Source: a virus (Duplodnaviria > Caudoviricetes). Taken from it: a stretch of 34,152 bases of DNA. A model generated the notes under the pieces. It worked only from the letters and a program-made list of their open reading frames with translations, was not told where the DNA came from and did no database searches. The stretch spans positions 1 through 34,152 of the IMG/VR virus record IMGVR_UViG_3300016467_000352; one strand, given 5' to 3'. Positions 1 through 34,152 of the stretch are shown here, one piece after another; position 1 is the first letter of the stretch, and each line of letters starts with the position of its first letter. The translations under genes and the position numbers were made by a program.

Positions 1-63
1 ATCGCGGTCCAGTAAACCCGATTCCACGTATTCCAAAAGCTTGTTGGTGCATTCGCGTGACAT
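1..63 (-). CDS. N-terminal part of a small hypothetical phage early protein (runs off the window)
   Basis: ATG at 63 preceded by GAGGG SD; reads MSRECTNKLLEYVESGLLDRD with no stop before base 1. Confidence 0.6.
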   Translation of the reverse strand, partial: MSRECTNKLLEYVESGLLDRD

Positions 64-74
64 GGCGATATCCC

Positions 75-266
75 TCACAGGGTAACGTTAAAGGCTAGGT
101 TTTCTGAAATATGACCGTCGCGTGCCAGCATGTCGACAAAATCGACAAATTCGACACGCACATCGGCAGGATAGTCGCCATTAACTTTTTTCGGCTTATG
201 CCGTCCCTCCCATCCTTGCCAGAACGCACGCCGGACTTGTGCCTGATTCGTATACGTGTAGGACAT
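75..266 (-). CDS. hypothetical early protein (63 aa)
   Basis: ORF with GAGAGGG SD, co-directional with neighbours. Confidence 0.75.
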   Translation of the reverse strand: MSYTYTNQAQVRRAFWQGWEGRHKPKKVNGDYPADVRVEFVDFVDMLARDGHISENLAFNVTL

Positions 267-302
267 GGTATTTCCCTCTCTAGGTTAGGTGTTGCAGTGT
301 GA

Positions 303-338
303 ATCCCACTATGCCCGGATGAGCAGGCATAGCAGGAT
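303..338 (-). repeat. intergenic 15-bp hairpin, copy 1 (candidate mRNA processing site)
   Basis: Minus strand ATCCTGCTATGCCTG-CTCATC-CGGGCATAGTGGGAT pairs fully with 3 G-U; near-identical copy at 1023-1059. Confidence 0.75.
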
Positions 339-343
339 GCATA

Positions 344-988
344 CTACGCGACGGCGTGAAGCTTAACAGGCGCGTCCAGCTGTTCCCGTGTCCACGCATA
401 GGCGCGGACGTTATCGGCATTCAGCATTTCGAAACGCACCGGCATAACGACGGCCATACAGCTGTCGTTGATGCCGAAAACCGCCGGTCCTGTCCCGTTA
501 TAGCCTACTGAATAGGTCGGCGTGCCGTGCAGCATTGCCCCTAAATCCTTAGCGGCATCTGCCACCCGTTGCAGGTATTCAGCCTGGTAGCAGGACGGTT
601 CACCGGATACGGTTTCAGGAATGACGCGACGGTAGTCGGGGAATATGCCGTCGACCGGCTGAAAGATAAAAGCCTGTCCAGCGTAGTCTATGCGCGCTTC
701 CGTCCCGCCGCACTCGGATAATTCGATAGGCAGCGTATGCCCTTTTTTCTCATATGCGCTTTTGTGTTTGAGAATAGCCTGAACGGTCGCCAACGGGATA
801 ATTCCCTTCCACGTATGCGTATTCTCAGCCTGGGACCGATGCACGAGCAGCGTATGTCCGTCAGTTGCGACCAAGCGCGTTTCCGTCGCGGAAGCTTCCA
901 CGTATACGCCTACAAGATAATAGCGGACGTCCGCTTTAGCAGCGAAACGGGAAACAGCTTTAAGAGCGTCTTTCTGTATCGTAATCAT
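344..988 (-). CDS. DNA polymerase III beta-clamp-like protein (truncated, 214 aa)
   Basis: DnaN-like motifs DVRYYLVGVYVE, LVATDGHTL, DGIFPDYRRVIP, AVVMPVR. Confidence 0.85.
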   Translation of the reverse strand: MITIQKDALKAVSRFAAKADVRYYLVGVYVEASATETRLVATDGHTLLVHRSQAENTHTWKGIIPLATVQAILKHKSAYEKKGHTLPIELSECGGTEARIDYAGQAFIFQPVDGIFPDYRRVIPETVSGEPSCYQAEYLQRVADAAKDLGAMLHGTPTYSVGYNGTGPAVFGINDSCMAVVMPVRFEMLNADNVRAYAWTREQLDAPVKLHAVA

Positions 989-1022
989 AATTCCCTCCAG
1001 TTAGGTTTGATGCGTTAGCACG

Positions 1023-1059
1023 CATCCCACTATACCCGCAGTGCAGGTATAGCAGGATG
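1023..1059 (-). repeat. intergenic 17-bp hairpin, copy 2
   Basis: Minus strand CATCCTGCTATACCTGC-ACT-GCGGGTATAGTGGGATG; compensatory G-C to A-T change relative to copy 1. Confidence 0.75.
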
Positions 1060-1067
1060 GACACTAA

Positions 1068-1322
1068 CTAATCCCCATATGCCGTTTCAATTCTCTTATT
1101 ACAGTGAGCGCAACAAATATCATCCTCGTAATTAATGTCGACGCCTTCAGGTTTCCATCCATCCCGTAAACCGTTTTTATTGGCGCGTGCAATCTGCCGG
1201 TATTCAGACCGAGCGCAATCCATGCACAATCCCTCGCCGTCACTCATAACTAGATACATGGGATATCCTCCCGGCCATGCGTATTTGGTCCTGATTGCCT
1301 CTCGAAGCTCTAATGAATTCAT
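1068..1322 (-). CDS. hypothetical protein with two CxxC motifs (putative Zn-binding)
   Basis: YAWPGGYP..CMDC..CAHC; start at 1322 (GGGGA SD) preferred, 1334 possible. Confidence 0.8.
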   Translation of the reverse strand: MNSLELREAIRTKYAWPGGYPMYLVMSDGEGLCMDCARSEYRQIARANKNGLRDGWKPEGVDINYEDDICCAHCNKRIETAYGD

Positions 1323-1323
1323 G

Positions 1324-1572
1324 TTATTCCCCATGAATGTTAACGAACAGGATTTGATGAATGCCGGTAGAGCGCGGACGGATAGTTATGCTGCCGTCGT
1401 AGATGTCAGTGTCGCATTGCATGCCCGTCCAGCCTGCCCAAGCTTTAGCACGGCGGATTAACTCCCTATCCTTTATGGTAGGCTTAACGTCGTCATACTG
1501 ACGGCGCACCCATGCGTAATTAGGCTCGCCACCGAAAGTGTCGGTCAATTCATAATTCACGGTCATACCCAT
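1324..1572 (-). CDS. hypothetical early protein (82 aa)
   Basis: GGAGGG SD; ELTDTFGGEPNYAWVRR motif resembles small phage proteins. Confidence 0.8.
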   Translation of the reverse strand: MGMTVNYELTDTFGGEPNYAWVRRQYDDVKPTIKDRELIRRAKAWAGWTGMQCDTDIYDGSITIRPRSTGIHQILFVNIHGE

Positions 1573-1605
1573 GCTTCCCTCCGATTAGGTTAGGTTAGAT
1601 GCGGA

Positions 1606-1752
1606 TTAGCTATTCAGCCATTCGTCATAGGTTTTTATCTTCCAGCCCAAAGATTCAGCAGCTGCCAGGTATATCTGATACTCGGCATCGTTGGTGCCAC
1701 GGTATGCTGTTTGCCAATCGGCAGCAGGCAGAAGATTATCGTCGTCTCGCAT
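1606..1752 (-). CDS. small hypothetical protein, first gene of the leftward operon (48 aa)
   Basis: Not in ORF track; MRDDDNLLPAADWQTAYRGTNDAEYQIYLAAAESLGWKIKTYDEWLNS*, GAGGA SD. Confidence 0.75.
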   Translation of the reverse strand: MRDDDNLLPAADWQTAYRGTNDAEYQIYLAAAESLGWKIKTYDEWLNS

Positions 1753-1775
1753 GTCATCCTCTAGGTTAGGTTAGG

Positions 1776-2347
1776 TGTTAACTGCACTAACGTTGTTACT
1801 GTATCACTTCATTTGCTGTGCTTCTACTATATATCATAAGAGAATCGTGCCATACCATACTAAGTTATTGATTTAGTAGTATATGATTTTTGTAATGAAA
1901 TATAACGATAGTATTTATGCCGGATTATGAAAAGATAGAGGATAACGTATACCATATATACTATATAGAAAGTAATGTAACGTAACGTGTAAGTAGTTAC
2001 TGTTTATGACGGTCGGAGAACAAGGTAACTGAGAGTAACGTCTACTATTCCCGCTTATGGGCCTATAAGTTTTTTTTATGGCCTATGGTCGCCCTGTGAT
2101 GACTACCAGGGGACACTTGGGTCGCCGTGTCATGACAGCTGGCATGGTCTGGATGCCTGCCGTGATGCTGTCGGCATGGGTTTTGGACACCGTATGCGTT
2201 AGTTAGCACTGGCTCGCGTTAGTGGGCGCTTGCTGATGGACTTGGGCGGTGGGTGGGCGTGCCCCCCAACCATCCCCCCCCATAGAAAATTTCTACTTTC
2301 CTGTATTTTGTAGTTACACTGTTCTACTGTTTAACAAGGAGAACGGT
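1776..2347. promoter_or_regulatory. divergent control region between early and late operons (AT-rich left half)
   Basis: No convincing ORF; genes diverge on both sides; AT-rich 1790-2080, G/C runs at 2244-2281. Confidence 0.7.
1861..1873 (-). promoter_or_regulatory. IHF-binding consensus site
   Basis: Minus strand AATCAATAACTTA matches WATCAANNNNTTR; lies next to TGGCACG (1846-1852). Confidence 0.5.
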
Positions 2348-2557
2348 ATGAAAGTAGAAAAAGGTATTCCTGCACCTATTCCTCGTGAGGTTGTGGAGTA
2401 TCCGTATGATGATATGGAAGTAGGTGATAGTTTTTTTGTTGAAGGTGGCACACTGAATAAACTGTGTTACCAGAATAGGAAGGCAGGGATTAGGCTGGAT
2501 GCGAAGTTCACGGTGAGGAAGGTGGAGGGGGGTGTCAGGGTGTGGCGGTTGGCGTGA
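2348..2557 (+). CDS. small phage protein, possibly DNA-binding (69 aa)
   Basis: AAGGAG SD before ATG 2348; KGIP..YPYDDMEVGDSFFV..GVRVWR motif common in phages. Confidence 0.85.
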   Translation: MKVEKGIPAPIPREVVEYPYDDMEVGDSFFVEGGTLNKLCYQNRKAGIRLDAKFTVRKVEGGVRVWRLA

Positions 2558-2994
2558 GGATTACGCCTATAGACTTTGCCGAGGCCAATGCGTTTGTAGA
2601 GACTCGGCATCGTCATCATAAGCCTGTTGTTGGCTGCAAGTTCTGTTTAGCGGTGTCTGACGGTGATAAGGTTGTTGGTGTGGCTATCGTGGGTCGTCCG
2701 GTTGCTAGGCATCTGGATGATGGCTGGACGTTGGAGGTTAATCGCTGTTGCACTGACGGAACCAAGAATGCCTGCTCTATGCTTTACAGTCATGCTTGGA
2801 AAGCGGCTAAGGCTTTGGGTTACACACGGTTGATTACCTACACACTACCGGAAGAAGGCGGTGCAAGTTTGAAGGCGTCTAACTGGCGGCTTGTTGGTCT
2901 TAGGGGTGGTGGAAACTGGAATACCAAGACCAGACCGAGGATTGATACAGCAGCAGAGTTAAGGGGCCAGAAAATGTTGTGGGAAGCCGTATGA
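2554..2994 (+). CDS. XF1762-family protein (Mom-like GNAT-fold, putative DNA-modifying acyltransferase)
   Basis: ANAFV..HRHH.P..G.KF..GVAIVGRPVAR.LDDG.TLEVNR.CTDGT.NACS.LY..ITYTL..E.G.SLKA; GTGA overlap with upstream stop. Confidence 0.85.
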   Translation: MRITPIDFAEANAFVETRHRHHKPVVGCKFCLAVSDGDKVVGVAIVGRPVARHLDDGWTLEVNRCCTDGTKNACSMLYSHAWKAAKALGYTRLITYTLPEEGGASLKASNWRLVGLRGGGNWNTKTRPRIDTAAELRGQKMLWEAV

Positions 2995-3167
2995 ACGTCT
3001 TTGATGCCAAGAAGCGGTCTGAGGATATTCTGAAGGCCGTGGAGACAGATACGCCCGCTAAGATACGGCGGGCTATCAAGTTCTATGAGGGTTGTTTGGC
3101 GAGGAAGGATGATCCGTTCTTGCCGACATACCGGTTAGTCTTGCAGAAATTAAAGGGGATGCTGTGA
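2991..3167 (+). CDS. hypothetical protein (58 aa)
   Basis: ATGA/GTGA coupling to both neighbours. Confidence 0.7.
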   Translation: MNVFDAKKRSEDILKAVETDTPAKIRRAIKFYEGCLARKDDPFLPTYRLVLQKLKGML

Positions 3168-3400
3168 CGATATATCGTCCGGTTTCGATTATGGGGGTAA
3201 TGTTGTTTTATTACCTTCGTGTATCTAATGAACGGCACGCTATAAACCAGTTACAGGTAAGGCTTATATCTCCGTATTTCACAAAATACGATCAATGGTG
3301 CGAAAAAGAAAAAAAGATAAAAAATAAATGGGGTAACACTTATTTTGGATTTAACTGGAATAGGGATGAAGGTTTTAAATGGAAATGGATAGATACCTGA
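3164..3400 (+). CDS. hypothetical protein, AT-rich
   Basis: GTGA overlap, fills gap; clearly lower GC than neighbours. Confidence 0.55.
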   Translation: MTIYRPVSIMGVMLFYYLRVSNERHAINQLQVRLISPYFTKYDQWCEKEKKIKNKWGNTYFGFNWNRDEGFKWKWIDT

Positions 3401-3401
3401 C

Positions 3402-4157
3402 ATGAAGCCTACTATAGCTGTGGTGACGACGACTTCTGGACGTTCGCTGTCGCAACTGAAAGCCTCTCTGGAGAGCGTAGATAGCCAGACCAGGCATGTA
3501 GACGCGCATTACGTCCTTACGGACGCTATTGTGGAGCAGAACTGGGATAAGACTATCCAGAATCTGTGTGAGTCGTCTGGGGCGCTTTACTGCCGCTGGC
3601 CTACCAAGATTGGTGGTCCTGGGTGGGAGGCTCGTAGACTGCTGGCAGCGGTTGCGCCGTTGATTAACGAGGACGTTACGTTCTTCCTGAACGACGACGA
3701 CTGGTATAAGACGAATCACGTAGAAAGCCTCATGCAGGTCATAGAAGCGGGGTTTGACTGGGCGTATAGCTTCCGGTCTATCTATGATGAGGAAGCTAAA
3801 TTCCTGTTCGACGATATTTGCGAGAGTCTTGGAGAAGCCCACTGGTGCTGGAATATGCCGTGGTGCAACTTCGCAGAAACGTCTTCTCTGGCTATGCGGA
3901 CTTACTGTTACCGGCAACTGGCGCATGTGTATGACCAACCTGGGTATGGGATAGACCGGACGTTCTACGCGGCTGCCAAGAAGATGTATCCGAGGTTTGC
4001 GGGGTCAGGTCAGCACACGCTCTGCTTCCGGTTGGGAGGCAATGAGAGCAGTGTGCAACAGGGGTTCTTTGAACAAGGTAACGCTTGGATGAAGGAACGA
4101 TATGGAACTCGCATGCCGTGGATGCCTGAGCTGCCGGTGGAGCATCGGGACAACTAA
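3402..4157 (+). CDS. glycosyltransferase family 2 (GT-A fold)
   Basis: IAVVTTT..SLESVDSQT..HYVLTD..FFLNDDDWYKTNHVESL (DxD motif). Confidence 0.85.
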   Translation: MKPTIAVVTTTSGRSLSQLKASLESVDSQTRHVDAHYVLTDAIVEQNWDKTIQNLCESSGALYCRWPTKIGGPGWEARRLLAAVAPLINEDVTFFLNDDDWYKTNHVESLMQVIEAGFDWAYSFRSIYDEEAKFLFDDICESLGEAHWCWNMPWCNFAETSSLAMRTYCYRQLAHVYDQPGYGIDRTFYAAAKKMYPRFAGSGQHTLCFRLGGNESSVQQGFFEQGNAWMKERYGTRMPWMPELPVEHRDN

Positions 4158-4296
4158 AGGGTTGTGGTGCCAGAGATTCAGAAAGCCTGCTGCACGCCGT
4201 TGCGAATATTTCAGTTACGAACCGGGAACAGACGAAGATGAAGCTAGACCTGAGGCAGTTTTACAAATTCTGTTCCGAACTAAAGATCGAAACTAA
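4102..4296 (+). CDS. Cys-rich small protein (putative Zn-binding) overlapping GT2 and terL
   Basis: AAGGA SD; CRGCLSC..GLWC..RCEYFSYEPGTDE; spans the otherwise empty 4158-4237 gap. Confidence 0.55.
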   Translation: MELACRGCLSCRWSIGTTKGLWCQRFRKPAARRCEYFSYEPGTDEDEARPEAVLQILFRTKDRN

Positions 4297-6004
4297 AGAG
4301 CAGGGTCTTAGGAAGCTCGATACTCTGCTCGGCACGCAGACCTTTGCGATGAACGAAATAGCGCAAGGTCTGGACGAGGATATTCACCACTTCGTCATTC
4401 TGAAGGGCAGGCAGCTAGGCGTTACCACAATCAGTCTTGCCCTCGACCTGTATCAGCACTTTGTGCATTCAGGCTTGCAGGGCACGCTGGTGACAGATAC
4501 GGAAGAGAACCGGGAAATGTTCCGGTCTACCCTGTCTGCCTACATGGAAGGACTGCCGAAGGAATACCGCATCCCTCTGGTCGCCCATAACCGTAACCAA
4601 CTGACACTCCGGAATCGGAGTCGGATGGTCTACCAGGTGGCAGGGTTGCGCGCTAAGGGCAGTCTAGGTCGCGGTAAAGCGATCACTTACATGCACGCCA
4701 CGGAGACAAGCTCGTGGGGTGACGAGGAAGGTCTGGCGTCCCTGCTTGCCTCCCTTGCCGAGAAAAACCCGATGCGGCTCTACATCTTTGAATCCACTGC
4801 TCGCGGGTTCAATATGTTCCACGATATGTGGGTGACGGCTAAGAGAGCTAGAACGCAGAAGGCGATCTTCGTCGGCTGGTGGCTCAATCAGTTCTATACC
4901 GCAAAACAAGGCACCGACATTTATAAGGTGTATTGGGATGGCAAGCTAAGCCCCGAAGAGCGTGAATGGGTGCGCGACGTTAAGAAGCTTTACGGCCATG
5001 AGACTAACAGCGAGCAGATTGCGTGGTGGCGCTGGAAGCTGCATGAGGGCATCAAAGACGAAGGGCTGATGATGCAGGAATTCCCGCCCACGGAGGATTA
5101 CGCCTTCGTGATGAGCGGCACCAGCTTCTTTTCTACTGCCCGCTGCACGGATGCCATGAAGGTGTCCAAGAAGATCAACTACGACTGTTTCAGATTTAAC
5201 CTGGGGGCACGCTTTGAAGATACTGAGCTTACGAAAAGCACAGAAAGACTCGCAACCTTCCGCATCTGGGAATACCCGGTGCAGAACGGTTATTACGTTA
5301 TCGGTGCTGACCCTGCTTATGGCAGCAGTGATTGGAAAGACCGTTTCTGCATCCAAGTCTACCGGGCGTATGCGGACGGACTGGACCAAGTAGCCGAATT
5401 CTGCACGCACGAACTCAATACGTTCCAGTTTGCGTGGATTATCTGTTACATCGCTGGCGTCTACAAAAACAGCGTGCTTAACCTAGAAATCAATGGTCCA
5501 GGACAGGCCGTTCTCAACGAAATGCGGAACCTCAAGAGGATGGCGTCCGCGATGGGTGGCGCAGGCGGGAAGAGCCTCTATGACGTTCTAGGTCACATGC
5601 AGCATTACCTCTGGCGGCGTAACGACAGCTTAACGGGCGTGAGCAACAGTATCGGTTATCTCACGACCAGCAGCACCAAAGAGCGGATGCTGAACTACAT
5701 GAAAGACTACTTTGAACGCGGCATCATGCAGGTTTTCAGCAGTGAGCTTATCGAAGAAATGAAGTCAGTGGTCCGTGACGGCGGAACGATTGAAGCCTAT
5801 GGCCGTGGCAAGGATGACCGCGTGATGGCATCCGGTCTGGCTGCCGTGGCCTATGCCGAGCAAGTCCTGCCGAGACTGATTCAGACCAGAGTGACCCGCG
5901 AGACTAACCGCGCTGACGACGAGAAAACCGCAGAAGAGATTGCCTACGGGCGTTCCGTCACCAACTACCTGCGTAATTTGGGTATCACGCCTCCGCAACA
6001 ATGA
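4238..6004 (+). CDS. terL: terminase large subunit
   Basis: Walker A-like LKGRQLGVTT, Walker B-like YMHATE, ESTA coupling motif, nuclease YVIGADPA and GKDDRVMA. Confidence 0.95.
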   Translation: MKLDLRQFYKFCSELKIETKEQGLRKLDTLLGTQTFAMNEIAQGLDEDIHHFVILKGRQLGVTTISLALDLYQHFVHSGLQGTLVTDTEENREMFRSTLSAYMEGLPKEYRIPLVAHNRNQLTLRNRSRMVYQVAGLRAKGSLGRGKAITYMHATETSSWGDEEGLASLLASLAEKNPMRLYIFESTARGFNMFHDMWVTAKRARTQKAIFVGWWLNQFYTAKQGTDIYKVYWDGKLSPEEREWVRDVKKLYGHETNSEQIAWWRWKLHEGIKDEGLMMQEFPPTEDYAFVMSGTSFFSTARCTDAMKVSKKINYDCFRFNLGARFEDTELTKSTERLATFRIWEYPVQNGYYVIGADPAYGSSDWKDRFCIQVYRAYADGLDQVAEFCTHELNTFQFAWIICYIAGVYKNSVLNLEINGPGQAVLNEMRNLKRMASAMGGAGGKSLYDVLGHMQHYLWRRNDSLTGVSNSIGYLTTSSTKERMLNYMKDYFERGIMQVFSSELIEEMKSVVRDGGTIEAYGRGKDDRVMASGLAAVAYAEQVLPRLIQTRVTRETNRADDEKTAEEIAYGRSVTNYLRNLGITPPQQ

Positions 6005-6408
6005 AAGTATACGAACCGTTTACACGTAAAGAGTTATACGAACGTGCTAGACGTTTTATAGATGACAAGAATAAACACATTACAGTAAAACTGTTTTGTG
6101 AGCTTGTTGGTTGCTCTGTCGCGCACTTCCGCAATGTCTTTCTTTACCAGAAAGAATCTATGTCGGAGGACATGCAGAGGAAGGCCAGCCGAGCGTTCAG
6201 GCTTCTGGAAAACGGCGAAGTCGCGGGCAAGAGGGTGAATAGCCCCTACAAGCCGGACACGCTGGTGTTCCTGAAAAAGCCCGTTTACCGGGCGGGTAGG
6301 GCCATGCTGCTGGAATATGACGAGCAGAATGGGTTTAGCTTGAAGGCACGCATCATTAACAAAAATGCGTATAACATCCCGAAATTAGGCTTGACAGACA
6401 AAAAGTGA
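6001..6408 (+). CDS. hypothetical protein with HTH-like N-terminus
   Basis: ATGA overlap with terL; ITVKLFCELVGCSVAHFRNVF resembles an HTH. Confidence 0.75.
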   Translation: MKVYEPFTRKELYERARRFIDDKNKHITVKLFCELVGCSVAHFRNVFLYQKESMSEDMQRKASRAFRLLENGEVAGKRVNSPYKPDTLVFLKKPVYRAGRAMLLEYDEQNGFSLKARIINKNAYNIPKLGLTDKK

Positions 6409-6418
6409 GGTGTTAGAT

Positions 6419-6835
6419 ATGGGGCGCGTTGTAAAAGAGTGGAAGTGTGACGCACACGGATATTTCGAGTCTACGGAAGCGAAATGTCCTCATGGATGCA
6501 CTACCATTAACCAGGTGTTTCTGACGCCGGTTAAGGTAAAGTCTGATCGAACAAAGGGCAGTGACAAAACCCTTGAGCAACTGGCTATAGACTTTCACAT
6601 GAGCGACATTAAATCCGTGCGTGAGGGCGAGGCACAGCCTCCGCGACTGGCGAAGCAGGATAACAATCCCTTCGCGGTCCAGTGGGGTAGCCCGTCAGCC
6701 ATTTCCAACTACAACACGGGTTCCATTGCTGGTGAGAGCGTGAACGGGCTGTCTGCCTTCAAGCAGGCCCGTCCGGGTGGTCCTAAAACGGCCAGTTACA
6801 TTCAGGACCACGAAGGGCTTAAAATCAACAAATGA
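6419..6835 (+). CDS. zinc-ribbon-containing hypothetical protein
   Basis: GAGG SD; EWKCDAHGYFE..CPHGC. Confidence 0.8.
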   Translation: MGRVVKEWKCDAHGYFESTEAKCPHGCTTINQVFLTPVKVKSDRTKGSDKTLEQLAIDFHMSDIKSVREGEAQPPRLAKQDNNPFAVQWGSPSAISNYNTGSIAGESVNGLSAFKQARPGGPKTASYIQDHEGLKINK

Positions 6836-8442
6836 GAATCCCGTCGAATCCCGAAGAGCGCGAGTATTTTTACCTGGACCTCATCAACAAGTGTGAGGTC
6901 AGCATGGAGGTCCGCAAGGGCGACTACTCGACCCTGCGTTCCTACTATCTCTTCGGGAACGACCCGAATTCTGCCCCGGCGCACTACAACAAGATTTACC
7001 CGCATATCGACCAACTGACGAGTTTCCTTTACTCGGCAGAAACGACGCGGTTCTCGATCAATATCGGCGCTGCGGTCAATAAGTCTGAACACAAGAAGAT
7101 TCCGGTTCTGAACCAAGCCCTGAACGACGAGTGGCTGAACAGCAACGCGGATCAAGTGTTCTCGACGGCCCTCACGTGGGCGCTGTGCTACAACAGCACG
7201 TTTATCAAGCTCATCAATCGTGACGGCTTGCATCCGTATTTTGTCGAGCCGGGTGCTATGGGCGTGCTGCGGGAAGATGTGCCTTACCTGGACCGGCAAG
7301 AGGCGTTCGTCCAGAAGTATTACATTACCCGCTCTGAACTCTTCAACCGTCTGTATGCCCATCCCAACCGGGATAGCATCGTCAAGCGTGTTACGTCGGT
7401 CCAGCATGAGCGGTCGGATATTCCTGAAGCGATTGACCGCATCATTACCAGCCAAGTCAATCCGACAATCTACGGTAACGTCAATATCGACCTGAACGGC
7501 TTTGAGCGTTACAAGCCGCGTGTGGCCGAGGACACCGTGGAGATGACGGAACTGTGGGTCTGGAATGATGACACTCAGGACTATCAGATCGTCACGGTTG
7601 CCGATCCTAAAGTCGTCATCTACGACCGTGAGGGCGAGAAGGTCTGGATGAAGGGTGAAACGCCGTTCATTCAAATCTGCCCGAACCCGCAATACGACTA
7701 TTTTTGGGGTCAGTCTGAGGTTCAGAAGCTGATCTACCTGCAAGACATGCGGAACAAGCGTATGTCTGAGATTCTTGACCTTCTGAGTAAGCAGGTTGCC
7801 CCGCCGACTGCCCTGATTGGCTTTAGCGGTATCCTCGACGAGAAGAATTTTGCGCTGCAACGTCCGGGTGGCCTGCTGGCGACTGACATGCCGAGCGCGA
7901 AGGTCGAGCAGCTTGCGCCGAGCATCCCGAACGACCTGTTCCGCGAGATTGACGCTATCGACCAGATGTTCGCTGAAGCCTCTGGCATTGTGTCAGTCCT
8001 GCAAGGTCGGGGTGAGTCCGGGGTGCGTAGTGCCGGTCACGCCTCGCAACTGGCCCGACTGGGGTCTAGCCGAGCCAAAAAACGGGCGCTGATTGTTGAA
8101 GATAGCCTTGAGAAGATGGCTACAATGTATCTCAAGGCCATGCAGGTTTATGACGCCACGAAGTTTACGGATGCTGACGGCAATAAATTCATTGCCAACC
8201 AGTTTACGAAGGATTACGTGGTCAAGGTTGATGCTCACTCTAATAGCCCGATCTTTACTGAAGATTTACGCAGCCTTGCGTTTGAACTCTTCAAGGCCCA
8301 AGCTATAGATCGTGAGTCCTTGCTTGACCTACTTGAGCCGCCGATGAAGCAAGAACTGAAAGATCGGCTTAAGAAGATGGAAGAGAAGCAGGCGCAACAG
8401 CCCCCTGCGGCCCCGCCTGCTCAACTGAAAAAGGTAGGATGA
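6832..8442 (+). CDS. portal protein
   Basis: 536 aa, downstream of terL; podovirus portal-like segments (YFWGQSEVQKLIYLQ, EASGIVSVLQG). Confidence 0.9.
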   Translation: MRIPSNPEEREYFYLDLINKCEVSMEVRKGDYSTLRSYYLFGNDPNSAPAHYNKIYPHIDQLTSFLYSAETTRFSINIGAAVNKSEHKKIPVLNQALNDEWLNSNADQVFSTALTWALCYNSTFIKLINRDGLHPYFVEPGAMGVLREDVPYLDRQEAFVQKYYITRSELFNRLYAHPNRDSIVKRVTSVQHERSDIPEAIDRIITSQVNPTIYGNVNIDLNGFERYKPRVAEDTVEMTELWVWNDDTQDYQIVTVADPKVVIYDREGEKVWMKGETPFIQICPNPQYDYFWGQSEVQKLIYLQDMRNKRMSEILDLLSKQVAPPTALIGFSGILDEKNFALQRPGGLLATDMPSAKVEQLAPSIPNDLFREIDAIDQMFAEASGIVSVLQGRGESGVRSAGHASQLARLGSSRAKKRALIVEDSLEKMATMYLKAMQVYDATKFTDADGNKFIANQFTKDYVVKVDAHSNSPIFTEDLRSLAFELFKAQAIDRESLLDLLEPPMKQELKDRLKKMEEKQAQQPPAAPPAQLKKVG

Positions 8443-8609
8443 TGGCTGAAAAGAGTATGCCGGGTTACGCAACGACCAGCAAAGCCGATCAGCCCCGCGT
8501 TTCCGGGTCGCAACTCAAGACGTATGAGCGTTCTCCCGGTATGACGTATAACCGTTCTGCAATTTCTGGCACTCTGCGGCAAAACCGCAGGGATTATTCC
8601 CGTAAATAA
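8442..8609 (+). CDS. small hypothetical protein (55 aa)
   Basis: Not in ORF track; TGATG overlap with portal stop; MAEKSMPGYATTSKADQPRVSG...RDYSRK*. Confidence 0.7.
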   Translation: MAEKSMPGYATTSKADQPRVSGSQLKTYERSPGMTYNRSAISGTLRQNRRDYSRK

Positions 8610-8620
8610 GGAGCAATAGC

Positions 8621-8665
8621 ATGTATGCTCGAAAGATGAAGCGCGGTCGTAAGTCGCGTCGGTAA
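8621..8665 (+). CDS. 14-aa Arg/Lys-rich micropeptide MYARKMKRGRKSRR
   Basis: TAAGGAG SD 7 nt before ATG; 8 of 14 residues K/R. Confidence 0.65.
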   Translation: MYARKMKRGRKSRR

Positions 8666-8712
8666 AAGAAGTTTAGACAGGGGCTTCAACTAACATAGGA
8701 AAGGAGCTAATC

Positions 8713-8757
8713 ATGGCCCGTAAAGCCCGCAAAGCTCGCAAAGCGAAGCGTAAGTAA
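8713..8757 (+). CDS. 14-aa Arg/Lys-rich micropeptide MARKARKARKAKRK
   Basis: AAAGGAG SD 6 nt before ATG; ARK repeats use varied synonymous codons (GCC/GCT/GCG, CGT/CGC). Confidence 0.7.
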   Translation: MARKARKARKAKRK

Positions 8758-8786
8758 CTAGTCCAGGGGGCAACCTCTGACTGGAT

Positions 8787-8847
8787 GAGAGCGATAGCGT
8801 AAAAACTATCGCTCTCTATTGACACGTTAGTAAATTGGGTTTATACA
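8787..8847 (+). promoter_or_regulatory. 11-bp perfect inverted repeat followed by a sigma70-like promoter for the head genes
   Basis: GAGAGCGATAG(8787-8797)/CTATCGCTCTC(8806-8816); TTGACA 8819-8824, 17 nt, TATACA 8842-8847. Confidence 0.5.
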
Positions 8848-8887
8848 GCCCAAAAATTAAGTGAGTAATCACTTTTTGGAGTAAGTG

Positions 8888-9337
8888 ATGGCAGTCCCGC
8901 CCGATATGTTGGCTATGATCCAGAAGGATCGTGGCATGAAAGCCCCGGCAGAAGCCGCTGCCGCTACTCCCGACGTTGGCACGGGTGGTATGTCTGCCCC
9001 GGAAGCCCCGCCTATGGGCGCTCCGATGACCACGCCCGAACCGAAGATGGGCGAAAAAGAGACTGCCACGATCAACGTGCAGACCGCTATGGACCTGCTG
9101 GAGCAGGCGCTCCCCAAGATTGGGTCGGATAGCGAAGAGGGTCGGGCGATTGTGGATGCCGTGACCAAGCTTACCAAGATTTTCGGCAAGCGTGAGGCGA
9201 AAACCCGCGAACTGATGCCTGCCGAGATTATGAACATGATTTCCTCTCTGCCTCAAGCGGGCGGCGCGACTCCTGAGCAGAGGGTCGCAGCACAAGCGCC
9301 GGTGCCCGGAACCGCAACACCCCCTCTACCCATGTAA
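8888..9337 (+). CDS. hypothetical head-module protein (Pro/Ala/Met-rich)
   Basis: GGAG SD; position between portal and scaffold. Confidence 0.85.
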   Translation: MAVPPDMLAMIQKDRGMKAPAEAAAATPDVGTGGMSAPEAPPMGAPMTTPEPKMGEKETATINVQTAMDLLEQALPKIGSDSEEGRAIVDAVTKLTKIFGKREAKTRELMPAEIMNMISSLPQAGGATPEQRVAAQAPVPGTATPPLPM

Positions 9338-9340
9338 ATT

Positions 9341-9808
9341 ATGGATGCCGCCGTTAACAAACGATTTTTTTCCAAAACTCATCGTAATGATGAGACGGGC
9401 TGCATTGAGTGGACGGCAGCAAAAAACGCCCGTGGATATGGAAAATTTAGCGTTAACGGCGGTTGGGTTATGGCGCACAGGTTTGCGTTTGAAATTGAAA
9501 ATGAGAAGATTCCTGCCGGAAAATTTGTATTGCATCATTGCGACAATCCGTCTTGCGTAAATGTAGAGCATCTTTATGCGGGTTCTACAAAAAACAACGC
9601 AATGGACAGAGAAGCTCGCAATAGAGGCAATCACGCATATGGAACGGGTCACGGTAGAAATAAACTTTTAGAATCACAAGTTTTTGAAATACGTGACGCA
9701 TTCGATACTGGTAAATATTCTTTCCGTAAACTTGGACGAATTTACGGAACGGACGGCAAGTCCATAGCGGACATTGTTGATCGTAAAAACTGGAAACATC
9801 TTATTTAA
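9341..9808 (+). CDS. free-standing HNH homing endonuclease
   Basis: GCIEWT..GYG..AHRFAF..VLHHCDNPSCVNVEHL..N; C-terminal HTH-like region; lower GC than flanks. Confidence 0.9.
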   Translation: MDAAVNKRFFSKTHRNDETGCIEWTAAKNARGYGKFSVNGGWVMAHRFAFEIENEKIPAGKFVLHHCDNPSCVNVEHLYAGSTKNNAMDREARNRGNHAYGTGHGRNKLLESQVFEIRDAFDTGKYSFRKLGRIYGTDGKSIADIVDRKNWKHLI

Positions 9809-9820
9809 GGAGTTCACAAA

Positions 9821-10006
9821 GTGGATCTTTTTCGACCCCGTGGCGCCCAAGCTCCCCGTGGCGCTACCGACAACAAGCAGCAAAACGGCCAGATCGTGAA
9901 CACGCCGCGTTATTCGCAGTTTGGCGGTCTGGATGGTGCTTCTAAGACTGGCAAGAAAAACGCCATGAGCCTTAGCAAGCCCGGCGACACCAAGAAAGTA
10001 ATCTAA
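9821..10006 (+). CDS. small hypothetical head-module protein (61 aa)
   Basis: AAGGAG SD, GTG start. Confidence 0.8.
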   Translation: MDLFRPRGAQAPRGATDNKQQNGQIVNTPRYSQFGGLDGASKTGKKNAMSLSKPGDTKKVI

Positions 10007-10026
10007 AGGTTTAAGGGGCTAAGATT

Positions 10027-10557
10027 ATGTCGCTCGAAAATATCGCGCCGGAAACTAGGGATGAAATGGCGGCTCTGCTGAAGAAGCTGTCTGACCATCC
10101 CAAGACTCGCAAAACCATCCTAAAGTCCATCAAGGAAGTCGATCCTGACTTCCACATTCCCGAACTCGAAATCGAAAGCAAGGCCGAGGAAGTCTATTCC
10201 AAGACGACCGAGGAACTTGAGAAGCTTCGTGCCGAGCTTCGGGAGCGTGATGCACGCGATGAACTGTCGAAGCGCCGCAATTCGCTGCTCAAGCAAGGCA
10301 AGGTCAAGTCGGAAGAGGACATTGCCGAGATTGAGAAGATCATGGTTGAGAAGAAGATTGCTGACCATGAAGCGGCTGCCGACTACTTCAACTGGATGAA
10401 ACAGGCGAGTGAGCCGACGCCTTCCAGCTACAACCCTCAAGTCATGAAGCAGTGGGACTTGAGCAAGTATATGAAAAACCCGCAGGGTGCTGCCCGTGAA
10501 GCCGCTGCGGATGCTCTAGCCGAGCTTCGGAAGAACCCGAAGCCGGTCGGACTGTAA
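10027..10557 (+). CDS. putative capsid scaffolding protein
   Basis: Charged, helical/coiled-coil, immediately upstream of the major capsid gene. Confidence 0.7.
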   Translation: MSLENIAPETRDEMAALLKKLSDHPKTRKTILKSIKEVDPDFHIPELEIESKAEEVYSKTTEELEKLRAELRERDARDELSKRRNSLLKQGKVKSEEDIAEIEKIMVEKKIADHEAAADYFNWMKQASEPTPSSYNPQVMKQWDLSKYMKNPQGAAREAAADALAELRKNPKPVGL

Positions 10558-10588
10558 GGTAATAGGGGCTATTTTCTAGGAGATTGTT

Positions 10589-11599
10589 ATGCCTATTGGT
10601 GGCGGTATTATCCCGGCCAGTGGCACTAACCAGTATAACGAATTGACGTATGTCACCCGGCGTGCGTTTATTCCGAAGATGGTGGTGCAGCTTTACAACA
10701 GCACGCCGCTCATGGCTGCTCTTCTGGCGAATAGCCAGCAGGCGTCCGGCGGTGTGTCGTCGGTCACTGTTCCGGTTCAAGGTGCTCAGTTCGTTAACGC
10801 TCAGTGGTCGGATTACTCCGGTTCGTTCGCGCAACCGGCGGTCCAGCAAGGTGCGTATAACGCGGAATTCAACCTCAAGCTGATGATTGCCCCCGTGCCG
10901 TTCCTCGGCATGGAAGGTGCGGTGCAGCAAGACTACGCCATCATCCCGCTCATCGAAGCGCGGATGAACGACGCGACCAACGTCATGATGGACGCGATGG
11001 CGTATGCCCTCTACAACAACACCACGAATGCCCAACAGTTTACGGGCCTTCCGGCGGCGATTGACGATGGCACGGGCACTGCGACCTACGGCAACATCAA
11101 CCGCTCGACCTACACCTGGTGGAAGTCGAAGCAGTATGCTGCTGGCTCGCAAAACCCGACTCGTCAGAACGTCCTGCAATACATCAGCGGCACCGTGAAG
11201 AACGGCGCTGAAGTCCCGACGTTTGGCGTGTGCGGCTTCGGCACCTGGACGCTGCTTGCGCAAGACTACGTGGGTCAAGAGCAATATGTCATCACGCCGG
11301 GTTCTGGCTTTGATGCGGATGCGAATGGTCCGCAGGCCGCGTTCCGTGCGCTGATGGTTGCTGGTGTGCCGATCTACCCCGATCCCTACTGCCCGGAAGG
11401 GACTCTGTATCTCATCAACAGCAACTACATGTCGCTGTATGTGCATGAGAAGGGTTCGTTTGTGTTCACCGGCTTTGAATCGACCCTGCCGAACTGGCAG
11501 ATCGGTTACGTTGGTGCGGTCCTTACCATCGCGGAGCTTGTTTCGACCAAGCCGAAGTCGATGACTAAGGTCACGGGCTATAACTCCCTCACGCTGTAA
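10589..11599 (+). CDS. major capsid protein (HK97 fold)
   Basis: 336 aa, AGGAG SD, strong codon bias; TYGNINRSTYTWWKS, GVPIYPDPYCPEGTLYLIN. Confidence 0.9.
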   Translation: MPIGGGIIPASGTNQYNELTYVTRRAFIPKMVVQLYNSTPLMAALLANSQQASGGVSSVTVPVQGAQFVNAQWSDYSGSFAQPAVQQGAYNAEFNLKLMIAPVPFLGMEGAVQQDYAIIPLIEARMNDATNVMMDAMAYALYNNTTNAQQFTGLPAAIDDGTGTATYGNINRSTYTWWKSKQYAAGSQNPTRQNVLQYISGTVKNGAEVPTFGVCGFGTWTLLAQDYVGQEQYVITPGSGFDADANGPQAAFRALMVAGVPIYPDPYCPEGTLYLINSNYMSLYVHEKGSFVFTGFESTLPNWQIGYVGAVLTIAELVSTKPKSMTKVTGYNSLTL

Positions 11600-11611
11600 T
11601 AGGAGAAAAAC

Positions 11612-11941
11612 ATGGCTCTCGCACTTAATAAAATCATCATCACCGGCCTGAACACCAACAACGCTGGTGCGTATCTGCAATCGACGACCGTCACTGCGCT
11701 GGCGACTGCCAGCGGCAACACGGCGGTCCCGGCGGGTATGTATCTGCTGGTTCCGGCGGCGAACGTTGCGGTTCAGGCGTATGACGGTAGCAACTGGCAG
11801 ACCATTATCGCGGCGAACGTTGGTGGAACGCTGTTCTCGGACGGTCAGAACGTGCGTTTCAGCAACAGCGGCGCGAATGCTACCGTTACTCTGCTGACGG
11901 TCAACGGCGGCAATGCCGCTACCGGCCAATACAACAGCTAA
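11612..11941 (+). CDS. putative capsid decoration/minor virion protein
   Basis: AGGAG SD; Ala/Thr/Asn-rich beta protein right after MCP. Confidence 0.75.
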   Translation: MALALNKIIITGLNTNNAGAYLQSTTVTALATASGNTAVPAGMYLLVPAANVAVQAYDGSNWQTIIAANVGGTLFSDGQNVRFSNSGANATVTLLTVNGGNAATGQYNS

Positions 11942-11951
11942 GGGGTAGTTC

Positions 11952-12362
11952 ATGCAATCGAACCGTGTAGGCGCGCTGCTTCCTGATAACTTCGGTAGTT
12001 TTTCCATCGTTAACGTGCGTGCCGCGAGTGTTGGCACCACGGGTAACGCGGTGGTTACGCTTCCGGTTCAGGCGGGTTCGTCTTACATTGTTCGCCAAGT
12101 GACTATCGCTAACGCTAGCGGCAGTATCAATACCGCGAACGTCGTCATTCTTACGTCCTCGGACGGGAATGCGTCGAACGCGATTACTGCCGTTAGCGTG
12201 CTGTCGAATATCACCAGCACGACGACCTATCAAGACCTTTCGCTGGCGGCGGGTGCGGCTACGACCGTTTACACCGCTCCGGCACTGTTCCTGAAGGTCA
12301 ACACTGCTGTTGCTAACGCGACTTGCGATATTCAGGTCTACGGCGACATTGTGACCCCGTAA
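11952..12362 (+). CDS. putative virion structural protein
   Basis: Thr/Ala/Val-rich beta-sandwich-like composition; position. Confidence 0.75.
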   Translation: MQSNRVGALLPDNFGSFSIVNVRAASVGTTGNAVVTLPVQAGSSYIVRQVTIANASGSINTANVVILTSSDGNASNAITAVSVLSNITSTTTYQDLSLAAGAATTVYTAPALFLKVNTAVANATCDIQVYGDIVTP

Positions 12363-12697
12363 TGAGCACGATCTTCGTCACCAATAACGGCGATTTCGCC
12401 TTTGAAGATGGTTACGCTGGCGAGCGGTATACGTTCGCTGTCGGAGCTACCGTGGAAATCCCGTTATTGGCTGCCGAACATATTTTTGGATACGGTGTAG
12501 ACGATAAAACGCCTCACCTTGTCCGGCTCGGTTGGCTGCGTATGTCTAACGAAGTGGAGCAGGCGATGGCTAAACTCGCCAAGTTCCGGTTTGACACGCA
12601 ACGACCAGTGAAAGGCCACTCCAAAGCCCCGGTGGTGGACAAAGTAGCTCCCTTGCCGTTGAAAAACGGCAGGGGGGCGAACGTTCAAGTAGCTTAA
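12362..12697 (+). CDS. hypothetical virion-module protein (111 aa)
   Basis: TAATG overlap gives start MSTIFVTNNG. Confidence 0.75.
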   Translation: MSTIFVTNNGDFAFEDGYAGERYTFAVGATVEIPLLAAEHIFGYGVDDKTPHLVRLGWLRMSNEVEQAMAKLAKFRFDTQRPVKGHSKAPVVDKVAPLPLKNGRGANVQVA

Positions 12698-12710
12698 TGA
12701 TGGCTATTAA

Positions 12711-13349
12711 ATGTCTCAAACACTTTCGGATTACATTACCGAAGTCCGGCGGCTGCTGCATGACGCTAACGCGAATTTCTATACAAATTCCGAGCTAACG
12801 GACAACATCAACGCGGCCCGTCTGCGCCTTGTGCGCGATACGGGGTGTCTCCGCGATCTTCAGTCTTACACTCTGCTTCAGGGTGCTGAGACTTTCAACT
12901 ATTCTGACTTACCCAAGTCTACCCGGACGCTGGATATTCTGAATATCAACGTCTACTGGGGTAACTCTAGGGTTCCTCTGCGTTATCTGGCGTGGACGGA
13001 CTTCAACGCGCAACTTCGGTATTGGCAAAACTACCAGGGTTTGCCTATTGGCTTCTCTATTTACGGAGCCAACAAGGTGTTTATTGGCCCTGTGCCAGAC
13101 CAAAACTATCAAGCAGACGTTGATACGGTCATTATGCCGCTCGACTTGGTGAATCTCAGCGATGTAGACGAGATTCCTGCGCCGTATACCAGTCCTGTGC
13201 AGTTCTACGCGGCTTATATCGCCAAGTATAAAGAGCAGTCTTACGGCGAAGCAGAGATTTTCAAGCAAGAATACCTGAAGAACGCGCAGTCGGTCCTCAA
13301 TTCGGTGTTTACGCGCCGGATGCCGACGCCTTACTCGCAAGCATACTGA
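12711..13349 (+). CDS. head-tail adaptor protein
   Basis: TLSDYITEVRRLLHD..YTNSELTDNINAA N-terminus; IGPVPDQNY; size and position. Confidence 0.75.
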   Translation: MSQTLSDYITEVRRLLHDANANFYTNSELTDNINAARLRLVRDTGCLRDLQSYTLLQGAETFNYSDLPKSTRTLDILNINVYWGNSRVPLRYLAWTDFNAQLRYWQNYQGLPIGFSIYGANKVFIGPVPDQNYQADVDTVIMPLDLVNLSDVDEIPAPYTSPVQFYAAYIAKYKEQSYGEAEIFKQEYLKNAQSVLNSVFTRRMPTPYSQAY

Positions 13350-13350
13350 T

Positions 13351-15084
13351 ATGGCTGCCAGTCCTGAGCAGAAAAAGTCATATCATGTCACTAAGGCGTT
13401 CAAAGGCTTAAACACTAAGGCCAACAGGACGGCCATCGGTGAAGATGAGTTCTCATGGATCGAGAACGCTCAGCCTATCGGGTTTGGCAACATCCGTATT
13501 GTCCCCGGTCCTGAGACAATCAACGCAAATGTCTGGTCGAACACGACGACTTACTTCTCGTCCGTCAATATTGGACTGGAAGATTACCTGTTGTCGTTTC
13601 AGGACAATGGTGCAGCGCAATACGTCAAGATCAGCAACAACACTCGCGGCAATATAGCGGCTGCTGGCACGTTCAGTAACAGTGGTGTTCAGGTCACGCA
13701 GTGGGATAACGAGCGCGCCCTGATTATTGATCCGGTCAAGGGGTATAAAACATGGGACGGGACGAACCTAGTATCCGTGGGTTCAGTGGGGACGATCACA
13801 GTTACAGCCGGAGGAAACGGCTATACCTCGGCACCGACGGTGACGATATCGGGACCGGATCAGACGGGCGGGGTGCAGGCGACGGCGACGGCGATTCTGG
13901 CGAACGGCGTAGTAACGTCGATCATTCTGACCCAGGCGGGGACGGGATACACGAATTCCGCGAACCTGACAGTCACTATATCGGCATCGCCTACGGCTAA
14001 CAACGCCACGGCTAATGCGACGATCTTCAGCCAGGTTGGCAGCGCCATAGCGTCGTTCTCAGGCCGCGTCTGGATTGCTGACCAGCGGACTATCTACTAC
14101 TCCGCAGCCGGGTCGTATAACGACTTTACGAGCGTTTCAGCGGGTAGCATCGTCCTCACCGATAGCACGCTGCATGGCTACATCAAGCAGTTAGTGAGTG
14201 CTAACAATTTCCTGTATATCTTCGGTGACGACAGCATTAACGTATTTTCAGATGTTCGCGTCAATGACCTTGGCGTAACTCTGTTTACGAATACGAACAT
14301 CAGTGCGTCGATAGGTTCGCAGTTACCGGAGGCGATTATTCCGTTCTTCCGGTCGATTCTGTTTATGAACAACTACGGCGTGTATGCGCTCGTAGGCACG
14401 ACGACCACGAAGATCAGTGACGCGCTGGACGGGATTATTCCTGACGTTGATTTTGATAGCCCTGTGTATGCCGGACAGGTGCTTATCAACAACATCCTGT
14501 GTGCGGCGTTTAACTTCCGTTACAACGACGGCGGGAATTACCGTTACATCCAAGCCGTATTCTTCGATAAGAAGTGGTTTATCGGCGGTCAGGGTGACGA
14601 CGTTAAATACATCTATTCTGTCCCGCGCAACGGTCTGATCAAGCTCTACAGCACCAACGGCACTGACCTGAAGCAGATTTACGGCAACGTAGCTGCCGAG
14701 GTTGATACCTACATTGAGACTGCGCTGTGGCCTCTCGGCGACCCGATCAGGACAAAACAAGCCCTGAAGGTAGGTATTGAGGCGACGCTGGCTAACTCAA
14801 TTCTGCTGACCGCGACTATCGACAGCGAGAATCAGACAAGCCCGGTTATTTATTTGTCCAACTCGATTATCTGGACAAACTATCTGAACAACCCGATTGA
14901 CTGGGTGAACAACAGTAGCCAGGTTGTCTTGTGGTCGCCTACAAATCAGATCGACAGTTATTACTTGTATAAGGCCGATGCGCCCATGTGGGGAAAGTAT
15001 ATCGGCGTCACGTTAACCGCTACTGGTGCCGACTATACGATCAACGGCTTCCAGCTTGAGCATGAACTTAGAGTGAGGTTCTAA
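13351..15084 (+). CDS. tail nozzle / packaged-DNA stabilization protein (P22 gp10-like) with inserted Ig-like domain
   Basis: FKGLNT N-terminus, beta-propeller-like repeats, follows adaptor; insert ITVTAGGNGYTSAPTVTISG..ILTQAGTGYT. Confidence 0.75.
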   Translation: MAASPEQKKSYHVTKAFKGLNTKANRTAIGEDEFSWIENAQPIGFGNIRIVPGPETINANVWSNTTTYFSSVNIGLEDYLLSFQDNGAAQYVKISNNTRGNIAAAGTFSNSGVQVTQWDNERALIIDPVKGYKTWDGTNLVSVGSVGTITVTAGGNGYTSAPTVTISGPDQTGGVQATATAILANGVVTSIILTQAGTGYTNSANLTVTISASPTANNATANATIFSQVGSAIASFSGRVWIADQRTIYYSAAGSYNDFTSVSAGSIVLTDSTLHGYIKQLVSANNFLYIFGDDSINVFSDVRVNDLGVTLFTNTNISASIGSQLPEAIIPFFRSILFMNNYGVYALVGTTTTKISDALDGIIPDVDFDSPVYAGQVLINNILCAAFNFRYNDGGNYRYIQAVFFDKKWFIGGQGDDVKYIYSVPRNGLIKLYSTNGTDLKQIYGNVAAEVDTYIETALWPLGDPIRTKQALKVGIEATLANSILLTATIDSENQTSPVIYLSNSIIWTNYLNNPIDWVNNSSQVVLWSPTNQIDSYYLYKADAPMWGKYIGVTLTATGADYTINGFQLEHELRVRF

Positions 15085-15085
15085 C

Positions 15086-16243
15086 ATGCCTGTCCCGAAT
15101 ACATTTGCGAACGCGACGACGAGCATCCCCCTGTCGCAGCTTGACCAGAACTTTGCCACGGCTATCACGCTCGGCAATACGGCTATTCAGCTTGGCAACA
15201 CGGTTACGACGCTGAATAACATGACGCTGGCTAACGTGACTGTTAGCACGGGTAATGTCAGTTTTACGCAAGGCACTATCGGCGGTAACGTTGTTATAAA
15301 TACGACGGGAACAGCTAATACCGGAAACCTTTCCGTCACCGGGACGTTGAGCAGCACTGGAAGTATTACCACAACGGGCGGACAAATATATGTCCGTGGC
15401 ACTGGTTCTTCTCAAAACTACGAATACGAGATAGGTAACGACGATACGTTTGTTCAGCAATACGCATCGCGTAATAGCGGCGTATCCAAAGGCTACAAGT
15501 GGTATACGAGCAACACTGGTGCCTCGTTACGGATGACGCTGGATAGCACCGGCCTCGCCGTCACCGGCACTATAAACGCGACCAGCAACATAAACCTTGC
15601 TAATAACACAAACCTTCGTGCGCTGAATACGGACGGGTCTACTTATCATAATTTAATCGGCCTTACGCAAGGTTCACCGACAAACCAAATCGGTATTGGT
15701 GACACAACCAGAGACATTTATTTGCTTGGTAAAACCGCTGTCGCTGGAGCGTTGAGCAGCACTGATATGGCGTCCCTTGCAAAAATAACAACCTCTGCTG
15801 ATTGTGGTTTGGCCGCTTCGGGAACTGGTCGTATTGGTGGACTTGCAGCTTACGGTTTGCAACTTACTGGTCAAGGTTCTAGTTACGACATTATTTTTAC
15901 AAATAAAGGTGGCTCAACAGCAGGTTACGTTGCGACTGGCGCAACCACAATTACCACATCTTCTGATGAGCGTCTTAAAGAAAACTTTAAACCTATAGAA
16001 AATGCGGTTCAAATAATTAATAACTTGAGAACGGTAACGGGTAACTACAAATCCGACCCGGATAGAACAGTTGCATTCTTGATTGCTCAAGACCTTGATG
16101 AGCATTTCCCTCCGGCTGTTGATAAATCAGACCCCGATTCATGGGGTGTAAATTATAACTGGACGGTGCCGTTGATGATGGCAGCAATCAAAGAACTCAA
16201 CGCCAAAGTCGCCGCACTGGAGGCTAAGAATGCTCAAGTCTAA
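15086..16243 (+). CDS. tail fibre with C-terminal intramolecular chaperone (peptidase S74)
   Basis: SSDERLKENFKPI..FLIAQDL..GVNY..LMMAAIKELNAKVAALE; Thr/Gly-rich shaft. Confidence 0.9.
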   Translation: MPVPNTFANATTSIPLSQLDQNFATAITLGNTAIQLGNTVTTLNNMTLANVTVSTGNVSFTQGTIGGNVVINTTGTANTGNLSVTGTLSSTGSITTTGGQIYVRGTGSSQNYEYEIGNDDTFVQQYASRNSGVSKGYKWYTSNTGASLRMTLDSTGLAVTGTINATSNINLANNTNLRALNTDGSTYHNLIGLTQGSPTNQIGIGDTTRDIYLLGKTAVAGALSSTDMASLAKITTSADCGLAASGTGRIGGLAAYGLQLTGQGSSYDIIFTNKGGSTAGYVATGATTITTSSDERLKENFKPIENAVQIINNLRTVTGNYKSDPDRTVAFLIAQDLDEHFPPAVDKSDPDSWGVNYNWTVPLMMAAIKELNAKVAALEAKNAQV

Positions 16244-16412
16244 AACGCTGTGGTTTTCTGTCATATTGGCTGTCGGAGGCATTCTTGAGCAGTCGCAGGC
16301 TTTGGTGACGCAACTGGTTGGTCAGCAGAATACCGGCCTCGTCATGCTGGTGATTTCCGTTGTAGTAGCAGTCTTGCGTGTCATTACCACGCAGCCTTTA
16401 TCGCAAAAATAG
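16230..16412 (+). CDS. small two-TM membrane protein (holin-like)
   Basis: GGAGG SD; KSKTLWF..two hydrophobic helices..LRVITTQPL. Confidence 0.7.
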   Translation: MLKSKTLWFSVILAVGGILEQSQALVTQLVGQQNTGLVMLVISVVVAVLRVITTQPLSQK

Positions 16413-16419
16413 GTGAAAT

Positions 16420-16752
16420 ATGATTATCAACGCCTTCAACCAGCTTGGTAATACTGTCACCTTTACGGCTAATACGACTGCGCCTACACCTGTCCAAGCG
16501 CCGACGAACACCGGACTTGGCAGCACTCAGTATGAGGTTCTGAATGCGGGACTGGTCACAGTGTTTCTCGGTGTCGGGACTTCTGCTGCTTCTGCTACTA
16601 ATAATGCTGTTGTGGTGACGACTACGGCCGCCAGTTATCCTCTCCTGCCGGGGACCGACAAGATCATCACGGCCCCTCCGGGTGCGTATTTCACTGGCAT
16701 TACGTCGTCGTCTACGGCTGCTGTCTACATTACTCCCGGCGAAGGGATGTAA
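16420..16752 (+). CDS. virion protein, paralog of 24442-24768
   Basis: GNTVTFTA..PTPVQA..TQY..VYITPGEGM shared with 24442-24768. Confidence 0.85.
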   Translation: MIINAFNQLGNTVTFTANTTAPTPVQAPTNTGLGSTQYEVLNAGLVTVFLGVGTSAASATNNAVVVTTTAASYPLLPGTDKIITAPPGAYFTGITSSSTAAVYITPGEGM

Positions 16753-16754
16753 TT

Positions 16755-17321
16755 ATGTTAAAAACAGCCTCTTCAGTGACTAACGCTATAGGTGCTTTGA
16801 ATTACAAAGGCACTTGGGATGCGTCTACAAACAATCCCACGCTAACTAGCGGTGTTGGCGTCAAGGGTGATTATTATGTGGTTTCCGTTGCTGGTAATAC
16901 TAACCTCGACGGCACGACGCTTTGGGGTGTGGGTGACTGGGCTGTTTTCAACGGAAGCATCTGGCAAAAAGTAGATGGCGGCAGCACGACCAATGTTACG
17001 TCACTGACTGTAACTGGTCTGACGGGGTATATGTATGCCAACAATACCTCTCCGGTTACGGCGTCTACGACCATCCCCAATGCCGGTCTTGCCAACAGCA
17101 CGACTACGTTAGGTAACACAACAGTTACATTAGGTGGGACGACGACGACCGTAGGCAATCTTACGCTTACGGGTGCCACGGTAACCGCTAATGTGTCTCT
17201 GACGAATACGACCGCAGCTAACGCGACGTTTGCGACTTCTAGCCTTCCGTTGGTGCCGGAGGGTTATGTCATCGTCAGTATTGGCGGTGTGAACAAGAAG
17301 ATTCCATATTACGCGGTGTAA
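16755..17321 (+). CDS. Thr-rich fibre/spike-like virion protein
   Basis: YKGTWDASTNNPTL..GDYYVVSVAG..VGDWAVFNGSIWQKVD domain, Thr-rich stalk, KKIPYY end. Confidence 0.85.
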   Translation: MLKTASSVTNAIGALNYKGTWDASTNNPTLTSGVGVKGDYYVVSVAGNTNLDGTTLWGVGDWAVFNGSIWQKVDGGSTTNVTSLTVTGLTGYMYANNTSPVTASTTIPNAGLANSTTTLGNTTVTLGGTTTTVGNLTLTGATVTANVSLTNTTAANATFATSSLPLVPEGYVIVSIGGVNKKIPYYAV

Positions 17322-17323
17322 TT

Positions 17324-17662
17324 ATGGACATGGCCGCCCTTTCCGCTGTGAAGTTTGGTGACGCTGAATCTCTCAGCGAATTCTTGCTGGAAAACGGCCT
17401 GCAACACACGCTGTTTGCGACGAAGCTTATAGAGCAGGGGTTCACAATCCCGCGTATGCCGATCATGGATGCCAGCACGGATAACCTAGATGACTGGCTC
17501 ATGTCGCATCAGGTAGAGCATCAGGCGTTCTCGGCGGCGACCGGGTTGGATAACCCGTTCAACCTACTGGACATGGATTGGAACGACGAAGAATCGTTTT
17601 ATGACTGGCTCGCTACTCACATGCTGATACACGAACAGCTTGTGGCTGTTCTTGGAGTGTAA
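17324..17662 (+). CDS. hypothetical acidic protein with two WL..H..(E/I)H repeats
   Basis: DDWLMSHQVEH and YDWLATHMLIH; tight operon spacing. Confidence 0.8.
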   Translation: MDMAALSAVKFGDAESLSEFLLENGLQHTLFATKLIEQGFTIPRMPIMDASTDNLDDWLMSHQVEHQAFSAATGLDNPFNLLDMDWNDEESFYDWLATHMLIHEQLVAVLGV

Positions 17663-17664
17663 CT

Positions 17665-18120
17665 ATGGACGGTTTTGATAGCCCTGTTTATCAACAGGTA
17701 AAAAAAGAACGTGGTCCTATCCAGCGTATGTCTACGCAAGATATTGTGCGGACAGAAATAGAGAATAATGGCTCTAAAGCCGACTGGAAAAGCGTTTATA
17801 ACCGTCTGCAAAAACTCATTCAATCTCCTGAATTTCGTATTTTTAGAGCAAACAATAGTTTGTTCCTGATTCACAACGAAGGTAATGGTAAAGCGTCTGT
17901 GTTTATGTTTAACGCAGATCGTGTGCAGGACATGCCTAAAAGCATGTCTGATTTTGGCGCTGCTTTGAAAAAAGCGGGGTTTAACACCGTGTCATTCAAT
18001 AGTGTTAGACCTGCCGTTTTGCGCCTGTTGAAATCTACAGGCAAGAAGTTTTCCGTGATTCCGTCTAATCCTGAACCGGGAACTGGTCAACCGTCTCTTC
18101 ATGTAGAAGTGGAGCTTTAA
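17665..18120 (+). CDS. hypothetical protein, possibly GNAT-like
   Basis: GGAG SD; position before ejection genes; AALKKAGFNTVSFNSVRPAVLRLL resembles a GNAT C-terminus. Confidence 0.7.
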   Translation: MDGFDSPVYQQVKKERGPIQRMSTQDIVRTEIENNGSKADWKSVYNRLQKLIQSPEFRIFRANNSLFLIHNEGNGKASVFMFNADRVQDMPKSMSDFGAALKKAGFNTVSFNSVRPAVLRLLKSTGKKFSVIPSNPEPGTGQPSLHVEVEL

Positions 18121-18121
18121 T

Positions 18122-19381
18122 ATGTGTTGCGGTGGATTCGTTGCTCAAATTTTTGAGCCTGTAGAGTCGATTGCCGAGACTGTTGCCGATGTTGCTGAAT
18201 CTGCCGCAGGAGCGGTTGAAAATGTAATAGAAAACCCCCTCCCAGTTATTGAGACTATTGCTCTGACTGCGGCGGGTGTCCCTGCGCCTATTGCCAGTGC
18301 TGCTGTAGCAGCGGCTAATGGCGGTGATGTCGAGGATGTCGCAAAGGCTGCCGCAGGATCATACGCGGGTGGTCAGGTTGGCGGTGCCGTGGGTAGTGCG
18401 GTCCCCGCCGAGGTTTCTCAGATTGCTTCTAGTGCTGCATCGGGTGCAACACAAGCTGCTGTTACAGGTCGTGACATTGGAACGGGTGCGTTAACGGGTG
18501 CTGTTGGGGGTGCTGCTGGTGCCGTAACGCCGCAGGTTGCCGATGTTCTTGGGGTGTCGCCCAACATAGCTGGCGCTATTACCCGTGCGGCGGGTGCTGG
18601 AACGTCTGCGGCCTTAACAGGTGGGGACGTTGGTGCTGCTATTGGTCGTAGTGCGGCACTGAGCGGTATAGGCGAGGCTGGACAAGCTATAAACAGGGCT
18701 GTCACAACGCCAGAACTGGTCCGTCCGGGTATAGAAGAACAGACGCCTGCTCAGGTTGCCGAGCAGATGGGGCCGGAAGCTTATGCGCTGGCTTATCCTG
18801 ACCGTGCGCCTATAGACATGACGCCTTACGAGGGTCTTGGCTACACGGAAGAGGACGTTCGTCAACTGCAAAGAGGCACCTACGCGGGCCGAGAACTTAC
18901 GGAAGAGCAGGCTAGAGAACAGCTAGGCAACCTTTACGACATAACTTACCCTGAAGGATTCCCAACGTCCTCGTCGGCGTATGAGGGTTTAGGATATACA
19001 GCGCAGGACATCTACGAGCTTGGGGAAGGCACGTATGCCGGTCCTGAGCAGACGCCTGAGCAGGTCAGAGAGCAGATGGGCGATCAATACGATCTGGCTT
19101 ATGGCGACGTTTACCGTGAGCCTGAAGATATTTCTGGTGCAGTGCGTCAAGCGGCGGCTCCTTTTGTCGGTTATACAACGCCGCCTGAACAACGTGTGCA
19201 ACAGGGTGGGTATCAAACAATCCAGGAAGGACCGACTTCTACCCCGACTAGCACGGCGTATCTTGCCCGTGGCGCGGTAGGCAGCCCGGAGATTACTGGA
19301 AGCCCGGTGTTTGGGACGGAAAAGGGTAAGCGTAAGAAAGTCTGGAACATTGAGTCTTTGCGTGAGGCGTTGGGAGTCTAA
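18122..19381 (+). CDS. putative internal virion/ejection protein with Gly-Ala-rich region and ~51-aa repeats
   Basis: GAVGGAAG glycine-zipper-like region; YEGLGYT..GTYAG.E.T.EQ.REQ.G..Y...Y repeats. Confidence 0.75.
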   Translation: MCCGGFVAQIFEPVESIAETVADVAESAAGAVENVIENPLPVIETIALTAAGVPAPIASAAVAAANGGDVEDVAKAAAGSYAGGQVGGAVGSAVPAEVSQIASSAASGATQAAVTGRDIGTGALTGAVGGAAGAVTPQVADVLGVSPNIAGAITRAAGAGTSAALTGGDVGAAIGRSAALSGIGEAGQAINRAVTTPELVRPGIEEQTPAQVAEQMGPEAYALAYPDRAPIDMTPYEGLGYTEEDVRQLQRGTYAGRELTEEQAREQLGNLYDITYPEGFPTSSSAYEGLGYTAQDIYELGEGTYAGPEQTPEQVREQMGDQYDLAYGDVYREPEDISGAVRQAAAPFVGYTTPPEQRVQQGGYQTIQEGPTSTPTSTAYLARGAVGSPEITGSPVFGTEKGKRKKVWNIESLREALGV

Positions 19382-19382
19382 T

Positions 19383-20474
19383 ATGAAAAAGCGTGAAATA
19401 CCGGCGCTCCTGCGCCCGAAGATGATGGACCTGGACTACTCTGTTCTGGCCGAAATGATCCGGCAACAGGGCCGTGGGCGCGACAAGATTCTGGCGCATA
19501 TCACGCCGGACGAGGCGCGGCTGCTGAAACAACGAGGCGGCAGAGGGTCTATTAATCCGACAACGGGACTTCCTGAGTTTCAGGAGGATTTTGTGTCGGG
19601 TTATGACGTTCCGAGTATGGATGTTGGGATTGCTCAACCAACATCATTTGACATTCGTGACGAGCAGCCCGCAGAAGATGCGTATGCAACTTATATCCAA
19701 AATGCTCCTGTTGTAACTGGATACCCGGAACTTCGCGAGCAAGAGGCTGGAGTATATGAACCCGGTGGATTTTACGGGCGAGGTCGTCAAGATGTTGTAA
19801 ATGAATCTGTTAATCAGATTAGAAATCTTGCACAGTTACAAAGTTATCCACAAGCGGTTATCCCTCCGTTTCCGTCTAGCTACGTTTCTGGAGAAGAATC
19901 GCCAACGGGTGTTCAACCTACGCAGCCCGGATTTTTAGACAAACTTAGCGAAGAAACTAAAAAATACTTCCAAAGCCCGACGAATGTTCTGCGTGCATTA
20001 GGAACGCTCGGCACCGTTGGTTTGGGTGGACTTGCTTACAGGCAAGCCGGTCGTCAGGGCGGTGCTGCACAGCGTGAACTTCAGGATATTGGCGCTCCTT
20101 ACCGTGCTAGAGGCCAGGAACTGGTCGCCGCCGGGCAAAGAGGCGAACTTACTGCACCGCAACAACAGGCATTGCAGCAGATTAGGGCGCAATCGCAGCA
20201 GCAGCTTGCCCGTGCGGGTATACGTGGTGGCACGGCGGCCCTGCAAGCGGAGGCTGCTATCCAGCGTCAGGCAGAGCAGTTTGCACAGCAGAATATTGAC
20301 CGTGGTCTGCAACTGCTGAATATTGCCGACAAATACACGGCGCAGGGTATTAAAGCAGCGTATCAAGCAGACGCAGATGCCCGTAATCTGGCACTGAGAT
20401 TCTTCACTGCTGCAACGCAACAAATACCGCAGGGTTCTCCGACTGCTGTGCAGACCGTTCCCGCTGGTCGCTAG
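19383..20474 (+). CDS. putative internal virion/DNA pilot protein
   Basis: GGGAG SD; GRGRDKILAHITPDEARLLKQRGGRGSINPTTGLPEF motif, hydrophobic segment, Gln/Ala coiled coil. Confidence 0.75.
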   Translation: MKKREIPALLRPKMMDLDYSVLAEMIRQQGRGRDKILAHITPDEARLLKQRGGRGSINPTTGLPEFQEDFVSGYDVPSMDVGIAQPTSFDIRDEQPAEDAYATYIQNAPVVTGYPELREQEAGVYEPGGFYGRGRQDVVNESVNQIRNLAQLQSYPQAVIPPFPSSYVSGEESPTGVQPTQPGFLDKLSEETKKYFQSPTNVLRALGTLGTVGLGGLAYRQAGRQGGAAQRELQDIGAPYRARGQELVAAGQRGELTAPQQQALQQIRAQSQQQLARAGIRGGTAALQAEAAIQRQAEQFAQQNIDRGLQLLNIADKYTAQGIKAAYQADADARNLALRFFTAATQQIPQGSPTAVQTVPAGR

Positions 20475-20482
20475 GTGTAAAC

Positions 20483-21898
20483 ATGGCTGAAAACAAATAC
20501 GAAAAAATGATGTTGGGTAGGGCAGAGAAAGCTCTTACTGACATTCCTCAAGCGGAAAGAAAGACCGCCGATATTCGTCGTCAACAACAGTTACAGACTG
20601 AGGACTACATTCGTCAGCAAGAAGCTCGCACTGCCGAGTATGGTGCTGGCCTAGAACGTATATCCAGACAGCAGCAAGAGGGTGTTAAGCGTGCTGGCGA
20701 AGAATATCAACGCGGTATGATGAAGGTTGATTACTCGCCTACCCGCGAGGAAATACCTCAGCTTGTCCAGCTTTTCAGCACGTTGACCGCTGCCGCATTC
20801 CTAGCAGGCGGCAAGGGCCGTCAGTCGGGTATGGGTGCGCTTTCGGCCATGACCGGCGCGATGGAAGGGTATCGGAAAGGTCAGAAAGAAGTTTTTGACA
20901 GGGAAATTAAAGAATTTGATAAACGCCTTCGTGAAGTGCAGTTACATAACGAAGGTGTTAAACGGCAATATGATATTGCCATGCAAACTCTGAAAACAAA
21001 CAGGGAAGCAGGACTTGCAGAGCTTAAAAAGCTGGAAATGATGGCTACCAATAGCAAGATGGCCTATGACGCACGCAGAGGCGATCTTAATGCTTTGGCT
21101 CAAGACGTTAAGACTCAGGTAGATGCCGGTAACAAGGCTATTACGGATTGGACGACTTATACTCGTCAAAAAGCTGCTGAAGCAAGAGCACAGGCTCAAG
21201 CAGAGCTTTCACGCAGAGCAGCAGAACGAGCAGACATTGCTTTGGGTTTGAAATTACGCGGGTTTGAAGAAAAAGAACGTCAAGCAGCGCCGAAACAAAT
21301 TCAGGACATGAAAGACGGCAAGGCAAAAAATGAAGCTATTGCCCGCGCCTCTACTGTTGGAGCTTTTGACTTTATTATTGATGCTGTTCGTGCAGACAAT
21401 TCACTTGTTGGCGTATTGGGAACTGCTCGTCAAGCCGGTAGCATGGCGAGCCAAATCCCAGGATTAGGAGGTCTTGCTGATCCTAAACGCGGTTACATAC
21501 GCTCTCTTATTGAGGCTGCCAAAACTTCTGACTATCGTGCTTTCGTTGGTTCTGGCGCAATGTCAGAGGGCGACCAGAAACGACTGAATAACATTTTTGC
21601 GACTATGCCTCTTTATAGCGCAACAGATGTTATTTCTGCGTTTAGTGCAGCAAGAAACATCCTTGCTAACAATCTTGAAGGCGCTGGATTTGATACGGAT
21701 CGTGAATCCGAACGATATTATAGAAATTACGAAAGAACATTCCAATCCGGCGGTAGACAACCTCGCGCCCAAGCTGCACCGCAACAACAAGTTAATCGTA
21801 TGCCGTCAGAGGAAAAATTGAGAGCATACGCAAATGCCAATTTTAATGGCAATGTTGAACAAGCTAGGCAGTTTCTTATCAGCCAGGGTTATCAATAA
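20483..21898 (+). CDS. putative internal virion/ejection protein (coiled coil)
   Basis: 471 aa helical, central hydrophobic Gly/Ala segment; position. Confidence 0.7.
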   Translation: MAENKYEKMMLGRAEKALTDIPQAERKTADIRRQQQLQTEDYIRQQEARTAEYGAGLERISRQQQEGVKRAGEEYQRGMMKVDYSPTREEIPQLVQLFSTLTAAAFLAGGKGRQSGMGALSAMTGAMEGYRKGQKEVFDREIKEFDKRLREVQLHNEGVKRQYDIAMQTLKTNREAGLAELKKLEMMATNSKMAYDARRGDLNALAQDVKTQVDAGNKAITDWTTYTRQKAAEARAQAQAELSRRAAERADIALGLKLRGFEEKERQAAPKQIQDMKDGKAKNEAIARASTVGAFDFIIDAVRADNSLVGVLGTARQAGSMASQIPGLGGLADPKRGYIRSLIEAAKTSDYRAFVGSGAMSEGDQKRLNNIFATMPLYSATDVISAFSAARNILANNLEGAGFDTDRESERYYRNYERTFQSGGRQPRAQAAPQQQVNRMPSEEKLRAYANANFNGNVEQARQFLISQGYQ

Positions 21899-23517
21899 TG
21901 GCTATTGATATTAGCGATCTTCCTGTTCCTCGCAAAGATGACATTTCTGATTTGCCCGTTCCTCCGCGCGCAGGTATGCCATCACGTGAGGAGCTTATAA
22001 GTCAGATTCCTGGCATGCAAGGTGAGCGCGTTCCGTATGCGGAACCTTCAGCGCAGCCGGAAGGACGTATGGCGCGTATTGGACGTAGGGCTATGGAGTC
22101 CGTTTCTGCGCTTCCTCCTACCGTTGCTGCTCCTGCACTTGCGCTTGGTGCTGTAAGCCGGGTTCCTCAAGCTGTCCGTGGACTTGCCGGTCCTGTTGAG
22201 CGTGGCATTACTCAGTTTGCACAAGCGATGACGCCGACAACCGGGCGTGGACTTAGACAGGCAGCAACGTCTGCGGGTATTGCTGGCGGTGCAGGAGAAA
22301 TTGCAAGACAAGCCGCTGAGACTGGCGGTGCTGGCACATTGGGTCAGACTGCGGCAGAGTTTGCCGGACAAATGGCTCCGTCTGCTGCGCGTGCTGCTGC
22401 TGCTCGCGGTGTTGCTTCACTTGCTGAGAAAACAGGTAAACGTCTTTATTCTATTCCTGAAGGCGTTTCTAGTCCTGAAACAGAGAGAATTCTTGGTCTT
22501 GCGAGAGAACGCGGAATATCAATTCTTCCAAGTCAAATTAGAGATAGTCGTGGATTAAAAGCGACTGAGCGTATTCTTCAACTATTGCCCGGTTCTGCTG
22601 AGCAATTCAGGGAATTTGGCCGTAAAAATCAAGAAGCAGTGAATAAGGCTATTGCCAAAGGTTTTGGCTCTGTTGAGGGCAGTCTTGTTCCTCAGACTAT
22701 GAATCAGGCAAAAACCAGCATAGGAAATCAATACGACACACTGCTTGGTAATAAGCAGTTTAGTGTTCCTAAAGACATAAAAAATTCTCTTTTAAGTTCT
22801 TTGTCGCAGAATGAAGCTTTAAGGGAATTCAGAGCCGCTAGTCCTGCTGTTTCTCAATTTGCAAAAGCACTAGAAAGTAAACAAGACATACCTGCAAAAT
22901 TCTGGAAAGAAGTCAGATCAGAGGTATCTCAATTTGTTTATGGGTTAGAAGGTCCGGCAAAATATCAAGGAATTGAAGTTTTAAAGCTATTTGATGACGT
23001 TGCTAAACGTGGTCTTGGCGCAAAAGATTACGAGTCGCTTAAAGGAATAGATAAACTTAATTCCGCACTTAAAGCTTACGAAGATGTGTTCGTAAAAAGC
23101 GGCGGTGCTATACAACGCGCTGGCGATGTAGATTTAAACAAGTTTGCAAAAGCTTACTCGCAGGTAGAGCCGTTAAATATTCTTTACGGAAAAACAGGTG
23201 GTCGCGCTGGTGAGTATGTTCCTCTTTCTGAAATAGGAACGACGTATCCTGTATTTACTCGCCCTCGCGTTCCTGAAACTCAAGCAACTACGCTTCCGGG
23301 GCTTGCAAGGACAACTACGGGCATGAGCCTTCTTGGTGGCGGCCTGTATTCTGGACTAGATGCGGCTACTTTAGCTGGCGCTGGATTGTTGGCCTCCCGT
23401 CCTCTGGCGGGTCAAATCGGGCAGTTTTATTTAAATCCTGAAGAATACGCTAGGGCATTGCGTCAAATAGGTGTAAGCCCGTATGCAGCCGTATTGCCGA
23501 CTATTACTAGGGAGTAG
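21898..23517 (+). CDS. putative large internal virion/ejection protein
   Basis: TAATG overlap; Ala/Gly-rich helical; duplicated DISDLPVP at N-terminus. Confidence 0.7.
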
Positions 23518-23519
23518 AT

Positions 23520-23657
23520 ATGCCGCTCAAGAAGGGTTACAGCAAGAAAACCATTAGCAAGAACATCGCTAAGGAAATCCGTCGTGGCCGTCCGCAGAAA
23601 CAGGCAGCGGCCATAGCCTACAGTGTTGCACGTAAAGCGAAAAGGAAGGCAAGATGA
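23520..23657 (+). CDS. small basic protein (45 aa)
   Basis: Not in track; GGGAG SD; [45 protein letters not shown]. Confidence 0.85.
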
Positions 23658-23803
23658 AAGACAAGATGACTAAGGAAGAAGAGCGGGCTGGCAAGGCTGA
23701 AGAGAATGCGAGCCGGGAAGCCCAAAAGAACCTGGGCCGTAAGCCGGTAGGCCGTAAGATGACTATCACGGTCACGCGCAGCAAACGTTCTTCTAAGCGA
23801 TGA
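23654..23803 (+). CDS. small basic protein (49 aa)
   Basis: Not in track; ATGA overlaps on both sides; [14 protein letters not shown]...RSKRSSKR*. Confidence 0.75.
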
Positions 23804-24006
23804 AAAAGAAGAAGAACGTTGTTAACGCTGAGATAGAGGGTTTCATTAACGAAATGCTGTCTCAGGTTAAAACGGATACTACAGCGTCATTGACTGATAA
23901 AATGAAAGTCCTTGACCGTGCGCTTAAATGGGAGGCTATTAAGCTCAAGGCCGAGGACGATGCTTGGGGTTCTGGCTTTATGCAGGACTCTGAGGAAGAT
24001 AGTTAG
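23800..24006 (+). CDS. hypothetical protein (68 aa)
   Basis: ATGA overlap; helical. Confidence 0.8.
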   Translation: MKKKKNVVNAEIEGFINEMLSQVKTDTTASLTDKMKVLDRALKWEAIKLKAEDDAWGSGFMQDSEEDS

Positions 24007-24030
24007 TGCTTACTAACATAGGGGCTAGTC

Positions 24031-24252
24031 ATGGACGCTGCGTTTCTGAAGGTGTTGCGTATTGCTTTGACGGTTTTGAGTGATCGGCTGATTACATTCC
24101 TGGCGCTGGCTATGTCTTTTGGGCTGGCGTGTTGGGCGATGTGGGGGCCGACTATAGAGCGGTTAGTGATGGCAGGGTTTTTCGCGGTTTTCGTGTTCCT
24201 GCCTGCCTTGATAAAGGAGCGTAAGAGTGAAGATCAGCATAACGACGATTAA
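24031..24252 (+). CDS. small two-TM membrane protein
   Basis: AGGGG SD; two hydrophobic segments. Confidence 0.8.
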   Translation: MDAAFLKVLRIALTVLSDRLITFLALAMSFGLACWAMWGPTIERLVMAGFFAVFVFLPALIKERKSEDQHNDD

Positions 24253-24439
24253 GCCGAAGTCTGAGGGTAAGCCGGTCCGGTCGCAGAGCCCTTCTGACGT
24301 TTACGGGCGCGGGCAGGCGAACTACTGGCAGCCGGGTCAGATTCCTGTGGGCGGGTTCCGCTCTACCTTCTGCTTCTCGGACGACCATAACCCGAAATCC
24401 TCGCCTACCAGCAAGCCGGGTAACGCAAAAGCGAGGTAA
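24227..24439 (+). CDS. hypothetical protein (70 aa)
   Basis: AAGGAG SD before GTG. Confidence 0.7.
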   Translation: MKISITTIKPKSEGKPVRSQSPSDVYGRGQANYWQPGQIPVGGFRSTFCFSDDHNPKSSPTSKPGNAKAR

Positions 24440-24441
24440 TC

Positions 24442-24768
24442 ATGGGCATTATGGCCTTTACCCCGATGGGCAACACGGTGGTCTTTACGGCTGCCGTTAC
24501 CCCGCCAACGCCTGTTCGGGCGCAGTCTACGACTATCGCGGGAACGCAATACCGGATTAACAACTCCGGTAACGCCACGGTCTATATCGGTTTTGGAGAC
24601 AGTGCCAATGCCGCGACAACGATGGCAAACGTGACGCCTACAGGTGCGACGATAGTGATGAATCCTTCTTCCACAGAGGTATTCACTTTTAACGGCAATC
24701 AGTATTTCACTGCGGCTACCGTTAGCGGAACGTCTGCGGTGTATATCACGCCTGGGGACGGAATGTAA
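24442..24768 (+). CDS. virion protein, paralog of 16420-16752
   Basis: GNTVVFTA..PTPVRA..TQY..VYITPGDGM. Confidence 0.85.
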   Translation: MGIMAFTPMGNTVVFTAAVTPPTPVRAQSTTIAGTQYRINNSGNATVYIGFGDSANAATTMANVTPTGATIVMNPSSTEVFTFNGNQYFTAATVSGTSAVYITPGDGM

Positions 24769-25292
24769 TGTTACGCACAGCCGGTGCAGTCACAATAAAT
24801 GTAACGGGAGCCGGTGGCAATCTAGCCTATGGCTCGTTCTATAGTAATTTGGATCAATCAGATGGTGTTAACACGCCAACTCTGATGTATTGTGAAAACA
24901 CGGCTGATGCTTCTGGCGTTGTTATGAACACCGGCGCTGCTGGCACTAAGTCCCGAATGACGTTTACAAATGCAGGGACTTATAACATTCAATTTTCAGC
25001 GCAGTTTCATAATACTGGCGGTGGCGGTGCTGGAAACACTGTGAATATCTGGTTCCGTCTTAACGGCGTTGACATTCCCAGTAGCGACACAAAACTCACC
25101 GTTCCGTCTAACGCGCCGTATATCGTTGCGGCGTGGAATTTTATACAGACCGTTACTGCGGGGCAGTATGTTGAAATGGTTTTTGCGACAGACAATTCAA
25201 ACATAATTATGGAAGCAGAGCCTGCTGAAACTACGCCATACGCGCACCCGGCAATTCCATCAATCATTATGACTGCACAGCAAATCAGATGA
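24768..25292 (+). CDS. C1q/TNF-like jelly-roll (BclA C-terminal-like) virion protein
   Basis: YGSFY..TFTNAGTYNIQFSAQF..IWFRLNGVDI..AGQYVEM; N-terminus MLRTAG resembles MLKTAS of 16755. Confidence 0.7.
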   Translation: MLRTAGAVTINVTGAGGNLAYGSFYSNLDQSDGVNTPTLMYCENTADASGVVMNTGAAGTKSRMTFTNAGTYNIQFSAQFHNTGGGGAGNTVNIWFRLNGVDIPSSDTKLTVPSNAPYIVAAWNFIQTVTAGQYVEMVFATDNSNIIMEAEPAETTPYAHPAIPSIIMTAQQIR

Positions 25293-25492
25293 GTGATATT
25301 AGCCCTGTCGAGTTTGGGAAGCTTATTAACGCTGTCGAAACACTGACTTCAGAGGTCGAATCTTTGCGATCTGAAGTTAAGACTATGAAAGAGCAGATGA
25401 CGGGTGCTAGGGGTGTAGCGGTTGGCCTTATGCTGGCGGCAGGTGGGGTAGGTGCTGGCGCATCTCATCTGTTTGAACGGATGTTTAAGTGA
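25289..25492 (+). CDS. coiled-coil + C-terminal TM small protein (lysis module)
   Basis: FGKLINAVETLTSEVESLR coiled coil then hydrophobic GVAVGLMLAAGGVG. Confidence 0.75.
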   Translation: MSDISPVEFGKLINAVETLTSEVESLRSEVKTMKEQMTGARGVAVGLMLAAGGVGAGASHLFERMFK

Positions 25493-26016
25493 TTGATCCG
25501 GTATCTATCGGCCTTGCTGTTGCTGGCGCTAGAACTGCTGTAAAGGGTATTCGGGAGGCTATCAAGCTAGGCCATGACATTAAAGACTGTTATGGCGAGC
25601 TTGTTAGCTTCTTTACCCATCAAGGTGAGATAGAGGCTGCCGCAAAGCAGAACGAGGAAGATAGTAAGAAGCCCGGTCCTAAGCCCAAGAACGCTACTGC
25701 GATGGCGATGGAAATCGTCATGCAGAGGCGGCAAATGCGGGATTTTGAGCGTGAGCTTAGGGATATGTTCACGATCAAGGGTGAGCTAGACCTGTATAAC
25801 GAACTTATCGCGGAACGGAACAAGATCATACAGGCGCGGGAAGCCGAGATACGTGCCGCGAAAAAAGCGGAAGAATTAAAGCTTGCAAAGAAAAAGCGTA
25901 AGTTTCAAATGGCGATGCAAGAAATGGAACACGCTATAACTATAGTGTTTTCAATTCTTGTTGCGCTTGTTGCCATTATCGGCACTATAGCCATGACCAT
26001 GAGCGTTACAAAATGA
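25489..26016 (+). CDS. coiled-coil protein with C-terminal TM
   Basis: MIDPVSI start, coiled coil, IVFSILVALVAIIGTIA. Confidence 0.8.
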   Translation: MIDPVSIGLAVAGARTAVKGIREAIKLGHDIKDCYGELVSFFTHQGEIEAAAKQNEEDSKKPGPKPKNATAMAMEIVMQRRQMRDFERELRDMFTIKGELDLYNELIAERNKIIQAREAEIRAAKKAEELKLAKKKRKFQMAMQEMEHAITIVFSILVALVAIIGTIAMTMSVTK

Positions 26017-26519
26017 TAACCCTACTCTCCACACTGGTGTCATTCCTTGCCGGTGGTCTGCCTCGTCTGCTGGACTTTTTCCAAGACAAGTCTGACAAGA
26101 AGCATGAAATACAACTCGCGCAGATGCAGATCGAGCGTGAGCTTGCCTTGAAAAAAGCTAATCTAGAGATCGAGCAGAAGATAGAAGAAATAAAGACTGA
26201 CCAACTACAGATTAACGCTGACGTTCAGATGGTGCAGGCTGCCGTTGCCGAGAAACAGGCATTGCTTGCTCATGACATTGCGTTAGGTCAGGGTGCCAGC
26301 CAGTGGGTTATTAACCTGCGTGCCTCTACCCGCTCTGCCATTACTTATGGCATGTTCCTGATGTTCGCGTTTGTCGAGATATTCGGGTTCGCTTATGCCT
26401 TCTGGACCGGCGTGCAATTCACGGTGGCAATGGACAACCTTTGGGATGACGAGGCGCAGACGATTCTGGCGTCGATTGTATCCTTCTGGTTCGGTTCCCA
26501 AGCTTTTGCAAAGAAATGA
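26013..26519 (+). CDS. holin-like membrane protein (3TM-holin-like)
   Basis: WVINLRASTRSAITY..TM..IVSFWFGS immediately upstream of lysozyme. Confidence 0.7.
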   Translation: MITLLSTLVSFLAGGLPRLLDFFQDKSDKKHEIQLAQMQIERELALKKANLEIEQKIEEIKTDQLQINADVQMVQAAVAEKQALLAHDIALGQGASQWVINLRASTRSAITYGMFLMFAFVEIFGFAYAFWTGVQFTVAMDNLWDDEAQTILASIVSFWFGSQAFAKK

Positions 26520-26959
26520 AAACAAGTCCAGTCGGGATAACCCTGATAAAGCATCATGAGGGTGTGAGGCTCAAGCCTTACAAATGTCCCGCTGGCCTGT
26601 GGACTGTAGGTGTGGGTCACCTGATAGGCGACGGTAAGAGCCTACCGGATAGCTGGAACAGGGTGTTTAGTCAGGAGGAAGTGGATGCTATCCTTGCTCA
26701 AGACCTTGTGCGTTTTGAGTCGGGCGTGGCCCGATATTGCCCTGTTGCTCTTACTCAAGGGCAGTTTGACGCGCTTGTTAGCTTTAGTTTCAACGTCGGT
26801 TTAGGAGCCTTACAAAGGTCAACTGTTCGGCTGAAAACCAATAGGGGTGAGAAGGAACAGGCAGCGGATTCTCTGCTGGCGTGGTCCAAAGCGAACGGAA
26901 AAGTTTTGCCCGGTCTGTTGAAGCGCCGTAAGGACGAACGGGCGTTGTATCTCTCTTAG
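26516..26959 (+). CDS. endolysin, GH24 lysozyme
   Basis: HEGVRLKPYKCPAGLWTVGVGH; QGQFDALVSFSFNVG; GLLKRRKDE. Confidence 0.95.
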   Translation: MKTSPVGITLIKHHEGVRLKPYKCPAGLWTVGVGHLIGDGKSLPDSWNRVFSQEEVDAILAQDLVRFESGVARYCPVALTQGQFDALVSFSFNVGLGALQRSTVRLKTNRGEKEQAADSLLAWSKANGKVLPGLLKRRKDERALYLS

Positions 26960-26967
26960 GATATATC

Positions 26968-27120
26968 ATGGCTGCCAAGAAAGGACTTTACTACAACATC
27001 AACCGTCGTCGTAAGCTCGGTCTGCCTGCCAAGAAGCCTGGCCAGAAGGGATATCCGACGAAAGAAGCGTTTGTCCGCTCTGCCAAGACCGCCAAGAAGC
27101 GGAGGACTAAACGTGGATGA
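26968..27120 (+). CDS. small basic protein (50 aa)
   Basis: Not in track; AGGA SD; MAAKKGLYYNINRRRKLGLPAKKPGQKGYPTKEAFVRSAKTAKKRRTKRG*. Confidence 0.85.
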   Translation: MAAKKGLYYNINRRRKLGLPAKKPGQKGYPTKEAFVRSAKTAKKRRTKRG

Positions 27121-27598
27121 CTTAGGCAAAAATGATGATGTAATGATAGATTTTCTGAAATCCCAAAAAAACACTGAGAAAGATATTAATACGTTTCCAG
27201 AAAGTGTTTATGGGATTCAATATAGGCAAGAACTGTTCCCCGGCGAAGAAGAATTTTTTAAGAAAAATACGCATGTCGGAGGCATGGCTGCTGATGATGA
27301 TAGGATAGTAATAAATCCATATAGCTCGCTTTCCCCCGATCAAAAACGAGCGGTAATGTTGAATGAAGCCGCTAGAATTTACATGCGTCAGGGAAAAATT
27401 GCGCCTCCGCAATTTCAACTCACTCAAGAACAACTTAAGTCTTTAGGTGATTATTCAAAAGACCTAAATGACATTAGGCAAACCATAGTCGGAAGAATTA
27501 TTTCTGGAGATTCGTCTGCCGGAACTCCAACGCCAGAGCAAATGGTGTATGTTGAAATGCTCGAAAAATTGATGGGGATAAAACCCAATGGCTTCTAG
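27113..27598 (+). CDS. AT-rich hypothetical protein, possibly degenerate zincin-like fold
   Basis: GGAGG SD before GTG 27113; IVINPYS..KRAVMLNEAAR. Confidence 0.7.
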   Translation: MDDLGKNDDVMIDFLKSQKNTEKDINTFPESVYGIQYRQELFPGEEEFFKKNTHVGGMAADDDRIVINPYSSLSPDQKRAVMLNEAARIYMRQGKIAPPQFQLTQEQLKSLGDYSKDLNDIRQTIVGRIISGDSSAGTPTPEQMVYVEMLEKLMGIKPNGF

Positions 27599-27824
27599 AA
27601 AGAAGTTTCCTAGTTTGTCTGTAGGCCGTGGTGAGAAGCTTCCGGTAAGCCGTGGTGCTGGTCTGACTGAGAAGGGCAGGCGTAAGGCTAGGGCGTCAGG
27701 TAGCAACCTGAAAGCACCTACCAAAGACCCTAAAAACCCGCGTCATAAGTCATTCTGCGCCCGTAGCCGTAATTGGAAAGGGCCACGTGGCAAAGCTGCT
27801 CGACGCCGTTGGGGATGTAGATAA
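27588..27824 (+). CDS. small basic protein (DUF6321-like)
   Basis: GLTEKGR..GSNLKAP..RHKSFCARS..ARRRWGC. Confidence 0.8.
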   Translation: MASRKKFPSLSVGRGEKLPVSRGAGLTEKGRRKARASGSNLKAPTKDPKNPRHKSFCARSRNWKGPRGKAARRRWGCR

Positions 27825-27855
27825 AAAAATGCCCGCCGGAGAGGAGAAGGCGGGC
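27823..27855 (-). terminator. intrinsic terminator of the leftward operon
   Basis: Minus strand GCCCGCC-TTCTCCTCTCC-GGCGGGC-ATTTTTTT at the convergence point. Confidence 0.8.
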
Positions 27856-27919
27856 TAGGGATCGTCTAAGGGGGATGGGGAGACGATCTAAGGGAAACAC
27901 TGAAAGGCCAGTGTAGCAG

Positions 27920-28666
27920 TTACTCTGCGGGAATGAAACCCCCTTCAAAAATATAACTCCCGATGTGCGCCAGCGACACCCACGGCGCAACCCAAATGCT
28001 CCCGCCTGCCTTGCGGTAAAGCTGGCAGAAGTGGTAGTCCTCGGACAAAAGCCGGTTCGTATCCTTTTCGATAGAGCAGTCAAAGTAGGCCGTAATCTGA
28101 TCGCCAGGATTCACGTTGCCTGTCAGGTCTACTACGTCGCTGGTATAGACCGGAACTTTCAGTCTGTCCGTAATCTCACCGAATACCCTGCGCTGAATGA
28201 GCATAAAGCCCGTGCCAGCGTTCATAACCTCTAGCGGCTCGTTGATAGGCACGGTTACTTCTGAGGCGTATCCGGCCAGATTGACCACAAAGCTACCCGT
28301 ATACTTCTGTAGGTTCTCTACGCCACGTTTAGCCGCGTCAGAAACGGTTTTCCAGTTAATCTCTTTCTTGGGGTAGATACCGGCGATAACCGGCTTGTCG
28401 GCCTGAATCATGCTCAGAACGTCGTTTCCCTGAAAACGTATGTCTGAGTCTATGAACATGAAGTGCGTGAAGTCGGTCTTAAACGCATTCTTGACCATCG
28501 CATTACGTGCACGCTGAATCAGGCTTTCGTTGAACATAAACGACACTGAAAGCTTGATTCCTGAGTTCTGACACGCTTGCACCAGGCTGATGATGCCCTG
28601 CGTAAATGCGCCGTGGCACATGCCACCATACATCGGCGTGGCTACGAACAGATGGGTTTGTTCCAT
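27920..28666 (-). CDS. glycosyltransferase-like protein (GT-A fold)
   Basis: LFVATPMYGG..ESLIQRARN..THFMFIDSDI (DxD)..GTGFMLI..LSEDYHFC..LAHIG. Confidence 0.85.
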   Translation of the reverse strand: MEQTHLFVATPMYGGMCHGAFTQGIISLVQACQNSGIKLSVSFMFNESLIQRARNAMVKNAFKTDFTHFMFIDSDIRFQGNDVLSMIQADKPVIAGIYPKKEINWKTVSDAAKRGVENLQKYTGSFVVNLAGYASEVTVPINEPLEVMNAGTGFMLIQRRVFGEITDRLKVPVYTSDVVDLTGNVNPGDQITAYFDCSIEKDTNRLLSEDYHFCQLYRKAGGSIWVAPWVSLAHIGSYIFEGGFIPAE

Positions 28667-28687
28667 ATTATTCTCCTAGAGATAGGT

Positions 28688-28757
28688 GTGCGGTCCTGGG
28701 AACGCTGCCGCACCAGCGCCTAACCTCCCAACACGTTGCGTGTCGGAGTGTCCCAAG
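28688..28757 (-). ncRNA. compact structured leader RNA (three-way junction with loop pseudoknot)
   Basis: P1 CTTGGGA/TCCCAGG, P2 CTCCGACACG/CGTGTTGGGAG, P3 GCGCTG/CAGCGT, loop GTGCGG pairs with downstream CCGCAC. Confidence 0.55.
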
Positions 28758-28771
28758 TCACCGGAGGGTTC

Positions 28772-29080
28772 TCAACTAATATCCTCTACGCGCAACACGT
28801 AGCGGCCTTTTGAGTTCTTTCGCCATCCGTGGACTATGATACGCCAACCAGCGTCCCTAACCTTCGGCAGATAGTCGGATTCCATGATCTTCTTGATACG
28901 GCTGCTAACCCCGGTGCTCGTAACCTGCACAGCCAGTGTTTCATCCTTTCGGATGGCAAGAAGGTCTATAAACCCGAATAAGTCCTGCCGTATGCGAGCA
29001 TGAGGATTCCACCGCTCTACGATAGCGACGGTGTAGCCCTCTTCCCGCAGGTAGGCTAGGGAACGCTGTGTGGGAGTCAT
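28772..29080 (-). CDS. PD-(D/E)xK nuclease (VRR-NUC/Holliday-junction-resolvase-like)
   Basis: LREEGYTVAIVE..DLFGFIDLLAI..LAVQVT..WRIIVHGW. Confidence 0.75.
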   Translation of the reverse strand: MTPTQRSLAYLREEGYTVAIVERWNPHARIRQDLFGFIDLLAIRKDETLAVQVTSTGVSSRIKKIMESDYLPKVRDAGWRIIVHGWRKNSKGRYVLRVEDIS

Positions 29081-29397
29081 CAGAACGGAATGTCTGGATC
29101 AGTATCGCCTCGGAAGGGAACCGCATCTGATTCTTTACGGCGGTAGTTCCCGTCATTGTCGGTATAGCTCTGACGAGGCTGGTTCTTCCAGTCATCCGTC
29201 TGATGCGTGAAGGACACCATGAAGTTACCGTTACGGGTTTCCTTGAACCATCCTGCCAGTTCGATCTTCTCACCCGCTTCGATACGCTGCTTCGCCCGGA
29301 ATGCGCCACGCATATTAGGACTCTTGTCGCTCTTGCCTTTGCTCTCAAACATGATGCCGCGACCGTCCTGAACCTCGATGTCTTTATACTCAGCCAT
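29080..29397 (-). CDS. putative single-stranded DNA-binding protein
   Basis: KSDKSPNMRG..IELAGW..FMVSF; acidic SSB-type tail DPDIPF. Confidence 0.7.
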   Translation of the reverse strand: MAEYKDIEVQDGRGIMFESKGKSDKSPNMRGAFRAKQRIEAGEKIELAGWFKETRNGNFMVSFTHQTDDWKNQPRQSYTDNDGNYRRKESDAVPFRGDTDPDIPF

Positions 29398-29399
29398 GA

Positions 29400-29594
29400 C
29401 TACCCTTTAATTAAGTGATACTTCGCGTAAGACTTCCCGTTGCGCTTCACTGTCTCTGTAACGATTGTGTTACCTTGCTTCCTGAGTTCATCGACTCGGC
29501 TGGCTAGGCGCATGATGCCAAGCTCGTTGAGCGCCTCCAAAGACGTTATGGGGCCGCGTGCAAGCCTCTGCAACACGGCCTCATTCTGTGTCAG
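29400..29594 (-). CDS. winged helix-turn-helix protein lacking a canonical start (CTG start or frameshift product)
   Basis: Not in track; (L)TQNEAVLQRLARGPITSLEALNELGIMRLASRVDELRKQGNTIVTETVKRNGKSYAKYHLIKG*. Confidence 0.75.
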   Translation of the reverse strand: MTQNEAVLQRLARGPITSLEALNELGIMRLASRVDELRKQGNTIVTETVKRNGKSYAKYHLIKG

Positions 29595-30436
29595 CCCTCC
29601 GAGCCTTGCGGCTTTTCCTCGGTGTTCGCTCCTGCTTTTGCAATAGCACCCAGGATGCGCGTCATCTCCCCAAGCCCAACCTTTTTGAAGGTAGCCTTGT
29701 TGAGTTCCTTAAGCTCTGCCAGCTTTTCGTCCTTTCCCGCAGCATCCAGCTTGTCACTGTTCTTAATACGTTCAGCTACTTTAACAATAGCATCTGTGTA
29801 TTCTTCAACAGTGTCAAAGTGAGCAAATACACCGTCCTTACCCGGAATACGCAGTTCCAGGTTCATAGACGGTTTCTTAGTTTCCTCGACGATCTTAGGG
29901 CCGTCGTCCAGGTCGTCAAAGGTCGTAACCGTCACGGTCGGCGTAATATCCTTTTCGGCAGGCTGAAAGTCCTGCACTTCCTCCGGCGTGTAGGTGCCTG
30001 CGATACACCCCGGATAAACGGTCCTGATGCCCTCAGAAATGACTCTAGCCCTGAGCATGGCACGCGGATACTTCTCCCAACCGCTACCGGGCTTGTAAAG
30101 CCCTATACGCTTCGCCTGAGCGATTTCCCATGACAGGGTGACACTACCCCCCTGAGGATGGCTAAAAACGCCTGTAACGCGTTCGTCGGTGTATTCCTTC
30201 CACTCTACCTTGCCACCGCTGGACTGGAACCGGGCGAGCATGGCATCAGCCTTGAGGGTAGGACGGCCCTGAATTACGTGATAATCGCGAGCTGCGATAG
30301 CCGGATGGTAGCCTTCTGCCTGTGCGATCAGCATGAGTGCCATAGCCTGCTCAGGCGACTTAACCCCGAAAAGGCCAGACTTCGCCACCGCCAGCGCCAT
30401 CTTCTCTACATCTGCGACAGGAACCAAGTTAGACAT
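29591..30436 (-). CDS. RecT-like single-strand annealing recombinase
   Basis: AVAKSGLF..AMALML..HVIQGRPTLKADAM..AKRIGL..WEKYPRAMLRARVISE..YTPEEV; adjacent to YqaJ. Confidence 0.85.
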   Translation of the reverse strand: MSNLVPVADVEKMALAVAKSGLFGVKSPEQAMALMLIAQAEGYHPAIAARDYHVIQGRPTLKADAMLARFQSSGGKVEWKEYTDERVTGVFSHPQGGSVTLSWEIAQAKRIGLYKPGSGWEKYPRAMLRARVISEGIRTVYPGCIAGTYTPEEVQDFQPAEKDITPTVTVTTFDDLDDGPKIVEETKKPSMNLELRIPGKDGVFAHFDTVEEYTDAIVKVAERIKNSDKLDAAGKDEKLAELKELNKATFKKVGLGEMTRILGAIAKAGANTEEKPQGSEG

Positions 30437-30549
30437 TTTGATACTCCTAATGTTAGGTATTCAAGGACTAATATTAGCAGATACGAAAGAAATGCTACAA
30501 TAGCAGCACCTACTATCTGTAACACGCTAATATCGTCCTCATGCTTCAT
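30406..30549 (-). CDS. small membrane protein (47 aa)
   Basis: Not in track; ATGA overlap with YqaJ stop; LQIVGAAIVAFLSYLLILVL hydrophobic. Confidence 0.55.
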   Translation of the reverse strand: MKHEDDISVLQIVGAAIVAFLSYLLILVLEYLTLGVSKCLTWFLSQM

Positions 30550-31439
30550 TTAATGAGAAACCGACGATTACCGGGTTTAGTCATCACAAACTGTTCGTAA
30601 ATGTCTGGCATGGAGGACTTGAACAGTTCTCGGTCGAAAGCCTTGCTTTCCTTGCTTTGCTTCCAGGTGCAGAGGACTTTCCCATCTGTGGACATGAGTG
30701 CTTCTGCCGAGCCTAGAAGGTTCTGAAGCTTGGCCTCGTAGGTTTCCACCACCTTTTCGTGCTGCTTAATCTGATCCTTCAGGACACGAAGTTCTCGACA
30801 GACTTGCGCGACGTCCTCACCCACAGTCCGCGTTGTGCCGTCTGCCCTCGGAAATAGCTTCCGAGCCGCCTCCGGTGTATTGGCAGCAGGCGGGGTGCGT
30901 GTTTGTATATTCCCCCAAACCTCTGCCTCGGTCTGGATAAGAACATCTTTTGCTGCTTCTTCTGCGTCCAACGAGAATATTCGAAGCTCCTGGCCGCCAA
31001 ATAGAACACAGAGCAATACCTTTTCAACGCCATGAACGGCGGCCTCGTGAATACACTGTGCCAAGTCCTCTTCTGGGACCAGTGTAGAACCATCTTCTCC
31101 GAAGTTCTTAGATTTGTCGAACCGATAATTCTTAATTTCGAGAAGTGCATTTCCGTCCTCCGTAATGAAGTCGAAGTGAGATTTCATCCACTCATGCTTC
31201 TTATGCGTCAGACTGTAGTCTGCTTCTTTGATATTAAGACGTAGCTTGTCTGCTGCTGCTCTGGCGATGCTTTCCTGCAAGCGCAGTCCCCATTGAGCGG
31301 GTTCGTAGTCGGAAAGGTCAGGCGGTGCGACTTCCCCGATACGCTCGAGATATACCTCTGCTGCACGGCCTGCGACGATCTTCCTGGCGTCAGTTGCCCA
31401 CAGGCCGGTATTACGCACTTCAGGTGCAAAGTCATTCAT
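30546..31439 (-). CDS. YqaJ-like viral recombinase exonuclease (lambda-exonuclease family)
   Basis: WGLRLQESI..HKKHEWMKSHFDF..LLEIKN..QCIHEAAV..VLFGGQE; start MNDFAPE. Confidence 0.9.
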   Translation of the reverse strand: MNDFAPEVRNTGLWATDARKIVAGRAAEVYLERIGEVAPPDLSDYEPAQWGLRLQESIARAAADKLRLNIKEADYSLTHKKHEWMKSHFDFITEDGNALLEIKNYRFDKSKNFGEDGSTLVPEEDLAQCIHEAAVHGVEKVLLCVLFGGQELRIFSLDAEEAAKDVLIQTEAEVWGNIQTRTPPAANTPEAARKLFPRADGTTRTVGEDVAQVCRELRVLKDQIKQHEKVVETYEAKLQNLLGSAEALMSTDGKVLCTWKQSKESKAFDRELFKSSMPDIYEQFVMTKPGNRRFLIK

Positions 31440-31641
31440 GGCGTTTCCCTTTTTTTTCAGACATACGTTTTCGAGAGTGTTCCATACATTCGGCACACTT
31501 CCAGCGTCTAGCGGTGTTTGTTTTTACGATGCCGCCACCCTCCAGACTCATATGCCGACTACAGCTAGAGCAGTATTTCTTACCTGTCATTTCCTGCATT
31601 TTTGCTGTTAACCCCCTTCTCACTTTACCATCACCTATCAT
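31432..31641 (-). CDS. small Zn-finger protein
   Basis: CSSC..RWKCAEC. Confidence 0.8.
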   Translation of the reverse strand: MIGDGKVRRGLTAKMQEMTGKKYCSSCSRHMSLEGGGIVKTNTARRWKCAECMEHSRKRMSEKKGKRHE

Positions 31642-31707
31642 TTACGTTTCCTTTTTCACCGGCTCTGCGCTCGGCTCGGGCTTGTGCAACAATTCGCGGT
31701 CGGTCAT
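31642..31707 (-). CDS. 21-aa ORF, probable collapsed gene remnant
   Basis: GGAG SD, MTDRELLHKPEPSAEPVKKET*, ATGA overlap upstream and abuts the next ATG. Confidence 0.4.
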   Translation of the reverse strand: MTDRELLHKPEPSAEPVKKET

Positions 31708-31793
31708 TTCTCCCTCTCCTTCAGCATCGCGTCGGCAATAGTTGAACGCAGACGCTCCTCAAAATTAGTGCTTACGCAGGGATCGCGGTTCAT
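31704..31793 (-). CDS. 29-aa ORF ending in ADAMLKERE motif
   Basis: GAGG SD, ATGA coupling; MNRDPCVSTNFEERLRSTIADAMLKEREK*. Confidence 0.45.
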   Translation of the reverse strand: MNRDPCVSTNFEERLRSTIADAMLKEREK

Positions 31794-31981
31794 GCCATCC
31801 TCACAATCGGCTTTACGTGGCATGAATGATGAAGCGTTGTGCGCTGACCAAGAGATTCGTTCCAGCACTCATGCCGGTGTCCGCTAGGCGTGATCGGACT
31901 AGCGCCTAGATAAACATAAGTCTCTCTCGTCCGCAGCAGCATAAATCGCTGACCGCGAGAAAGATTCCGCACTCGTTTCAT
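31790..31981 (-). CDS. hypothetical protein (63 aa)
   Basis: ATGA coupling both sides; GAGGGG SD. Confidence 0.7.
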   Translation of the reverse strand: MKRVRNLSRGQRFMLLRTRETYVYLGASPITPSGHRHECWNESLGQRTTLHHSCHVKPIVRMA

Positions 31982-32139
31982 TTCTCACCCCTCAACGTGT
32001 CGTAGACGGTGATAACGTCGGCAGTTGCGTCAGGCCATGTATTGATAGCTCTGGCTAACAGAGTGATGACGGTATCTTTTTCCTCTGGCGAGAATGACAG
32101 ACAGTAGTCACCGTTGAGAAACTCTTTAGTCAATTTCAT
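31978..32139 (-). CDS. hypothetical protein (53 aa)
   Basis: Not in track; GGAGG SD, TAATG overlap; MKLTKEFLNGDYCLSFSPEEK...LRGEK*. Confidence 0.7.
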   Translation of the reverse strand: MKLTKEFLNGDYCLSFSPEEKDTVITLLARAINTWPDATADVITVYDTLRGEK

Positions 32140-32333
32140 TACTTGGCCTCCCAGTGTTTACCGCTTTCACCGCATGTTGTCTTACTGCCTGCATCAAGAC
32201 GTTCAGCACGGCAGTATTTGACTTTATCTTCGCCGGTAACCAGGTCTTGCTCGCGTATCCACGGGCAGACGCAACGATGCTCGGTCATGCCGCCCATCTC
32301 ATGCCATTTGCAATCAATACACAGTTTCAACAT
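32139..32333 (-). CDS. Cys-rich small phage protein
   Basis: GGAGG SD; KLCIDCKWH..C..DLVTG..YC..ER..CG..GKHWEAK. Confidence 0.8.
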   Translation of the reverse strand: MLKLCIDCKWHEMGGMTEHRCVCPWIREQDLVTGEDKVKYCRAERLDAGSKTTCGESGKHWEAK

Positions 32334-32344
32334 AAAGCCTCCAG

Positions 32345-32690
32345 GTTAGGGTGATGCACTGACGGGGACTGCTAGGTGTTCCCTAAAAAATCTCTCACTA
32401 GGTGTTTTACTGTCTTGTAAACGCTGGACTCCGTGTCACGGCACGAGGACGGTGGCTGCTGTGTTATATGCGATGTATCCCTCGGCTGCTCACTCGACAA
32501 CACCTAACCCCCTATATTGTTTTAGTAGGGGCTACCGTTAAAAAACGGCGCTGCTCTCGTTTATCACACTAGACTGCCGTCCCACAGGATTCACCTGCTA
32601 GCTCTGGCGAGCGGGACACCGTGTGTTTATTCCCTATGTCGCAGCGACAAGCGGGAGGGCTGGGTCATGGCCCCGTAAGCCCTGTGAGAA
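32345..32690 (-). ncRNA. putative structured non-coding RNA (function unknown)
   Basis: No credible ORF; series of nested stems whose mismatches are G-U on the minus strand. Confidence 0.5.
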
Positions 32691-32692
32691 TG

Positions 32693-32783
32693 AAAAAACC
32701 CCTACGGCTGGGCTTCTGGTCGCGGTCACGGTGAGAGCCAATCGGGATACTCTCGTCGCCACCGAAACCCATGCGTAGGGGTT
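32693..32783 (-). ncRNA. C4/CI-like antisense RNA with terminator-forming outer stem
   Basis: AACCCCTACG/CGTAGGGGTT-TTTT outer stem; loop TCCCGATTGG and CCGTGAC complementary to upstream CCAATCGGGA (32787-32796) and GTCACGG (32809-32815). Confidence 0.75.
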
Positions 32784-32845
32784 CGCTCCCGATTGGAATT
32801 TGTTCACCCCGTGACGGGCGACCTGTCGTTTTCACAGGTGACAAC

Positions 32846-32874
32846 ATCATAATGCTACTAAATGACAGCGTCAA
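32846..32874 (-). promoter_or_regulatory. sigma70 promoter driving the C4-like RNA and downstream operon
   Basis: TTGACG (32874-32869), 17 nt, TATGAT (32851-32846). Confidence 0.75.
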
Positions 32875-32893
32875 CTAGAATGTGCGTTGGGAC

Positions 32894-33448
32894 TCACGGG
32901 CGGGTTCCCCATTGTTCGGCCATTGCCTGCGCTATGCCGGGATACGTCCGGCTGCGTTCCTTCCAGCGGTTAGGTCCTGGTGGCATCAGGTGGACACGCG
33001 CATGGCGACCATCCACGATATTGGACGGTTTGAGCAGCGGCAATCCCTTTAGCCACAGGCAAGTCGCTTTAGTCTCGCCGTGACCGTGTTGCCACGGCTG
33101 TATGATCTGGTCCGGTTTCCGTATGCGACTGGAAATAATGCTTACCGGGTTTTCCAGTGCTATACGTGGAATGTTGCACTGCAATAACATCCTGACGAAG
33201 TCTAGCGCCTCTGCCTGCTCGACCTGTTTGTCCTTGAACCATCGGGCGCCGGATACGGATAGATGCGTGCAGGGCGGGTGCGCGATCATCATGTCCCAAT
33301 GCTGGCCGAGAATGTCCCGAACGTCGCCCTGGTAGTGCTGCCCCGGCGTTTCTGAGGGTAGCAGGTCGCAGGACCATGCATCATGCCCTAGACGGGCGAA
33401 TGCATCGCGCACGGTCCCGCTAAACTCACAGGCCACCAATACCCTCAC
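32894..33448 (-). CDS. short DNA cytosine-5 methyltransferase-like protein (184 aa)
   Basis: VLVACEFSG, AHPPC (motif IV), ENP (motif VI), KATCLWLKGLP, RSRTYPGIAQAMAEQW; GTGA overlap start. Confidence 0.85.
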   Translation of the reverse strand: MRVLVACEFSGTVRDAFARLGHDAWSCDLLPSETPGQHYQGDVRDILGQHWDMMIAHPPCTHLSVSGARWFKDKQVEQAEALDFVRMLLQCNIPRIALENPVSIISSRIRKPDQIIQPWQHGHGETKATCLWLKGLPLLKPSNIVDGRHARVHLMPPGPNRWKERSRTYPGIAQAMAEQWGTRP

Positions 33449-33588
33449 GGTAGCGGCACTCCCGTTTCCCGTGAGAGTAACTCGGCATCCTCGGCGGTCG
33501 TGGTGCCGTGTAGCACACGCACCAGGGCGTCCTGCACCTGACGGAACCGTTCTGTCTCTAGCTCCTGCTGCCACCGATAGTCGTCCAT
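33445..33588 (-). CDS. hypothetical protein (47 aa)
   Basis: Not in track; MDDYRWQQELETERFRQVQDAL...GVPLP*, coupled to the MTase start. Confidence 0.65.
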   Translation of the reverse strand: MDDYRWQQELETERFRQVQDALVRVLHGTTTAEDAELLSRETGVPLP

Positions 33589-33592
33589 ATAG

Positions 33593-33601
33593 TTATCCAC
33601 A
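33593..33601 (+). promoter_or_regulatory. perfect DnaA-box consensus (TTATCCACA)
   Basis: Exact match at a gene junction; single copy. Confidence 0.35.
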
Positions 33602-33603
33602 GG

Positions 33604-33909
33604 TTATTTTCCTTGCGCTTTGTGCAAGGCGTCCCATGCTTTTTGCATGGACTCCCGCATGTGCGGCTCAAGGTAATCCAGGCCGTTAAAGCTTGTCACC
33701 ATAGCCCACAATGCTTCGTATAAGTCGGGTGCTGCTGCTATCAGCATGGCGTTATCGCGCATCTCGTCAGGACTCATGGTTTTGCGAGCGGGTAGGTTTG
33801 CGATTGTTGTCGCGTGGACGCCAGCTTTCCGGCAGGTAACCGAGAACGGGTGCGTTTTCCACCATTTCCGGTTGTCGGACAATTCCCATTTTTCGCGCGT
33901 GTATCTCAT
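33604..33909 (-). CDS. hypothetical phage protein (NAxLIAAAPDL family)
   Basis: DNAMLIAAAPDLYEAL..ALHKAQG motif common in phage early genes. Confidence 0.85.
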   Translation of the reverse strand: MRYTREKWELSDNRKWWKTHPFSVTCRKAGVHATTIANLPARKTMSPDEMRDNAMLIAAAPDLYEALWAMVTSFNGLDYLEPHMRESMQKAWDALHKAQGK

Positions 33910-34142
33910 GTTTCCCTCATCTTAGGTATTTTTAACTTCTGCTCCCCTTTACCGGGGAATAGTTCCTCTGCCTGCACTCTGTAATCCCCGATGATGTATC
34001 CTATGCGCCCGTAGCGGTTCTTTATGACGCGCTGCACAATGCCGACAAAAGGCTGGCGACGATCGGGGAAAAACGGATAGACCGCCGCATACTGTCCGAC
34101 CTTCAAATACTGTCGTTTCCAATCCACGCCGTCGTGTCGCAT
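33906..34142 (-). CDS. hypothetical protein (start may lie elsewhere)
   Basis: ATGA overlap with next gene; open near window edge. Confidence 0.65.
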   Translation of the reverse strand: MRHDGVDWKRQYLKVGQYAAVYPFFPDRRQPFVGIVQRVIKNRYGRIGYIIGDYRVQAEELFPGKGEQKLKIPKMRET

Positions 34143-34152
34143 GGGTTCACCG

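Follow-up and report, generated by a model that had tools for sequence, protein, structure and literature searches.

The window, by which we mean the whole 34,152-base virus record analyzed here, is 96% complete and contains a podovirus-like late block with the gene order terminase (4238), portal, a 56-aa ORF, micro-ORF1, micro-ORF2, a 150-aa ORF, an HNH gene, a 61-aa ORF, a scaffold-like gene, and the major head protein. The portal protein (6832 to 8442, plus strand) matches the PHROGs portal family (E 1.9e-9) and Pfam SU10_portal (E 3.6e-10), and the major head protein (10589 to 11599, plus strand) matches phrog_9953 (E 9.7e-36). An AlphaFold model of this capsid protein had a pLDDT of 31, and PDB sequence searches were uninformative. 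The gene at 10027 takes its scaffold-like label from its position and composition. Two other neighbors encode small basic proteins, each with a net charge of +7. The 56-aa ORF (8439 to 8609, plus strand) follows the portal gene and has an Arg-rich C-terminal tail, which often ends in R-x-Y-x-R-R/K across its family; it had no PHROG, Pfam, or NCBIfam match, and an Atlas search gave only a 0.76 lead. The 61-aa ORF (9821 to 10006) has no family matches and carries an NPPR-x-x-E/Q-x-GGL-like core. Both are conserved in relatives, the 61-aa ORF even in the most distant clades, and we regard both as candidate internal or cement proteins. The HNH endonuclease gene (9341 to 9808; PHROGs E 2e-28), located between the 150-aa and 61-aa genes, is likely a mobile insertion, since it is absent at the same place in the GenBank relative MW202825. 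One related locus, L344, has an HNH-like ORF further downstream. The early region of the window (27920 to 33574, minus strand) encodes a RecE-like exonuclease and RecT-like annealing pair, a DNA methyltransferase, and a phrog_1574/glycosyltransferase-like gene.

Between the portal gene and the scaffold-like and capsid genes, a first-pass annotation had pointed out two 14-codon ORFs, both of which can be read directly from the sequence. Micro-ORF1 runs on the plus strand from the ATG at 8621 to the TAA at 8665 and encodes MYARKMKRGRKSRR, with 8 K+R and zero acidic residues. Micro-ORF2, also on the plus strand, runs from the ATG at 8713 to the TAA at 8757 and encodes MARKARKARKAKRK, with 9 K+R and zero acidic residues. 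Each is preceded by a Shine-Dalgarno (SD) sequence, AAGGAG, at 8608 to 8613 and 8701 to 8706 (both plus strand), and the spacers of 7 nt and 6 nt to the respective ATG agree with the earlier description of these sites as well spaced. The first SD overlaps the TAA stop of the 56-aa ORF, so translational coupling between the two is likely. Three ARK repeats, encoded by GCC CGT AAA, GCC CGC AAA, and GCT CGC AAA, differ only at third positions, and the claim that they vary only synonymously holds. The spacer between the micro-ORFs (8666 to 8700, plus strand) is shorter than in most relatives and has no pseudoknot. Only 2 of the 12 SD-led ORFs of 9 to 30 aa in the window reach a K/R content of at least 45%, and these are the two micro-ORFs; when the window was block shuffled, 1 of 100 versions yielded one ORF with at least 50% K/R.

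We assessed conservation in the portal-capsid interval of related phages, where the first-pass annotation had suggested looking for further SD-led K/R micro-ORFs. A portal search identified 122 viral relatives, and among the best 80 of these 122 plus the window, 49 loci had two micro-ORFs, 19 had one, and 13 had none; 7 of these 13 end at or just past the portal stop. Addition of 32 more distant loci brought the set to 113, and omission of 22 with an incomplete interval left 91. At least one K/R micro-ORF was present between the portal and capsid genes in 85 of the 91 loci (window included), at portal identities down to 38%. Carrier loci have one to three copies, with L001 and L062 counted as having three owing to an internal ATG in the 56-aa gene, and the near clade has its second or third copies upstream, whereas in distant clades they lie downstream. 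The SD, start, and stop are kept in frame across relatives, and of 178 cassettes, 168 have an SD core 6 to 9 nt away from the start codon, the SD being part of the search filter. As a control for position, we searched 637,496 bases on both strands and found that all 117 SD-led ORFs of 9 to 30 aa with at least 45% K/R sit in the portal-capsid slot.

The coding sequences also carry a signature of selection at the protein level. For homologous coding sequences, pN/pS was 0.36 for ORF1 (101 distinct sequences, 2,230 same-length pairs, stop-anchored last 7 codons) and 0.28 for ORF2 (76 distinct sequences, 913 same-length pairs, stop-anchored last 9 codons), values that are indicative only because of K/R filtering (applied to all of the ORF1 and some of the ORF2 sequences) and the phylogenetic non-independence of pairs, with synonymous sites partly saturated. 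Mean entropies at codon positions 1, 2, and 3 were 0.67, 0.37, and 1.31 bits in ORF1 and 0.61, 0.61, and 1.12 bits in ORF2. Together, the conservation, codon pattern, and slot specificity strongly support the view that both ORFs are conserved protein-coding genes under purifying selection, as had been proposed from the window alone. Near-identical strains carried a synonymous CGA>CGC change at 8632 in ORF1 in 4 of 4 DNA runs, the sole change listed inside the ORFs, and no substitution in ORF2 was among those listed for the same number of runs; the spacer had five substitutions at 8669 to 8677 in 3 of 4 DNA runs. Contigs from four RNA libraries of four studies, which may be DNA and are no proof of transcription, also span the region (X15, 8517 to 9337; X18, 8536 to 9134; X20, 8547 to 8933; X17, 8675 to 8846), and the indels among those listed (8609, 8617, 8666, and 8672) flank the ORFs.

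The micro-genes had been expected to escape standard gene callers, and indeed MW202825 has both ORFs with neither annotated. Among GenBank phage matches, no cultured member was found at the family's distance, and micro-ORFs were absent from all six distant GenBank phage regions searched (Mx8, Mx9, BUCT555, ppBjS10J-1, a TM7 phage, and ct52p938; ~12.7 kb each, 22 to 27% capsid identity). A 31-aa candidate inside an Mx9 gene was off-frame and was dismissed. In the Stenotrophomonas phage BUCT555, a 52-aa basic protein lies directly after the probable portal gene (L355:3930-4088) and is a possible functional analogue in the same slot. In a peptide-pattern scan, 5 of 119 matches were long ORFs without family context, and the 3 examined were off-frame reads of collagen-like repeats. 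Genome bins containing relatives span many phyla and may be mis-binned. A 24-aa homologue had no Pfam or NCBIfam match and appears in a public collection as an unnamed singleton gene call. Our literature search found no paper with the peptide string RKARKGRK and nothing on podovirus arginine-rich condensing peptides. The peptides may be listed without a name in a 2022 catalogue of small phage genes. The micro-genes are apparently undescribed.

The peptides vary in sequence within narrow limits of composition. Examples from relatives include MARKARKGRKARK, MRKGRKGRKSRK, MARRHRRHKRK, MARKARKARKSRRKSKR, and MMYGKAKMAPKMARMGRKARKGRK. In a set of 55 distinct peptides found behind a pseudoknot, for which D/E were excluded by design and at least 40% K/R was required, length ranged from 10 to 24 aa, R/(K+R) from 0.40 to 0.86, and K+R from 6 to 10 with a mode of 8. 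Across 177 distinct sequences collected with no D/E filter, K+R made up 54 to 58% of residues, and D, E, F, W, L, and I were entirely absent. Outside that set, the pure-polycation pattern is broken by Asp in L025 and L325 and by Phe, Leu, and Glu in L382. The very high K/R content and near-zero content of acidic and hydrophobic residues agree with the earlier description of the peptides as protamine-like. Length and Lys/Arg mix drift while K+R stays at 6 to 10, which points to a charge-based role. The MAR(K/R) start and a period-3 pattern are conserved more than a nonspecific polycation needs.

Downstream of ORF2, the hairpin and inverted repeat noted in the first-pass annotation fold as claimed. 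A GCAA-loop (GNRA) hairpin (8758 to 8784, core 8764 to 8779, plus strand) lies directly 3' of the ORF2 stop and likely protects the 3' side of the mRNA. It is followed by an 11-bp inverted repeat with an 8-nt loop and no U-tract (8787 to 8816, arms 8787 to 8797 and 8806 to 8816, plus strand), a candidate terminator, stabilizer, or operator. The fold of 8750 to 8830 has a z score of -5.8, with 0 of 200 shuffles as stable, and a terminator scan of the window found none. In relatives, the 70 nt past the stop fold at z < -2 in 99 of 147 cases, GNRA accounts for 33 of 67 tetraloops past stops, and a U-tailed terminator follows the cassette in only 24 of 147. Immediately 3' of the inverted repeat, a promoter-like site (TTGACA, 17 nt, TATACA; 8819 to 8847, plus strand) faces the capsid genes. 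It went uncalled in a sigma-70 scan because the rule demands T at position 6 of the second hexamer. In the near clade, 48 of 50 distinct downstream segments have TTGACA (8819 to 8824 in the window) 3' of the ORFs, and the -10 element is degenerate, usually without the final T (TACAAA, TATATC, TATACA); a phage activator may be needed. The TTGACA-type promoter has a different place in several distant relatives, immediately 5' of the pseudoknot and ORF (14 of 148 by pattern). The first-pass annotation had overlooked both the TTGACA at 8819 to 8824 and the pseudoknot carried by relatives. Two ideas about the spacer were discarded. A weak hairpin in the window spacer was rejected because the fold is insignificant (z -0.8) and the substitutions between strains are confined to its 5' arm. 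An anti-SD switch received too little support: SD pairing was 0.52, against 0.43 in shuffled spacers, and exceeded the shuffled value in 98 of the 148 related sequences.

In most relatives, the spacer ahead of a micro-ORF contains a hairpin and a predicted H-type pseudoknot. The motif, exemplified by L021:7870-7932 and by 178 cassettes in other loci, is ~35 nt long and lies directly before the K/R micro-ORF. It consists of a stem 1 of 4 to 5 bp, a U-N-U loop, a stem 2 of 7 to 10 bp with a GGCUGC/GUGGCC core containing tandem U-G/G-U pairs, and an A-rich loop, and it ends 17 to 32 nt ahead of the start codon (20 to 23 nt in 146 of 178 cassettes). In 32 portal-selected sequences, 87.3% of alignment cells pair, with complete (100%) pairing in stem 1 and two-sided changes at 7 of the 14 pairs; none of 500 shuffles reached the observed pairing, and slid controls gave 44 to 68%. 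Among distinct motifs, stem 1 is fully paired (4/4) in 127 of 137 (shuffled maximum, 103), and among non-GGG types it is paired in 15 of 18 (shuffled maximum, 11). When stem 1 was left unconstrained in a stem-2-only scan, 37 of 42 viral matches fell in the peptide-carrying phage family, and stem 1 took the forms GGGG/CCCC, ACGG/CCGU, GCAG/CUGC, GUGG/CCAC, AUGG/CCAU, and others. The motif is thus predicted to form two interleaved stems, both with compensatory changes, as in an H-type pseudoknot.

This pseudoknot is closely tied to the peptide genes. A peptide ORF accompanies it in 120 of 120 pattern matches and in all 37 family matches of the stem-2-only scan. Strict criteria were satisfied by 117 of the 120; of the remaining three, one begins with GTG, one encodes a 24-aa peptide with 37.5% K/R, and one is cut by the locus end. 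Family genes lie beside the motif in all 80 matches with long flanks, the other 40 of 120 having short flanks, and of five whole records, four contained the motif, once in each. The pattern used in the 91-locus count missed four variants. A stem-2-only scan of metagenomes gave 119 matches from 7 of 64 parts, a small sample, with no link to metabolic genes, and we rejected a host-chromosome riboswitch; 3 of the 119 had a K/R ORF (2 with family context), 116 lacked both, and the 10 of these 116 with a chance stem 1 had no SD-led ORF. Rfam gave no matches in the window at 8300 to 9000 and none at gathering score for the motif in 8 related loci, L021 returning only noise (E 3.4 and 9.2). A covariance model built from 32 relatives had no match at the window spacer, its best hit, elsewhere, having an E value of 0.2. 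We found nothing in the literature on phage pseudoknots with small ORFs. PMC10690425 presents a catalogue of candidate viral RNAs from IMG/VR; the motif strings are absent from its text supplements, alignment files aside, and the motif may be among its anonymous candidates.

The pseudoknot most likely sets the rate of peptide translation, either by loading S1/30S or by serving as an autogenous operator of the gp32 type; it may alternatively be a 5' stabilizer. In T4 gene 32, a pseudoknot upstream of the start is described as controlling translation of a nucleic acid-binding protein (PMC3014915), and in tisB a pseudoknot is reported to load S1/30S on a small-peptide mRNA (PMC7708055). The relatives' pseudoknot resembles those of T4 gene 32, rpsO, and tisB in lying upstream of the start, and differs from them in sequence; it is also closer, at 17 to 32 nt, compared with the 67 nt given for gene 32 and ~100 nt for the tisB standby site. 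As a compact cis element without an Rfam match, it is a good candidate for a new translational control RNA and merits reporting as an RNA motif in its own right.

A quick portal tree of 42 loci gives some indication of the history of the cassette. Every deep branch has both pseudoknot and peptide, apart from L336 and L339, two long single branches that have kept only the peptides. The window groups with L001 and L062 in a supported clade that has no pseudoknot, and this subclade appears to have lost it; peptides are also kept without it in L025, L046, L325, and L352. Loci without peptides number 6 of 91, belong to two lineages (L015 and L041 to L045), and are nested tips in the tree. Given the presence of peptide and pseudoknot in nearly all deep branches and the nesting of the peptide-less lineages, the two-part cassette is likely ancestral. 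The peptide can outlast the pseudoknot, and a pseudoknot without a peptide was never seen. In peptide-less L041 (5215-5394; also L042 to L045), the 56-aa homologue ends in SYGRKMR, resembling the MYGRKMKR start of ORF1, a likeness that could possibly reflect fusion with deletion or a shared origin. In L331, L333, L334, and L245, small-residue-rich genes are inserted behind or around the peptide cassette, before the 150-aa homologue; by eye they resemble the window gene at 11952 to 12362 and are probably decoration or structural genes.

Based on position, composition, and analogy, we infer that the peptides substitute for polyamines and screen DNA charge during packaging or inside the head, a reading to which we assign a probability of about 0.5 and which follows the first-pass annotation in treating them as encoded polyamine substitutes. 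The strong SDs and the use of CGU or CGC for 297 of 302 ORF2 Arg codons suggest that the micro-ORFs would be translated at a high level late in infection; in the window lineage, which has no pseudoknot, ORF1 is probably coupled to the upstream gene. The peptides would be unstructured and bind nucleic acid electrostatically, without sequence specificity. They could enter the head with the scaffold or through procapsid pores (at ~1.7 kDa), or coat the DNA ahead of the motor, and would lower DNA-DNA repulsion as spermidine does. To screen 10% of the genome's 68,304 phosphates would take roughly 850 copies, and to screen all of them ~8,500. Conserved charge with free exchange of K and R favors this reading, and a copy number of 1 to 3 fits a dosage role. 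Precedents come from other viruses: PMC9410871 reports spermidine as essential for in vitro packaging of 39.7-kb HK97 DNA, PMC3012670 describes the charge of T4 DNA as offset by polyamines, cations, and the lysyl amines of internal proteins, adenovirus mu is a short basic peptide carried in the virion (PMC7998265), and PMC7096446 describes the capsid proteins of motor-packaging phages as lacking R-arms. In the peptide-carrying family, capsid K+R is 12 to 19, versus 23 to 33 in the six distant phages without micro-ORFs; the capsid protein of the window is unusually charge-poor, at about half the level of these phages.

Several observations weigh against this counter-ion role. Two lineages lack the peptides and show no compensation by the capsid: the capsid proteins of L042 to L044, the loci of these lineages in which the capsid gene is present, have 14 K+R and 20 D+E, the same charge as in carriers (15 K+R and 20 D+E in 336 aa in the window), and we rejected compensation by a more basic capsid. 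Acidic residues are scarce in the capsid protein too, so its low K+R may only reflect a charge-poor fold. A few peptides (L025, L325, and L382) depart from the pure-polycation pattern. The MAR(K/R) start and period-3 pattern appear over-conserved for a simple polycation, and a U-tailed terminator that would enrich the mRNA follows only 24 of 147 cassettes.

We therefore weighed the counter-ion role against other activities that a small basic peptide might have. Arginine-rich peptides bind RNA grooves, and the micro-ORFs could encode regulatory RNA binders with an arginine-rich motif that bind the pseudoknot, the GNRA hairpins, or host ribosomes or RNA and set head-gene expression. The ORFs do sit among conserved RNA structures, the pseudoknot never occurs without a peptide ORF, GNRA makes up about half of the tetraloops past stops (33 of 67), and stem 2 keeps GGCUG/UGGCC with its tandem U-G/G-U pairs over 38 to 100% portal identity, which suggests a specific partner. 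However, several lineages have peptides but no pseudoknot, so the peptides do not exist for its sake; they have no effector domain, their K and R swap freely, and a purely self-regulating peptide would have no output. We consider this role unlikely. Somewhat more doubtful is a structural role in assembly, in which the peptides act as basic glue between acidic surfaces of portal, capsid, and scaffold or DNA, like free versions of the 56-aa protein tails. Net charges of -11 (portal), -5 (capsid protein), -3 (scaffold-like protein), and -4 (150-aa protein) would offer such surfaces alongside the two +7 neighbors, and both the R-x-Y-x-R-R/K tails and the SYGRKMR end in the L041 group, close to the ORF1 start, also count in its favor. 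The hydrophobic anchors usual in protein-protein interfaces are almost absent, though, and peptide length and order vary widely.

Two further readings have little in their favor. Amino acid attenuator leaders are short, strongly biased in amino acid content, and followed by hairpins, and the micro-ORFs resemble them in size (mostly 10 to 17 aa), amino acid bias, and downstream hairpins; the promoter just upstream of pseudoknot and ORF in several distant relatives would also suit leader peptides that sense charged tRNA-Arg or tRNA-Lys and gate capsid-gene transcription. Yet pairing between the coding region and the downstream hairpin is no better than in synonymous recodings (median z +0.5; 1 of 147 below -2), and the same is true of pairing with the pseudoknot (1 of 148). 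The window has no U-tailed terminator and relatives have one in only 24 of 147 cases, the near-clade TTGACA 3' of the ORFs (48 of 50) would bypass any attenuator, and the amino acid to be sensed is not conserved (Arg fraction 0.40 to 0.86). We found no support for classical attenuation and consider such leader peptides highly improbable. Polycations of this size can permeabilize Gram-negative outer membranes, and the peptides might act on the host in that way, as small toxins, or as late-released compactors of the host nucleoid. They have no hydrophobic or amphipathic segment and no export signal, their place in the head module is fixed, and an unsystematic look noticed no antisense antitoxin. 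We give this reading the least credence of all, even though the tisB toxin is a known case of a pseudoknot-dependent small-peptide mRNA (PMC7708055).

It is conceivable, if quite unlikely, that the polyamine substitute and the pseudoknot together form a DNA-charge homeostat, in which the peptide is paired with its own polycation-sensing RNA switch. The tandem G-U groove of the pseudoknot, at the edge of the ribosome footprint, would bind free peptide or host polyamine, and peptide synthesis would be turned down once the DNA is saturated. Lineages like that of the window would then have dropped the switch and now run open-loop.

Returning to the counter-ion role, motor-packaging dsDNA phages are generally thought to use host Mg2+ and polyamines against DNA charge, and eukaryotic viruses bring their own basic peptides. 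If our reading is correct, phages can encode their own counter-ion, and a widespread podovirus-like family has dedicated polycation genes. We know of few conserved phage genes as short as the micro-ORFs. Comparable genes may have escaped notice elsewhere, since annotation of the one GenBank relative checked omits these and trypsin digestion for proteomics would cut the peptides to fragments. What is apparently new here is the recognition of K/R micro-genes as conserved phage genes and of a companion pseudoknot unlisted in Rfam.

Known nucleic acid-condensing proteins offer several points of comparison. Like the micro-ORF peptides, protamines and baculovirus P6.9 are described as basic, low-complexity, and presumably unstructured nucleic acid binders. 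Protamines and P6.9 are longer, typically Arg-clustered, and phosphoregulated, whereas the micro-ORF peptides contain Lys and Arg in similar amounts, are 10 to 24 aa long, and come from phages of bacterial hosts. The DNA-binding protein J/VP8 of Microviridae is a small basic phage protein that enters the capsid with the genome; it belongs to ssDNA phages, acts by co-assembly, and has ~24 to 38 aa with a hydrophobic C terminus that anchors it to the coat, an anchor that the micro-ORF peptides lack. With the polyamines and lysine-rich internal proteins of T4 and HK97 packaging, the shared theme is charge screening of packaged DNA. The T4 internal proteins are folded (IPI* has 76 aa) and have a sequence that targets them to the capsid, and some of them are anti-restriction factors; polyamines are host metabolites. 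The micro-ORF peptides, in contrast, are phage encoded and have no visible targeting sequence. Another very short and highly basic peptide is adenovirus mu (protein X), which, according to PMC7998265, has 19 aa and is present at 100 to 300 copies per virion; its precursor has DNA-binding activity and contributes to genome condensation. In that eukaryotic virus, a viral protease releases mu from a precursor of 79 aa, whereas the micro-ORFs are free-standing genes of 10 to 24 codons with their own SD in a tailed phage. We claim neither homology to mu nor membership in any such family; by analogy, the micro-ORF peptides probably act like mu or protamine-type counter-ion peptides.
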